Notes: generated from the sequence alone by a model not told the origin. A DNA stretch of 64,000 bases from an uncultured Acidobacteriaceae bacterium (GCA_963813015.1 CAWEXN010000007.1:209526-273525); one strand, 5' to 3'. Shown: positions 1 to 64,000, counted from the stretch's first letter. A program made the numbers and translations.

Positions 1-13
1 TCACATTGTCTCC

Positions 14-256
14 ATGAAGAGCATTACATTGCGCCAGCTGCGTGACACCAAGCAGGTGAAGACCTGGCTGCGCGCCGGCGTGCACATTGAAGTCCGCGAA
101 CGAAACGAAGTCATTGCGGATCTGGTGCCTCGAACCCCGCCGAAGCTGCCGGTGGAGTGGCCCGACTTTGAAGCGCGTGCGAAGAAGATTTTCGGCGATC
201 GAATCCTTCCCGGAGCAGACCTCCTCATTGAAGAGCGTGAGCGGAGCCGTTATTGA
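14..256 (+). CDS. Type II TA antitoxin, Phd/YefM-like
   Basis: 80 aa, MKSITLRQLRD...IEVRERNEVIADLVP N-terminus typical of Phd/YefM; its TGA stop overlaps the TTG start of the PIN toxin (TTGA at 253-256). Confidence 0.75.
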   Translation: MKSITLRQLRDTKQVKTWLRAGVHIEVRERNEVIADLVPRTPPKLPVEWPDFEARAKKIFGDRILPGADLLIEERERSRY

Positions 257-681
257 CGATCTACGCGGATAGCAGCTTCTTCGTCTCTCTTCATATCGTC
301 GACGCGCATTCTCATGAAGTGTGGCGCCGCATGCAGTCGAATCCTGCCATCTACCTCACACCTATTCATCGAATCGAGTTCGCACATGCCGCGTTTCTTC
401 ATGTTTTTTGGAAGAAGGCGACCGCGTTCGAGGCTGAGAGTGCGGTTTCCGCATTCAATGAAGATTGCGCGAACGGAATCTGGACTCTCGTCGCCTTCCC
501 CGAGAGTGCGTTCATGCGAAGCGTCGAGCTCGCGGCACGCTATGCGCCTTCAATCGGCGTGCGGAGCCTCGACTCACTCCACGTCGCATGCGCGCTGGAG
601 TTACGTGCCAACAAATTCTGGACCTTTGACGAGCGCCAGGCAAAGTTGGCTGAAGCCGTTGGCCTCGACACAAGCCCCTGA
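253..681 (+). CDS. vapC: PIN-domain toxin (VapC family)
   Basis: 142 aa with PIN acidic motifs IYADSS, IEF, SLDSLHVACA, TFDERQ; coupled to upstream antitoxin. Confidence 0.85.
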   Translation: MTIYADSSFFVSLHIVDAHSHEVWRRMQSNPAIYLTPIHRIEFAHAAFLHVFWKKATAFEAESAVSAFNEDCANGIWTLVAFPESAFMRSVELAARYAPSIGVRSLDSLHVACALELRANKFWTFDERQAKLAEAVGLDTSP

Positions 682-705
682 TTGCGTCGCGCGAGCGGGA
701 TCAAC

Positions 706-906
706 TCACTGCGGCGTAATGATTCCGCCCAGAGCGTGGCGACGCGGCAGAACGATGCCGCGGTGATCGACTTCGGCGGGCAACCTGCCGGAGTCGGATT
801 CAGGCAAGCGCTTTCGCTCCACCAGCGCGCCACCGCAGGCTGGGCACCAGTCTGCCTTCGTCTCTGCGGCAAGAACCGCGTGGCATTGGCTGCAGATCCG
901 TTCCAT
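706..906 (-). CDS. Small putative zinc-ribbon protein
   Basis: 66 aa from ATG 906: CSQC...CPAC pair; fills the gap between vapC and the HAD gene. Confidence 0.35.
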   Translation of the reverse strand: MERICSQCHAVLAAETKADWCPACGGALVERKRLPESDSGRLPAEVDHRGIVLPRRHALGGIITPQ

Positions 907-985
907 AGGTATGAGATTACCGGATTGGCACCCGGTAGCGAAATCGGCGTCGATCCTTCGTTCGACTGCCCGGTACACTTAAAGA

Positions 986-1867
986 ATGCACCCACCCCCG
1001 CGGCTCATCGCAATCGACGTGGATGGCACGCTACTGCCAACAGGTTCCCAAACGATCAGCGACCGCAATGCAAGGGCGCTCCGAGCGGCGCAGGAGGCGG
1101 GCATTACGGTTGCCATCGCCACGGGCCGCCGGCCGGCTTACACTTTGCCGTTGCTGGCTGGTCTCGGCTTGCGAGCGGATACGCCTCTGATCGCGTCCAA
1201 TGGTGCAGTGCTCTCGACGCTGGGCGGCGGTGTGATCGAACGCTGCCATATGCCGTCGCGGGTGGCGCGAGGCCTTTGCGGCGTTCTTCGGCCGTTTGGA
1301 GCGGTGGTCTTCACTTTTGATCGACCGGGACGTGGGGAGCTGGTGCTCGAAGATATCGATCATGCACATGGACGCATCGCGATGTGGGTCGAGACGAATC
1401 GGAATGCAATTGAAGTGGTGAAGCCGCTGGAGTTGGCGCTGGTTGATGGCGACGATCCCATTCAGGGTATGGCGGCGGGAACAATCTTCGAGATGAAAGA
1501 GGCTGAGAGAGCGTTGAAGGCGAGCGAGTGGGCTGCAGAATGTGAGGCTGTGCGGACGGAGTATCCGGCGCGCGACATTTCGATTCTGGACCTTCTGCCG
1601 CCGGGCGTATCAAAAGGATGGGCGCTGGAGCGGCTGGCTGCGCGGCTGGACGTGGATCGCAAGGAGACCATGGCCATCGGCGACAACTGGAACGACGCGG
1701 ATATGCTGGAGTGGGCAGGGCAGGGAATTGTGATGGCCAACGCGGCGCAGGAGCTGCGCACTGTGGCCAAGATGCGCGGATGGAAGCAGGCGCCGTCGAA
1801 CGATGAAGATGGCGTGGCCGTGGTGCTGGAACGAGTTCTGGCGAAGATGGCGCCAGCGGCAGTCTGA
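986..1867 (+). CDS. Cof-type HAD-IIB hydrolase
   Basis: DVDGTLL motif I, IATGR motif II, SKG, GDNWND motif IV. Confidence 0.92.
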   Translation: MHPPPRLIAIDVDGTLLPTGSQTISDRNARALRAAQEAGITVAIATGRRPAYTLPLLAGLGLRADTPLIASNGAVLSTLGGGVIERCHMPSRVARGLCGVLRPFGAVVFTFDRPGRGELVLEDIDHAHGRIAMWVETNRNAIEVVKPLELALVDGDDPIQGMAAGTIFEMKEAERALKASEWAAECEAVRTEYPARDISILDLLPPGVSKGWALERLAARLDVDRKETMAIGDNWNDADMLEWAGQGIVMANAAQELRTVAKMRGWKQAPSNDEDGVAVVLERVLAKMAPAAV

Positions 1868-1898
1868 GAGGATCATCGGTTTGGAATTGCGATTCAAA

Positions 1899-2633
1899 AT
1901 GCGCGCGACGGCAATCATCGGGGCAGTTGTTCTCGCCATAGGTGCTTTGCCGCACTCGGCCCGCGCCGGCGAGCGCGTGACGCTCAGCAACGGCTTCGTC
2001 GAGCAGTGCGATCATCACGCCCTGGTTGAGGGCCGCATGCGCCTCTATTTGAGCACAGGCGAGGATAGCTATATCGAATTCGATCCCGCGGAGATTGTGA
2101 ACTTCGAATCAACTCCCGATCCACCGGCGCCGGCTTCGCCCGATCCCCTGGCCAAGCCTCATGCGCAGACGCGCCTCACGCCAGGCGACCTGCACGAAAT
2201 GCTCACGCGAGCCGGAGCGGACCACAATCTCGACGTGGACCTGCTGGCCAGTGTGGTGAAAGCCGAGAGTGATGGCAATGCCCGTGCCGTGAGCCGTGCT
2301 GGTGCGCAAGGCCTGATGCAACTGATGCCTGGAACGGCTGCCGGGCTCGGCGTGAAGGACAGCTTTGAGCCCAATGAAAATGTACGCGGCGGATCGACTT
2401 ATCTCGATGCGCTGCTCACGAAATACCACGACAATCTTGCCTTGGCGCTGGCCGCTTACAACGCAGGCCCCGAAGCCGTCGACAAGTATCATGGCATTCC
2501 GCCGTACCGCGAAACTCATGCGTATGTCGCGCGCGTGATTCACGAATTCAATCGGCGCGTTCTGGCTCGCGAAGCGGAGGCCAGGCGAACCGGCACGGTC
2601 GCAAACGCTCCAGCCGCACAGCCCACTCCGTAG
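1899..2633 (+). CDS. Secreted lytic transglycosylase (SLT domain)
   Basis: Signal peptide from ATG 1899; AES catalytic Glu, GAQGLMQLMPGT, AAYNAG, PYRET motifs. Confidence 0.9.
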   Translation: MRATAIIGAVVLAIGALPHSARAGERVTLSNGFVEQCDHHALVEGRMRLYLSTGEDSYIEFDPAEIVNFESTPDPPAPASPDPLAKPHAQTRLTPGDLHEMLTRAGADHNLDVDLLASVVKAESDGNARAVSRAGAQGLMQLMPGTAAGLGVKDSFEPNENVRGGSTYLDALLTKYHDNLALALAAYNAGPEAVDKYHGIPPYRETHAYVARVIHEFNRRVLAREAEARRTGTVANAPAAQPTP

Positions 2634-2786
2634 TTCTGTCCGGGCGCGGATTCTTTACTGATCATTCACACTTGGCACAGCCATTGACTCAGCGGGGACC
2701 GGGTGCAAATCTCCATCATCTCTCGCCCGCGAGCGCGTGAGAACATACCCATAGACTTTAATGACGAGCTTCCTGACGGAGAATCT

Positions 2787-3960
2787 GTGAAGAAGAGCCG
2801 ATGGATTCTGGGATTGGTTCTTTTGCTGGCGCTGGCCGCCCTGTTTCTGTGGGCGCGATCGCAGAGTTCACTTCGACTTTCAGGTTTTCGCTGCGCAGGT
2901 TGCGCTCGCCGACTGGCGAAAAATTGCCATCGGCACCGCCTTGATCTATTTGGCCTTTGTCTTTCGCGCGGCTCGCTGGACCATGCTCATGCGGCACAAC
3001 AAGAAAGTGCCGCTCTTCTCTCTCCTGGGAACCCAGCTCATGGGCTTCACTGCAGTGGCGCTTATCGGGCGCTTTGCCGATCCGGTCCGGCCTTACCTGG
3101 TCGCGAAGAAAACCGGAGAACCGTTGGGCTCGCAGGTTGCCGTGTACATCGTCGAACGGCTTTTCGACTTTGGTTCCATGGCGCTGATCTTTTCGCTGGC
3201 TCTTTTGTGGATTCCGCAGACCGCCCTCAGCGCGGCTCCCGGTCACGCTGGATTTCTTAGCCATCTTTTCGCGCCGCTCATCCAACGCTATCCGATTTTT
3301 TCCGTCATTTTCGCTCGATTTGGAGCGCTGCTCGCTACCTTGGCCGGAGTTCTTCTTCTGGTAGCTGTGCGCTTATCGGGCAATGCTGTGGCCAGTTTTT
3401 TTGAGCAATCATTCGGCCTGGTTTCCAAAAGCCTGGGCCAGGCGGCCGGCCACAAAATCAGAACCTTTCACGCCGGGCTCGACGTGATCCACAGCCTCTC
3501 TGATTTCGCCATCTCCGCATCCATCTCGCTCAGCATGTGGATCCTGATTGCGCTCGCCTACCTCGAAACGGTGCACGCCTTCACCGCCAGCCCCCCCTTG
3601 GCCACGATGAGCTTTTCAAGGTGCGTTCTGCTTATGATGATCAGTGGCGGCGTGAGCGTCGTGCAGCTTCCGGTCCTGGGTTGGTTTTCGCAAACCGCCT
3701 TTGTGGCTGCGGCGCTCTCCAGTTTGTTTGGCGCAACGCCCGAGGCTGCTACCGCCTGCGCAGCTACCATTTTGCTCGGCACATTCCTCTGCGTGATTCC
3801 CGCAGGGCTCATCTGGGCACAATTCGAGCATGTGAGTCTGCGCAAGGTCACCGCCGAGAGCGAACACGCCGAGGAAGAACTCGCCGTGAATGACCAAAGC
3901 GGCGTTGCACCAGCAGAAAGCAGTTCCTCGCCGGCTGTTGATCGAATCAGCCCGCGCTGA
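2787..3960 (+). CDS. Lysylphosphatidylglycerol synthase TM / flippase-like membrane protein (one frameshift near 2863)
   Basis: GTG 2787 with GGAGA RBS; frames join as ...LWARS/RVHFDFQVFAAQVALADW...; RAARW, GRFADPVRP, VERLFD motifs; multiple TM helices. Confidence 0.8.
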
Positions 3961-4303
3961 AATATTCTCGCGCCTCTCTCCGGAAGAGGAAATAGGCGAT
4001 CAGCGCAAGCAGCGCGCTATGAATCAGAAGCCCATGCATCAAATGCAACGCGCTGATGACCACGTGCGCAGCGATCCAGGCCAGTGCCAGCCACCGTGCC
4101 CAGCTCTGGCCACTCAGCATGAACGCGCCGGCTAGAACCGCAGCCGCTCCGAGCGCGGTGATCCAGACAAACTCATTGACCAGGGGCTTGTGCGACCTGA
4201 AATTCGCATAGTGCGCGGCCGTGCTCAGCACACCGATAGCAATATAGAGCCAGCTAAGAATCGTGATCGTAATTGGACGCTTTTTTGTCTGGACTTCTGC
4301 CAC
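3947..4303 (-). CDS. Small hypothetical membrane protein (about 4 TM)
   Basis: GTG 4303 with AGGAGA RBS; hydrophobic segments. Confidence 0.6.
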   Translation of the reverse strand: MAEVQTKKRPITITILSWLYIAIGVLSTAAHYANFRSHKPLVNEFVWITALGAAAVLAGAFMLSGQSWARWLALAWIAAHVVISALHLMHGLLIHSALLALIAYFLFRREAREYFSAG

Positions 4304-4325
4304 CGGAGTGTCTCCTGCGTTGCTC

Positions 4326-5024
4326 CTACTTGAAAACCGGCGGCGGAATTCTAGCTCCGGCCCCCTGCGCTTCGGCGCTCGGCGTCTTCGAATACTGAAT
4401 CGTCTCCGGCCCCACTGCACCCCCGGTCATCACCATGCTCATCGCCTGTTCCATGGTCAGGTCGGTCTCGATCACACGATCCATCGGAAGAATCTGCAGA
4501 AAGGCGGAGGTGGGGTTGATGGCGTTCGGAACCAGCACTGCTGCCAGCGGTTGGCCGCTCGTGGCGTCGGTCATGGTGCGCGTCAGGAACCCGATGCTCT
4601 TTTGGCCGGCGATAGGGAAGTCGATCAGCACCACGCGCTGGCTCGCATCTTTCTTGGCCATCATCGTGTCCAGCAGTTGACGCACCGAGGTGTAAACCTT
4701 GGCCACGAAAGGTAGCCGCTCGAGGATTGACTCGAACAGCCCGAAGGCCTGGCGGCCGATGACCAGAGAAGTGATTCGGCCCACGATGTAAAGCACAATC
4801 AGCGTGAGCAGAATCGCCATCACGGGCTGAATCCATGTGTAGCGAAACCACGCCTCGGGAAGCAGCGGGGCCAGCAAACGCACCGCAGGCAATCCCGCCT
4901 GAGCAAGCTCATTCAGCAGAAAACTGAAGATCAGATAGGTGACGAAGAGCGGGCCAATGGTGATGATTCCGGCCAGGATACTTCGCTGCACACTGCGCAG
5001 CGTGCGGCTCACATGTGCCTTCAC
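4326..5024 (-). CDS. DUF502 domain membrane protein
   Basis: GTG 5024 with GAGGAG RBS; LPFVAKVYTSVRQL, VLIDFP, VPNAINPTSAFL, AMSMVMTGG match DUF502 pattern. Confidence 0.8.
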   Translation of the reverse strand: MKAHVSRTLRSVQRSILAGIITIGPLFVTYLIFSFLLNELAQAGLPAVRLLAPLLPEAWFRYTWIQPVMAILLTLIVLYIVGRITSLVIGRQAFGLFESILERLPFVAKVYTSVRQLLDTMMAKKDASQRVVLIDFPIAGQKSIGFLTRTMTDATSGQPLAAVLVPNAINPTSAFLQILPMDRVIETDLTMEQAMSMVMTGGAVGPETIQYSKTPSAEAQGAGARIPPPVFK

Positions 5025-5157
5025 GCGATTCTCCTCGTTTTGAGAATACGCTGGGGCCGACCGCGCCGAGTGGTCGCAGTGGATAAATCGGAGTTCCAAA
5101 CGGACGCCAAATGAGCTATATATGAGGATTGCCTGATGCAATTCGAGAAGGACTTCC

Positions 5158-5784
5158 ATGAATCAGCACGACAGCATCGAATCCATCGACCGGGCCTCAT
5201 TGTCTCAAAGATCCGACGCGCAGCAGTCTCGAGTGATGGGTTCGCCATTACCGATGGGCTCGGGCCGACGTCCGATGGGTTCCCCGGCCCCAGGGAATCG
5301 TATACCCCCCGGCCGCGCGCTTCCGGCATCGACGAGCGAGGACGAGCCCAGCGGCGCGCAACGCGCCATGAACTTGTTTCGCACGGTCATGCCCATCGTG
5401 CAGCGCCTTCTGCCTCTGCTTGAAGGGAATGTAATCACTGCAATCTCTAATGTGCTGACTCCACGGCCGCAAGCTCCGCCGCCCGCGCCCAAAGTCGACC
5501 TGGCGCCTCTTGAGACCAGCCTGGCGGAGCTGCAGACCGAGCATCGCGGCCTGCGCGAACAGGTGACGGAGCAGAACGCCTCACTCAAGCGCGTCGAAGA
5601 TCAGTTGGAAATGGTGCGCGAAGCCACGGACCGCAATACTCTCGAGCAGCAGGAGCTGCTTGAAGATCTAAAGACATTTTCCAGTAGGGTAAAAGTCGTC
5701 GCGGTGATCGCAATCGGAATGCTGGTCATCGGCATTGTGCTGAACCTGATTTTGTTCCTGCACATTCAGCGCGTTCTGCCCTAA
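5158..5784 (+). CDS. Hypothetical protein with coiled coil and C-terminal TM anchor
   Basis: 208 aa ORF; heptad-rich segment then hydrophobic C-terminus. Confidence 0.6.
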   Translation: MNQHDSIESIDRASLSQRSDAQQSRVMGSPLPMGSGRRPMGSPAPGNRIPPGRALPASTSEDEPSGAQRAMNLFRTVMPIVQRLLPLLEGNVITAISNVLTPRPQAPPPAPKVDLAPLETSLAELQTEHRGLREQVTEQNASLKRVEDQLEMVREATDRNTLEQQELLEDLKTFSSRVKVVAVIAIGMLVIGIVLNLILFLHIQRVLP

Positions 5785-6776
5785 AGCTCCAGCACGTTGT
5801 CTTCGATCGCCAGCCGCACGTTGCCGTCGGACTTGGCCAGGCGCCGCACTGCTTCTGGCTTGTCCACCTTGGCTCTCAACATCACCAGCGCCACGGGCAC
5901 GCTGCGCCCTGCGCTCTTGATGGTGTCGACAGCGGTCGCGCGATCAATGTTGCAGGCCGACATCAGAATGCGAATGCCGCGTTCCACCAGCTTCGAGTTC
6001 TGCATGTGCACGTTGACCATCAGGTTTTCGTAAACGTAGCCCAGGCGCGTCATGGCGCCGGTGGTGATCATATTCAGAATCATCTTCTGCGCGCTGCCGG
6101 CCTTCATGCGCGTCGATCCCGAGATGACCTCGGCGCCGACATCGGCCACGACGACGATATCGGCTGCTTCCGACAAGGGTGTTGCCTGATTGCAGGTCAC
6201 CGCGGCGGTGTGCGCTCCTCGCGCACGGGCGTAGGCTACGGCCGCGACAACGTAAGGCGTGCGCCCGGAAGCCGAGACACCAACCACAATATCCTTGCGC
6301 GTGGGGCGGCGGCGTGCGATGTCGCGCTGACCCAGCTCTTCGGAGTCTTCATTCACTTCGACGGCGGATGCAAGCGCCTTGGGTCCGCCAGCCATGATGT
6401 ATTGCACTTGACCCGGCGCAGTGGAGTAGGTGGGAGGACATTCCGATGCATCGAGGGCCGCGATGCGCCCGCTGGAACCGGCGCCAACGTAGATCAAACG
6501 GCCGCCATCGCGAAGACATCGCGCAACCTGGTCGATGACGGCGGCGATCTCGGGTATGGCCTTCTTGACTGCCGCGGCGATCTTCGCATCTTCGTGATTG
6601 ATGATGCGAGCGATTTCCAGCGCGGATTTTGTGTCGAGCCCCTGAGACGCCTCGTTCTGGCTCTCAGTGGTGAGTTGCTGAAGCAGGTTGGCCTGGTCGT
6701 TGTGGTGCCCGTTGGATCGGGAGCCGGCCGTTTCCTGCAGCGTCGTCATTGGTAACATCGCGTCAGACCCCAGCAT
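5781..6776 (-). CDS. murQ: N-acetylmuramic acid 6-phosphate etherase
   Basis: GAGSSGRIAALDASECPPTY, EDS, GVSASGRTPYV, EVISGSTRMKAGSAQKMILNM, NSKL motifs; true start may be 6758 or 6749. Confidence 0.93.
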   Translation of the reverse strand: MLGSDAMLPMTTLQETAGSRSNGHHNDQANLLQQLTTESQNEASQGLDTKSALEIARIINHEDAKIAAAVKKAIPEIAAVIDQVARCLRDGGRLIYVGAGSSGRIAALDASECPPTYSTAPGQVQYIMAGGPKALASAVEVNEDSEELGQRDIARRRPTRKDIVVGVSASGRTPYVVAAVAYARARGAHTAAVTCNQATPLSEAADIVVVADVGAEVISGSTRMKAGSAQKMILNMITTGAMTRLGYVYENLMVNVHMQNSKLVERGIRILMSACNIDRATAVDTIKSAGRSVPVALVMLRAKVDKPEAVRRLAKSDGNVRLAIEDNVLEL

Positions 6777-6858
6777 TGATTGTATCTATAAAATCGGTCA
6801 AGGCCCTACACAAATTTCGTCAGGCCAGAGCCGCTTCGGTAACCTTCTAACCTTACTT

Positions 6859-7974
6859 TCAGAGCGCTTCGCGAACCGCGTCATGAAAGGCGGGCCGGAC
6901 CTCGCGAATCAGCTGATTCTTTCGATCAGGCCAGGTGCGATTGGTGAGCAGAACAACACTTATAGCCGCATCCAAATCGATCCAAAGCGAGCAGCCGCTG
7001 AATCCAAGATGGCCGACGGAATGACTCGAGAAATGTTCGCCTGCCGAAGAAAAGTTAAGCGAAGGCGTGTCCCAGCCCAGCGCGCGCGTGCTTCCCTCCG
7101 GCCCTTGCCGTTGGGTGAATTGTTTCAGGAGCTCCGCTCCTTCAGGATTTGGAGCAGGGAACTGGGAATTCAGAATGGCTTTTGAAAAGCGCAGGAGATC
7201 CGCAATATTGGAGAAAAGCCCTGCATGCCCTGAGATGCCCCCGAGTACCCATGCGTTTTCATCCTGAACCTCTCCTTGAATCAGGCGATGGCGAAACCAT
7301 GTGTCTAGTTCCGTGGGGGGAATTGAGCTGCGCTCGGCTGGGGCAGGGCAGAATCCGGTCGCGTCCATCGCCAGCGGCCCGAAAACCTCGCTCCTGAGCC
7401 AGACATCCAGCGGTTTGCCCATTCGCGCTTCGAGCGCCTTGCCAAGCAGAATGAAGCCGGGATCGGAGTATTCGGCCCGCGTCCCCGGTTCGGCTTCAAG
7501 GGGCAATTCCAGGCAAGCGCGCATGAGCGCCTCTGGCGTGGATGCGCTGCGGAACAGCTCCACGTCACCCGGCAAACCCGAATTGTGCGCGAGCAGGTGG
7601 TGCAAGGTCACCCGGCGGGCCGCATCTCCCGGCGCTCGGCCGGTCAGAAACCCAGGCAAAATCTCGCCCAGCGGCGTTTCCAGGTCGATCTGCCCGCGCT
7701 TGACCAGCAGCATCGCCGCAGCGGTTGTGCCCACGACTTTCGTCAGGCTGGCCACGTCGAATCGGGCTTCCGCGCTGATAGCCGGCGAATCTGCCTCGTA
7801 GGTAAATCGCCCCAGCGCACCCTTCAGGACCGCTTCACCGCCGGCCAGCACTCCAAACGCGCATCCGGGAAAGGCCCGCGCCGCAATCGCCTCTTCCAGC
7901 ACCCGATAGGCCGAGGCAAACCGGCTTTTAGCCAGGCCGTGGCCGGCCGCGGATGATTGAGACATTTGGGCCAT
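6859..7974 (-). CDS. Beta-lactamase-family serine hydrolase (AmiE-like peptidoglycan-recycling amidase candidate)
   Basis: SLTK (SxxK), YSD, LLAHNSGL, GHAGLFS, HLGFSG; directly upstream of murQ on the same strand; start uncertain (7974/7965). Confidence 0.85.
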   Translation of the reverse strand: MAQMSQSSAAGHGLAKSRFASAYRVLEEAIAARAFPGCAFGVLAGGEAVLKGALGRFTYEADSPAISAEARFDVASLTKVVGTTAAAMLLVKRGQIDLETPLGEILPGFLTGRAPGDAARRVTLHHLLAHNSGLPGDVELFRSASTPEALMRACLELPLEAEPGTRAEYSDPGFILLGKALEARMGKPLDVWLRSEVFGPLAMDATGFCPAPAERSSIPPTELDTWFRHRLIQGEVQDENAWVLGGISGHAGLFSNIADLLRFSKAILNSQFPAPNPEGAELLKQFTQRQGPEGSTRALGWDTPSLNFSSAGEHFSSHSVGHLGFSGCSLWIDLDAAISVVLLTNRTWPDRKNQLIREVRPAFHDAVREAL

Positions 7975-8107
7975 CGCTTTCTGGCATGGTAACGCGCCCA
8001 GACCCTCTCCGCCGCGCCCCGCCCATTTTTCACCGGCAGCGCAAACCAACTAGAGCTATCCTTGTGTGCGGGAGCTTCGTCTATCCAACTGAACGCGGAG
8101 GGTTAGC

Positions 8108-9085
8108 ATGTCAAGGCTGCTGAACGGCTATCGGGCAGCAATTCTGGCCTCTTTGGTTGCCGTAGGCCTTGTCTCAACCAATCCGGGCCTCTGCTCCGCT
8201 CAGACCCCAGCCTCGCCCCAGCCCGCCGCAAACACACCCGCACCGGCAGCCACTGAGCCCACGGCATCGCCGGCCGCGAGCCCCGCAACGGAAGCCGCGC
8301 CCCCTCAACCTGGGGCGCCAACCGAAGCGGCGGAGCCCTCTCCCGAGCCTCCCGGCCTGGCAGACACTGCCCCAGCAAGAAAGATCTACACGGTGCCCGC
8401 CGGAACGAAGATTTTGCTGGAGTTGCGCAGCGCCATTAACACAAAGTCGGCCAAAGCTGGCGACGGTGTCTATCTTTCGTCCACCTTTCCTGTCGTGGTG
8501 GGCAACCGGGTCATGATCCCCACTGGCGTTTACGTGCAGGGGGTGGTCGACCGGGTGCAGCGCGGGGGGATGAAGGCTAAGGCACAGCTGGATATGCACT
8601 TTACCTCGATCATCTTCCCCAACGGCTCCGTGGTTGAGATTCCGGGCGTGGTGGACAATGTTCCCGGCTCAAAGAACCAGACCGTGAAGAACAACGACGA
8701 AGGAACCATTGAGCAGAACGGCGATAAAGGCCGGAACGCGGGCCAGGCCGCCGAAATCGCCTTGCCCACAGGTGCCGGCGTTGGCACCATCGGCGGCGCT
8801 GCTTCAGGACATCCAATTGAGGGCGGTCTTGCCGGCCTGGGCGCCGGCCTGGCCACCGTGGGCATTGTTTCGCTGTTCACGCGCAACGCCGACGTCGATA
8901 TTCCCCGTGGCACGCAGGTAGAGATGGTCCTGCAACGTCCGCTGATTTTGGAAGACGAGAATTTGGCCGGAGTTGGCGATCCAGGAACCGCGCCCGCTTT
9001 GGTTCCGGTCGCTAACCAGCAGAAACCCATCACGAATCACCGCCCACGGATCCTTTGCCCACCAGGCGGGCTGGGCTGCGAGTAA
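8108..9085 (+). CDS. Secreted TrbI/VirB10-like domain protein
   Basis: Signal peptide, Pro/Ala-rich linker, VPAGTKILLELRSAINTKSAKAGD...IPTG..V.G.V motif, glycine-zipper helix pair. Confidence 0.7.
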   Translation: MSRLLNGYRAAILASLVAVGLVSTNPGLCSAQTPASPQPAANTPAPAATEPTASPAASPATEAAPPQPGAPTEAAEPSPEPPGLADTAPARKIYTVPAGTKILLELRSAINTKSAKAGDGVYLSSTFPVVVGNRVMIPTGVYVQGVVDRVQRGGMKAKAQLDMHFTSIIFPNGSVVEIPGVVDNVPGSKNQTVKNNDEGTIEQNGDKGRNAGQAAEIALPTGAGVGTIGGAASGHPIEGGLAGLGAGLATVGIVSLFTRNADVDIPRGTQVEMVLQRPLILEDENLAGVGDPGTAPALVPVANQQKPITNHRPRILCPPGGLGCE

Positions 9086-9147
9086 GGCCAGTGATGCGAA
9101 TCGGCTGATCGGATTGCGAAGCAGCCAGCTGGTTTTTTTCTGGAGTT

Positions 9148-9975
9148 CTAAATAAGTTTCGCGTCGGGCGCGACCACACCGGCGCGCATCAGCACGCAGC
9201 TTCCATTCTGGTCGCACCTGTAGTGGACATCGGAACGGTACGATTCCCAAGATACCGCGTTTCCGGCGGCAACCGTTGTTCCCAGAGCAAACGTTCTGCC
9301 GTCGCTGGTTTGAATCGTTCCGGTGGAGGCACTGTAGTCCGAAACCGTCAGCACCCCTTCGGTGTAAAGGCTCGCCGGGGCAGGGGTATCAAGGCTCCAT
9401 TGTGTTGTATTCAGAGCAGTTGGAGGCGCCGACTGATCAGCAACCGGTTCCTGCTGCTCCGGTTTGGCAGAGGGCAGGACCATCATTTTTGCGACCCTGT
9501 ATGTCTTGCCTTCCAGCTTGAGTGTCGCGGGTTTGAGCGCGTCAGGCGTTTTGTTGAGAGCTACCTCGACATTGGATGGCGCGGTTGCAGAACGTGAGGC
9601 GCTCGTTGTAGCAGGGTTCACCTTTGCCGGGCGCAATTCGACGGTCGGGTTGGCAGCGGTATTCGCGGCAACCGGGGTCGAACTGGCAATGGGTGCAGCG
9701 GCAATTGCCGGTTGTGTGGCTTGCGCAGGGCTGGCGTTCGCGGCAAGGTTGGCTGAGGGTGCGGCGCTGGTTTGGACGGAATCACTCGAAGCTGCCACAG
9801 AGTTATAGGAGGCATTGACCAACGCGAGCGTAAGCCCCGTGGCTGTGCCTACCGAGACGCCAAGTGAGACGCAGAGAATGGGCAGGATGAGCCGGTGTAG
9901 CGAAAACGGTGTCGACGCCGGCAAGCGGGATCCGGATACGAAGGCAACTTGGGGGGATTCGACAAGAGTGGCCAT
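9148..9975 (-). CDS. Hypothetical membrane-anchored protein
   Basis: N-terminal TM, Ala/Pro/Thr-rich linker, small C-terminal beta-rich domain with a Cys pair. Confidence 0.65.
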   Translation of the reverse strand: MATLVESPQVAFVSGSRLPASTPFSLHRLILPILCVSLGVSVGTATGLTLALVNASYNSVAASSDSVQTSAAPSANLAANASPAQATQPAIAAAPIASSTPVAANTAANPTVELRPAKVNPATTSASRSATAPSNVEVALNKTPDALKPATLKLEGKTYRVAKMMVLPSAKPEQQEPVADQSAPPTALNTTQWSLDTPAPASLYTEGVLTVSDYSASTGTIQTSDGRTFALGTTVAAGNAVSWESYRSDVHYRCDQNGSCVLMRAGVVAPDAKLI

Positions 9976-10269
9976 GCTCCTCCAATGAATCTAGCCGCTG
10001 AAACATTACTGAGTGAGGGTTCTCGCGTACTGGAGTCATTAAACGATTTTCGCGGGTGCTCAACAATCCACCGAATGGGGCATTACTAAACTGCCATGCG
10101 TGGGGATTTGTCAGGGTAGCCGGAACGACCGCACGTCGGAGTCAGGAAAAATGCAATGCGAGCTTCAGTACCGTTCGGCTTACACCCCATTTTCGACAGA
10201 AGTCTTTACTCCCAGGGTGCCTTGCGAGTGCAAGAAGGCGCAGTTCAGGAGTAATCTGGAACCATAGAG

Positions 10270-11028
10270 ATGAATACCGGCCCCACCGATCCCACACTTC
10301 CTGAACCTGGCCCAAGCCTTCCGCCAGCCTTGAGGCTGCCGCAGGATCGCGCCGCTTTGCCGGCGTCTCAGAACCCCCTGCCTGAGGCGCTGGCAGACCC
10401 TCCCACGTTCGAAAGGGGGGCATCCAGGCCCGCCGCGGACGGATCACTCATTGAGCCGGGTTCCGTGGAATGGTTGTCTCTGATCCCCTCTGAAACGCCT
10501 GCCACGGCTGAGAAGAAATCCGCGGGCGTCATGCTTTGGGTCCGCGATCTGGCCGTCGCCGCGGTCGCCTCCGCCCTCATCATCACATTCCTCTATCAGC
10601 CCGTCCGTGTTGAGGGCACCAGCATGTTGCCGCGCCTCGAGGACAGTGACCGCCTATTCATCAACAAGTTTGCCTATCATTTCGGGGCCATCAACCGCGG
10701 CGACGTGGTTGTCTTTCATTACCCGCGCGACCCCGAGAAGAGCTACATCAAGCGCGTGATTGCGGTGCCCGGCGACGAGCTTCGCATCGATCACGGCCGG
10801 GTTTTCGTCAACGGCAAGGCGATCCGCGAGGCATACGTGCCGCCGGAGTACCGCGATAACCGCTCGGTGGCCGAATTGACGCTGCCGCGAGACGAATACT
10901 ACATGATGGGCGACCACCGCTCGATCTCGTCGGACAGCCGCGATTTCGGCCCGGTTGACCGTTCGCTCATTTATGGCAAAGCCGTCTTTATCTATTGGCC
11001 GGCTCGCGATGCGGGCGTCGTTCACTGA
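10270..11028 (+). CDS. lepB: Signal peptidase I (S26)
   Basis: TM then VEGTSMLP (catalytic Ser), YIKRVI (catalytic Lys), GDHRSISSDSRDFG. Confidence 0.92.
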   Translation: MNTGPTDPTLPEPGPSLPPALRLPQDRAALPASQNPLPEALADPPTFERGASRPAADGSLIEPGSVEWLSLIPSETPATAEKKSAGVMLWVRDLAVAAVASALIITFLYQPVRVEGTSMLPRLEDSDRLFINKFAYHFGAINRGDVVVFHYPRDPEKSYIKRVIAVPGDELRIDHGRVFVNGKAIREAYVPPEYRDNRSVAELTLPRDEYYMMGDHRSISSDSRDFGPVDRSLIYGKAVFIYWPARDAGVVH

Positions 11029-11037
11029 TCAGGATAT

Positions 11038-11081
11038 GTAGCGCCGGCGTCCCGCCGGCTGTCGTGCGGGCGTCCTCCCGC
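11038..11081 (+). repeat. GTAG-type REP-like double hairpin
   Basis: GTAG-C-GCCGGCG-TCC-CGCCGGC then GCGGG-CGTCCT-CCCGC, 10 nt after lepB stop. Confidence 0.6.
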
Positions 11082-11269
11082 GCGCGGATAGTGGAAAACG
11101 GGACTACTTTGCCCCGGACAAACCAACGAAAATCGATTGCTTAACATGCACCCACATTCATAAAAACTTCATTGATTCAAAACAACTTAGACAATTCATA
11201 AATCTCAAGAGATACCCCAAACTCAGGCGGCATCGTTGGCAAATGTCCGGCTCATGCCCCAACATGCGC

Positions 11270-12427
11270 TCAGGGCGTCTTCTTCGTGACGGGTTTATGA
11301 CTGCTGGACGTGCCGGCTGCCGGCGGAGCGGCATCGAGCATCGGATCCGTGACCGTCGAGGTCGCCGGAAAGTCGCTGGCCTTCTCCACCTTGACGTTCA
11401 AGGTCACGTAGCTGACGCTCGGAACAGCGTCAGCGGTGCGGGCATCGGGCGCCGCAGTGGAATTGCGCTCCACAAGATAGCCATTCTGCACGATCAGGTT
11501 GTCCATCTCTTTTTCAAGGTCGTTCTCCTGAGCCTGGGGCAGGAAAACATAACTACCGCTAATCAGTTTCAGTGCATCCGCGGAGATCAAGCTGTTGTCG
11601 GCCCCTTGCTGTGTAACCACCACATCCTGCTGCTCGCTGTTGAGCAGGAAGTTCTCAGCATGAGATTTTTCAAGCAGCCCGTAAAAGGTGTAGAAGTTTT
11701 GCAGGGCAGGCAGCGCGATCCCTGGGAATCCAAGCAGGGGCGTCAGGATTTTGGTTCCCTGGATCATGACGCCAAGAATTTTGTCGAGCAGCGAAGTGGT
11801 CGGCGTGGTGGTAATGTTAACGCTCATATGGCCCGCGCCGTCGTTCAGCACGACATGGCTTATCTGCGGTCCCCCGCTCTGTTGCGGTTGCGATGGCTGT
11901 GACTGACTCCCGGACAACGCGCTCCAGGTCAAATTCTGCTCTGCGGGCAAAGAGCTTGCCTTGTTGGCGAACAGCGTGGCGAGCGCGGCCCAAACAATAG
12001 GTCCCAAAAACTCGCTGCCCGTCACACGCTGGCAAGAAAGATGCAGCTGGGCGAACTTCACCTTTGCAAGCTGGGGCTTATCCTGACTCCCGGCTCGAAA
12101 ACCAGTCAGTTCCAGCGTGACAACCGCATCCTCAGTAAAAGAGGGTAACTCGGTCGGTTTGATGTCCTGCACCCAGCGCAATCCGGTCTTGTCGTCGTAG
12201 AGCGCAATACGGGGGTCACGATCGGGATTGGGAGTGGGACTACTCTCGCCCCGTTGGCTCCCGCTCGAATATAAATTCTTCCAGTACGTCTCGCCTGCGG
12301 TCGGAGCCGAGGAGGATGCCGCGCCGGCCGTCTGGATTGCAGCGACGATTTCAGGATGCGCCAACAATGGCGACAACGCGCCGAAGGTTGCCGATTTGCC
12401 GAGAAAGGAACGCCGGGACAGCGTCAT
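11270..12427 (-). CDS. Tat-exported protein of unknown function
   Basis: MTLSRRSFLGK twin-arginine motif; AGGAG RBS; 385 aa, no family recognised. Confidence 0.8.
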   Translation of the reverse strand: MTLSRRSFLGKSATFGALSPLLAHPEIVAAIQTAGAASSSAPTAGETYWKNLYSSGSQRGESSPTPNPDRDPRIALYDDKTGLRWVQDIKPTELPSFTEDAVVTLELTGFRAGSQDKPQLAKVKFAQLHLSCQRVTGSEFLGPIVWAALATLFANKASSLPAEQNLTWSALSGSQSQPSQPQQSGGPQISHVVLNDGAGHMSVNITTTPTTSLLDKILGVMIQGTKILTPLLGFPGIALPALQNFYTFYGLLEKSHAENFLLNSEQQDVVVTQQGADNSLISADALKLISGSYVFLPQAQENDLEKEMDNLIVQNGYLVERNSTAAPDARTADAVPSVSYVTLNVKVEKASDFPATSTVTDPMLDAAPPAAGTSSSHKPVTKKTP

Positions 12428-12629
12428 GGAGTGAATGCTCCTTTGAGAATTCTGGGGGACCGAATGAGACGAGTGTTAGGGCTAAGGGCCTCAAGCCGGG
12501 GGAATGAAAACCTTATACCATGTTTGTCGCCAGGCAATAAATCAATCCTGCGCACTCGCACTTCCCCAACGGGATTGAGATAAAATCCGGATCAGGTTTT
12601 CGCTCCTTCCCCCCAATAGAACTTTTCGC

Positions 12630-15600
12630 ATGACGCACTCATCTATCCTTTTGCGAGGGATGCCCGTGCCTGGACCAACCGTATTGTTTGGCGCTCGATC
12701 ATCGAAGACCGGTTTGTGCGCAATCCTGGTGATTGTCTGTTCCTGCCCGGGCCAGTTTATTCATCCTCAGACTGCTTCCCATATGCAATCGTCCTCAGCA
12801 GGCGACCTGGCTTCGCTGTTTACGCGAATCGTTCCCGATGACTGCCATGCAGCTTCTGACAGCAATCTAGCCGAATTGAAATCAGCATTGGCCGACTTTC
12901 GAATTCATAAAAATCGCGAAGGCGAGCTACGGGCGCTCACGTTGCTCGGTCAACTATACGAGCAGTCCGGAGAGTATAAGGCGGCCCTTCCTTACTTGCA
13001 GAGTGTCTTAAGCCTTCTAAGCGATACCGAGGGAAAAGCCAAGGTCCTCACAATGACCGCGGATGCTCTCACGCAAGTAGGCCAACCTGATGCCGCAAAG
13101 CGCGATGCATTGGAAGCGCTGAAGGTCAGCACGAAACTCGGCGATGTGGCGGACGAGGCATCGGCGTTGCGGGCTCAGGCAGAGGCCGTTGCCGCCTCCT
13201 CTCCGAACGAAGCGATGCCGTACCTTCAAAAGGCGCTCCCACTCAGCATTCAGGCTAGCGATCTCAGGACACAGGCGACGATTCTGACCGACGAGGCGGA
13301 GATTGTCCAGGATTCCGCCAGCCCATTTGAGATATTTCGTCAGGCCCTTGCAATCGAAGAACAGGTTCACGATTGCCGGGACAAGATCGACACCTTGACG
13401 AACCTTGCGACTCTCGAATTCGATCGGGGCCAGATTCGAAATGGGCTGGCCGATTTCGAGAACGCATTGGCGCTCGAGCGCCAGGTTGGAAACAGCACTT
13501 CTGAGGCCGATACGCTGCATCAGCTGGGATATTTCCACTGGGAGCTTGGTGATCTGGGTGAATCGCTCTCCTACTTCAATCAAGCTCTCCAACTCAAACA
13601 ACAGGCGGGCGATGTCGCATCGGCAGCGGAGACGATGGGCGCGATGGCAGGCGTATACCGCGACACCGGGTGGCCGGCCGTGGCCCTCCGCTCTTATCTG
13701 CGGGTTCTGCTTCTATATCAGCACACAGGCGATGTGCCGTGGCAGGTCACGACCTTAAATAACCTGGGCATGATTGAGGCGGACCTGCGCCAAAAAACGC
13801 AGGCCCGAAACTACTACACAAAGTCGATCGAGCTAGCGCCGAAAGCCGGTGACCCCGTTACGCCAGCCTATTCTGCGTGGGGAATTGGAGAACTCGAACA
13901 GGCCGATGCGCTCCCACGCTACTTCCAGTCGGTCCGATTGGCCAGGGAGTTCGAACATGCCGATCTGGAAGGCGAAGTTGATTCCTCATTGATGGATCAT
14001 TTTCGCTCACACCACCAGCCCAATGTGGCCATCTTTTTCGGCAAGAGGGCCGTTGACCGGTTTCAGTCTTTGCTCAGGAGCATGGGTGACATGAGCGAGG
14101 ACCTCACGAGCTCCTTTCTGCAAAGGAAATCCGCAACCTACCGGACTCTGGCCGAACTCCTGATTGACCAAGGAAGGTTCATCGAGGCGCAGCAGGTTCT
14201 CGATCTGCTGAAGATCCAGCAGTATTCCGATTACGTAGGGGAACAGCCGACCGAGCTTGGCGAGACCCTCGTCCGCAGCCCGCGCGAAACTCCCTTGCAG
14301 ATTGAACTTGAAAAGCACCTCGCGCAGTGGGTGACCCTGGACAAGGCGCTGCGAGCGGCGCAGACCGCCGAACCTCGGCAATCGTCTCTGATCCTCAGAG
14401 CTCGAGAGGCTGTCCACACCGAACAGGTGAGTTTTGACGCCTTCCTTCAGGATCTTTACAAGCAGCTCCAAGCCCCGGAAGGCCCCGCAGTCGGCGTGAA
14501 GAGCGTCACGGGCGCAGAACTGCCTCTCGAAACCCTCCTTGCCAGGAATCCGGACGCAGTCGCTCTCTACACATTGGAAGGCGCCGATCGCTATCGCGTG
14601 ATGGTCATAAGCCATGCGGGGCGATTTGCCCGGTCTTATCCAATTGCGCAGAACGCACTGGATGAAAAGTGCCGGGAATTCCTCAACCTCGTCAGTCGCC
14701 GGGACACCGATTCCAGTGCTTCCGCACAGGATTTATTTGGCATCCTGTTCGCGCCGGTCCAAAAGGATTTGCAATCGCTGGGTGCGAAAACACTTGTCTG
14801 GTACCTGGACGGCTCGCTGCGCTATATCCCCATCGCTGCTCTGATGAACTCGGACACAAAACGGTATCTCGTAGATGATTACAACGTCGTGAACTTTACG
14901 CCTCTGAGTCATTCGACAGAGTCGCCGCCGGAATTGAAGGGTGCACGGGCCATTGGAATGGGCATCAGCCGTAAGTACTTCAACGACCTAGGCCCCTTAC
15001 TAAATGTGAAAGAGGAATTGGACTCCGTCATTTCAGACCCAACCGTGCCCGACTCTCATGGCGTCCTACCAGGGACCATTTTGATCGACGGGCAATTCAC
15101 CGAGAAAGCATTGGAAGAGAATCTGAAGTCGCAGGACGTCGTTCACATCGCGAGCCACTTCGTTTTGAAGCCGGGAAATGACGACCTCTCCTTCCTCCTT
15201 TTGGCTGGCAAGGACCAGGATCACTCCGGATATAGGTACTCCATGGCCGATTTTGAGAAAAGCACTGACCTGCATCTGGAAGGAACGAAGTTGCTCACGT
15301 TGTCGGCATGCCAGACCGGCGCCGCCAATGAGCGGGACACTTGCTTTCAAAACGATGAGTCCTCGGTGAAGACCGCAAAGTGCCAGGCGGGCAATGCCAA
15401 TCAGCGAGAGAACGGCGTGGTGATGGAGAGTATGAGTGAAGTCGTGCTCGAGAAAGGCGCTGAAGCAGTTGTCTCTTCGCTCTGGAGCGTGGACGATGAA
15501 AGTACAAGTGCATTGATGGCGGACTTTTATCAGCGCTGGGCAGGCTCGGGCGGAACAGTTTCCAAGGCGGAGGCGCTCAGGCAAGCGGAGCTCGACTTGC

Positions 15601-15746
15601 TGCACGGCAAAGCCATTCCTCAGCCGGCCGCCGGCCGCCGCGGCGTTCTTGCAGTCGAGAACGAACCCCGCAAACCGGTCAACCCTGCCGGATTCTCGCT
15701 CCCCTATTACTGGGCGCCTTTTGTCTTGACGGGAAACTGGCAATAA
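12630..15746 (+). CDS. TPR-repeat + CHAT (caspase/separase-like) protease
   Basis: About 8 TPR-like helical repeats; CHAT motifs YLDGSLRYIP, HIASHF (catalytic His), LTLSACQTG (catalytic Cys), SLWSVDD, ALRQAEL, PYYWAPF. Confidence 0.9.
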   Translation: MTHSSILLRGMPVPGPTVLFGARSSKTGLCAILVIVCSCPGQFIHPQTASHMQSSSAGDLASLFTRIVPDDCHAASDSNLAELKSALADFRIHKNREGELRALTLLGQLYEQSGEYKAALPYLQSVLSLLSDTEGKAKVLTMTADALTQVGQPDAAKRDALEALKVSTKLGDVADEASALRAQAEAVAASSPNEAMPYLQKALPLSIQASDLRTQATILTDEAEIVQDSASPFEIFRQALAIEEQVHDCRDKIDTLTNLATLEFDRGQIRNGLADFENALALERQVGNSTSEADTLHQLGYFHWELGDLGESLSYFNQALQLKQQAGDVASAAETMGAMAGVYRDTGWPAVALRSYLRVLLLYQHTGDVPWQVTTLNNLGMIEADLRQKTQARNYYTKSIELAPKAGDPVTPAYSAWGIGELEQADALPRYFQSVRLAREFEHADLEGEVDSSLMDHFRSHHQPNVAIFFGKRAVDRFQSLLRSMGDMSEDLTSSFLQRKSATYRTLAELLIDQGRFIEAQQVLDLLKIQQYSDYVGEQPTELGETLVRSPRETPLQIELEKHLAQWVTLDKALRAAQTAEPRQSSLILRAREAVHTEQVSFDAFLQDLYKQLQAPEGPAVGVKSVTGAELPLETLLARNPDAVALYTLEGADRYRVMVISHAGRFARSYPIAQNALDEKCREFLNLVSRRDTDSSASAQDLFGILFAPVQKDLQSLGAKTLVWYLDGSLRYIPIAALMNSDTKRYLVDDYNVVNFTPLSHSTESPPELKGARAIGMGISRKYFNDLGPLLNVKEELDSVISDPTVPDSHGVLPGTILIDGQFTEKALEENLKSQDVVHIASHFVLKPGNDDLSFLLLAGKDQDHSGYRYSMADFEKSTDLHLEGTKLLTLSACQTGAANERDTCFQNDESSVKTAKCQAGNANQRENGVVMESMSEVVLEKGAEAVVSSLWSVDDESTSALMADFYQRWAGSGGTVSKAEALRQAELDLLHGKAIPQPAAGRRGVLAVENEPRKPVNPAGFSLPYYWAPFVLTGNWQ

Positions 15747-15807
15747 TTGCCGACAACTTGCATGGCTTGTGACAGCAAGAAAGATCGAAAGTGGATTGAA
15801 AAATCTC

Positions 15808-15836
15808 TTGAAACGCAGAAAACGATCTGCTAAATT
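15808..15836 (+). promoter_or_regulatory. Sigma70-type promoter for the GloVer-repeat gene
   Basis: TTGAAA-N17-TAAATT with TG extended -10. Confidence 0.55.
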
Positions 15837-15914
15837 CTGTTCAAACCGACCCCCCCGGATAATCTTCCTCTTATCGCATACTCAGGCTTCATATTTCTCG
15901 TCAACCGGTGTCCC

Positions 15915-18900
15915 ATGAATCGGCTCGCGATCCGTTTGTGTATTGGCTCCATGTTGGTTATTTCGGGAGCATTGCTTTCCGACGCCCAAACCTCCTCCGT
16001 GTTGCACTCTTTTACAGGCACCGCGACCGATGGAGACGCGCCAAATTCTCTGATTGAGGCTCAGGATGGCAATTACTACGGTACGACCGCATTTGGCGGC
16101 AGCGCTGGCTCATGCACAGATAGCAATAACAACACCGTCGGATGTGGAACTGTCTTCAAGCTGAGCAGTGGAACGGTGACAGTGCTATACAGCTTTAGCG
16201 GCGGGGCCGATGGGGGCCAGCCGAACGGGATCATCCAGGGAACGGACGGGAATCTTTACGGTGTAGCGGCCTTTGGCGGATCGAGTCAGGGCAACGGCAA
16301 ATGCTTGGCTGGAACAGTTGATACAGGATGCGGAACGATTTTCGAGATCGCGCCTTCCAGTCCGCCTGCCGCTGGAAAGCTAGTTCCGATCTACAACTTC
16401 ACCGGCGGCAGCGATGGGGCTTACCCGAATCCACTGACCATGGGAACGGGAGGGGTGCTCTATGGATCAGCACTGGATTGCAGCCAATGCTCGACGAGCG
16501 ACGCCTACGGTGTTCTGTTTAGCTTTCAGCCCGGCCGGCGCCAGTGGAGTCACCCCAACGATCCTTTCCACGTTTGGCACTTCCAAAGGGCAAAATGGAT
16601 CGAGCTTCGCGTATCCAAACGCTTTGGTCCAGGCAAGTGCTCAGATCCTGTACGGCACTGCGCAACTCGGAGGAGATACCGCATTCACAACGGGCTGCTT
16701 ATTTGTGGGATCGAATTCGTTTGGATGCGGTGGGGTCTTTTCTTACAATCTTTCAACGACGAAAGAGAGTGACCTGTGTCTTTTTGGCGAAAGCGCCAAC
16801 GTTTCGACGAGTTCCAGCGTATCAAGCGCTGCTTTGCCGCTGGTAAATGGCAAAGGCGGTCCTTCACCGCAAACGATCGTGAAGCAGTCGTCCGGCAGGT
16901 TCCCGTCTGATGGCGCACCCTGGACCTTTCAAAGTTCTCCGATGACGATCGCAATGGGAGGCGACGGGAACATCTACGGAGCGGCACCTCCGGCGTGTGT
17001 CTCCGGAGAGAGCTCGTCGTCGGTGAGTTACACGGCGACTCCCGCCTGTACCGGCGCAACGACATACGATGCAGTCGCCCCGGCAACAGTCTTCCAGTGC
17101 ATTCCTTCTTCAACGACGCCAACGCTGAACACGGTCTACGAGTTTGGAGCGACCAACAACAATGGCAACGTCATCGATGGTGGCGGTTCTCTTCAGGGCC
17201 TGCTGCTGGCCAGCGATGGCAACTACTACGGAACGAGCGGCGTTTACACCTTTAATTTGACGCCGACGCAAATGTCGGCTTTCACGTCTTCCGGCACCAC
17301 ATCGCCGCTGTCATCTCTTTCGCCGTTCTATTCCACACTTACGTCTGACACTGCGAACTTCAGTCCGAATTCGATGATCCAGGGAAGCAACGGAAGCTTC
17401 TACGGGACAACGGCGACCGGTGGAGCGAGCAGTGACGGCGCCATTTTTGAAGTGACTAATTCGTTGAACCCTCCGGTGCAGCTAAGTTTCACTGACTCGT
17501 CCATCACGCTGGGGAGCCCGGCCACTCTGGATTGGGCGGTCCCGAATGCCTATTCGTTGACCGCAGAGCAGTGCTATGCGTTTGTGCAGAACAACGCATC
17601 GGGGGCCGGTACCTGGTCCGGACTCCAGGCCGGCTCGCTCTCAGAGGGTGCATATAGTGGCTCATCGACGATCACCCCGACCTCGCCGGGCACCTTCACG
17701 TACGCGCTCACCTGCGGAGGAATCGTTTCAGGCTTCGCCATGCTGCAGGTCAACGAGCCACAGGCCGCGACAATGTCCACCCCCACGCCGGGCAGTACGC
17801 TGTCCGCAGCTTCAACCACCTTCACCTGGAATGCAGGGTCCGGTGGAGTGACGGGCTACTACCTGTGGATTGGCACATCGGCCGGCACTGCCAATCTGGC
17901 GAACATCGGTCTCTCCAGCACCACCACCCAAGCGACCGTAACTCTGCCCACTAACGGAGCCACGATCTACGTCCAGCTCTGGACACAGTTCAGCGGCGGC
18001 AACTTGCTCTCCAACAGCTACACCTACACCGAAGACACCATTACCGCAGCTACCATGAGCACTCCCACGCCGGGCAGCACGCTGACCGCAGCTTCGACCA
18101 CGTTCAACTGGAACGCAGGCGTTGGCGGGGTGACAGGCTACTACCTGTGGATTGGCACATCGGTCGGCACTTCCAATCTGGCGAACATCGGTTTCTCCAG
18201 CAGCACCACCCAAGCGACCGTAACTCTGCCCACCAATGGAGCCAAGATCTACGTCGAGCTCTGGACAGCATACCCCGGCGGAAGTTTGCTCTCCAACAGC
18301 TACACCTATACCGAAGACACCATTACCGCAGCTACCATGAGCACTCCCACGCCGGGCAACCCGCTGACCGCAGCTTCGACCACGTTCAACTGGAACGCCG
18401 GCGTTGGCGGGGTGACGGGCTACTACCTGTGGATTGGCACATCGGTCGGCACTGCCAATCTGGTGAACATCGGTTTCTCCAGCAGCACCACCCAAGCGAC
18501 CGTAACTCTGCCCACCAATGGTGCCCCGATCTACGTGGAGCTCTGGACAAAGCTCAGCAGCGGGACCTTACTCTCCAACAGCTACACCTACACGGAATTC
18601 ACGCAATCCGCAGCCACGATCACCAGCCCGATCAACGGCAGTACGCTGACTTCAGCTTCAACCACCTTCACCTGGAATGCAGGGTCCGGTGGAGTGACGG
18701 GCTACTACCTGTGGATTGGCACATCGGCCGGCACTGCCAATCTGGCGAACATCGGTTTCTCCAGCACCACCACCCAAGCGACCGTAACTCTGCCCACCAA
18801 TGGTGCCCCGATCTACGTGGAGCTCTGGACAAAGCTCAGCAGCGGGACCTTACTCTCCAACAGCTACACCTACACGGAATTCACGCAATCCGCAGCCACG

Positions 18901-19452
18901 ATCACCAGCCCGATCAACGGCAGTACGCTGACTTCAGCTTCAACCACCTTCACCTGGAATGCAGGGTCCGGTGGAGTGACGGGCTACTACCTGTGGATTG
19001 GCACATCGGCCGGCACTGCCAATCTGGCGAACATCGGTTTCTCCAGCACCACCACCCAAGCGACCGTAACTCTGCCCACCAATGGTGCCCCGATCTACGT
19101 GGAGCTCTGGACACAGTTCAGCGGCGGCAGCTTGCTTTCCAACAGCTACACCTACACGGAATTCACGCAATCCGCAGCCACGATCACCAGCCCGATCAAC
19201 GGCAGTACGCTGACTTCAGCTTCAACCACCTTCACCTGGAATGCAGGGTCCGGTGGAGTGACGGGCTACTACCTGTGGATTGGCACATCGGCCGGCACTG
19301 CCAATCTGGCGAACATCGGTTTCTCCAGCACCACCACCCAAGCGACCGTAATTCTGCCCACTAACGGAGCCACGATCTACGTCCAGCTCTGGACACAGTT
19401 CAGCGGCGGCAACTTGCTCTCCAACAGCTACGCCTACACCGAGGCCCCATAG
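15915..19452 (+). CDS. Large secreted protein: GloVer (Gloeo_Verruco-type) repeats, Ig-like domain, six C-terminal 94-aa repeats (one frameshift near 16531)
   Basis: Signal peptide; repeated (N/L)YGTTxxGG...GT(V/I)F units; frames join at SFQP/AGASGV on removing one C of CCC. Confidence 0.85.
17764..19449 (+). repeat. Six tandem 282-bp in-frame repeats
   Basis: Units start at 17764, 18046, 18328, 18610, 18892, 19174; each encodes ...FTWNAG.GGVTGYYLWIGTS...IYV.LWT...LSNSYTYT. Confidence 0.95.
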
Positions 19453-19518
19453 CGAACCAAACACCTCGCGCGGCGGGCCATTGCGCGGTGCTCTGGAGCG
19501 CTCGAGAACCGGCAGCTT

Positions 19519-20724
19519 TTACTCCGCCCTTGGCAGCTTCAGCGCCTTCAGCTCTACCAGGTTCTTTTCGATCATTCGATTGCGCTGGGCAACGCAGGCG
19601 TGACTACGCAGCGGATCAGCCGGTGTATTCAGCACATAGTCCACAAGCTTGTCGACCGTGCTAGTAGCTACATGAATGCGCGTGTCGGATGAAGCGTAAT
19701 AGATAAAGACTTCGCCGTTCTTGCCCTCGATCCAGCCGTTGCTAAAGACGACATTCGAGACATCGCCGACCCGCTCGCCACCCTCGGGAGCGATGAAGTA
19801 GCCAGCCGGCTTGTGCGTCACCACCCAGGGGCGCTCCAACTCGGTCAAGAACAGATAGAGCACATAGCGCAACCCCGCGGCCGTGTTGCGTACACCGTGC
19901 GCCAACTGCAACCAGCCCTTGCCGGTCTTGATGGGAGCTGGTCCGAGGCCGTTCTTGACCTCTTGAATGGTGTGATATTCGCGGTTATCGACGATGGTTT
20001 CTTCGTCCACGACGGCATTGTCGATGCTCGACGAGAGCCCCCAGCCGATGCCGCCGCCTTTGCCCGCCTGAATAAAGTCGTCCTGAGGACGGGTATAGAA
20101 GGCATATTTGCCGTCGACAAAATTCGGGTGAAGCACCACGTTGCGCTGCTGCGGCGACTTGGACCTCAGGTCGGGCAGACGCTTCCAGGTCTTCATATCC
20201 CTGGTGCGCACAATGCCGCACTGCGCGATCGCCGAAGAGGTGTCCGACTCAGGCGCCTTTGGGTCCTTGCGCTCGGTGCAAAAGAGCCCATAGATCCAGC
20301 CGTCTTCGTGCTTGACGACGCGCATGTCGTAGACGTTGATGTCCCGATCTTCGGTCTCGGGCAAAAGAATGGGAAAATTCCAGAAACGAAAGTTGTCGAT
20401 GCCGTTCGGGCTCTCAGCGACGGCAAAAAACGACTTTCGGTCCGAACCCTCGACGCGCACCACCAGCAGATACTTGCCTTCGTGCAAGATCGCGCCGGCG
20501 TTGAAAGTGGCGTTGACCCCAATCCGTTCCATCAGGTAAGGATTGGTCTTCTGGTCGAGGTCATAGCGCCAGGTGATCGGCGCGTGTGCAGCAGTCACGA
20601 TTGGGAAATCATAGCGATCAAAGATACCGTTGCCGTTGGTCGACTTGCGATTGCGGCGGGTGATCAACCGCTCTTGCTCCTTGAGCAGATCTTGAACGCG
20701 CTTCTTGAATGCTGCTTGGATCAT
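19519..20724 (-). CDS. GH130 beta-mannoside phosphorylase (mannosylglucose phosphorylase-like)
   Basis: [55 protein letters not shown]. Confidence 0.9.
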
Positions 20725-20852
20725 CTTGCTCTCTGGGGTTTGAATTCCTGCGCTCGATGGTCAAAGAAACGCAACCCCTTTGTCAGATTAACGTATTCGA
20801 TCAGGCCGTTTACCCAAGGCGTTGCGTCGACCTGCTGTTCGAGATCAGCTCG

Positions 20853-20933
20853 AGACTTGCGGCAATTACACCGCTTCCACTGAGGGCCACGACGCTTCGG
20901 ACAATCCACAGAGTGCCGTGTAAACACTGATAT
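20853..20933 (-). pseudogene. Remnant resembling the N-terminal arm of a tyrosine integrase
   Basis: ISVFTRHSVDCPKRRGPQWKRCNCRKS resembles the RH..C...W.RC.C.K N-terminus recalled from acidobacterial integrases; no catalytic domain follows. Confidence 0.4.
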
Positions 20934-21087
20934 AGTCGTTGTGGTAGCAACTGTTTCATCGAAGGGCTTGGTGGGCAACCTCTTCCACAAATGTTCCGCA
21001 AAATCGAGGCTCGGTTTTGATGGATATTGATAAGAAAGAGGATGGCGCACTTTTGCCGTACGATTGAATCCACTCTTCGGAGAGGCG

Positions 21088-22241
21088 ATGCAGGCGATCC
21101 TCGCGCTCGAAGACGGGCGCATCTTCCGCGGGCACGGCCACGGACACCCAGGCGAATGTCAGGGCGAAGTCGTTTTTAATACTTCTCTCACCGGTTACCA
21201 GGAAATCGCCACCGACCCATCCTACGCCGGGCAAATTGTCGTTCTCACCAACCCCCAAATTGGCAATTACGGTACCAATCGCGCCGACAATGAGGCTGCG
21301 CGTCCTTATATTGAAGGCCTGATTGTCCGTGAGTTCTCCGCCATCAGCTCCAACTGGCGTTCCGAGCAGGTCACGGACGAGTACATGGAGCGCTACTCCG
21401 TGCCCGTGCTCGCCGAGATCGACACCCGCGCCCTGGTTCGCCACCTCCGCGACCGCGGCGTGATGCGCGGCGTGATCTCGACGACAGAGCCGAACCCGGA
21501 CGTGCTGGTTGCGAAGGCCAAGGCCATCCGCAAGATGGAGGGTACCGATCTGGCGCGCGTGGTCTCGACCAAGAGCCAGCTACGAGTTCGACGCCTCCGA
21601 TCCGCGCAATCAGAGTGGGGAGCCGCTGCTGGACGATGGTTTTCTCAAGCAAGAGAAGCACTTGCAGAAAATATTGAATGTAGTAGCTTATCGATTTTGG
21701 CATTAAGCAGAACATTCTGCGCATGTTAGCTCGTGACGGTTGCCGCGTGACCGTGGTTCCGGCAGAGACGACGGCTGAAGATGTGCTGGCGCTCAAGCCC
21801 GACGGCGTCTTCCTGTCGAACGGCCCCGGCGACCCCGAGCCGGTCGATTATGCCGTCCGCGCTATCCGCAACATGTTGGGCCGCGTGCCAGTGTTCGGTA
21901 TCTGCCTGGGCCACCAGCTCTGCGGCCTGGCTCTCGGCGGACGCACCTACAAGCTCAAGTTCGGCCACCACGGCGGCAATCATCCGGTTAAGAACAATGC
22001 CACCGGCAAGGTTGAGATCACGGCCCACAACCACAACTTCGCCGTCGATCCCGACTCCATCAACGCCAACGAGGTCGAGTTGACCCACGTTGACTTGAAC
22101 GATCAGACGCTCGAAGGCCTGCGCCACAAGACGCTGCCGCTCTTCAGCGTGCAATACCACCCTGAAGCCGCTCCCGGCCCGCACGATTCGCATTATCTGT
22201 TCCGCGACTTCCGGCAGATGATGGAGGAGTGGAAGGGATGA
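21088..22241 (+). CDS. carA: Carbamoyl-phosphate synthase small chain (two +1 frameshifts near 21574 and 21692)
   Basis: [53 protein letters not shown]; three frames join into one protein. Confidence 0.93.
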
Positions 22242-22272
22242 CCCTCGCGATGCTCGACAGATTCAGCATTTC

Positions 22273-22305
22273 AAAACAGCGGGGCTTTTGGCTCCGCTGT
22301 TTTTT
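22273..22305 (+). terminator. Intrinsic terminator after carA
   Basis: AAAACAGCGG-GGCTTTTGGCT-CCGCTGTTTT stem-loop ending in a T run. Confidence 0.75.
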
Positions 22306-22330
22306 GGAATAAAGAGCAAGACCTTTATGT

Positions 22331-22398
22331 GAAGGGTACGGGCTTTAGCCCGTACATTGAACCAGCCACAGAATCGGGGCTTTAGCCCCTGAGGGAAT
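22331..22398 (+). repeat. Left REP-like element of the RAYT (two hairpins)
   Basis: GAAGG-GTACGGGC-TTTA-GCCCGTAC ... GGGGC-TTTA-GCCCC-TGAGG. Confidence 0.85.
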
Positions 22399-22401
22399 AG
22401 G

Positions 22402-22923
22402 ATGCGTCCCAGGCGAGAGACAATCCGGAGCAGCGAAGGCTCTTACTTCATCTCGACGCAGACAGCGGACCGAAGGCCTTTCTTCCGCCACCACCGATGG
22501 GCGCGCCTGATGCTGGATGTGCTAAGACACTATGACGGAAACGGCTACATGCTCCACGCCTTTGTCATCATGCCCGATCACCTGCATCTGCTGATCACTC
22601 CATCCGAGTCTGTTGAAAGATCTGTTCAACTGTTCAAAGGCGGATTCTCTTACCGGGCCAAACGAGAGCTCGATTGGAAGGGCAACATCTGGCAACCGGG
22701 ATTCACGGACCATCGCATTCGCGACGAGGAAGATTGGAAGCGGCATCTGGAATACATCCGGTCGAATCCGGTTGAAGGCCGACTCGTCACGGATTCTGTT
22801 CTCTATGAATTCATCGGCCTGCCCAGCATTGAATTTCCTCAGGGGCTTAAGCCCATCGAGACAGCTAGCCTTAATGTACGGGCTGAAGCCCGTACCCTTC
22901 AAAACCGGGCACACAACAACTAG
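22402..22923 (+). mobile_element. REP-associated tyrosine transposase (RAYT, Y1/IS200-like HUH)
   Basis: YFIS, VIMPDHLHLL (HUH), WQPGFTDHRIR, YIRSNPV (catalytic Tyr). Confidence 0.9.
22835..22900 (-). repeat. Right REP-like element, inverted copy of 22331-22398
   Basis: CCTCA-GGGGC-TTAA-GCCC ... GTACGGGC-TGAA-GCCCGTAC-CCTTC; overlaps RAYT 3' end. Confidence 0.85.
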
Positions 22924-22940
22924 GAAACGAGTCAAGACAA

Positions 22941-26235
<3,295 letters not shown>

Positions 26236-26313
26236 TTCAGAGCGCCGGGCCGCATGCAATCGTGGTGCTCAGATCGGCAATTTTGAAAAACTAAGAGCAG
26301 GGAAGTCGCGGTT

Positions 26314-26802
26314 CTATGATTCCACGCGGCGCCGCATCCCGATCCACGCGCCGATCGAATACCCAACCAGCGCCGCCGCAGGCCACGTGCCGATAAACGG
26401 ACCATCGTCATCCATCAGGCCGCTTGCGTCAGGCAGGCTGAAAAACGTCCGCGAAAGTTTATCCATCGCGCCGCATTGAAAGCATCGTCCTGGTCCGGTG
26501 GGCAAATCCAGAACGTAAAGGCCCACAATCATCGCCCAGATGAGCCCCACCAACCACACGGCGGTTGCCATCTCGCTCGGATGAATCTTGGCAACAACCA
26601 AACCCACGAGGAGCGGCACGGCCATCGATAAGACCAAAATCACACTCTGCGAGATGCCCGTGGGATTCACAGCATATCCAACGAGCATGAGCGCGATCCA
26701 GGAGGCGAGTGCAAGAAGCGTGTGCAGAAAGAATGAAAGCGCCTGGCCGGCGAGTCTCGGCGCCTTCCGGGTCATCTGTCCACTGTGCAACGAAGATTCC
26801 AT
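26314..26802 (-). CDS. Hypothetical membrane protein
   Basis: About 4 hydrophobic helices with a CFQC motif in a loop; start at ATG 26802 assumed. Confidence 0.6.
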   Translation of the reverse strand: MESSLHSGQMTRKAPRLAGQALSFFLHTLLALASWIALMLVGYAVNPTGISQSVILVLSMAVPLLVGLVVAKIHPSEMATAVWLVGLIWAMIVGLYVLDLPTGPGRCFQCGAMDKLSRTFFSLPDASGLMDDDGPFIGTWPAAALVGYSIGAWIGMRRRVES

Positions 26803-26962
26803 GATCCGGCGCCCTTTCTTAGATTGCCGATTCATCCATTGAACGCGATTCGTTTGTCGTGTGAACTCCAACATACACCGGCGCGGCTTGCAGGGCCAAC
26901 CGGCCAAAGGCGTAACAGGGAACTGAGCGCTGCGGCTCTGCGACGGGCACTACAATAAACCC

Positions 26963-28033
26963 ATGCTTCTCGAAGGCGTATTTGCCCCGGTCACCACGCC
27001 GTTCTACGCGGACGAACGCGTTTACTTCAGGAAAATCGAGGCCAACATGGCGCGCTACTCGCGCAGCCTGCTGGCGGGAATGGTGGTGCTGGGCTCGACG
27101 GGCGAGGCTGTTTCGCTCAACGACGAGGAAACGCGCGACGTTCTTCGCGCCTCCGTCGAAGCGACCGCACCGGAGAAGGTTCTCATCGCCGGCATTGGCC
27201 GAGAAAGCGTTCACGCGACGCTTGAGCTGGCGGAGTTCGCGGCAACCCTCCATTACGACGCGGTTCTTGTTCGCCCGCCCAGCTACTATACCGGTCAAAT
27301 TTCGCCAGCCGCCATTCTTCATTATTTCCGAAGCATTGCCGACCGGTCGCCGCTTCCGGTGGTGCTGTATTACATTCCCAAGTTCGTCCCTTGCGAGATG
27401 CCGGTCGAGCTCATTGCCGAGCTTGCTCAGCACCCGAACATCATCGGCATCAAGGACTCGAGCGGCAACGTGGAACGGATTCGTGAGACTGTTGCTGCCA
27501 CCCAAAGCGCGCCCCGGCGCACCGTTCCGGTCACACAGGTTTTTGAGGCCGCTACTGCGCGGATGATGATGGCCCCGCCAAACGAGGCCGCCGCGACCTT
27601 TGTTTCGGCCAGCGACTTGGCCGGCGGAATTGGCGTCGCCACCGCGCCACCTGCCGCCACGGTCAAAACATCGACCAAAACCCGCAGCCGGGAAGTGGGC
27701 TTTCAGGTTCTCACCGGTTCCGAGCGCTCCATCTTCGCGGCGCTCGAGGCCGGCGCCTCTGGCGCCATTGTCGCCTTTGCTACATTCGCCCCGCAGGTGA
27801 CGCAGGAGATTTATCTCGCCTGGAAGGACCACGACCTGAAGCTCGCCGAAGAGAAGCAGCAGAGGATTCTTGCGGCCGGCAGCCGAGTTGTTGGCGCGAT
27901 GGGGCTGGCGGGAATCAAGTACGCGTGCGACTTTAACGGCTACTACGGAGGGCGCCCAAGGTCACCGATTTTGCCGCTCACGGGCGAGCAGAAGGCCGAG
28001 GTTGAGGGGTTATTGGTGGAAATCAGGAACTAA
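26963..28033 (+). CDS. Dihydrodipicolinate synthase / class I aldolase family protein
   Basis: APVTTPF, GSTGE, PPSYY, LYYIP, GIKDSSG (Schiff-base Lys); carries a ~60 aa insertion. Confidence 0.88.
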   Translation: MLLEGVFAPVTTPFYADERVYFRKIEANMARYSRSLLAGMVVLGSTGEAVSLNDEETRDVLRASVEATAPEKVLIAGIGRESVHATLELAEFAATLHYDAVLVRPPSYYTGQISPAAILHYFRSIADRSPLPVVLYYIPKFVPCEMPVELIAELAQHPNIIGIKDSSGNVERIRETVAATQSAPRRTVPVTQVFEAATARMMMAPPNEAAATFVSASDLAGGIGVATAPPAATVKTSTKTRSREVGFQVLTGSERSIFAALEAGASGAIVAFATFAPQVTQEIYLAWKDHDLKLAEEKQQRILAAGSRVVGAMGLAGIKYACDFNGYYGGRPRSPILPLTGEQKAEVEGLLVEIRN

Positions 28034-28259
28034 TCTGCGGATATCGAATGTCCGATAACAGATATTCTGTTAACTAAAATTATCCACAAATCGCTTGTTC
28101 CTAACCCTATACCTGTCAGCACCCTAAACGCTGCCCTCTTATCCAACCTTCTCTTAGAAGGTCTGCGTTCCCTGGAGCTTGAACTTCTGGAACGAGGCTT
28201 CTCGACCGAACGCATGCCTGCGCTGTGCGGCCCTGCTCAGTTTTTAAAGAATTGCTGGC

Positions 28260-28808
28260 TTACATCTTGTAGCGGCCGAGGTCTTCGTCGTTCAGCCCCT
28301 CGAGCCATCCCCGCAATTGCTCTGCGGTGGGCCCTTCCGGTGGGCCGGTGGTGTTCAGTTTGGCGCTTTCCATCACTTTATCGGCGACGTAGATGGGGCA
28401 ATCGGCACGCAGCGCCAGCGCGATGGCGTCGGAGGGCCGGGCGTCCACGGCCACTTGCTCGCCTCCCTGCCTGAGCCATAAAACTGCATAGAATGTATCA
28501 TCTTTAAGCTCTGTAATTACAACGCGTTCTAGCTCACCATTCAAGTGACGCACGAGGTTCCGAGTTAGGTCGTGGGTCATGGGCCGAGCGGCTGTCATCT
28601 TCTCGATTTCGAGAGCGATCGCGTTGGCCTCAAAGATGCCCACCCAGATCGGCATCACCGCTTCAGACCCCACATCCTTCAACACCACGATCGGCATGTT
28701 CGTGGAGGGGTCCATCATCAGCCCGCGGATCCGCACCTCGATATCCGTCCGTTCCCTCTTCCCGGGCCCTCGCTCTGTAGCCACTTCGCGATCAGGCGTT
28801 TCTGCCAT
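28260..28808 (-). CDS. Bifunctional nuclease family protein (DUF151)
   Basis: PIVVLKD, PIWVGIFEANAIA, RPMTHDL, DARPSDAIALA. Confidence 0.9.
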   Translation of the reverse strand: MAETPDREVATERGPGKRERTDIEVRIRGLMMDPSTNMPIVVLKDVGSEAVMPIWVGIFEANAIALEIEKMTAARPMTHDLTRNLVRHLNGELERVVITELKDDTFYAVLWLRQGGEQVAVDARPSDAIALALRADCPIYVADKVMESAKLNTTGPPEGPTAEQLRGWLEGLNDEDLGRYKM

Positions 28809-28827
28809 GGCTTCCTCGCTCTCTGTT

Positions 28828-30147
28828 TTAGACGGGCTCGCCGATCAAACTGTTAGGATACGCTCCAGTGATCCTCACGCGCACGTAACTTCCAGGCGCT
28901 GGAGCGATGGGCTGCGTCCAGGTAATGTTCACCGGCTTGTTCTGCGTGCTGCGCGCGGAAATCTGTCCACGATCCGGATTCGCGCCTTCCACCATCACCT
29001 CAAGAATCTCGCCGATCTGTTTGGAGTAATTGGTTCTCTGAATCTCTCTTTGCCGTTCAAGCAGAACTTGAAGCCGTTTCGCCTTCTCCTCCTCGGGCAC
29101 CGTGTCGATCATGACGAGCGCAGGAGTGTTGGGCCGCGCCGAGTACTTGAATGCGAAGACACAGTCGTATTGGACCTCGGCAAGCAAGTTCATTGTCTCG
29201 ATAAAGTCATCGTCGGTCTCGCCGGGAAAGCCCACAATGATGTCCGTTGAGAGCGAAATCGGACGCCGCGCCGCCTTAATCCACGCAATCCGCTCCAGGT
29301 ACCACTCCGGTGTGTATTCGCGGGCCATCTGCTTCAGCACTTTTGCTGACCCAGACTGCACCGGCAGATGCACATGGTCGCAAAGCGTCGGCACGCGGTC
29401 GATGGCCTCCACAATGTCCCGCGTAAAGTCCCGTGGATGGCTGGTGGTAAAGCGCACGCGCCGGATGCCGTCCACTTCGCCTACAGCGGCGAGCAATTCA
29501 GCGAAGCTCGACTTCCCTTCCGGGTCGCGGTAGCTGTTCACGTTCTGGCCCAGCAACTGGATTTCGGTGTAGCCAAGATCGGCGATGCGTCGCGCCTCGG
29601 CCAGGACTGACGACGAGCTCCGGCTGCGCTCCTTGCCACGCGTGTAGGGGACGACGCAATAGGAGCAGAACTTGTCGCACCCTTCAATGATGGTGATGTA
29701 GCCGCGATAGGGATTTTGCCGCGCCGTGAACTCCGTCTCGAAGGTTTCATCGGTCTGCCGGTCATCGAGCCCGGTGATGCGGTTTTCGCCCGCTTCAAGC
29801 CGCGTCAGCATCTCCGGCAGCTTGCGGTACGAGGCCGAACCCGATACGAGCGAGACGTACGGCGCTCGCTCGAAGATCTTCTCGCCTTCCTGCTGCGCCA
29901 CGCAGCCCAGCACCCCGAAGCGCTTCCCCTGCTTGTGCAGCTTTTTGTAGTCGTTCAGGCGATTGAAGACCTTCTGCTCCGCCTTGTCGCGAATGGAGCA
30001 GGTGTTGTAGAGGATCAGCCCGGCGTCTTCCTCGGTCTCCACCTGCCGGTAACCCTGCTGGCAGAGTGTGCCAATCACCTTCTCGGAGTCATGGGCATTC
30101 ATCTGGCAGCCGAATGTCTCCAAATAGAATGTTTTTTCGGTCGCCAT
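28828..30147 (-). CDS. miaB: tRNA-2-methylthio-N6-dimethylallyladenosine synthase
   Basis: TFGCQMNAHDSE, NTCSIR, radical SAM CDKFCSYC, HLPVQSGS, TDIIVGFPGET, C-terminal TRAM. Confidence 0.95.
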   Translation of the reverse strand: MATEKTFYLETFGCQMNAHDSEKVIGTLCQQGYRQVETEEDAGLILYNTCSIRDKAEQKVFNRLNDYKKLHKQGKRFGVLGCVAQQEGEKIFERAPYVSLVSGSASYRKLPEMLTRLEAGENRITGLDDRQTDETFETEFTARQNPYRGYITIIEGCDKFCSYCVVPYTRGKERSRSSSSVLAEARRIADLGYTEIQLLGQNVNSYRDPEGKSSFAELLAAVGEVDGIRRVRFTTSHPRDFTRDIVEAIDRVPTLCDHVHLPVQSGSAKVLKQMAREYTPEWYLERIAWIKAARRPISLSTDIIVGFPGETDDDFIETMNLLAEVQYDCVFAFKYSARPNTPALVMIDTVPEEEKAKRLQVLLERQREIQRTNYSKQIGEILEVMVEGANPDRGQISARSTQNKPVNITWTQPIAPAPGSYVRVRITGAYPNSLIGEPV

Positions 30148-30192
30148 CGCCTCTTCAGTATACGGGGAATCCCATTGGCACAGGCGGGTCTG

Positions 30193-30243
30193 GGGTGCCC
30201 CATCCTAGAGCTCGCCGGATCTTGGCGAGCTTTAGGGTGGGAT
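30193..30243 (+). repeat. GGGTGCCCC-type REP-like hairpin, copy 1
   Basis: GGGTGC-CCCATCCTA-GAGCTCGCC-loop-GGCGAGCTT-TAGGGTGGG. Confidence 0.75.
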
Positions 30244-30301
30244 GGCGCGATGCTCCCTCACAAATGATTCCTAAGCCCGCTTTTTCACTGATGCAACAGC
30301 C

Positions 30302-30348
30302 GGGTGCCCTGTCCTCGCCGCGTCTCTGTTTTTGCGGCTAAGGTGGGG
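30302..30348 (+). repeat. GGGTGCCCC-type REP-like hairpin, copy 2
   Basis: GGGTGCCCTGTCCTCGCCGC...GCGGCTAAGGTGGGG. Confidence 0.7.
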
Positions 30349-30393
30349 TTAGCTGACTCCGCGAACACCGCTGACTCCGCCAAACCCGCTGTT

Positions 30394-31033
30394 TCACTGG
30401 TGCAGCAGCTTGAATGCGTGCGTCCACTCGTTCTTCGTGAATCCCAGAACGCACCACAACATGCACAATGGCTCAATAGCGCGCGCCGATTCCACTTTTC
30501 CCATGTCAGCCGTCTCCCAGCCGAACTGTTCCAGGATCTGCGCCGTCACCACCTTGGCCCCGTCGTCGTTGCCGCAAATAAACATCGTCGGCTTCCCTGC
30601 TTTGTACTGCGGATTCACCATCTGCCGGTTCCCCACCGAGTTGAACGCTTTGACGAAGTGAACCTTGGGAAACTCGCGCTGCAGCCGCTCCATCAGCGAG
30701 TCGTCGAGCGTGGTAAAAAACTTCAGGACTCCGTTCACCGGCGGCGCGTCGGCGATGGGGTTGCACGCGTCCATCACCAGCTTGCCGTCGAGGTTCGCGC
30801 TCCCGCCAGCGCAGCACATCGGCCGCCACGGATCCTTTCACCGCCAGCGCCAGCACTTCGCCAAACGCCGCGGTCTCGCTGAAGCTGCCCACCTGTGCCT
30901 TGGGATTTTTACGCTTCCAATCCGCCAGCTTTCCCGCGTCGCGCGTGCCGACCATGACTTGGTGCCCGTGCTTGATGAAGCCTTCCGCGAGCGACTTCGC
31001 CACGTCTCCTGACCCCAAAACTCCAACCTTCAT
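30394..31033 (-). CDS. NADPH-dependent F420 reductase-like oxidoreductase (one frameshift near 30810)
   Basis: GVLGSGDVA Rossmann motif, GTRD, DACNP, VKAFNS, ICGNDDGAK, ARAIEP across two frames. Confidence 0.85.
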
Positions 31034-31048
31034 CGCCTTTTCTCCTCT

Positions 31049-31399
31049 CTATTGCTCCGGCTGATCTCGCAAGCCGCTGTGCAGATAGGCGACCACCGCG
31101 TCCATCTGCTCCTTCGACATCTGGTAAGCAAACGACGGCATCATTCCCTTGCCCGTCATCAACACCCGCTCCACTTCCGCATCTGTTGCCGGCTCACCAT
31201 CGGGAAAAGTGTTTCGACTGAAGAGGCCATGCAGATTCGGCGGAACTTTCTTCAGATGCAGGTCGTTCTGCTCGTGGCAGTGAGCGCAGCCAACGTTGTA
31301 GAGGTGCTTCCCTTCTGCCTGTTGCGTCGTCAGTGTCGGCGCCGAGCGGCATCCAATCACGCCGCCGGCAAATGCCGCTGATAAAACTGCTGCCCTCAC
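31049..31399 (-). CDS. Monoheme c-type cytochrome, probable lipoprotein
   Basis: CAHCH heme motif, GKGMMPSF distal Met, VIG-C lipobox-like signal. Confidence 0.85.
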   Translation of the reverse strand: MRAAVLSAAFAGGVIGCRSAPTLTTQQAEGKHLYNVGCAHCHEQNDLHLKKVPPNLHGLFSRNTFPDGEPATDAEVERVLMTGKGMMPSFAYQMSKEQMDAVVAYLHSGLRDQPEQ

Positions 31400-31421
31400 T
31401 GTTGTCTCGCGTCACCGATTC

Positions 31422-31604
31422 AAGCCTTCCGCGGGAACCGGCTGCTCGGACATTCAGAGCCGCAGTCCCACGAGCACAACTCCCCGAACGAAACTCCGAT
31501 CTCGACTTTTAATCCGGAGAAGCCTCGGGGACCGCAGGCGGCGACCCCTCCCGCGCTTCTTCAGTCTGAACGTGCTCGCCGAGCCGGGTCAAGCGGCCCA
31601 CCAC
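31422..31604 (-). ncRNA. ssrS: Probable 6S RNA
   Basis: ~183 nt intergenic rod with central bubble; stems CCGGC/GCCGG, CUCGG/CCGAG, ACGUUCAGA/UCUGAAUGU, CCCCGA/UCGGGG, CUCCG/CGGAG; G-U wobbles favour the minus strand; GGGAG follows the 5' bubble. Confidence 0.55.
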
Positions 31605-31670
31605 AACAATGTGATGAATTGCTGCCGGAACTCGAAACCATTTCGATCGCCCGCCAATTATCCTGTTTTC

Positions 31671-32666
31671 ATGGCGCTTCCCACTTTAGACGAAATCCGC
31701 GAGGCTCAATCCCTGATCTATCGATCCATGCCGCCCACTCCGCAGTACAGCTGGCCGCTGATTAACCAGCGGCTTGGCGCCGAGGCCTGGATCAAGCACG
31801 AAAACCACACACCGGTCGGAGCGTTCAAGCTGCGCGGCGGCTTGGTCTACGCAACGTGGCTCAAACAAACGCAGCCCGGCCTTAAAGGCGTTGTGGCGGC
31901 CACGCGCGGCAACTTTGGCATTGGAGTTGCCGCGGCGGCGCGCCTGTTAGAACTGAAAGCTGTCATCGTCGTTCCCCACGGCAACAGCGTCGAGAAAAAC
32001 CGTGCCACCGAGGCGCAGGGAGCGGAGCTGGTCGAGCATGGACACGATTTTCAGGAGTCGCTTGAGTATGCCCGCGTCCTGGCGCGTGAGCGCGACTACA
32101 CGATGGTCGAGTCGTTTCACGAGCGTCTGGTCCGGGGCTCCGCGACTTATGCTTTAGAACTTTTTCAGGGGGCGCCGAAGCTAGATCGAGTCTACGTCCC
32201 GATCGGGCTGGGCTCTTCGATCTGCGGCATGGTAGCCGCGCGCAATGCTCTCAATCTGTCCACCGAGATTATCGGCGTAACGGCGACGGCGTCCGCAGCC
32301 GCCGCGCTCAGCTTTAAGCAGCGCAAACTGGTTGAATCCCCCGCCGCTTCCGAAATCGCCGACGGACTCGCCTGCCGCAGGCCCAATCAGGATGCGTTGG
32401 AAATTATCTGGGCCCATGTCGCGCGCATCGTCGAAGTCACTGACGCAGAGATTGCGGAAGCCATGCGCATCTATTACGAGGACACGCACAACGTGGCCGA
32501 AGGCGCCGGAGCGGCTCCGCTGGCCGCCGCGCTCAAGGAGAAAGCGTCGCTCGGCGGCAAACGGGCCGGAATCGTTCTCACCGGCGGCAATGTCGATCGT
32601 GAAGTCTTCGTCGCTGCGCTCAACGGGACGTTTGAGGGAGCATTCCAGCCAGTGAGACAGGCATGA
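31671..32666 (+). CDS. PLP-dependent serine/threonine dehydratase (no regulatory domain)
   Basis: KHENHTPVGAFKLRGG, ATRGNFG, PIGLGSSI, AEGAGAAPLAA, LTGGNVD. Confidence 0.9.
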   Translation: MALPTLDEIREAQSLIYRSMPPTPQYSWPLINQRLGAEAWIKHENHTPVGAFKLRGGLVYATWLKQTQPGLKGVVAATRGNFGIGVAAAARLLELKAVIVVPHGNSVEKNRATEAQGAELVEHGHDFQESLEYARVLARERDYTMVESFHERLVRGSATYALELFQGAPKLDRVYVPIGLGSSICGMVAARNALNLSTEIIGVTATASAAAALSFKQRKLVESPAASEIADGLACRRPNQDALEIIWAHVARIVEVTDAEIAEAMRIYYEDTHNVAEGAGAAPLAAALKEKASLGGKRAGIVLTGGNVDREVFVAALNGTFEGAFQPVRQA

Positions 32667-33097
32667 CTGAGCGCCGCGAGCACCTCACGCATTTTGCCCA
32701 CTCGGCCGGCAATCGCTGTTTCGGCTGCGGTCAAGCAAACCAAACCGGCCTGCGTCTTGATTTCCTGCTTGCTGACGACGGCTCGGTCGTCAGCTTTCCC
32801 GTCGTCGCCAGTGCTTTTGAAGGGCACCCCGGCTACCTGCATGGGGGCATCATCGCTACGCTGCTCGATGAAGCGATGAGCAAGGCGGTGCGCGCGCGAG
32901 GCTCCACTTCCATGACGCGCAAAATCGAGGTCGATTACCTCCGCCCGGTTCCAAGTGAGGTCCCGCTTCGTCTCGAAGGACGCATCGCTCGCAACGAGCC
33001 GCGCAAGCATTGGGCAGAAGCTCGCATCCTCGACGAAAAAGGGAAACTGCTCGCCGAGGCGAAGGGACTCTTCATTGAAGTCTCACCCAAAACATGA
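32663..33097 (+). CDS. PaaI-family (hotdog) thioesterase
   Basis: CFGCG, EGHPGYLHGGIIATLLDE, YLRPVP; ATGA overlap with upstream gene. Confidence 0.9.
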   Translation: MTERREHLTHFAHSAGNRCFGCGQANQTGLRLDFLLADDGSVVSFPVVASAFEGHPGYLHGGIIATLLDEAMSKAVRARGSTSMTRKIEVDYLRPVPSEVPLRLEGRIARNEPRKHWAEARILDEKGKLLAEAKGLFIEVSPKT

Positions 33098-33116
33098 ACG
33101 GCGGTAGCTCGGCCGC

Positions 33117-33163
33117 GGGTGCCCCACCCTCGCGACGCCTTTGTCTTTGTCGCTAGGGTGGGG
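33117..33163 (+). repeat. GGGTGCCCC-type REP-like hairpin, copy 3
   Basis: GGGTGCCCCACCCTCGCGAC...GTCGCTAGGGTGGGG between convergent genes. Confidence 0.75.
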
Positions 33164-33200
33164 TCATCAATTCTTGGTTCAATTTGTTCTGCCGCCAGCT

Positions 33201-34511
33201 TCAGTGAACCATGTTAATGGTGTCCTGCGTGACCGTGTCGAATGTGGTTACTGACTTGGCATTGGCCTCGAAAGCGCGCTGCGCAATAATCAGATCGGAA
33301 AACTCCGTCGAAATATTCACGTTCGATGCTTCCAATGCGTCGTCCTGCACAGTGGCCAGGCCCGATGTGCCCGAAGTTCCAAAAATGGCGGTTCCGCTGG
33401 CTTGCGTGGTCTGATAATCCCCGTTCCCCATTAAGTTCAGACCTTGATCGTTGGCCACGTTAGCCAGAGCCAATTGCCCCACATTCTCCTGCTTGCCGTT
33501 GCTGTAGGTCGCCGTCACAGTCCCGTCGGATCCGATAGTGAACCCGTTGTATTGGCCACTGGTATAGCCGTCTTGTACGGTGCCCGACACCGCGGACTCC
33601 GTGTCCACCTGGCTGATGTTCGGCGTGCCGCCGGCGCTCATGAGGTTCCATTGAATGTTGAGTCCCGCTGCGCCGTCTACCAGCACATTCGTCGCGGCTG
33701 GGTTGAAGTTGAGGTCGATGGACTGCACGTCGTTCGCCGCCGTTCCCACGTTTTCCGCGCCAGCGCCGCCTGGATTGATCGAGGTCAAATTGCCGTCGTC
33801 GTTAAAGGTCATCGTTCCGGTGATCGCCGCCGGCGGTCCATCGGGGGCGACCGCGGAGTAGTCCGCCGCCGGAAGGGCGACTGAATAGTCCCATGTATTG
33901 GCAACCGCGGTCGGCGTAAAAGTTACTGTCACCGTGTGCGACTCACCCAGAGAGTCGTATACCGTCACCTCTGCAGGAAACGGTGTTCCCGCCGCCGTCG
34001 TCGAATCAAGATTGGCGGTCATGGACATGTTGGCGGTGGCCTGCGGCTGCTGTACCGTGCCGACCGGAATGTTGATCGCCTGCAATGGCGCATTGGTGTT
34101 TACCACGCCGCCCGGCGCCGGGTAGCCCATCACGTTCATGCCGTTTGAGGTGACAAGATTGCCATTCGAGTCCAGCGAGAAATTGCCCGCTCGGGAGTAC
34201 TCATAGCCACCGGATCCATTACTGACGACAAAGAAACCGCTGCCGTTTAACGCGACATCCGTGGCATTGCCGGTGGAGTTGATGGACCCTTGCGTGAACG
34301 CGATCTCATTCGAGGCCACCTTCACACCCGCTCCCACCTGAATCGGATCGCCCGAGCCGGTCGAGCCAATCTGCTGGTAAAACAGATCGGAGAAGTTGGT
34401 CGTCTGCGACTTGAAGGCGGTCGTATTCATATTGGAGAGATCGTTCGCAACAGTATTCAATGCAGTAGAATCGGCCTCCAGGCCGGTGAGTGGAATTGAG
34501 AAACTTGCCAT
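33201..34511 (-). CDS. flgE: Flagellar hook protein
   Basis: LTGL...ANDLSNMNTTAFK, TGNATDVALNGSGFF, YSRAGNF, VYDSLG, LEASNVNISTEFSDLIIAQRAFEAN. Confidence 0.95.
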   Translation of the reverse strand: MASFSIPLTGLEADSTALNTVANDLSNMNTTAFKSQTTNFSDLFYQQIGSTGSGDPIQVGAGVKVASNEIAFTQGSINSTGNATDVALNGSGFFVVSNGSGGYEYSRAGNFSLDSNGNLVTSNGMNVMGYPAPGGVVNTNAPLQAINIPVGTVQQPQATANMSMTANLDSTTAAGTPFPAEVTVYDSLGESHTVTVTFTPTAVANTWDYSVALPAADYSAVAPDGPPAAITGTMTFNDDGNLTSINPGGAGAENVGTAANDVQSIDLNFNPAATNVLVDGAAGLNIQWNLMSAGGTPNISQVDTESAVSGTVQDGYTSGQYNGFTIGSDGTVTATYSNGKQENVGQLALANVANDQGLNLMGNGDYQTTQASGTAIFGTSGTSGLATVQDDALEASNVNISTEFSDLIIAQRAFEANAKSVTTFDTVTQDTINMVH

Positions 34512-34641
34512 GGTCCATCTCCTCTTTCGATCTGATCGGTTAGGCGGGCCTCAATGCCCGGCTTCCTCTTGATTCGGATTCGTTTCCCGGGCCTGATCAT
34601 CCGGCTTCGCTTCGGCTCTGCGGGCTGTAGCGTCTGTAGGG

Positions 34642-35259
34642 CTATTGCAATGCAATTGCGCTGCCTTTTGTGTGCTTCAAATGTGCCTGGCCGTCTAATG
34701 CATGTCCAACTTTCTGCGCTGCGACGTTCACGCCCGGCACGCCAAGATTGCCCGGAGCTTGACCGATTGCGGTTGTCTGTGTGACAGACGAGCCGCTCGC
34801 CGAAGATGCACTGGCGGGAGCCACTCCCGATCTGTGCGAAGCTGCCGCTGTTGTCAGCGGACTGGTCGCCGCCGAGCCGTTGGGGGCTGCGGCAACCTGC
34901 GCTGACGAGCCGCTGCCGGAGCTCGTGCCGCCAACATCCCCGCTCAGCGTTTGATTAATGTCGATCAGTTGTTCCAGGCTGTTCACCTGCACAAGTTGAT
35001 TGATGTATTCGTTGGGATCGGTGTCCGCCGTCGGATCCTGGTTCTGCATTTCGGTCACGAGAAGCGTGAGAAAGTCATTGGCCGAGATGGTCGCCGAACC
35101 GCTGCTCGTGTCGCCCGAGCTGCTGGTGCCACCGGTCCCCGACGTTCCGCTTGCCCCGTTCGTTCCGTTGGTCGACCCGTCCATCGGCGATGCGGCCGCC
35201 CCGTTCAACGCCTGCCCCGCCGTCAACGCATGACTGAAAATTGCTGCCGCTGTTCCCAT
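34642..35259 (-). CDS. flgD: Flagellar hook capping protein
   Basis: NDFLTLLVTEMQNQDPTADTDPNEYINQLVQVNSLEQL; RBS before ATG 35259. Confidence 0.9.
   Translation of the reverse strand: MGTAAAIFSHALTAGQALNGAAASPMDGSTNGTNGASGTSGTGGTSSSGDTSSGSATISANDFLTLLVTEMQNQDPTADTDPNEYINQLVQVNSLEQLIDINQTLSGDVGGTSSGSGSSAQVAAAPNGSAATSPLTTAAASHRSGVAPASASSASGSSVTQTTAIGQAPGNLGVPGVNVAAQKVGHALDGQAHLKHTKGSAIALQ
34651..34666 (-). promoter_or_regulatory. Candidate sigma54 promoter for flgE inside flgD 3' end
   Basis: AGGCAGCGCAATTGCA: GG-N10-GC with TTGC -12 element. Confidence 0.35.
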
Positions 35260-35295
35260 CTGCCCCTCCCCGCTGCTTTGTGCTCGAACCTGCAC

Positions 35296-37306
35296 TTATG
35301 CCATCACCGAGATATGCGTGCCACGCCCATCGCGCGCATACGCCATCGCGTCAAATCCGTTTGTCTGTGTCTCAGAGTTTGCGGACGAAACCGCTGCACT
35401 CGCACCTGCGCCCCATTTCGATCCCACGTGCAATGCCGGCCCCTGAGTCTCTTCGCCGTGCTGGCCCGAGCTTTGCTGCATTCCCTGTCCCATACCCTGA
35501 CCGAGGCTCTGATCGAGACGGGCCTCGATGCCGCTGTTTCCGGGAGCGGCCATGGTCAGCGTAGCCACCGGCGTATGGTTTTCCGAGAGGTACGTGCTCA
35601 ATCCCGCTAAGTGCCCGCTCAGCGCCTGCGCTGCCTCTGTCGAACCCGGAACCACCGCCGCATGAACACTACCTCCGCTCAGATCCGCGCGCACTCCGAC
35701 CCAGCCCAGCGCCGGATCCTCGAATCCCGCCTCTGCCTGCCGGCCTCCGGCATGAACCCAGTTCGGCGCGCCAACCGCGGAACCCGCGTCGAGCGCCGCA
35801 AAGGTTTCCTGCGGCGCTGGCGCTGGACTTGTGGCCGTGCTGCCAATTGTCGCCGGAGTGTTCGCGCTTCCCTGCGCGCCCGCTGGATCGCGGACCAAGG
35901 CCGAGGTTTCCATTCCGACGGAGCGCGCCGCGGCGACGTGCTGGCCGATGGGTTGCGAGATTGCCGAATTGACTCCTGCAGATGCTGCTTCATGCGTGGT
36001 CAGCGCCTGCGACCGTTGCTGGCTTTCGGCTGCTGGACTCGCGCTCGGGCTTTCAGCTGCCGTCACTGGAGTTCTCTGCCCGGCTGAGGTTCCGCCAGTC
36101 ACGCTGGACCCACGATGCGCTGCAGATTCCTGGACCAGTGTTCTGGGCTCCTCGATTCCGGGATATGTTCCCAAAGGCTTTGCCTTCGAGACTCCGCCCG
36201 CCACAAGGGGCGCTGACGGCAGAGAATCCTGGGAAAGCGACGCGAATTCTTCCTGCTCTCCGTCCGGCGCGCCGACGCCATTTGCGGCGCCTGCATTGAT
36301 TGCTTGGTTGCCCGGCAAAGTTTGCGCTGGATGAGTCGGAAGCGGTCCGGCTCCGCGCCCACCCGCGCTCGAGTTCGTCGCCGCCGTGTTCGTCGCTGTC
36401 GCGGCGAGCGCTCCAGACAGTGCTCCTTTTGCACTGCTCAACACCATCGCTGGCCTCGGCGCGGGCTGCCCAACGGGCGCAGCTTCAGCACGGCCTCCGT
36501 TCGTAAGGCCTGGCGGCGCGCACCCGCTCAAGATTGCGGACGGAAGATTCGCCTGCAAAAGCGCCCCTGCCTGCGCCGCATACCCATCAACCGTCGACCC
36601 TGCTGCTCCAGTGGCGGCTTGAGCGCCCTGTCCCTGCTCTTCCGCAACCCGCGTTGAGTTGTTCCGGCCTTCGGTCTCCGAAACCGCCCGCGAACTCGCG
36701 CTAACGCCAAAGGTCTTCGTTGTACTCAATGCAGTCGCGCTCTGCGTAACGGCCGCGACGCTTAACCGATTCGTCGCCTGCCGCGGCGGGTTCGCTCTCG
36801 CCGGGTTCTTCGATGAAAGGGCGGCATTTGCCGTCGATCCATTTCTCCAACTGGCTGCGAGCGTCGATTGCGTCGCCGCACGGCCAGCGAATGCCAGTGC
36901 CACTCCGATGCTTCTCGCCGCCTAGGCCGCCGCCGCTTTCGTTTCCTGCTTTGGTTTCGTCCGATTCGCCTTCGACTTCTTCCGGGGGCTCTCCGGCGCT
37001 GCCCGCCGACCCGCTCCACAGGCGCTGCATCGGCTGCCAATTTGCTTTGATGCTTTCGCTACCCGCGAACCGTGCATTGCTTCCAACCGACGCAATGGCC
37101 AATTTTTCGCTCGTGCCGTTGCCGGGCAAAGCCAAAGTCTGGTCCAGCGCCGCACTTCCGCCGGCCCGTTCAAATGCGGCGCCAAAGTCTGTGCGGATGT
37201 CAGTCGCCGAGCCAGTTCCCACGTCCATCCCCGCAGCAGTCCCGGCTGCTAACCCCACTCCTAATTCTTCGACCCGGCCCAGGTCCGTGCTGACGGCGAC
37301 GGTCAT
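35296..37306 (-). CDS. fliK: Flagellar hook-length control protein (probable frameshift near 36920)
   Basis: Low-complexity Ala/Ser/Thr/Gly body; C-terminal AEAGFEDPALGWVGVRA...LSGHLAGLSTYL domain; position between fliJ and flgD. Confidence 0.75.
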
Positions 37307-37317
37307 GCAAGGTTGAA

Positions 37318-37335
37318 ATGCAGTAGAAGTGCCAA
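37318..37335 (-). promoter_or_regulatory. Candidate sigma54 (-24/-12) promoter upstream of fliK
   Basis: TTGGCACTTCTACTGCAT: TGGCAC and exact GG-N10-GC spacing in an AT-rich spacer. Confidence 0.55.
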
Positions 37336-37540
37336 AGTGTTGCTGAAGGGGTTAGGAAGTTTTCAAAAATGGAAGATTGATTCCATTTAAGGAAACTTTG
37401 TTCAAATGCTGTCGTTTTGCCCTCAAGTTTCCGGCACGAGCAACGCGCAACTTCAAACCAATTCTTTTCTCTCGGCGCCCTCTCCGTTCTCATTCTCGCG
37501 CGGCACTGCGAGCATCATGTTTGCGCGAACCGCGACGGCA

Positions 37541-37996
37541 TCAACCCTTTTTAACGGCTCCATCTCCACACCCCGTGCCCCGCAGGAACCAGTCGTCAAT
37601 CTCCCGCTGCGCGCGGCGTCCGGCCACAATTGCCTCCGCGGCCTTCGTCTTCGAGATCAGCGTCTCCACCTGCCGCCGCTCCATTCTTTTCGCCAGGAAC
37701 GCCGCCAGCCGCGCCGCAACCTCGGCTTCCATCTCCGCGATCCTCGGCTTGAGCCCCGCAACGCGACGGCTTGCCGCACGCGTCTCCTCAAGGCCTGCAA
37801 TCCTGTCGGCCACATCGGCAGAGGCCGCGCTCGCCGTCACATGCCGGCGTCCGCTGCGCTCGCGCTCCCGGGCCGCCTCGAGTGCCGCTTCGAGTAAATG
37901 CAAATTCCCTAGTGCCTCCTCAAGTGCCGACTGGCTCAGTTCCTCTTCAAGCCCTCGTACCTGGAACAGTCGTTGCAGGCCGCGTGATGGCGCCAT
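37541..37996 (-). CDS. fliJ: Flagellar export protein FliJ
   Basis: Helical 151 aa ORF directly after fliI; RRQVETL, QREIDDW C-terminal pattern. Confidence 0.75.
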   Translation of the reverse strand: MAPSRGLQRLFQVRGLEEELSQSALEEALGNLHLLEAALEAARERERSGRRHVTASAASADVADRIAGLEETRAASRRVAGLKPRIAEMEAEVAARLAAFLAKRMERRQVETLISKTKAAEAIVAGRRAQREIDDWFLRGTGCGDGAVKKG

Positions 37997-37999
37997 CGC

Positions 38000-39313
38000 T
38001 CAAATTTCTCCCGCCAGTGCGGCCAGGCGGCACAGGCTGTCGGTCAATCCAACTTGCTCCCGCGCGTCCTGCGTAAGAAATGCGCGAGTCGCCTCACGCG
38101 CACCGAGCGCGCGGTCCAGTTCCGGGTCTGCGCCCGCCTTGTACGCGCCGATGCGCACCAGATCCTCCGAGCGCGCGTAGACCGCCATCAGTTTCCGCAC
38201 CAGTGCCGCCTGCTCGCGATGGTCCTCCGCGGCCACGGCGGGCATCAACCGGCTGATCGAATCGAGCACCGCGATGGGCGGATACCAACCCTCGGAAGCA
38301 AGCGCGCGATCGAGCACCACATGCCCATCGAGCAGCGCCCGGACCGCGTCCACCAGCGGATCCTGCTGATCGTCGCCCTCCATCAACACGGTATAGAACG
38401 CCGTAATCGAGCCTGTGCGGAAGCGTCCCGCGCGTTCAATCAATCGCGCCAGCCGCGCAAACACCGAGGGCGTGTATCCTTTCGCCGTGGGCGGCTCTCC
38501 AGCCGCCAGGCCGATCTCTCGCGCCGCCATGGCAAAGCGCGTAAGCGAATCGAGCACCAGCAAAACATTTTTTCCCCCGGCGGCAAAGAACTCGGCCACC
38601 ACGGTGGCCGCAAGCGCCGCGCGCATGCGCAGCAGGGGCGATTGATCGGATGTCGAAACCACGACTACTGCGCGCTGCAAACCCTCGGCGCCAAGCGAGT
38701 CGCGCAGGAACTCGCCCACCTCGCGGCCGCGCTCGCCGACCAGGCCAACCACCGTCACCTCGGCCTCGGTATTGCGCGTCATCATGCCGATCAGCGTGCT
38801 CTTGCCCACACCCGACCCCCCAAAGATTCCCACCCGCTGCCCGCGTCCCACGGTAAGCAACGCATCGATCGAGCGAATGCCCGTGCCCAAAGGCTCCTGA
38901 ATGGGCACTCGGTCAAACGGCGAGCGCACCGCGCCATCGAGAGGCAGCGACTTTGCGAGACTCAGCGCGCGGCCGCCGTCGATCGGCACTCCCAGTGCGT
39001 TCAACACACGACCGATCAGCGCCGGGCCCACTTCGATTTGCGGCATCACGCCCTCGGACCACACGGGATCGCCGAAACGAATACCGTCGGCAGCCTCCAC
39101 CGGCATCGACAACACATTCGACCCGCGAAAGCCCACCACTTCCGCAGCGTGCTCGCGCCCCAACTGATCCTCAATCTCGCAACACTCGCCCACCGAAACC
39201 GGCGGCCCTGCGGACTCGATGGTCTGGCCGACCGACTCAATCACCTTGCCGCGCCAGCGCCACGGCTGCCTGTGCTCAAGCCGCGCAAAGTAGTGTTCGA
39301 GCTGTGTGGTCAT
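38000..39313 (-). CDS. fliI: Flagellar export ATPase
   Basis: GGSGVGKS Walker A, GERGREV, DSLTRFAMAAREIG, GEPP..KGY, GSITAFYTVLMEGDD. Confidence 0.95.
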   Translation of the reverse strand: MTTQLEHYFARLEHRQPWRWRGKVIESVGQTIESAGPPVSVGECCEIEDQLGREHAAEVVGFRGSNVLSMPVEAADGIRFGDPVWSEGVMPQIEVGPALIGRVLNALGVPIDGGRALSLAKSLPLDGAVRSPFDRVPIQEPLGTGIRSIDALLTVGRGQRVGIFGGSGVGKSTLIGMMTRNTEAEVTVVGLVGERGREVGEFLRDSLGAEGLQRAVVVVSTSDQSPLLRMRAALAATVVAEFFAAGGKNVLLVLDSLTRFAMAAREIGLAAGEPPTAKGYTPSVFARLARLIERAGRFRTGSITAFYTVLMEGDDQQDPLVDAVRALLDGHVVLDRALASEGWYPPIAVLDSISRLMPAVAAEDHREQAALVRKLMAVYARSEDLVRIGAYKAGADPELDRALGAREATRAFLTQDAREQVGLTDSLCRLAALAGEI

Positions 39314-40086
39314 GCGCGCGCCTCGAACGCATTCGGCGCTACACTTTGAGTTGGCGCTGCAGCCGCCCCAACCGGCTCAGCCGCCGCGCGATCGAAGAAT
39401 CCGCGTTCGATTTCGGCGAGTTGCGCGCGCACGCCGAGGTCAACCGTTCCCACATGGCTCTCGATTCTGCAATCGCCAAGGCGCATTCCTTCGCCCTCCG
39501 CCACTTGGGGCTTTATCGCCAGGTGCGGCAGATGCGCGATCGCCTCCCGCCACAGCTCGAGCTCCGCCGCGGGCACCAGCAATCGCACCTCGGACGAGGC
39601 CGCCAGTTGTCCCAGCGCGACGCGCACTGCCCCGGTCAAGAGCAGCGGATCCATTTGTGCCTCGCGCCGCAAAATGCGCGACGCCGCTGCCAACGCCAGC
39701 TTTACCACTTCCTGCTCCACCGCACGCAGATAGCGCTCGCTCTCCTCCGCAAAGCGCACAACCAGTGCGCCAAGTTGCCGTTTCTGTCTCTCCGCCTCGG
39801 CGGCCATCGCCGCCGCCTGCGTCTCGCGCTCGGCCTTGCGGCCTTCTTCGCGTCCCCGCGCGCGTCCGCCTTCAAACGACCGCGACGCCGCTTCGGTCTC
39901 GTTTTCGCTTGAAGAGGGCCCCGCGCTGTTTCCGCGCGCATTTCGGGTTCGGCCCTGCGCCGAAGCCGCCGCAACCTCGCCCCCGGCATCCACCCAGCCA
40001 TTCCACTCTGTCGCGGCCACGCCGGGGCAGGCCGGATAATCGAGTACTTCAAGCTCGTTCCCCCCGACCTCATCCTCATTGGCCAT
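39310..40086 (-). CDS. fliH: Flagellar assembly protein FliH
   Basis: FEGGRARGREEG repeats, GDCRIESHVGTVD C-terminus; ATGA overlap with fliI. Confidence 0.85.
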   Translation of the reverse strand: MANEDEVGGNELEVLDYPACPGVAATEWNGWVDAGGEVAAASAQGRTRNARGNSAGPSSSENETEAASRSFEGGRARGREEGRKAERETQAAAMAAEAERQKRQLGALVVRFAEESERYLRAVEQEVVKLALAAASRILRREAQMDPLLLTGAVRVALGQLAASSEVRLLVPAAELELWREAIAHLPHLAIKPQVAEGEGMRLGDCRIESHVGTVDLGVRAQLAEIERGFFDRAAAEPVGAAAAPTQSVAPNAFEARA

Positions 40087-40100
40087 TGCCGCCTCTGTCC

Positions 40101-40142
40101 CGGTCTCCCTGATCCCTGTTCGCTATTCCCTTTTCCCTGTTT
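40101..40142 (-). repeat. Degenerate heptamer array (GAACAGG-type) between fliG and fliH
   Basis: AAACAGG GAAAAGG GAATAGC GAACAGG GATCAGG GAGACCG. Confidence 0.8.
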
Positions 40143-40145
40143 CTT

Positions 40146-41198
40146 TCAGGCCAGCATTTCGTCGCCGGTTTCGAGCTTGAGAATTACCTTGCCTTCGGCC
40201 TCCAGCCGCCGCGCCAGATTCAGAATCTCCTGCTGCGCCTGCGCCACTTCGCGCGAGCGCACCGGGCCCAGCACCTCCATATCTTCCTTCAGCATCTCGA
40301 CGGCGCGCGAACTCATGGCCTTGAAGATCTGCGCGCGAAGCTCGTCGTTCGCGCCGCGCAATGCCAGCGCCAGCTGCCGCTTGTCGACGCCGGACACAAT
40401 CTCGCGAATGGTCGCCGCCGGCACGGTGATCAAATCCTCGAAGGTGAACATCAGGTTGCGAATGCTCAACGCCAGCTCCGGCTGGTTCTCTTCAATGGTT
40501 TCCAGAATCTTCTTCGACTCCTCGGCGTTCAGCCGATTCAAAAGATCCGCCACGGCCTTGAAGCCGGAGTAACTGCGGCGCGCCGTGTCGCCCACGCTCT
40601 CCAGGCGGCGGTGCAGAATCAACGCCACCTTCTGCGCCATCTCCGGAGAAAACTGCCGCATCTCCGCCAGGCGCTGGATGGAGACGACCTTGTGCTCTTC
40701 GCTCAGGTTGTCGAGCACCGTCGAGGCGCGCTTGGGATCGAGGTGCGCCAATACCAGGGCGATGGTCTGCGGATGCTCGGAGTCGAGCAGCTTGCCCAGC
40801 TGTTGCGGATCGGTACGCTGCAGCTTGGCCAGGTTGCCCTGCGCCGCCTCCTGCGAGCGCCGCATCAACGCCATCATGTCCTCGGCGCGCTGCTTGCCGA
40901 AGGCTTCGATCAGCACACGGCTGGCGTAATCCAGGCCCCCGTGCACCATGAAGTTCTGCGTGTCCAGCAGGCCCCAGAACTCCTCCAGCACTTCGGCCGA
41001 AAGCTCCGGCGTGATGCCGCGCAGGTCAGCAAGCTCCTCGGTGATCTGCTGGACGTCGTTTTCCGGCAGGCAGCGCAGAACTTCCTTGGCCAGTTCCTCG
41101 CCGACGGCAACCAGCAGGATCGCCGCCTTGCGCACGCCGGAGAGGTTCGCCGCCGCTCGGTGCCGCGCTGCTCCGCTCTCGATTCCCTGCTCCGCCAA
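40146..41198 (-). CDS. fliG: Flagellar motor switch protein
   Basis: RKAAILL, GGLDYA, EHPQTIALVL, MFTFEDL, MSSRAVEMLKED, QQEI. Confidence 0.95.
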   Translation of the reverse strand: MAEQGIESGAARHRAAANLSGVRKAAILLVAVGEELAKEVLRCLPENDVQQITEELADLRGITPELSAEVLEEFWGLLDTQNFMVHGGLDYASRVLIEAFGKQRAEDMMALMRRSQEAAQGNLAKLQRTDPQQLGKLLDSEHPQTIALVLAHLDPKRASTVLDNLSEEHKVVSIQRLAEMRQFSPEMAQKVALILHRRLESVGDTARRSYSGFKAVADLLNRLNAEESKKILETIEENQPELALSIRNLMFTFEDLITVPAATIREIVSGVDKRQLALALRGANDELRAQIFKAMSSRAVEMLKEDMEVLGPVRSREVAQAQQEILNLARRLEAEGKVILKLETGDEMLA

Positions 41199-41261
41199 GG
41201 CCCGTTCCTTTCCCCGACTCGTTCCGCGGCTTTGGCCACGATCAGGTCCGGCCGACGTCCG

Positions 41262-42914
41262 CTACTCCGAGTGAATCCAGCTCTGCAACAAGCGTGAGCT
41301 TTGCGTAGGTTCCCGCTTGATGTGTCCCGTCACCTGCTCGTAGATCTCCAGATTGCGCTGCCGCTCGGGATCGATCGGCGCCGGCTCGGGCGTGCCCAAT
41401 GCCGGGGGCGAAGCGGAGGACGTCAACTCCCTGCTGGCTGCTTTTTGCGGGCTGCGCACGGCCAGCGCCGCTCCGGCGCGGCGAATGGCGGGGCGTACGG
41501 CAAATGCCACCACCACAAAAAGTCCCACGAGCAGCGCGGCATACTTCACCAGCATCGGCGAACTCTCCGCGTCATTCAGAAGCTGCTCGGAGACGGCAAG
41601 CGGCGCCTGACCCTGATTGCTGTCGAAGGTAAGGTCCTGAACCGTGACCACGTCACCGCGTGTGATGTCGAAGCCCACCGCGGCCTGGGCCAGAGCGGTC
41701 AGGTTGCGCAGCTCGTCGGCTGATCGCGGCTGCCAGATAGCCGCGTGGTTCTTCGTCGCGGGCGATTGCAGCCGGTCATTGACCACAATGGCCGCGGTCA
41801 GGCGGCGCACGCGCCCAGGACTGTTCACTGTGTGCCGCACGGTTTTCGAAACGCCGTAGGTGCTCGATTCGCTCTTTGCGGTCTGGGGCGGCGCGGTTTC
41901 GCGCGGATAGACGGGCAATGCCTGCGTATTGGGGGCGTTCGACGCAGTGCCTGGAACTCCGGCGGCCACCGGTTGCGCCCCCGTTGTCTGGTCGGTGCGC
42001 TGCATGGCGAGAGTCGCCGTCTTGTCTGGATCGTAGACTTCCGCCGTCTCATCGGTGGCCGTTTCGTCGTAGTCCAGCGTGACCGAAGCGCGCACGTTGC
42101 CCGCGCCGGTCACGGGCTCGAGCGTCGAGATGAGCTTGTCCTCCAGCGCCTGCTCGGCGCTCAATTGCATTGCTTCCGGTGTCTTCGGGCCCAAGGGCAG
42201 GTTGCCCGACGCGTCTACCAGCACCACGTGATCCGGAGTCAGTCCGTCGACCGCCGAGGCGACGAGATTGCGAATCGCCTCCGGTTCTCCGTCGGCCAGC
42301 GTGCTGCGCCGCAGCTTGAGCACGACCGACGCCTTGGCCGGCCGCTCCTGGCCTTGAAAAAGTGAATCGTGCGGCAGCACAAGATGCACGCGCGCTGACT
42401 GCACATCGGAAAGCGATCCCACGGTGTGCTCGAGTTCGCCTTCGAGAGCTCTTTGATAATTCACCTGCTCGTCGAACTCCGACCCCACCCAGTTCGGCTT
42501 GTCGAAGATCTCAAAACCCAGCCGTCCGCTCTTCACGCCGCCCTTGGCCGCGGTCGCGAGGCGTGCCTTGTCCAGTTCGGCGGCGGGAACCAGAATTCCC
42601 GCGCCATCGGGGGATGCTTCAAAGGGAATCTGCGCCTGAGTGAGCGTCTGCCCGATCTGGCGCGCATCGTCCGGATCGAGATTCATGTAGAGCGTGCGCC
42701 AGTCGGGGCTCATGGCGTACCAGGTCAGCCCGCCGATCAGGCCGATCAGCATCAGCGCGCTCACCACCACCCAACCGCGCTGCGCCGCGGCCATCTGGGC
42801 CCAGCGCACCCGGATCAACCCCAGAAGCCCCGGCAACCTGCCGCCCGTCTGCATCCTTCCCGGCACTGGCGGAGGAGTTTTTTCCAACTGTGTTCCCGTG
42901 GCCATGGTCGTCAA
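41262..42914 (-). CDS. fliF: Flagellar MS-ring protein
   Basis: GFEIFD, YQRALEGELE, SARVHLVLP, ASVVL, LVASAVDGL, two TM anchors; start 42914 (TTG) or 42905 (ATG). Confidence 0.95.
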   Translation of the reverse strand: MTTMATGTQLEKTPPPVPGRMQTGGRLPGLLGLIRVRWAQMAAAQRGWVVVSALMLIGLIGGLTWYAMSPDWRTLYMNLDPDDARQIGQTLTQAQIPFEASPDGAGILVPAAELDKARLATAAKGGVKSGRLGFEIFDKPNWVGSEFDEQVNYQRALEGELEHTVGSLSDVQSARVHLVLPHDSLFQGQERPAKASVVLKLRRSTLADGEPEAIRNLVASAVDGLTPDHVVLVDASGNLPLGPKTPEAMQLSAEQALEDKLISTLEPVTGAGNVRASVTLDYDETATDETAEVYDPDKTATLAMQRTDQTTGAQPVAAGVPGTASNAPNTQALPVYPRETAPPQTAKSESSTYGVSKTVRHTVNSPGRVRRLTAAIVVNDRLQSPATKNHAAIWQPRSADELRNLTALAQAAVGFDITRGDVVTVQDLTFDSNQGQAPLAVSEQLLNDAESSPMLVKYAALLVGLFVVVAFAVRPAIRRAGAALAVRSPQKAASRELTSSASPPALGTPEPAPIDPERQRNLEIYEQVTGHIKREPTQSSRLLQSWIHSE

Positions 42915-42917
42915 CCC

Positions 42918-42938
42918 AGCTTCTAGCTACTAGCTACG
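42918..42938 (-). repeat. AGCT-type heptamer array just upstream of fliF
   Basis: Plus strand AGCTTCT AGCTACT AGCTACG. Confidence 0.6.
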
Positions 42939-43022
42939 TCCTACTCCCCACATGAATCACTCGCCTAGAACCGAGTTCGTTCTTTAGTTCGCCTCGCCTG
43001 AGAACGCCTCGACGCACCATCC

Positions 43023-43057
43023 AGCTAGGAGCTAAAGGCTAGAAGCTGGAAGCTGCT
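43023..43057 (-). repeat. AGCT-type heptamer array after fliE stop
   Basis: Plus strand AGCTAGG AGCTAAA GGCTAGA AGCTGGA AGCTGCT. Confidence 0.8.
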
Positions 43058-43058
43058 T

Positions 43059-43382
43059 TTAGAACTGCATGCCCATCACGCTCTGGTACGCCTGCACCGC
43101 CTTGTTGCGCACAGCCAGCGCTAATTCAAAAGCCATGTCCGCCTTCTCGGTCGCGATCATCGCCTGGTGCACATCGACGCCGGAGCCTGTCATCAGGCCG
43201 CTGACAGCCGCGTTGGCCTCATTCTCGAGCCGGCTCACGTCGCCCACCGCGTCGGTGATCAGGTCAGAGAACGGCGCCGCAGAGGCTCCTGCCGGTCCGG
43301 CCGCAGAGAGCACGCTGGATGTGCTGGTGCCCGTCAATGCCGCGCCTGCGATCGCACCGACGGCATTTGTCGCAATCAACAT
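43059..43382 (-). CDS. fliE: Flagellar hook-basal body protein
   Basis: FSDLI..A, VHQAMIATEKADMAFELALAVRNKAVQAYQSVMGMQF; GGAGG RBS before ATG 43382. Confidence 0.92.
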   Translation of the reverse strand: MLIATNAVGAIAGAALTGTSTSSVLSAAGPAGASAAPFSDLITDAVGDVSRLENEANAAVSGLMTGSGVDVHQAMIATEKADMAFELALAVRNKAVQAYQSVMGMQF

Positions 43383-43446
43383 TTTCCGCACCTCCATTCG
43401 TGGATTTCGAATCGTTCCTCTGTTCCTGTCTTTGCTTTTGTCCTTG

Positions 43447-43495
43447 CTTTTCCTATTTCCTATTCCCTGCTCCCTATTCCCCAATCCGTGTTCCC
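43447..43495 (-). repeat. GGGAATA-type heptamer array after flgC stop
   Basis: GGGAACA CGGATTG GGGAATA GGGAGCA GGGAATA GGAAATA GGAAAAG. Confidence 0.8.
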
Positions 43496-44037
43496 TAGCT
43501 CTTCGCAATCTCCAGTGCCGACGTGATCATGCCCTTTTCGGCCTGCACAGCCGAGCCATTGAGGCCATATGCACGCGTCGCCCCCATCAGGTCCACCATT
43601 TCTGTAAGAGGATTAATGTCGGGATACGCCACGTAGCCGTCCGGTCCGGCGTCGGGATGGCCCGGATCGTAGCGCTTGAGCGGCGGCGATGGATCCTCGA
43701 CCACCTGGGAGATGTGTACGCCCGGCGCTGAATTTGGCGCTCCAGGCAGAGGAAGCAGTGGAGGCAGGGCTGGCAGGACTTCTCCGGCGCCGATGGGGCC
43801 CGCGCCTAAATCCGTCTTCGTCGCGCTCATTGAAGTGTTGATCGAATCGTTCATGGAATCGAGGAAGTTCGCATCGCCTTCATTGGCCGCGAAGACAACC
43901 TCTTGCCGGCGGTACGGGCCGCCCTGAGCGGTCCGCGTCGTCTCCGCGTTGGCCATGTTAGCCGCCACCACCTCGGCGCGCATCCGCTCGGCCTCCATCG
44001 CCGAGCCCGAAGTTTCCATCATTCCGAACAGATTCAT
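43495..44037 (-). CDS. flgC: Flagellar basal-body rod protein
   Basis: ANMANAETTRT..GGPYRRQ, YDPGHPDA..DGYVAYPDIN, ATRAY. Confidence 0.95.
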   Translation of the reverse strand: MNLFGMMETSGSAMEAERMRAEVVAANMANAETTRTAQGGPYRRQEVVFAANEGDANFLDSMNDSINTSMSATKTDLGAGPIGAGEVLPALPPLLPLPGAPNSAPGVHISQVVEDPSPPLKRYDPGHPDAGPDGYVAYPDINPLTEMVDLMGATRAYGLNGSAVQAEKGMITSALEIAKS

Positions 44038-44076
44038 GGTTACGCCTCCCTCGCCACACATGCTCCGTGGTTCGTG

Positions 44077-44118
44077 CTCACGGATCACGATTCACGGTTC
44101 ACGAAACCCGCATCACGA
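44077..44118 (-). repeat. TCACG-type heptamer array at flgB stop
   Basis: Plus strand CTCACGG ATCACGA TTCACGG TTCACGA AACCCGC ATCACGA. Confidence 0.75.
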
Positions 44119-44481
44119 TTTATCCGCGTGGATCGCGTCCAACACGCGCTGATACTCCTGGCGCAGGAGCGCCACGCCGGTTTTGAACTTCAGTTGCGCC
44201 TCGGCTAACTGCAAACTCTCGCGATCGATGGAAACATTGTTCCCGTCAGGACGCGCAATCAGCCCATCCACTTCGGTCACGCGCGCTTTGCGCGCCGCGT
44301 GACCACTTTTCACGTCGTCCATGGCCCCGCGCATCTCGGCTTCAAAATCCATGCCCACGGTGCGGTAGCCCGGTGTGTCCACGTTGGCCATATTGGCCGC
44401 GGTCAACTTGGCCTCGGCGGCCGACAGATCGAGATAGCGCGCGATCTGGTCGCTCAGTTGCGTTTCAATCTGCATGCCCAT
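44113..44481 (-). CDS. flgB: Flagellar basal-body rod protein
   Basis: ANMANVDTPGY, RPDGNNVSID; GAGGAG RBS. Confidence 0.95.
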   Translation of the reverse strand: MGMQIETQLSDQIARYLDLSAAEAKLTAANMANVDTPGYRTVGMDFEAEMRGAMDDVKSGHAARKARVTEVDGLIARPDGNNVSIDRESLQLAEAQLKFKTGVALLRQEYQRVLDAIHADKS

Positions 44482-44557
44482 CCGATCCTCCTCTCGCGTT
44501 GCCGCGCCAGCCTTCGCATTGCCGAGGCTCCTTGTCCCCAAATCACTCTGCCGGACG

Positions 44558-45934
44558 TCAGTTCACCGACAAGCCGAAGTCGATCTCGCGCGTCGTCAGC
44601 ACCGGGCTGTCTCCGGCAAGAATCACGCCGCGCTCCAACACATGTTCCAGCTCGCGCACATTACCCGGCCAGTCGTGCGAGGCCAGTTTCGCCATGGCTC
44701 CTTGGTCCACGCGTTTCCGTGGCGTGTCGCGGCCCAGCTTCTCCAGGAAGTGTTCGACCAGCGGCGGCAGATCCCGTGCATGCTCGCATAGTGCCGGGGT
44801 GCGGATCAGGAAAACGGCCAGCCGGTAATAAAGATCGGAACGGAATCCGCCCAATTGCGCCTGCGAGGCCAGCGGCCGGTGCGTGGCGGCGATGATGCGC
44901 ACGTCCACCCGAAGCGTTTCATTGTCGCCCACACGCTGCAGCTCGCCGCACTCCACAAAGCGCAGCAGCTTCGACTGCAGTCCCAGCGGCATCTCGCCAA
45001 TTTCATCGAGAAACAGCGTGCCCCCGTCAGCCGCCTCGATGCGCCCGGTGCGGCCCTGCACGGCGCCGGTAAATGCGCCGCGCGTGTGCCCAAACAATTC
45101 GGCCTCAAGCAGCGATTCGGGAATGGCCGCGCAATTGATGGCCACGAACGGTTTGCGGCTGCGTGAGGACAGCCGATGCAGCGCCTCGGCAACCAGCTCT
45201 TTTCCCGAACCCGTGGGGCCCTCGATCAGTACCGGCGTCAACCGCGGAGCCACTAATCGGACACGCCGGCTGATCTCGATCATGCAGGGAGCGTTGCCAA
45301 TCAGCTCCGGCAGCTGCTCGGCGGAGCCTGGCTCGACCGCGGCAGCGGGCCGGATAGAAACTGTCTTCAGCGCCCCGGCAGCCGCGCTCGCTGCGCACGC
45401 CACCATCCGCCGCCTACCCCCAGAAGGATCCGTAGCGTTCGATTCCGACGTCGGTCCCGGTTTGGACAACTGCACCTTCGGCAATTCGAGTTTTGGCATT
45501 TCCGGTTCCGGCAACTCCAGCACAGCGGACGCGGCCCTTGCGCTCGCCGCGTTCCACGCCGCTCCGTCGCCTTCCTGGCTGCTGCGCAACGCATAGAGCA
45601 ATTCCTGCCGGTAGGGCCCGCGTGGACTCTGGTCGGCGGTCGATGTTCCTACTGTCACCACGTCGACTCCCGGAAAACCTCCCTTGAAGTCGGTCAGGAA
45701 TTCATTGAGATCCAGATCCGGCAGCCACGAGTCGACGATGAGCGCCTCGGGATGCGCCGATTCGGCTTCCGACCACGCTTGGGCTCCGCCTTCGGCCTCG
45801 CGCACCTGCCAGCGCAATCCGGTGAGCACCTGCGAGAGCCGTTGGCGAAAGCTGCGGTCGGCGCTCGCGACCAGCGCGGTACGGGTGCGGATGCGCGGAT
45901 GCGTAGGAAGAACGGGAACTGAGAAAGGCTGCAT
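44558..45934 (-). CDS. Sigma54-dependent activator (receiver-like + AAA+, no C-terminal HTH)
   Basis: GPTGSGKE, INCAAIP..LLEAELFG, GAFTGA, LFLDEIGE, FRSDLYYRL, WPGNVREL, then stop. Confidence 0.9.
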   Translation of the reverse strand: MQPFSVPVLPTHPRIRTRTALVASADRSFRQRLSQVLTGLRWQVREAEGGAQAWSEAESAHPEALIVDSWLPDLDLNEFLTDFKGGFPGVDVVTVGTSTADQSPRGPYRQELLYALRSSQEGDGAAWNAASARAASAVLELPEPEMPKLELPKVQLSKPGPTSESNATDPSGGRRRMVACAASAAAGALKTVSIRPAAAVEPGSAEQLPELIGNAPCMIEISRRVRLVAPRLTPVLIEGPTGSGKELVAEALHRLSSRSRKPFVAINCAAIPESLLEAELFGHTRGAFTGAVQGRTGRIEAADGGTLFLDEIGEMPLGLQSKLLRFVECGELQRVGDNETLRVDVRIIAATHRPLASQAQLGGFRSDLYYRLAVFLIRTPALCEHARDLPPLVEHFLEKLGRDTPRKRVDQGAMAKLASHDWPGNVRELEHVLERGVILAGDSPVLTTREIDFGLSVN

Positions 45935-46024
45935 GAATGGGCTCCTTTGAGCTTTCGAAATCGACCCATGAGTGAATCGGCCGTCGGCAAATAAGCGGGC
46001 CGGCCCATAAAACGCCCGGCACCG

Positions 46025-46795
46025 CTAGTGCGCCGCGGCCGCCGGTGGAGTTACCGAAATTTCGGCCGGCGGAGCCTCGCTGGCCGCCACATGCAGGCCG
46101 CCGGCGGGGGCCGGAGTCGCCAGCTCCGCTTCCGGCGGGACCATGTAGCCGCGCCCACGCACGGTCCGGATCAGGTGGCCCGGCGGCGGATCTTCCAGCT
46201 TCCGTCGCAGGTAGTTCACATACACGTCGACAATGTTGGTCGTCTGGGCCGGTTCCAGATTCCACACCGAGTCCAGCATCTCCACGCGCGTGACGCACTC
46301 GCCGCGGTTGAGCATCAGGTGCTCCAGCAGCGCGAACTCCTTGTTGGTCAGGACGATCAGGCGTCCGCCGCGCCGCGCCGTGTGCTCCAGCCGGTCCAAT
46401 TCCAGATCGCCCGCGCGCAGTTGCAGACGCGTCTCCCGTTTTCGACGCAGCAGCGCCCGGCAGCGCGCGCGCAGCTCATGCAGGCTGAAAGGCTTGGTCA
46501 TCAGATCGTCGGCGCCGCGGTCGAGGCAGCGCACGCGCGTGTCCACCTCCTGGCGCGCGGTCAGCACCAGCACCGGCAGATCGGCATCGAGCAATCGCAC
46601 CTCTTCGAGCACCTGCTCGCCGTCCTTCACCGGCATGTTCAGGTCGAGAATGGTCAGATCCGGCAACTCCTGCCTGAAGGCCTCCACCGCCGCGCCGCCA
46701 TCGCAGGCCAGATGGACGCGGTGCCCGTCCGCCTCCAGGCCGCGGCTCAGAAACTGCCCCAGCGCTTTGTCGTCTTCGGCAATGAGTAATCTCAT
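46025..46795 (-). CDS. OmpR/PhoB-family response regulator
   Basis: LIAEDD, ILDLNMP, LTA, GADDLMTKPF; winged helix LTNKEF..L..VDVYVNYLRRK..IRTVRGRGY. Confidence 0.93.
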   Translation of the reverse strand: MRLLIAEDDKALGQFLSRGLEADGHRVHLACDGGAAVEAFRQELPDLTILDLNMPVKDGEQVLEEVRLLDADLPVLVLTARQEVDTRVRCLDRGADDLMTKPFSLHELRARCRALLRRKRETRLQLRAGDLELDRLEHTARRGGRLIVLTNKEFALLEHLMLNRGECVTRVEMLDSVWNLEPAQTTNIVDVYVNYLRRKLEDPPPGHLIRTVRGRGYMVPPEAELATPAPAGGLHVAASEAPPAEISVTPPAAAAH

Positions 46796-47105
46796 GAGAT
46801 CCTTTCCATCACTCCGCACCCTGCATTCATTCCGCCGTCCTTTCCGGGAGGCGCTCTCTCTCGTAGAGTCGCGGCGAGCAGGGACTACCTCTCCACCTTC
46901 CCGCGTGGGGAAAAGGAACTCAAGGAAGAATCGGTGAGAAAGAGAGAGTCGAAACCAGAATTGCGTTTGCTGGAATTGTGAGTCCTTTAATGGGCGCGTA
47001 GACATTGGCCTGTGATGGCAGACACAGAAATGCAGCTAGACACGTCAAACGCCGACGATCGTCGCGCTGGCAAGACTCCGGTCCCGGCCCCGAAAGCAGG
47101 ATGAA

Positions 47106-48164
47106 TCAAGCCACTTTCGCCCGTCCCACCGCCTTTTCCTCGTACATCGCGGCGTCGGCCCGAGCCAGCAGTGCCTTCATGTCCTCACCAGCCTCGCGCT
47201 CCGCCAAACCGATTGACGCATCCACCCGCAGCTTTACCTCGCCCGCCTTGCCGAGCACCGTGTAGCTGCCGCAGACCCATTTGCGCAGCCGCACCACCTG
47301 TGCTTCCGCCTCCGCAAGCGCACAATCGAACAAGAGGATGAACTCGTCCCCGCCCCAGCGCCCAATCACGTCCGTCGCGCGGCAAGCCGACCGCAGCTCC
47401 GTGCTGAACTGCTTCAGCAAATCGTCCCCCGTCACGTGCCCGTGATCGTCGTTCACCTTCTTGAAGCGATCGATGTCGACAATCGCAACGCAAAACGGTG
47501 CCCGGGCCCCCATGCGCTTGTCCAACTGGCCTTCGACATAAAGCCGGCTGCTCAACCCCGTGAGCGCGTCACGCGAAGCAATCTCCTCCGCCTCCTCCAG
47601 CTTGGTTTGATACGTCGCCACCTGCTCCTTCAAGTGATCAAGAACCGCCTTGCCTTCGGCCGTCATGCGATCGATTGACGACTTCAACTCGCTCGCGCTC
47701 TTCTCAATCGACGTGCGAATCTCGGTCAGGTCGTCCAGGCTGGCGATGGCCTTCAGCCGTTCCGTCACCTCGCTCATCCGGCCCGCGCATCGCTGGTCGC
47801 GCGCGCCCACTGACTCGGCGGTCCGCGCCATCATCAGCAGCATTTCTTTTACTTCGCAGGCCTTTTGCTGGAAGTGCTTTGCCGTCCCGTGGCCCCATCC
47901 GCGGATCTGCTCGCGTGCTCCCGAATCGGTTGTCGCGAGGGCCGCGGGACTCATGTGCGCCGAAAGCCCCGCCTTAAGCTCGCTGAGATTCCGCTTCAGC
48001 TCATCACCCATTCCCGGGCAGGCTTCCAGGCTCGAGTTGCCCATCTCCATCAATGCGGAGCCGTACGCGTCAACCACTGCTGGGAGCAGATCGCCTTTTG
48101 CGCGCTCTTCGGGTGCGCTCGAATTGACTTGCTGCGAGTCAAGATACTTCTTCAGCGAAATCAT
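47106..48164 (-). CDS. Cytoplasmic diguanylate cyclase (coiled coil + GGDEF)
   Basis: DALTGL, DIDRFKKVNDDHGHVTGD, RATD I-site, RWGGDEF; GAGG RBS before ATG 48164. Confidence 0.92.
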   Translation of the reverse strand: MISLKKYLDSQQVNSSAPEERAKGDLLPAVVDAYGSALMEMGNSSLEACPGMGDELKRNLSELKAGLSAHMSPAALATTDSGAREQIRGWGHGTAKHFQQKACEVKEMLLMMARTAESVGARDQRCAGRMSEVTERLKAIASLDDLTEIRTSIEKSASELKSSIDRMTAEGKAVLDHLKEQVATYQTKLEEAEEIASRDALTGLSSRLYVEGQLDKRMGARAPFCVAIVDIDRFKKVNDDHGHVTGDDLLKQFSTELRSACRATDVIGRWGGDEFILLFDCALAEAEAQVVRLRKWVCGSYTVLGKAGEVKLRVDASIGLAEREAGEDMKALLARADAAMYEEKAVGRAKVA

Positions 48165-48224
48165 GGCAGCCTCTAGGTGCGATCGCGGTCGCGCCAACAT
48201 TGCGCGTACACCGCGCATCGAACT

Positions 48225-48252
48225 TTATCGGCAGCCTTTTCCATTTTGTTTA
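48225..48252 (-). promoter_or_regulatory. Sigma28 (FliA)-type promoter for the diguanylate cyclase
   Basis: TAAA-N16-GCCGATAA (perfect -10; spacer one longer than consensus). Confidence 0.65.
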
Positions 48253-48594
48253 GTTTGCGAGCGCTTCGGTCAAAAGCGCAGATCGGACGGCGATTTTGAA
48301 TCTCCTGCGCCGAAACTTTGCGCTCGTCTAGTCTGAGAAAGCCGGAGAATTTCCACAGCTTGCCCTTGTTGCTCGCGCCAAATCCGCACCCCATTTAGGG
48401 CTATTTCCGCCTCTTTTATGAAGAATTAACTCATTGAATAAATTCAGAGTCAGATGGTAAGGTTACCAAAGTGTATGCTAATGCCTAAAGAGTCCTACAA
48501 AAGCGCTATCGCCGTTTCTTAAAAAATCGCCGATTCTGTCATCAATAGACATTAAACAAAGCGCGGCGCAACGCACGCGCATGAACGGAGTGCC

Positions 48595-49940
48595 TTGGTT
48601 GACTGGAGCAAACTTCCCGATTTAGGAGCCGTCGCGCTCCTTACCTTGGCTTTTGCTTCGGTCGCGCGTCACGCGCGAGCAACTGTTTCGGCCATCTGGC
48701 TTACTGGCTGGTTCCTGATCGCAATTCATTTCGCCGCCTTCATGTTTCTGGGCGCTCCAGGACACTGGGCCGATCTCGCGTCGTTTATCGGCCTTGCCTC
48801 TCTTGCTTGTGCAGGTGTTCTGTTTATGTGGGCCGCAGTGCCGCATCGCGGCAGAGCAACGTTCGAGCCGTTGGATGCTCGTTGTTCTGCTAACCATCTA
48901 CACACTCTATTTCGGTCTTCTCGTCATCGACCCCATCGCATCCTGGGCTTTGAGCGCCCGCGGCCCTGCTCATCGGCGTCTTGCCGCTTAGTATTCTGAT
49001 TGTCGCTTTCCGCCAGTTCCGGCATCCGCTGCGCTGGGCCCTCGTCGTCCTGAACGTATGCCTTTCCATTTTTCTGCTGGCCGTTCAGTATCGACCTGAC
49101 ATCGGCACAACGCTTGCCTTCGAGTCGGTGCTCTTCACCATCTACCTCGGCTGCGCCATCCATTTCTGGTATACCTACCGGCGCGCAACGGCTGGAGCCT
49201 TCATCACCATCGCAGGCTTCTTCGCCTGGGCCGGCGTCTTCGTTGCCGGACCCTGCATCATGCTTTTCTTTCCCAATCTTCACCTCGAGAATGAAGTGTG
49301 GAACCTGCCCAAGTACGTTGTAGCCGTGGGCATGATCATGCTTCTGCTTGAGGATCAGCTCGAGCACAACAAGTATCTTGCTCTGCATGACGAACTCACC
49401 GGCCTGCCCAACCGGCGCCTCTTTCAGGATCGCCTCGATAGCGCCATTGAGCGCGCCCGCCGCACCGGCTCGCACGTGGCCTTGCTTCTCATCGACCTGG
49501 ACAACTTCAAGCTGGTAAACGACACCGCGGGCCATCACGCCGGCGACGAGCTCCTGAAGCACGTCGGCAACCTCTTCACGGGGCGAGTGCGCCGCTCAGA
49601 CACCGTCGCCCGCACTGGGGGCGATGAGTTCTCCGTCATCCTCGAGGAGCCTATGACGCGCGCCGATGCCGCGCGCGTCGGCAAGACTCTCGCCAAGCTT
49701 CTTGACGATCCGGTAACCTTTGGCGGCAAGGAGCTGCGCGTTGGCGCCAGCGTCGGCCTCGCTGTCTTTCCCGACGACGCCGCCGATTCCGAAGCCCTGC
49801 GCATTGCGGCAGACCTTCGCATGTACGCCGGCAAGACCGCGGCCAAAGAGAACGGTGCGGATGTGACACTCCAGCCGCCTCAGCGTAAAGGCCCCGGAAG
49901 CATTAAGCCGGAGCCCGGCCTGCAAACCGCAGCTGAATAA
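48595..49940 (+). CDS. Membrane-bound diguanylate cyclase (two +1 frameshifts near 48850 and 48958)
   Basis: Multi-TM N-terminus over three frames; HDELTGLPNRR, DLDNFKLVND, RRSD I-site, RTGGDEF. Confidence 0.85.
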
Positions 49941-49991
49941 TCCGCCGCCCGCCCCCCGCGCTCGAAGCTTCTGCAACAAACATCGTCAAAC

Positions 49992-50030
49992 GCAAAAAGA
50001 CCCGGACATCAAGTCCGGGTCTTCTTTTGC
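49992..50030. terminator. Bidirectional intrinsic terminator between convergent DGC and pnp
   Basis: AAGACCCGGAC-ATCAA-GTCCGGGTCTT flanked by A and T runs. Confidence 0.85.
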
Positions 50031-50050
50031 TTATTGAAGCGGAGTGTCGC

Positions 50051-52504
50051 TCATCCCTGTCCGCCGCCCGGTCTCCGTCCCCCGCGACGACGCCGGCGCC
50101 GATTGTTGTTGGCGCCTGGGCCTCCGGGCCTGCTTCCGCCCGCGAACGGCGGACCTCCGGCATGAACAACCGGAGCTCCATCTACGCGGTTGAAGTTTGG
50201 CTCGTTCGTCTCGTCGATTTCCACTCCGCCATCCTCATCGAAGTCGTCTCCGCCCTCGATCAGAATCGTGCTCTGGTTTGAGCTCGGTTGGCGCTCGTCA
50301 AACTCATTGCGCGGTGCGGAGATTCTCGGGCTCGGAGTCGGCGGCGCCGAATACGGCGGCGCATACTCCCCCTCTTCAGCCTGTGCCGGAGCCGATTGCC
50401 CAAGCTTTGCCTTTTGCTCCTTGATGAGCGCCTTGCGGCTCAGCTTGATGCGGTTGCCTTCGATGGCCAGCACCTTCACCATCACCTGGTCGCCCTCGCG
50501 CAACTCGTCCTTCACTTCCTTCACGCGATGCTCAGCGATCTCGGAGATGTGCAGCAGTCCGTCGGTGCCCGGGAACAGCTCGACAAACGCGCCAAACTCG
50601 GCCAGCCGCACCACCTTGCCAAGGTAGGTCTTGCCCACCTCGGGTACAGCGGTCAGGTTGCCGATGATGGCGAGCGCCTTCTGCAGGCCCTCGGCGTCGC
50701 TCGACGCCACGCTCACCTTGCCCGTGTCGTCAACGTCGATTTTCGCGCCCGTCTGTTCCACGATGCTGCGAATCGTCGCACCGCCCTTGCCGATCAGGTC
50801 GCGAATCTTGTCCGTCGGAATCATCACGGTCTCAATGCGCGGCGCGTACTTCGAGCGTTCCACGCGCGGCCCATCCAGCACCGCATCCATCTTGTCCAGA
50901 AGGAAGAGCCGTCCGCGGCGCGCCTGCTCCATCGCCTGCTGAAGGATCTCGCGCGTCAGGCCGCCGATCTTGATGTCCATCTGCAGCGCGGTAATTCCCT
51001 TGCGCGTTCCGGCCACCTTGAAATCCATGTCGCCGTAGTGGTCTTCCGCTCCGGCAATATCGGTCAGGATGGCGTAGTCGTCGCCCTCCTTCACCAGGCC
51101 CATCGCTACCCCGGCAACCGCGCCTTTCAGCGCAATGCCTGAATCGAACAGCGCCAGGCTGGCTCCGCACACCGAAGCCATCGACGACGATCCATTCGAC
51201 TCCAGAATGTCGCTCACGATGCGAATCGAATACGGCGACTCATCGGCGCTCGGCAAAACCGCGCTGATGGCCCGCTCCGCCAAGGCTCCGTGGCCCACTT
51301 CGCGACGGCCCACGCCGGTCATACGCCCTGTTTCACCAACACTGAATGGCGGAAAGTTATAGTGCAGCATGAAGTTCTTCCGCTGCTCGCCCTCGTAGCT
51401 CTCCAGCCTCTGCCCGTCGTCGGCCGTGCCCAGTGTCGCTGTCACCAGCGCCTGCGTCTCGCCACGCGTAAACAGCGCCGACCCGTGCGTCCTTGGTAGC
51501 ACGCCGGTCTCGATCGTGATCGGCCGGATCTCGTCGAATGCGCGCCGGTCGGGCCGGATGCGCTCCTTCGTCACCTGCTCGCGGAAGATCCGCTCGCGCA
51601 GAGTTTCGTAATAATGCGCCAGCTTCTTTTTCCCGTCCGCGTCGTCGGCAGCCAGCCCCGAGGCCAGCTCCTTCTTGATCTCATCGACCAGCGCATAGCT
51701 CTCGATCTTGCTATGCGTTTTGGTGTCAAGCGCATCCTTGAGCCGGTCGCCGACCTTCGCCTTCAGCTCAGCGTAATACGCCTCGTCGAACTCCGGCGCG
51801 GTAAACGCCCGCTTCGGCTTGCCCGCTTTCGATACCAGCTCGTCAATGGCGGCGACAATCTTCTTGATCTCTTCGTGCGCAAACTCGATGGCCGCGAGGA
51901 TCACCTCCTCGGTCTCTTCCTTAGCGCCGGATTCGATCATCACGATGCCGTCTTTGTGGCCGACGACCATGATATTTACCGTCGTTCCTGCGCGCTCGGC
52001 GTATGTGGGATTGACCACGAACTCGCCGTTCACGCGTCCCACGCGCACGGCGCCCACTGTCGCGCCAAAGGGAATATCAGACAGAGCCACCGCAGCTGCT
52101 GCTCCGTTGATCGCGATCACGTCGGGATCGTTCTCCTTGTCCGCGGAGAGCACCAGCGCGATCAGCTGCGTTTCATTGCGAAATCCATCAGGGAATAGCG
52201 GGCGTAGCGGCCGATCGATCTGACGGCAAGTCAGCACCTCTTTTTCGCTGGGGCGGCCTTCGCGCTTGATGAATCCGCCGGGGATGCGTCCTCCGGCGTA
52301 TGTGTACTCGCGGTAGTCCACCGTGAGCGGAAAGAAGTCGATCCCTTCCCTGGGATTGGGAGAAGCCACTGCAGTGGCCAGAACTACCGTTTCGCCTGTC
52401 GTCACCAGTGCGGCGCCGGAGGCTTGCTTGGCCATGCGGCCGGTCTCAAAGACCAATCGCTTGCCGCCGGTTAGCTCGACAGCTACATCGTGTTTCGTAG
52501 ACAT
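50051..52504 (-). CDS. pnp: Polyribonucleotide nucleotidyltransferase (PNPase)
   Basis: FFPLTVDYRE, GRIPGGFIKREGRP, HGSALFTRGETQ, SNGSSSMAS, GDMDFKVAGT, KH and S1 domains; GAGGA RBS before ATG 52504. Confidence 0.97.
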   Translation of the reverse strand: MSTKHDVAVELTGGKRLVFETGRMAKQASGAALVTTGETVVLATAVASPNPREGIDFFPLTVDYREYTYAGGRIPGGFIKREGRPSEKEVLTCRQIDRPLRPLFPDGFRNETQLIALVLSADKENDPDVIAINGAAAAVALSDIPFGATVGAVRVGRVNGEFVVNPTYAERAGTTVNIMVVGHKDGIVMIESGAKEETEEVILAAIEFAHEEIKKIVAAIDELVSKAGKPKRAFTAPEFDEAYYAELKAKVGDRLKDALDTKTHSKIESYALVDEIKKELASGLAADDADGKKKLAHYYETLRERIFREQVTKERIRPDRRAFDEIRPITIETGVLPRTHGSALFTRGETQALVTATLGTADDGQRLESYEGEQRKNFMLHYNFPPFSVGETGRMTGVGRREVGHGALAERAISAVLPSADESPYSIRIVSDILESNGSSSMASVCGASLALFDSGIALKGAVAGVAMGLVKEGDDYAILTDIAGAEDHYGDMDFKVAGTRKGITALQMDIKIGGLTREILQQAMEQARRGRLFLLDKMDAVLDGPRVERSKYAPRIETVMIPTDKIRDLIGKGGATIRSIVEQTGAKIDVDDTGKVSVASSDAEGLQKALAIIGNLTAVPEVGKTYLGKVVRLAEFGAFVELFPGTDGLLHISEIAEHRVKEVKDELREGDQVMVKVLAIEGNRIKLSRKALIKEQKAKLGQSAPAQAEEGEYAPPYSAPPTPSPRISAPRNEFDERQPSSNQSTILIEGGDDFDEDGGVEIDETNEPNFNRVDGAPVVHAGGPPFAGGSRPGGPGANNNRRRRRRGGRRPGGGQG

Positions 52505-52579
52505 ATTGTCCTCGTTTCGTTTTGTTCGCTTGAGAAACTTGTGGGGGGAATGCGCGACCCTGCGCGCAACACACAACTC

Positions 52580-52658
52580 GGCGCAAGCTCTGGCGTCCCT
52601 TTCAGGCCGCCCGGCGCGCCGTGGTCAGGTGTTCCATGTTGTATGGGGACCGTGACCA
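52580..52658 (-). promoter_or_regulatory. Two hairpins in the rpsO-pnp leader
   Basis: TGGTCA/TGACCA long stem (52622-52658) and GGCGC/GCGCC stem (52580-52620). Confidence 0.45.
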
Positions 52659-52703
52659 GTGTCCGGTCTGAATACTTCCGGTTCAATGTCGGCTTTCTTC
52701 TTG

Positions 52704-52970
52704 TTACTTCCGGATCCCGAGTTTGCCAATTACGTCGCGATAGCGGTCCGTATCGTGCGTCTTCAGGTAATCCAGCAGGCGGCGTCGCTTGCTCACCAGC
52801 ATCAACAATCCACGGCGGGATGCGTGATCCTTTTTGTGGGTCTTGAAATGCTCGGTAAGGTCGTTGATCCGCTCACTCAGAATCGCGATCTGGACTTCCG
52901 GCGATCCGGTGTCCGTTTCGTGGGTTCGGAAGCGTTTGATCAGGTCGGTCTTTTTTTCAATCGCCAGCAC
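52704..52970 (-). CDS. rpsO: 30S ribosomal protein S15
   Basis: [40 protein letters not shown]. Confidence 0.98.
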
Positions 52971-53068
52971 GGCGTCAGTTACTCCTCATTCTTCTCGTGT
53001 CCACTCTTCAGTGTCTACTGAAAGATTAACATGAACTCCCTCAACCACAAAGCCTGCGACAAAGGCCT

Positions 53069-53126
53069 GAAGCGCCGGCGTCCTCGCCCGCACCCGCGCA
53101 CGTTTTGAAAGGGCAGGGCTTAAGCC
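53069..53126 (+). repeat. Composite degenerate REP remnants upstream of rpsO
   Basis: GAAGCGCCGGCGTCCTCGCCCGC (like 11038) followed by GTTTTGAAAGGGCAGGGCTTAAGCC (like the RAYT REP end). Confidence 0.5.
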
Positions 53127-53301
53127 TTTGGGGGACTTCCTTCGCAAAATGTGCCGCGACCGGACGCTTCATTGGCCGCCCCCTCATCCTATATAGTGTT
53201 TCTCTCGCGCGGGGTGACCGATTTCCCCGATCAAACGGAGCGTGTTCAGCAAGACCACCGCTCAATCCCACAAGCAGTACAACAGCTGAAAGGAGAAGAA
53301 C

Positions 53302-53859
53302 ATGGTTGACTCATCTCCCATCGGAATCGCGAAACAGTCTGTCGGTTGGGCCATCGCACTGAGCGTCCTGTTGATCCTCGCAGGCATTCTGGCGATTGTC
53401 GTTCCGCCAGTCGCAGGAATCGGGGTGGCGATCCTTGTTGCCTGGCTGGTGCTGCTCGGCGGCGTCGCGCACCTGGCAATCGCCTGGCATATCCGTTCAA
53501 CCGGCGGCCTCGTCTGGGAGCTTCTGGTTGGTCTGCTTTACCTCGCGATTGCGGTGTACATGCTGATTTGGCCGGTCGCCGGCCTCGCCTCGCTCACGCT
53601 TCTTCTCGCGTGCTATCTCTTCGCCAAAGGCGTTCTGGTGTTGATTCTTGCTTTCCGCATCCGCCACCACGCAGGCTCCGGCTGGCTTTTCTTTGATGGC
53701 GTCATCGCCCTCATTCTCGGTGCGATGATCGGCCTGAGCTGGCCATGGAGCAGCGAGTGGGCCATCGGAACCTTGATCGGCATCAGCATGCTCTTCGCCG
53801 GCATCACGCGGCTTCCCATGGCTATGGCAGCACGCCGACTGCTTGCAAAACCGGCCTAA
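53302..53859 (+). CDS. HdeD family (DUF308) membrane protein
   Basis: Six hydrophobic helices, W..FDG..ALILG, WP.SS.WAIG.LIGI.MLF.G; AAGGAG RBS. Confidence 0.85.
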   Translation: MVDSSPIGIAKQSVGWAIALSVLLILAGILAIVVPPVAGIGVAILVAWLVLLGGVAHLAIAWHIRSTGGLVWELLVGLLYLAIAVYMLIWPVAGLASLTLLLACYLFAKGVLVLILAFRIRHHAGSGWLFFDGVIALILGAMIGLSWPWSSEWAIGTLIGISMLFAGITRLPMAMAARRLLAKPA

Positions 53860-53956
53860 CCGGCGCCGGCGCTGCGCTTCTCCCCTGAGCCTGGCTAGAT
53901 CCCTGCCTTCCCGCCTCCTCGCTCCCTTGTTCCCTCGGTCCCGGTCCTTCTATTTC

Positions 53957-55039
53957 CTATTGGCTACTCCCTGCATCTCGCCAATAACTGGCTCTCGCCA
54001 CAATTTTCGCCCCGTAATCCTCGGTCGTCCGCACGCGAATCGTGTGTAACCCCGGCGTCGGGTCCGAAGGGCTGAAGCTGATCAGGTACCGGTTGCGCGC
54101 ATCCCGCGCCGCACGCAAGATCTCCGCCTGGAACGCCTTGTTGCCGACAAAGGTCGTGTACTCACCGCCGCTCATCTCGGCCACTTCCTTGGTCACATTC
54201 TTTTTTGTCGCGTTGATCGCCATCACCAGCGGCGCCAGCAAATTGCCCCCGGCAGTCTGCTCCGGCAATCCGGGCGTCGGCGTGTGGGCTCGTGTCGTCT
54301 GCCCATAATTCCTTTGGCCCATACCGCTGGCAAACTCCGCCAGCCCCGGCGAAAAGCTCACGCTCAGCACCAGCACATCCGACTCCCCAATCTTCCGGAT
54401 CAGCTGCACCGGCTTGGTGTGCTTGCTGCCGTGGTCCCGCTCCTCGCTGATCAGAAGCAACACGCGCCGGTATTCCTTGGGCTGCGATTCAAGCAGCGTC
54501 ACTGCATAATTCACGGTATCCAGGATTGCCGCTCCGCCATTGCCCGGCCTGAGCTCGGTCAGCTCCTTATTCACTTGATCGCTCGAATGCGTATAGTCCT
54601 GGATCAGGTGCGGCCGGGAGTCGAATCCCACCAGCGCCACCTGGCTGCGCGGATCAAACAGAAACACATCGAGCAACGGACCCAGTTGCGCCAGCTTGCC
54701 GAATTCGAGGACACTTGATCCGCCCTCCTCCACGACAACCACAAGCGCCACCGGTGCCGTGTCCATCTCCTCCTGTACCTTGATCTTTTGCGGAATGCCG
54801 TTGTCTTCCAAAATAAAATCGTTCGGCTTCAGCCCGTAGAGAATGCCGCCGCCCTTTTCCTCCACCAGCGTCGGCACCAGCACTTCGGTAGTGGTCACGC
54901 GCAGGCTCGGCGCAGCGCCTGGCGCGGCAGGCATCGGCTTCGGCGGCTCAATGGGCGGCAGTTGCTGCGGCCACGCAGCCGAGCTCGCCGCCAGGCCTGC
55001 ACAGATAAAAACTGCTGTTGAGTAAAATCGCATGCTCAT
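53957..55039 (-). CDS. Secreted VWA-domain protein (acidobacterial type)
   Basis: Signal peptide, LRVTT.EVLVP.LV, GL...DF...DNG.PQ, LLISEERDHGS, SGGEY..F, Y..SF.P, GLHTIRV. Confidence 0.8.
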   Translation of the reverse strand: MSMRFYSTAVFICAGLAASSAAWPQQLPPIEPPKPMPAAPGAAPSLRVTTTEVLVPTLVEEKGGGILYGLKPNDFILEDNGIPQKIKVQEEMDTAPVALVVVVEEGGSSVLEFGKLAQLGPLLDVFLFDPRSQVALVGFDSRPHLIQDYTHSSDQVNKELTELRPGNGGAAILDTVNYAVTLLESQPKEYRRVLLLISEERDHGSKHTKPVQLIRKIGESDVLVLSVSFSPGLAEFASGMGQRNYGQTTRAHTPTPGLPEQTAGGNLLAPLVMAINATKKNVTKEVAEMSGGEYTTFVGNKAFQAEILRAARDARNRYLISFSPSDPTPGLHTIRVRTTEDYGAKIVARASYWRDAGSSQ

Positions 55040-55159
55040 TCGTGCTTAGACTCGATCCTAAGCGATGCGGCTTCCCGGCCATGCCGCTCTATTCTTTGCC
55101 TTTAAATTCTTGTTTCCCGCCCATCTTGTTCGTTGTTATTCTTCTTTTCGGAGACTCGC

Positions 55160-55792
55160 ATGCCCGCGCCAAGTCGGAATCCTAAAGTCGACGCCTACAT
55201 CGAAAAGTCGCGCCCCTTCGCGCAGCCCATCCTCGCCCATCTGCGTAAGGCAATCCACGCCGGCTGCCCACAGGTTGAAGAAACCATCAAGTGGAGCCGG
55301 CCTTTCTTTGAATACCGCGGCGTGATCCTTTGCAACATGTCGGCATTCAAAGAGCATTGCAGCTTCGGCTTCTGGGGTCTTGAGATCGGAGCCGTCCTGC
55401 GCAAGGCCGGCGTCGTACGCGATGGAGCTATGGGCTCGCTTGGCCGCATCACCAGCGTCGACACGCTTCCGCCGGAAAAGAAAATGATCGAATGGGTCGC
55501 TCAGGCTGCAGCACTCATCGAAAGCGGCCAGGAAAGAAGCCCCATCGCAGCCCGCCCTCGCGTAGTCAAGCCAGCCAAGCCCGCCCTCAAATCTCCGCCG
55601 GATCTTAACCGGGCTCTCGGCAAAAACAAAAAGGCCGCCACGACCTTTGCCGCCTTCAGCCCCAGTTGCCGCCGCGAATATATCGAGTGGATCGTCGATG
55701 CCAAGCGCGCAGAAACCCGCGAGCAACGCATCGCCACCGCCGTCACCTGGATCGCTGAAGGCAAACAGCGCAATTGGAAATACCAAAAGTAG
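55160..55792 (+). CDS. YdeI/OmpD-associated family protein (DUF1801 + OmdA)
   Basis: VDAYI, VEETIKWSRPFF, FAAFSPSCRREYIEWIVDAKRAETREQRI..W..EGK.RNWKY. Confidence 0.88.
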   Translation: MPAPSRNPKVDAYIEKSRPFAQPILAHLRKAIHAGCPQVEETIKWSRPFFEYRGVILCNMSAFKEHCSFGFWGLEIGAVLRKAGVVRDGAMGSLGRITSVDTLPPEKKMIEWVAQAAALIESGQERSPIAARPRVVKPAKPALKSPPDLNRALGKNKKAATTFAAFSPSCRREYIEWIVDAKRAETREQRIATAVTWIAEGKQRNWKYQK

Positions 55793-55840
55793 TCGCGCTG
55801 CCCGGCCGCCCAGTTCTTTTTCTCGATCCAGCACGATTTG

Positions 55841-55891
55841 GGGTGCCCCATTCTAAAATCTCGACGCGGAGCGGAGAGTTTTAGGGTGGGG
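55841..55891 (+). repeat. GGGTGCCCC-type REP-like hairpin, copy 4
   Basis: GGGTGCCCCATTCTAAAATCTC...GAGAGTTTTAGGGTGGGG between convergent genes. Confidence 0.75.
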
Positions 55892-55924
55892 TAGCACAAC
55901 ATCATCGTTTCCCGGGGCCGCTTT

Positions 55925-57176
55925 CTACCTCCTGCTCAACCTTGCCGCGGGCTCTCGCGGCACCGCTCCATCGAGCGCTCCGCGCAACGCCCAGAACGCC
56001 GGCTTCGCCGCAAATTCATCGTCAAACGGCAAAGGCCGCTCGCGCAGGCCGACAATGATCCGTGCCCACAGCCGACGAGTGTTAAAGGGCATGAAAAGCG
56101 AGGCGAACTTCAACCACGTATGCGCGTCGGTAATGCCCCAGGTGATCACGAGCGGCACGTTCGGCTCGGCCAACACAAGGCTCAGGTAGTCTCTGTAAAC
56201 CTGCGCCACCGTCGCATCGCGGTCGGCAGCCCCAACCTTCATCCGCATGAAGCTCACATCCAGCTCCGATATGTGCGCCTCAAGCCCCATCTTTGCCGCC
56301 TCGCGAATAAAGCTCTGCAGCCCCGCCCCCGGTTGACCCATCGCCGCAAACAGATGGCTCTGCACGCCTACCGCATGAATCGGCGCCCCGCTGGTTTTCA
56401 ACCGCTGGAGCTGCGCCAGTACCAAATCGCGCTTCTTCGCGTCTCGCGGCAAGTCCGTTTCGATCCCGTAGTCGTTGTACGCAAGCTTCGCCTTGGGATC
56501 GGCTTCCGCCGCCGCACGAAACGCAATCTCGATATACTCCGGTCCGATCAGTTCCAGCCACGGCGATCTACGCAGACCGTCAGGCCGCCCATCGTACGGC
56601 TCAATGGCTTCGTTCACTACATCCCATGTGTCGATCCGCCCCTTCAGATGCCCCACAACCGTATGAATATGGTTGACCAGAAGGTCGCGCGCATTCTGCT
56701 TGTTCGCAACTCTTTCAAACCACCCCGGCATCGCCTCGTGCCACACCAGCACGTGTCCCCGTACTTTCTTTCCAGTCAACTCTGCGAACCGCATCAGCCG
56801 GTCGATGCCAGTGAAATCGAATTTGTCGGGCGATGGGCGCAGCCACTTCCAGTAGGTTGTGTACTCGTCCACGAGCATTCCTGTCTGCGCCATTACAAGC
56901 TGCGTGTAGCCATCGTCCGTGTGGCCCTTCGCCACACCATCCACATCCAGGAGCCCCGGATGCACCGCCGCGCCATATACCAGCCCCTTCAACGCTGCAT
57001 GCGCCTGGAGAGAATTCGCTCCCGTCACATTCGGGTCCATCGCGTTCTTCAATTGCCGTTCGTGTTTGAGATGCAGCCATTCGCCGGCGCCCAAACCCAC
57101 GGTCTGCGCTCGCCGCTGCAACTTGCCAGCCAAATTGTCTCCGTGTCAATCGCGATGATGGGCCGGAATCGGTCAT
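55925..57176 (-). CDS. GH10 endo-1,4-beta-xylanase with Tat signal (one +1 frameshift near 57105)
   Basis: RGHVLVWH, WDVVNEA (acid/base), YNDY, GVQSH, HISELDV (nucleophile); upstream frame gives MTDSGPSSRLTRRQFG. Confidence 0.88.
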
Positions 57177-57254
57177 GTGTATTTCAGCAAGCCGCCGCTC
57201 GCCACGCGCTGTTCCTTCTATGTTTTCTAATCCCTGGCCCCTAATTCATGGTGC

Positions 57255-57527
57255 CTATTTCGTGCGCGCCTCGCGCTCCAGTTGTCCCGTCCACACCAGA
57301 AAACGCAACAGCTCCCAGCGCTCGGTCCACATAAATCCAAGCACCGTCCCCGCCGTCAGCGTCTCGGCCTTCTTGCCGGAGTAGGTCTCAACACGCCAGC
57401 GCAGAAACTCGCTTCGCCACGGAGCCAGCCGGTGACCCCGTGTCGCATTCCACAAAAAACGCAGCGCAGCGAACAAGGAGAATCCTCTCGCCCTGAGTAT
57501 AGAGCGCGAGCCGGTCGCGGAATTCAT
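57255..57527 (-). CDS. Small Trp/Arg-rich hypothetical protein coupled to flgL
   Basis: 90 aa; ATGA overlap with flgL stop; PWRSEFLRWRVETYSG. Confidence 0.6.
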   Translation of the reverse strand: MNSATGSRSILRARGFSLFAALRFLWNATRGHRLAPWRSEFLRWRVETYSGKKAETLTAGTVLGFMWTERWELLRFLVWTGQLEREARTK

Positions 57528-58438
57528 CCCTGCAGTTTGCTGAACAGGCTGTTCGACGTCGAATCCAGTTGCGCGATCACGTCTTCAAGTGCTGTCTGCT
57601 GCGTCTCTGCCTGCGAAAGCTGCGTGGAGATGGTGGGAATGTCGGCCTGCATCAGGTCGGTCTGCGCGGCCGTAAGTTGCGTCTTCTCGCTGGTCACCGC
57701 GCCCGACGCCGCGCTGATCTGCGTAATCGAATTGTCGATCGTGACACGCTGCTGCGAGACGAAATTCAGAGCCGTTGACAGCGCGGTCGTGTCGCTAGCC
57801 GCTTGCTGGGTATTCACCGTTCCGGTCGAATAGTCGGCCACCAACGCATTCAACGCGCCGAACACGCTGCTCGTTCCCGCGCCCATAAAAATCTGATCGC
57901 CCGGCACATTCAACTGAATCTTCTGTCCGTTGGGCAGTTCGAGATAATTCACATTCTCGTCGCCGTTGTAGCTGGTCACCGCCGGCGATGTCGCCGTCGA
58001 TGTCGAAAACGGCGCCGCGCTCGTCTGGCCCCCGGCAAAAATGTACTGGCCTTGATAACCGGTGTTCGCCAGCGACTGCACTTCGTTCAGGATTCCCGAG
58101 ATTTGATTCGAAATAGACTTTACGTCGCTCGCATTCATGGTTCCGTTGTTGGCGCTGGTCGCCAATGAAATTGCCTGCGTCAACTCGGAGACCACGCTGC
58201 CCAGCGCCGAATCCGCCACCTGCAACTGTCCCGTCACCAGGTTCGAGCTCTCGGTAAAGGAATCGTCCTGCTGAATTTGGTTAAGCAGCAGAACGTTCTC
58301 GCCCGCGCCCACCGGATTCTGGCTCAGCGATGTGATGCTCACCCCGCTCGACAGTTCCGCGCTCAACTGCTGTTCGCTGGACTGCGTCTGATCCAGCGAT
58401 CCCACCAGGTTAGTAATGTACGTCGGATCAACCCGCAT
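57524..58438 (-). CDS. flgL: Flagellar hook-associated protein 3
   Basis: QLSSG..I...S.NP, YIFAG.QT..APF, YNGD, flagellin-like C-terminal helix; follows flgK. Confidence 0.9.
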   Translation of the reverse strand: MRVDPTYITNLVGSLDQTQSSEQQLSAELSSGVSITSLSQNPVGAGENVLLLNQIQQDDSFTESSNLVTGQLQVADSALGSVVSELTQAISLATSANNGTMNASDVKSISNQISGILNEVQSLANTGYQGQYIFAGGQTSAAPFSTSTATSPAVTSYNGDENVNYLELPNGQKIQLNVPGDQIFMGAGTSSVFGALNALVADYSTGTVNTQQAASDTTALSTALNFVSQQRVTIDNSITQISAASGAVTSEKTQLTAAQTDLMQADIPTISTQLSQAETQQTALEDVIAQLDSTSNSLFSKLQG

Positions 58439-58558
58439 CGCCCAAGCTCCTGGGTTTTAGATTCCAGCCTCTAGCTTTTCGATTTCACCGGCTTGTCCTA
58501 AATCGTCGGAATACTTTTCTGTCGAAAACATCCAATTCCACTGGTGCCTGCACGATGA

Positions 58559-58593
58559 AGCTAGTAGCTATCAGCTCGAAGCTGAAGGCTGCT
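58559..58593 (-). repeat. AGCT-type heptamer array after flgK stop
   Basis: Plus strand AGCTAGT AGCTATC AGCTCGA AGCTGAA GGCTGCT. Confidence 0.8.
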
Positions 58594-58594
58594 T

Positions 58595-60016
58595 TTACGC
58601 CACCGCCGTTTCCTCGCCCAGGTTCAGCGCGGAAGTCATCACCGAATTCAGAATCGTGAACACCTGCGACGCAGCCTGGTAGCTGTTCTCGAGCGTCGAC
58701 AACGCTGCTGCTTCGTCGTTCAGGTTCACGCTTGACAACGCATTGTTCTGCGCCTGCAACTGTGTCACCGACGCATTCTGCGCCGTGTTCTCCGTTTGCA
58801 CTTCTGAAACCGTAGAGCCCAGCGTCGAGACAAAGTTTGAATAGTAGTTAATCGGCGTCTGCCCGTTCACGATCAGCCCGCCGGCAATCTTTGCCATGGT
58901 CACGGCGTTCGAATTGTCCCCGGTCCCGTTTCCCAATCCTGCCGCCGCGATCTGGCTGGGATCGGTCATGATCACGCTCATCGCCGCCGCGCTCCCCGCC
59001 ACTTGCGCCGGCTCGTTGAAGATATAAAGCGGATTCGCGACCGTTCCCGTCACGCCATTCAGGTCCGTACCGGTATTGTTGGCGGCGTTCACCGAGGTCG
59101 AAACGTTATAGGCGAGTTGATCGAGCGAGCTCAGCGCGTTTGGAATGTCCACGTTACGCGCCGTCAGATATCCGCCCAGTTGCCCGCCGCCCGAAGCTAA
59201 TTGCGAAGTAATGTCCGTTCCACCCAGAAAAAAGTCTGTTACGCCATTCACGGTTCCGGTCGTCAGTTGCATGCTCTGACCCTCCGACACCAGCAACTGC
59301 CCCGATGTTGTCGTCACCGACAGCCCATTGTTCTCCGTCGTCACCTGGTTGATCCCGATAAGCTGCGAAAGCTGGCTCAAGTCCAGCTGCCGCTGGTCCT
59401 CGAGCGTTCCTGCGTCCGAGTTCGGAGAGATGGATTCGATCTCCAGGTTCAGTTGCCCAATGGCGCTGGTGAGCGAGTTCACCTGGCTCACCACGCCTGT
59501 CGCTTCCTGATTGATGGCCGCGCTCTGCCCATTCAGACTGCTCGCAGCGCTTGAAATGTCGCCGGCCAGCGTCGACGCCGACGAAAGCACCTGCTCGCGC
59601 AGTGCGTTGTCCGTCGGATCGCTCTCGAGAGAGGAAAAAGAGTCGAAGAAGCTCGTGATGTCGCTGCCAATATCTCCGGCGGTCGACCCGGACGAGCCCG
59701 AGTCCGGAGTGAACAACGCCTGCATATTGTTCAATGCCGTCAACCGCGTGCCCGATGCCGATGCCAGCTGCTGCTGCTGGTCAAGCCGCTCTTCCAGTAC
59801 CCGATCGCGCTGCGATGTCGCGCCCGTCTCGGTCACACCATCGCCAACCTGTACCCCTCCAACCGAAATCGGAGCGTTTTCCTGCCAGTCCGGCTTCTCC
59901 TCCGTGTACCCCGGCGTATTGGCGTTGGCTACGTTGTTCGCCACCACGTTCAGAGCCTCCTGATCGGCATCGAGAGCCCCAGCCATAACGCTTAAGGCGG
60001 AGTTAATTGTTCCCAT
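58595..60016 (-). CDS. flgK: Flagellar hook-associated protein 1
   Basis: NNVANANTPGY, RDRVL, LEDQR..L..LS, GGQLGG, SSVNLNDEAA.L..LENSYQAASQV. Confidence 0.95.
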   Translation of the reverse strand: MGTINSALSVMAGALDADQEALNVVANNVANANTPGYTEEKPDWQENAPISVGGVQVGDGVTETGATSQRDRVLEERLDQQQQLASASGTRLTALNNMQALFTPDSGSSGSTAGDIGSDITSFFDSFSSLESDPTDNALREQVLSSASTLAGDISSAASSLNGQSAAINQEATGVVSQVNSLTSAIGQLNLEIESISPNSDAGTLEDQRQLDLSQLSQLIGINQVTTENNGLSVTTTSGQLLVSEGQSMQLTTGTVNGVTDFFLGGTDITSQLASGGGQLGGYLTARNVDIPNALSSLDQLAYNVSTSVNAANNTGTDLNGVTGTVANPLYIFNEPAQVAGSAAAMSVIMTDPSQIAAAGLGNGTGDNSNAVTMAKIAGGLIVNGQTPINYYSNFVSTLGSTVSEVQTENTAQNASVTQLQAQNNALSSVNLNDEAAALSTLENSYQAASQVFTILNSVMTSALNLGEETAVA

Positions 60017-60410
60017 GAGCGCCCTCCGCTTTGGCATCAACTGCCGCGACCGCCTCCGCGTCTACAGCCGCGGCTTCCACGGCAACTTCCGCGCTCGCGA
60101 GAATCAGCCGCTCGTTGTACTCAAGACGCCGCTCGCGCATCTCGCGCAGCCGTCGCATCACGTTCTGATTGGCGCGCGTCGCCTCTAGCACCCGCGCCAG
60201 TACCGACATATCCGCCTGCGCCTCCCGCGCCTGCCGCGCCAGTTCCCTCTTTTCGTTCACGCTCATCGAGTCCAGATTCCAGTTCAGCGCGTCGCAGGAG
60301 ACCGCAAGCTCCGCGAGCCTGGGCGCATCCAGCAGCGCAAGCGCTCGCGACGCCTCCACCACAAGCTCTTTCAGCTCCGGATTAGCCGCGGTCGCCTCAA
60401 GCTCCTGCAT
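60003..60410 (-). CDS. flgN: Probable FlgN-like export chaperone
   Basis: All-helical 135 aa ORF between flgM and flgK; assigned mainly by synteny. Confidence 0.5.
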   Translation of the reverse strand: MQELEATAANPELKELVVEASRALALLDAPRLAELAVSCDALNWNLDSMSVNEKRELARQAREAQADMSVLARVLEATRANQNVMRRLREMRERRLEYNERLILASAEVAVEAAAVDAEAVAAVDAKAEGAHGNN

Positions 60411-60490
60411 TCTTCGATTCCTCTTCTGTCAGCGCACGTCAGGCCGTTTTTGCGCGCCAACGCCGTACTGGTTCGTGCCGATGCGGCGGG

Positions 60491-60784
60491 TTACGCGGCG
60501 CCGCTCAGCATCGCATCAACCAGCTTCGATGCGACGGCGGACGCCGGCACGTCGTAAGTTCCCGCCGCCAGCGCCGTTTGAATCTCCGCAACCTTCTCCG
60601 GACGCACGCCATCGTCTGAGAAAGATTGTGAAACTTCGTTGGCCGCGTTGCTCAAAGTCGCCCTGTCGGTGTCGAATGCGCTTCCGGAAGCGGCCGCGCC
60701 GCCCTTCGTCTGCGACGCCTGCGCGGGCGTCGGGTTCACCCCTAACAATGACCTCAATCCGTCCAGGCTATTCCGAATGTCCAT
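60491..60784 (-). CDS. flgM: Anti-sigma28 factor
   Basis: DRATLS, VRPEKVAEIQTALAAGTYDVPASAVASKL. Confidence 0.92.
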   Translation of the reverse strand: MDIRNSLDGLRSLLGVNPTPAQASQTKGGAAASGSAFDTDRATLSNAANEVSQSFSDDGVRPEKVAEIQTALAAGTYDVPASAVASKLVDAMLSGAA

Positions 60785-60805
60785 ACACTTTGCTCCTTGC
60801 CAGGT

Positions 60806-60833
60806 CTATCGGCCTCTCCGCTAATCACTCTAG
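60806..60833 (-). promoter_or_regulatory. Sigma28-type promoter for flgM
   Basis: CTAGA-N15-GCCGATAG, ~20 nt upstream of flgM start. Confidence 0.65.
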
Positions 60834-61220
60834 TCATTCAGGAGCTCTCATCACGGTATTACCGTGCAGCTTCTCGGTTACCTTCCCGTTTCCGTGCCGG
60901 TTACCGTGGTTGCCACCAGACCGGGAAAGCTCCTTCACGATTCGATCCGCAACTCCGAATCCGCCGTGCTCGCTCAGCGCCTTGCCCAGCGCCTCGGACG
61001 CAAATTCACCCAGTGCCCCGGTCGAGCCGGAGCCCGAACCTGAGCCCAGATCCGAGTCGCCCTCTTCGGCGCCCGTCAGCGCATCGCTGTTCGTGATGGG
61101 CTCGAGCAACTCTTTCATCATCTGCCCTTCAAACTCGTGTGCAGCCAGGACTAACCTGGGCGAAGGCGTAGTGGTCGACTGCCCAGTTGCTGCCGAACCG
61201 GCGATCGATGCAATGTTCAA
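60834..61220 (-). CDS. flgJ: Short FlgJ (rod-binding domain only)
   Basis: AAHEFEGQMMKELL...GGFGVADRI; downstream of flgI; no muramidase domain. Confidence 0.75.
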   Translation of the reverse strand: MNIASIAGSAATGQSTTTPSPRLVLAAHEFEGQMMKELLEPITNSDALTGAEEGDSDLGSGSGSGSTGALGEFASEALGKALSEHGGFGVADRIVKELSRSGGNHGNRHGNGKVTEKLHGNTVMRAPE

Positions 61221-61241
61221 GCCCCCGCTCCCTTGGTCGTT

Positions 61242-61297
61242 GTTCCCCCGTCCCCCGTCCCCTGTCCCCGGTCCTCTGTTCCCTTTTCCCTATGCCC
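61242..61297 (-). repeat. GGGGACA-type heptamer array (8 units) between flgI and flgJ
   Basis: GGGCATA GGGAAAA GGGAACA GAGGACC GGGGACA GGGGACG GGGGACG GGGGAAC. Confidence 0.85.
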
Positions 61298-61301
61298 TCT
61301 T

Positions 61302-62504
61302 TCACAGCACTTCCAGATCGGCGTCCAATGCCCCAGCTGCCTTCATCGCTTGGAGGATCGAGATCACGTCCCGCGCTCCTGCTCCGGTACGTTGCAATTC
61401 CTCGACCAAATCCTCGACCGTCGCGCCTTCCTTCAAATCGATCCGGTTCACCGGCTTGTCCTGTGCCTGCACTGTCGTCTGTTCCACCACCTGCGTAGTC
61501 CCGGATGAAAGCGCGCTAGGCTGCGAGACTTCCACATTCGTGATCACGTTGATGCTCAGGCCTCCATGCAGAATCGATACCGGCTGCAGCCGCACCGTGC
61601 CTCCGATCACCACCGTTCCCGTGCGCTCATTCACCACGACGCGCGCCCGCGGAAACACATCGATCTCCAGCTCTTCCACTTTGTCGAGCAGCGATGCTAC
61701 ATCCTCATCGGTCTCGACCGCGATCTCCACCCGCCGGCTGTCGACAGCTTTGGCCCGCCCCGCGCCCAGTGTCTGGTTCACCGTCGCCGCCATCCGCTCC
61801 GCGGTATGAAAATCGGCATCGTTCAACACCACGCTGACAGTCTGCATTTGTTTCAAGTCAAATGGCACCGCGCGCTCCACCATCGCGCCGCCCGGAATGC
61901 GCGCCGTGGTGGGATGATTCACCTGCTTCGAGCTGCCGCCCGACGCCGCCGTGTAGCCGCCCAGCACCAGCGCTCCCTGCGCCTGCGCGTAAATTTGCCC
62001 ATCGGGCCCGTAGAGCGGCGTCATCAGCAGGATTCCGCCTTCAATCGACCGTGCATCGCCGGCCGACGAAACCGTTACATCCACTTTGTACCCCGGCCCG
62101 CTGAACGGCGGCAGCGTGGCCACCACAAAAACTGCCGCCATGTTCTTCACCTGCATATTGCTGGCGCTGTTCGATCCGGTTTGCGGAACCGTGATGCCCA
62201 TCTTTTCCAGCGCCGAAACCAGCGTCTGCGCCGGAAACACCGTCTGCGAGCTGTCTCCCGTGCCCTTCAGCCCGACCACCAGGCCATAACCCACAAGTTG
62301 GTTATCGCGAATGCCCTCAATGCTCGTCACATCCTTAATCCGCGACTTCTGTCCCGGCTCCTGGGGTGGGGCCACCGAGATGGCTAAGAGCCAAACCGCA
62401 GCCAACGCCATCCACCACCAGAACCCGCGGCTCTCGATGATAGGCGTCACCCGGCTCCATCTGCCTTTTTCCGTCCTTTTCGCAACCGAAACTCGCATCC
62501 CCAT
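61302..62504 (-). CDS. flgI: Flagellar P-ring protein
   Basis: RIKDVTSIEGIRDNQLVGYGLVVGL.GTGD, KNMAAV, GG.LL.TPL, VVVNERTGTVV, LQAMKAAGAL. Confidence 0.95.
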   Translation of the reverse strand: MGMRVSVAKRTEKGRWSRVTPIIESRGFWWWMALAAVWLLAISVAPPQEPGQKSRIKDVTSIEGIRDNQLVGYGLVVGLKGTGDSSQTVFPAQTLVSALEKMGITVPQTGSNSASNMQVKNMAAVFVVATLPPFSGPGYKVDVTVSSAGDARSIEGGILLMTPLYGPDGQIYAQAQGALVLGGYTAASGGSSKQVNHPTTARIPGGAMVERAVPFDLKQMQTVSVVLNDADFHTAERMAATVNQTLGAGRAKAVDSRRVEIAVETDEDVASLLDKVEELEIDVFPRARVVVNERTGTVVIGGTVRLQPVSILHGGLSINVITNVEVSQPSALSSGTTQVVEQTTVQAQDKPVNRIDLKEGATVEDLVEELQRTGAGARDVISILQAMKAAGALDADLEVL

Positions 62505-62522
62505 GTCCGTTTCCTGCTGACT

Positions 62523-62550
62523 CGACCCCTGATCCCTGTTCCCTGAACCC
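62523..62550 (-). repeat. GGGAACA-type heptamer array between flgH and flgI
   Basis: GGGTTCA GGGAACA GGGATCA GGGGTCG. Confidence 0.8.
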
Positions 62551-62555
62551 TGCCT

Positions 62556-63278
62556 TTAAAACACCACGAGCTTCTCCAGCAGCCGCACCAGCGGATTCGA
62601 TCGGTAAGTGGAGTCGTTCACAATTCCCTTGCCCGTCACTTCGAGTTCCAGATCCGTCATCGCCGTCGACAACACCTGGTTCTGGTTGCTCACGTCCTCG
62701 GGCCGCACCAGCCCGCGCAGAACAATCAGCTGCGTCTGCTCGGAGAAGGTGATCTGCCGCGTGGCCTGCACCACCAGCATTCCGTTGGGCAGCACATCCA
62801 CCACCTCGGCCCCGAAGGTCGTTGCCAAACTCGAATCAGTCGTGCTCTGGCCCTGCGCCGTCAGCCCCGACGAGGCCGTCGCGCCGACCAGGTTCTGTAG
62901 TGCATTCGAAGCCTTCAGCGCTCCGAACAGCGACGTGACACCGGAGTTGGCATTCGACGCGCGGGAATTCTTTACCTGCCCCCCGGTCGAAGCCGACAGG
63001 CTTTCGCCAACGACAATCATCACCACGTCGTGAATCCTGTAGGCCTTCACATCGGTGCCCAGGCGCACCAACTGTCCATCCGGACTCCACAGCGAACCTG
63101 CCGTATGCACCTCGGCTGCTTGTTGGGCGCGCACCCGCGCAATGTAGTTACGCAAGGCCTCCTCCGGCGGAGTGGCCTTCGTTGCCGGAACTGCGGAACT
63201 GTGTTTCTTTCCCCACGTCGCGGCCGGCACCGCCAGAAACCCGCCCAACAATATCGCTGCTGCCCAACGCGTCTTCAT
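62556..63278 (-). CDS. flgH: Flagellar L-ring protein
   Basis: GSLW, DVKAYRIHDVV.I, VVDVLPNGMLVV, GLVRPEDV...N.V.S, G.G. Confidence 0.9.
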   Translation of the reverse strand: MKTRWAAAILLGGFLAVPAATWGKKHSSAVPATKATPPEEALRNYIARVRAQQAAEVHTAGSLWSPDGQLVRLGTDVKAYRIHDVVMIVVGESLSASTGGQVKNSRASNANSGVTSLFGALKASNALQNLVGATASSGLTAQGQSTTDSSLATTFGAEVVDVLPNGMLVVQATRQITFSEQTQLIVLRGLVRPEDVSNQNQVLSTAMTDLELEVTGKGIVNDSTYRSNPLVRLLEKLVVF

Positions 63279-63775
63279 GGATGAGCCTTCTGCTCCGGCA
63301 TGAGCTCCGCCGTTCCCGGCGCCAGCGCCACGACGCTCACCACTTTGCCGCCGATCTTCAGTCGCGCCTCAAAATTTGCTCCAACCACCGCCGACCCCAA
63401 AGCAGTTGCCTCGAGCCGCGCGTCGACCACCGTCGTGTGTTCCTCGACGATCAGCGCATCGCCCGCATGAATCATGGGATGAATCGCGGAGCCGGCAGCC
63501 GCATTCGCCGCATGGTGTGCGCTCCGCCGCGCCGGCTCGGCTGCCTCTTTTGAACCGGCGTCCGCGTTCCCGACCCGCACCATCCGTCCCGGCCCGCCCG
63601 AATCCGCCGCGTCCTTGACCAGCAGCCATCGGTCGCCGGTCGAAGCATCGTCGATCACTCGAATCACCTGGCCCGAAATCTGGCCGCGATCCTGGCCGCG
63701 AGCGGCCGCCAGAGTCTGGAAGGCCAGCACCGCAATGCCGGCCAAAATCATCGAGCTCGCAACGACCCTGCTCAC
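63275..63775 (-). CDS. flgA: FlgA-like P-ring assembly chaperone
   Basis: Signal peptide; IHAGDAL.V.E......LEATALG....G......L..GGKVV..VA..PG C-terminal domain; position between flgG and flgH. Confidence 0.65.
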   Translation of the reverse strand: MSRVVASSMILAGIAVLAFQTLAAARGQDRGQISGQVIRVIDDASTGDRWLLVKDAADSGGPGRMVRVGNADAGSKEAAEPARRSAHHAANAAAGSAIHPMIHAGDALIVEEHTTVVDARLEATALGSAVVGANFEARLKIGGKVVSVVALAPGTAELMPEQKAHP

Positions 63776-63787
63776 CCTTGCTCCATC

Positions 63788-63896
63788 TCTTCAACCAGTG
63801 CCGCGAAGATTCATCCAACACTGCCGCGGATATTCATCAGCCCATGACGGAAGTTCTTCGACCAATGCCGGAGGTTCTTCAACCAGTGCCGGAAGT
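63788..63896 (-). repeat. Five tandem degenerate 21-23 bp repeats between flgG and flgA
   Basis: Plus-strand units TCTTCAACCAGTGCCGCGAAGAT / TCATCCAACACTGCCGCGGATAT / TCATCAGCCCATGACGGAAGT / TCTTCGACCAATGCCGGAGGT / TCTTCAACCAGTGCCGGAAGT. Confidence 0.8.
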
Positions 63897-64000
63897 TCAG
63901 TGCGTCATATTGTTGACTTCCGAATACATGTCATCGGCCGCCTTGATGACCTTTGAATTCGATTCGTATGCCCGCTGCGCCAGCACCATCTGCACAAACT
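63897..64000 (-). CDS. flgG: Flagellar distal rod protein, C-terminal fragment (runs off window)
   Basis: FVQMVLAQRAYESNSKVIKAADDMYSEVNNMTH*. Confidence 0.88.
   Translation of the reverse strand, partial: FVQMVLAQRAYESNSKVIKAADDMYSEVNNMTH

What the first reader, a model, noticed from the sequence alone, without database searches (positions are those of the whole stretch)
11270..19452. Candidate extracytoplasmic caspase-like protease system: Tat protein / TPR-CHAT protease / GloVer-repeat surface protein
Seen: three large non-housekeeping genes between lepB and the GH130 gene. A Tat-signal protein is divergent from a TPR-CHAT protein with intact His (HIASH) and Cys (LSAC), followed on the same strand by a secreted repeat protein with its own sigma70-like promoter. 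Established: CHAT domains are caspase/separase-fold proteases that in several bacterial systems (Craspase, protease-gasdermin loci) are TPR-gated and cleave a neighbouring partner. Inference: no CRISPR or gasdermin is here and both partners are exported, so this may be an undescribed envelope-level sensor-protease-substrate module. The CHAT N-terminus has a hydrophobic Cys-containing stretch (GLCAILVIVCSC) that may be an export or lipoprotein signal.
Basis: partly seen in the sequence, partly recalled or inferred. Interest (0 to 1): 0.7.

Follow-up and report, generated by a model that had tools for sequence, protein, structure and literature searches.

The report
Exported caspase-like protease cassette, Tat partner
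A soil acidobacterium carries a conserved, movable three-gene cassette (a folded-export protein of an unnamed family, a secreted caspase-like protease and a surface repeat protein), and that unnamed family sits beside caspase-like protease genes almost wherever it occurs, pointing to an undescribed proteolytic system working outside the cytoplasm.

Summary
The Tat motif, the TPR and CHAT domains with His843 and Cys894, and the GloVer repeats are all confirmed. As assembled, the GloVer gene is split by a 1-nt insertion near 16527. This is probably an assembly error, because carA nearby is also frame-broken.

- The trio recurs in at least 12 loci from Acidobacteriaceae genomes and metagenomes, in two arrangements and in different flanks.
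- In 5 of 8 genomes, the only GloVer gene or genes are the ones beside the CHAT gene.
- In the window, the trio lies in a 10-kb insertion between lepB and carA.

The core is the Tat protein plus exported caspase-fold proteases.
- Paralogues sit in operons with one or two signal-peptide C14 caspases, with or without a TPR-CHAT.
- 5-6 of 7 informative distant members also neighbour C14 or CHAT genes.

The Tat family has 339 clusters at 50% identity. It has no Pfam, NCBIfam, PADLOC or PDB relative. A confident model (pTM 0.81) matches no solved fold, so it is not a gasdermin.

Cleavage itself is untested. The most likely reading is a periplasmic protease-target module. This is a new variant of the protease-plus-partner kind.

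The parts
11031..21060 (.). 10.0-kb insertion relative to a close relative (G011), between lepB and carA. It holds the cassette, a GH130 gene and a small ORF.
   Evidence: blastn: window 8293-11030 matches L044 2-2730, and window 21061-22307 matches L044 2776-4020. tblastn. GC is 54-57.5% against 59-62% in the flanks. No boundary repeats were found.
11270..12427 (-). Tat-exported 385-aa protein of an unnamed family ('Tat385'). It is beta-rich, with a variable loop at about residues 155-188 and a Ser/Lys-rich tail at 352-385.
12338..12427 (-). Twin-arginine signal peptide (SRRSFLGK plus a mildly hydrophobic stretch ending around VAA).
   Evidence: RR is invariant in alignment A3. The motif is present in 74 of 85 representatives. 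The profile hits only Tat signals in PDB and Pfam. TatC is present in the genome.
12428..12629 (.). Divergent intergenic region, 202 bp, between the Tat gene and the CHAT gene.
   Evidence: No promoter-like match was found here.
12630..15746 (+). Secreted TPR-CHAT protease, 1038 aa.
   Evidence: Pfam CHAT E 1.4e-49 plus TPR families. Orthologues were found in all related loci.
12630..12770 (+). Sec-type signal peptide of the CHAT protein (hydrophobic core GLCAILVIVCSC, ending IHPQ).
   Evidence: A hydrophobic stretch followed by H-A/P-Q or A-Q is conserved in 17 orthologues and paralogues. The cysteines are not conserved.
12912..14220 (+). TPR repeat region.
   Evidence: TPR_12, TPR_1, TPR_2, TPR_7, TPR_MalT. 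The closest solved sequences are the TPRs of LGN/Pins.
14718..15737 (+). CHAT (caspase-fold) domain with catalytic His843 (nt 15156-15158) and Cys894 (nt 15309-15311). A 27-aa two-Cys insert follows the catalytic Cys (nt 15327-15407).
   Evidence: His and Cys are invariant in 15 aligned loci. The insert is present only in the clade linked to a GloVer gene.
15808..15836 (+). Promoter-like hexamers (TTGAAA-17-TAAATT, TG extended) upstream of the GloVer gene.
   Evidence: The number of such matches in the region is not above chance.
15915..19452 (+). GloVer-repeat surface protein gene, split by a 1-nt insertion near 16527. Read through, it encodes 1178 aa: a signal peptide, a GloVer repeat region (about 16032-17466), one Ig-like segment and six 94-aa repeats. 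It has no C-terminal anchor.
17791..19442 (+). Tandem array of 282 bp x 5.9 copies (92% matches) that encodes the 94-aa repeats.
19519..20724 (-). GH130 gene. It lies inside the insertion but is not part of the conserved cassette.
   Evidence: It is absent from the other cassette loci and is present elsewhere in only 2 of 25 relatives.

Best explanation
This is a conserved, horizontally mobile cassette for proteolysis outside the cytoplasm.

Its core is a Tat-exported, non-enzymatic, beta-rich protein of an unnamed family. That protein is paired with one or more Sec-exported caspase-fold (clan CD) proteases. Here the protease is a TPR-CHAT with an intact His/Cys dyad. In this Terracidiphilus-like clade a third member is added: a fast-evolving GloVer beta-propeller surface protein.

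Proposed mechanism (inferred):
1. All products meet in the periplasm or envelope.
2. The TPR array holds the protease in check or selects its target.
3. The protease then cleaves the Tat protein, which is the constant partner across all cassette types, and possibly also the GloVer protein. This changes the activity or location of the target.

Shown: cassette conservation, export signals, intact active sites, and the family-wide link between the Tat family and caspase-fold proteases.

Inferred: who cleaves whom, and what the cleaved product does.
For: (1) Co-location of the trio.
- Tat385, TPR-CHAT and GloVer are adjacent in the window and in L022, L023, L017/L024, L033, L025, L026 and L014, where the Tat gene is divergent from the other two.
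- They are also adjacent in L031, L027, L028 and L019, where all three are in tandem.
- Tat identity across these loci runs from 94% down to 66%, and the flanks are unrelated.

(2) GloVer genes are rare.
- The only GloVer gene in G000, G461, G462 and G463, and both copies in G464, are the ones next to the CHAT gene.

(3) The Tat family is patchy but linked to caspase-fold proteases.
- It occurs in 11 of 61 relatives and in 7 of 401 genomes of the phylum.
- In 8 of those 11 relatives it lies within 4 kb of a TPR-CHAT.
- Paralogues at 27-30% identity lie in several operon types: C14-Tat-Y-C14-TPR-CHAT (L009 in the same genome, L010, L011), Tat-Y-C14 (L038, L039), C14<>Tat-CHAT (L040, L041) and C14<>Tat-Y-C14 (L042).

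(4) Distant representatives, from 9 look-ups.
- WD40-C14 (L035); CHAT plus trypsin plus C14 (L048); C14 immediately downstream (L049, L050); a DUF4384 fragment upstream (L047); C14 4.5 kb away (L045).
- One had no protease nearby (L037) and two contigs were too short.

(5) Every protease has a signal peptide and an intact dyad.

(6) The Tat protein does not look like an enzyme.
- It has no conserved catalytic-type residues.
- It has a variable low-confidence loop and a basic disordered tail.

(7) The cassette lies in a 10-kb insertion.
Against: - No experiment or co-fold shows an interaction or cleavage.
- The Tat protein could be a regulator, inhibitor or adaptor rather than a target.
- One distant member (L037) has no caspase-fold protease within 8 kb.
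- In this assembly the GloVer gene is frame-broken and lacks the C-terminal anchor that its orthologues carry. The third component may therefore be defective here.
- The fold of the Tat protein gives no functional clue.
Confidence: 0.5

Rival explanations
1. Surface-protein processing module. The periplasmic CHAT trims, matures or releases the GloVer surface protein, as LapG releases LapA or PorU processes T9SS cargo. The Tat protein acts as a regulator or adaptor for the protease, not as its substrate.
For: - The GloVer gene is always immediately downstream of the CHAT gene in the clade and is otherwise rare in these genomes.
- A 27-aa two-Cys insert next to the catalytic Cys occurs only in CHATs that have a GloVer neighbour.
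- GloVer orthologues carry a lipo-invert C-terminal anchor and evolve fast, as exposed proteins do.
- Clan CD enzymes include known sorting peptidases (established knowledge). The CHAT in L048 also hits Peptidase_C25.
Against: - The Tat-protease pairing persists in many loci that have no GloVer gene. GloVer therefore cannot be the general substrate.
- The lipo-invert tail occurs in 15-23 proteins per genome, while the cassette is present in only about 18% of the genus. The CHAT is therefore not the general tail-processing enzyme.
- The window's GloVer copy has no tail at all.
Confidence: 0.22
2. The Tat protein is a dedicated inhibitor or chaperone (a pro-domain supplied in trans). It keeps the exported caspase-fold proteases silent until they reach the periplasm. 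The real substrates lie elsewhere.
For: - The Tat protein is the constant partner of interchangeable proteases.
- It has no catalytic residues.
- Tat export delivers it already folded (established knowledge of the Tat pathway).
Against: - The proteases use Sec, so they are exported unfolded and separately. A partner folded in the cytoplasm therefore could not protect the cytoplasm from them.
- A 330-aa mature protein with a disordered loop and tail is large for an inhibitor.
- There is no similarity to known protease inhibitors.
Confidence: 0.15
3. The three genes are unrelated neighbours that happen to lie together in an accessory island.
For: - The island also holds an unrelated GH130 gene.
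- No shared regulation has been shown, and promoter matches are at chance level.
Against: - The trio is kept through rearrangement and in unrelated flanks in at least 12 loci.
- With about 3 CHAT genes and one GloVer gene in 4.6 Mb, chance adjacency is of the order of 1% per locus.
Confidence: 0.02

Closest known systems
Bacterial gasdermin-protease operons (Johnson et al., bioRxiv 10.1101/2021.06.07.447441)
   Same: - A small non-enzymatic partner is encoded next to one to several caspase-like proteases (C14, CHAT, sometimes trypsin). These are often fused to TPR or WD40 repeats.
- The same protease repertoire surrounds the Tat family.
- The partner is constant while the proteases vary.
   Different: - The partner is not a gasdermin. 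A confident model has no match to any solved structure.
- It carries a Tat signal, and all the proteases carry signal peptides. The chemistry therefore happens outside the cytoplasm.
- There is no PADLOC match.
Craspase (type III-E CRISPR Cas7-11 with TPR-CHAT/Csx29 cleaving Csx30)
   Same: A TPR-CHAT architecture with a His/Cys dyad and a neighbouring protein as the presumed substrate.
   Different: - There are no cas genes and no CRISPR array.
- The protein has a secretion signal.
- The CHAT domain shows no sequence-level match to any solved chain; only the TPRs match, to LGN/Pins.
LapG/LapA adhesin release and PorU (C25) cargo processing
   Same: A periplasmic cysteine protease acts on a large repeat-rich surface protein encoded nearby. 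PorU shares clan CD with CHAT (established knowledge).
   Different: - The protease family is different, and there is no LapD-like or T9SS component here.
- The Tat partner has no counterpart in those systems.
- The pairing with the surface protein is confined to one clade.
Prokaryotic orthocaspases/metacaspases with DUF4384 (reviewed in PMC3501461 and PMC7475262)
   Same: The C14a and C14b proteins of the paralogous operons are C14 caspase homologues with SHG...DSCHSG dyads. One carries DUF4384.
   Different: The full-text searches run here found no paper that links these proteases to a Tat-exported partner family.

Membership tests
CHAT domain proteases (PF12770, clan CD) | Match to the family model above its curated cut-off | tested here: met
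   169.5 bits against a cut-off of 24, residues 697-1036.
CHAT domain proteases (PF12770, clan CD) | Catalytic His and Cys present | tested here: met
   HIASH (His843) and LSAC (Cys894) are invariant in 15 aligned orthologues and paralogues.
CHAT domain proteases (PF12770, clan CD) | Proteolytic activity | not testable with these tools
   Needs an enzyme assay.
Tat (twin-arginine) substrates | S/T-R-R-x-F-L-K motif followed by a mildly hydrophobic stretch at the N-terminus | tested here: met
   SRRSFLGK in the window protein. RR is invariant. The motif is present in 74 of 85 representatives. Pfam TAT_signal hits 16 members, and the profile matches Tat signals in PDB.
Tat (twin-arginine) substrates | Tat translocase encoded in the genome | tested here: met
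   TatC at 232.6 bits, G000:C8:606252-606878.
Tat (twin-arginine) substrates | Export that depends on TatABC | not testable with these tools
   Needs a tat mutant or a reporter fusion.
Bacterial gasdermin-protease systems | Partner protein has the gasdermin fold | tested here: not met
   A model with pLDDT 82.9 and pTM 0.81 has no PDB match below E 0.06, and no gasdermin appears among the 50 best listed matches. The profile search of PDB sequences found nothing.
Bacterial gasdermin-protease systems | Cytoplasmic partner and protease | tested here: not met
   Tat and Sec signals are conserved.
Craspase (type III-E CRISPR) | Adjacent Cas7-11/gRAMP gene and CRISPR array | tested here: not met
   The only array in the region is the coding 282-bp repeat. 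The neighbours are lepB, GH130 and carA.
GloVer choice-of-anchor repeat proteins (TIGR03803) | Repeat model above its cut-off | tested here: met
   66.4 bits (5' ORF) and 49.1 bits (3' ORF) against a cut-off of 44.
Lipo-invert C-terminal anchor (NF058595) | C-terminal hydrophobic helix, Cys-Gly-rich linker and small beta domain | tested here: not met
   The window copy ends after the tandem repeats, 66 bp before the GH130 gene. Orthologues in L017, L023, L025, L026, L028, L031, L033 and L019 do have it.
Known anti-phage defence systems (PADLOC-DB 2.0) | Match of the components to a system model | tested here: not met
   Only generic TPR and caspase models hit. The Tat proteins and the Y protein hit nothing.

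The most novel reading that the evidence does not exclude
The Tat family is a latent envelope-acting effector, a periplasmic counterpart of the gasdermin-caspase death module. It is folded in the cytoplasm and exported by Tat so that it stays inert. It is then unleashed by cleavage when the TPR- or WD40-gated caspase-fold proteases sense a signal in the envelope. In this clade the fast-evolving GloVer surface protein may relay that signal, for example phage contact or envelope damage.
Probability: 0.15. Interest if true: 0.85.

Novelty: new variant of a known kind. Interest (0 to 1): 0.66.

Why it matters
Caspase-like proteases with repeat sensors are known in bacteria as cytoplasmic triggers, as in gasdermin systems and Craspase. 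This finding points to a recurrent version that is entirely exported. It is built around a protein family of 339 clusters that has no name, no solved fold and no annotation, and whose one consistent feature is a caspase-fold protease next door.

That gives a concrete, testable pair for asking what bacterial caspase homologues do in the envelope: one protease and one candidate target, both of which can be expressed in E. coli. It also gives a handle for annotating several hundred 'hypothetical' Tat substrates.

Tried and rejected
- **Gasdermin or any known fold for the Tat protein.** The second, from 98 sequences, was confident but unmatched in PDB. In BFVD there was only a borderline hit to an uncharacterised Hokovirus protein.
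- **Lipoprotein signal on the CHAT protein.** The cysteines are not conserved among orthologues.
- **CHAT as the dedicated sorting enzyme for lipo-invert tails.** The tail is common (15-23 hits per genome), the cassette is patchy, and the window's GloVer copy lacks the tail.
- **GloVer adjacency as chance in a genome rich in such genes.** It is the only GloVer gene in the genome.
- **Frameshift as evidence of a pseudogene or programmed shift.** carA has two breaks as well. L017 has an independent 1-nt deletion 9 nt away, in the same CCGGCCGGC stretch, which fits systematic long-read error.
- **Integration signatures.** No boundary repeats or other such signatures were found at the island ends.
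- **Locus search with the broad alignment.** The search for related loci with alignment A1 failed for lack of a conserved stretch, so it was repeated with A2.
- **Literature.** No paper joins CHAT or caspases with twin-arginine export, nor describes this cassette.
- **Defence-system library.** There is no system-level match in PADLOC.
Full report
**1. What is in the sequence**

ORF listing and translation show three genes between lepB (Peptidase_S26, 10270-11028) and a GH130 gene (19519-20724, minus strand).

- *Gene 1 (11270-12427, minus strand)* encodes 385 aa starting MTLSRRSFLGK. It has no Pfam, NCBIfam or PADLOC match.
- *Gene 2 (12630-15746, plus strand)* is divergent from gene 1 across 202 bp. 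It encodes 1038 aa with many TPR hits and a CHAT domain (E 1.4e-49, residues 697-1036). The motifs HIASH (His843) and LSAC (Cys894) are present.
- *Gene 3* carries GloVer repeats (TIGR03803), but in this assembly it is two overlapping ORFs in different frames. ORF 15915-16772 holds the signal peptide and the first repeats. ORF 16462-19452 holds further GloVer repeats, an Ig-like segment and six 94-aa repeats.
- The 94-aa repeats are encoded by a 282-bp x 5.9 tandem array.

**2. The frame break in gene 3**

- Against the orthologue in L022 (86-90% identical, one open frame), the window has one extra C near 16527: TTTCAGCCCGG against TTT-AGCCCGG.
- Removing it gives an open 1178-aa frame.
- Another MAG (L017/L024) has an independent 1-nt deletion 9 nt further on, in the same CCGGCCGGC stretch.
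- carA, 4.5 kb downstream and a housekeeping gene, is split into three frames by two 1-nt indels relative to the intact gene of a close relative.
- The assembly therefore carries indel errors, and the GloVer break is most simply another one.

**3. The cassette lies in an insertion**

- A genome of the same genus that lacks the Tat family (G011, locus L044) aligns with window 8293-11030 and then directly with 21061-22307.
- Window 11031-21060 (10.0 kb) is therefore an insertion between lepB and carA.
- Its GC content is 54-57.5%, against 59-62% around it.
- No terminal repeats, tRNA gene or integrase were seen.
- In L022 the homology with the window stops about 35 bp beyond the Tat gene's stop codon and continues into unrelated DNA. 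The cassette therefore moves as a unit.

**4. The trio is conserved**

A word-indexed protein search found 77 relatives of the Tat protein, none of them annotated. Loci were fetched from GTDB genomes, metagenome contigs and relatives and screened by tblastn with all components.

- Every locus with a Tat protein at 66% identity or more, and with enough flank, has the TPR-CHAT gene next to it and a GloVer gene immediately downstream of the CHAT gene.
- The Tat gene is divergent from the other two in the window and in L022, L023, L017/L024, L033, L025, L026 and L014.
- All three genes are in tandem in L031, L027, L028 and L019.
- The flanking genes differ from locus to locus.
- The GloVer protein diverges much faster than the others: 33-40% identity where the Tat protein keeps 66-72% and the CHAT domain 63-71%.
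- GloVer genes are rare in these genomes. The one beside the CHAT is the only one in G000, G461, G462 and G463, and both copies in G464 sit beside the two cassette copies. G460, G465 and G016 have one or two more. Chance adjacency is thus excluded.
- The orthologous GloVer proteins end in a hydrophobic helix, a Cys-Gly-rich linker and a small beta domain. This matches NCBIfam's 'lipo-invert' C-terminal anchor. The window copy lacks it.
- The anchor itself is common, with 15-23 hits per genome, so it is not specific to the cassette.

**5. The core is the Tat protein plus caspase-fold proteases**

- The Tat family is patchy: 11 of 61 relatives and 7 of 401 genomes sampled across the phylum.
- In 8 of those 11 relatives it lies within 4 kb of a TPR-CHAT.
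- Slightly more distant members (51-64% identity) keep the pair without a GloVer gene. The order is CHAT then Tat in L012, L029 and L030, and Tat then CHAT in L020/L021 and L013/L034.
- A paralogous clade (27-30% identity), including a second copy in the window's own genome (G000:C1, locus L009), lies in a five-gene operon. The genes in order are:
  - a C14 caspase with DUF4384 (about 800 aa);
  - the Tat protein;
  - an unknown protein of about 500 aa;
  - a C14 caspase (about 415 aa);
  - a TPR-CHAT.
- Other Acidobacteriota show Tat-Y-C14, C14<>Tat-CHAT and C14<>Tat-Y-C14.
- All of these proteases have N-terminal signal peptides and intact dyads, SHG...DSCHSG or HIASH...LSAC.
- An exhaustive profile search found 339 clusters at 50% identity, 111 of them at E<=1e-30. 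Nine distant representatives were looked up:

| Locus | Neighbour of the Tat-family gene |
|---|---|
| L035 | 1574-aa WD40-C14 protein |
| L048 | CHAT plus trypsin-like plus C14 |
| L049, L050 | C14 immediately downstream |
| L047 | DUF4384-bearing fragment upstream |
| L045 | C14 4.5 kb away |
| L037 | no caspase-fold protease within 8 kb |
| L036, L046 | contigs too short to judge |

- The link is therefore family-wide. The type of protease varies while the Tat protein stays constant.

**6. Export**

- The twin-arginine motif is invariant in the 98-sequence alignment and present in 74 of 85 full-length representatives.
- The family profile matches only Tat signal peptides in PDB (NapA, NosZ, NirK precursors) and only Pfam TAT_signal.
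- TatC is encoded in the genome.
- The CHAT N-terminus is hydrophobic in all orthologues and is followed by H-A/P-Q or A-Q, but its cysteines are not conserved. It is a signal peptide, not a lipobox.
- The GloVer-linked CHATs share a 27-aa insert with two conserved cysteines directly after the catalytic Cys, and a conserved Cys near the mature N-terminus. This fits an oxidising compartment, although that reading is an inference.

**7. The Tat protein**

- With 98 sequences AlphaFold2 gives pLDDT 82.9 and pTM 0.81. The model is a beta-rich body with a few helices, a low-confidence variable loop (about 155-188) and a disordered Ser/Gly/Lys-rich tail (352-385).
- Foldseek finds no solved structure below E 0.06. 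In BFVD there is only a borderline uncharacterised Hokovirus protein (E 1.8e-4, TM 0.30-0.35).
- Conserved positions are mostly Gly, Pro, Trp, Tyr and Leu, plus one Arg/Asp pair. There is no conserved Cys, His or Ser pattern. An enzyme is therefore unlikely.
- It is not a gasdermin.

**8. Interpretation**

- *Shown:* a mobile, conserved cassette; all products exported; active sites intact; a family-wide association of a new Tat-substrate family with caspase-fold proteases.
- *Inferred:* the proteases act on the Tat protein. The argument is by analogy with gasdermin operons, where a constant non-enzymatic partner is flanked by variable C14, CHAT and trypsin proteases fused to TPR, WD40 or NACHT domains. 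Here, however, the action would take place in the periplasm.
- Rivals that remain open: the GloVer protein is the substrate, as in adhesin release of the LapG kind; or the Tat protein is an inhibitor or adaptor.
- The idea that the CHAT is the sorting enzyme for lipo-invert tails was rejected.
- Full-text searches found no description of such a system.

**9. Verdict**

- The mechanism is still inference.
- This is a new variant of the 'repeat-gated caspase-like protease plus neighbouring partner' kind. It is distinguished by full extracytoplasmic location and by a partner family of unknown fold.

Noticed in passing
window 21064-22241: carA is split into three reading frames by two 1-nt indels relative to the intact gene in G011 (L044). 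One break is near VVSTK|SYEF and one is at NVVAY|DFGIK. This indicates indel errors in the assembly.
   Followed up: partly
G000:C1:43650-53410 (locus L009 1654-11412): The same genome has a paralogous five-gene operon: secreted C14 caspase with DUF4384, Tat-family protein, unknown 500-aa secreted protein, secreted C14 caspase, and secreted TPR-CHAT.
   Followed up: partly
window 15327-15407 (CHAT residues 900-926): A 27-aa insert with two conserved cysteines lies directly after the catalytic Cys. It is present only in the CHATs that have a GloVer neighbour. It sits where caspases have their inter-subunit linker.
   Followed up: partly
L017/L024 about 5825-5834: An independent 1-nt deletion breaks the GloVer orthologue 9 nt from the window's insertion, in the same CCGGCCGGC stretch. 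It could be a systematic long-read error at a methylated motif or a real hotspot.
   Followed up: no
L013/L034 (G022:C18:9151-10172): The Tat-family gene next to a TPR-CHAT is interrupted by stop codons (TGA, TAA). This is either a decayed copy or an assembly error.
   Followed up: no
L027 and L031 (both in G464): One MAG carries two near-identical copies of the whole cassette on two contigs. In L027 the CHAT and GloVer genes are frame-broken.
   Followed up: no
window 22308-22911 against L044 4021-4466: The carA-carB spacer differs between the window and G011. It is the site of the REP/RAYT element noted by another first-stage finding.
   Followed up: no
model m9175f8704b0e (Tat protein): The only structural hit with E<0.001 in any library is an uncharacterised Hokovirus HKV1 protein (A0A1V0SF49, TM 0.30-0.35, 11% identity).
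   Followed up: no
L020/L021 14992-15315: A PIN-domain gene and a surface protein of more than 2100 aa (Fn3_assoc/CHB_HEX_C) follow the Tat-CHAT pair, where the closer clade has the GloVer gene.
   Followed up: no
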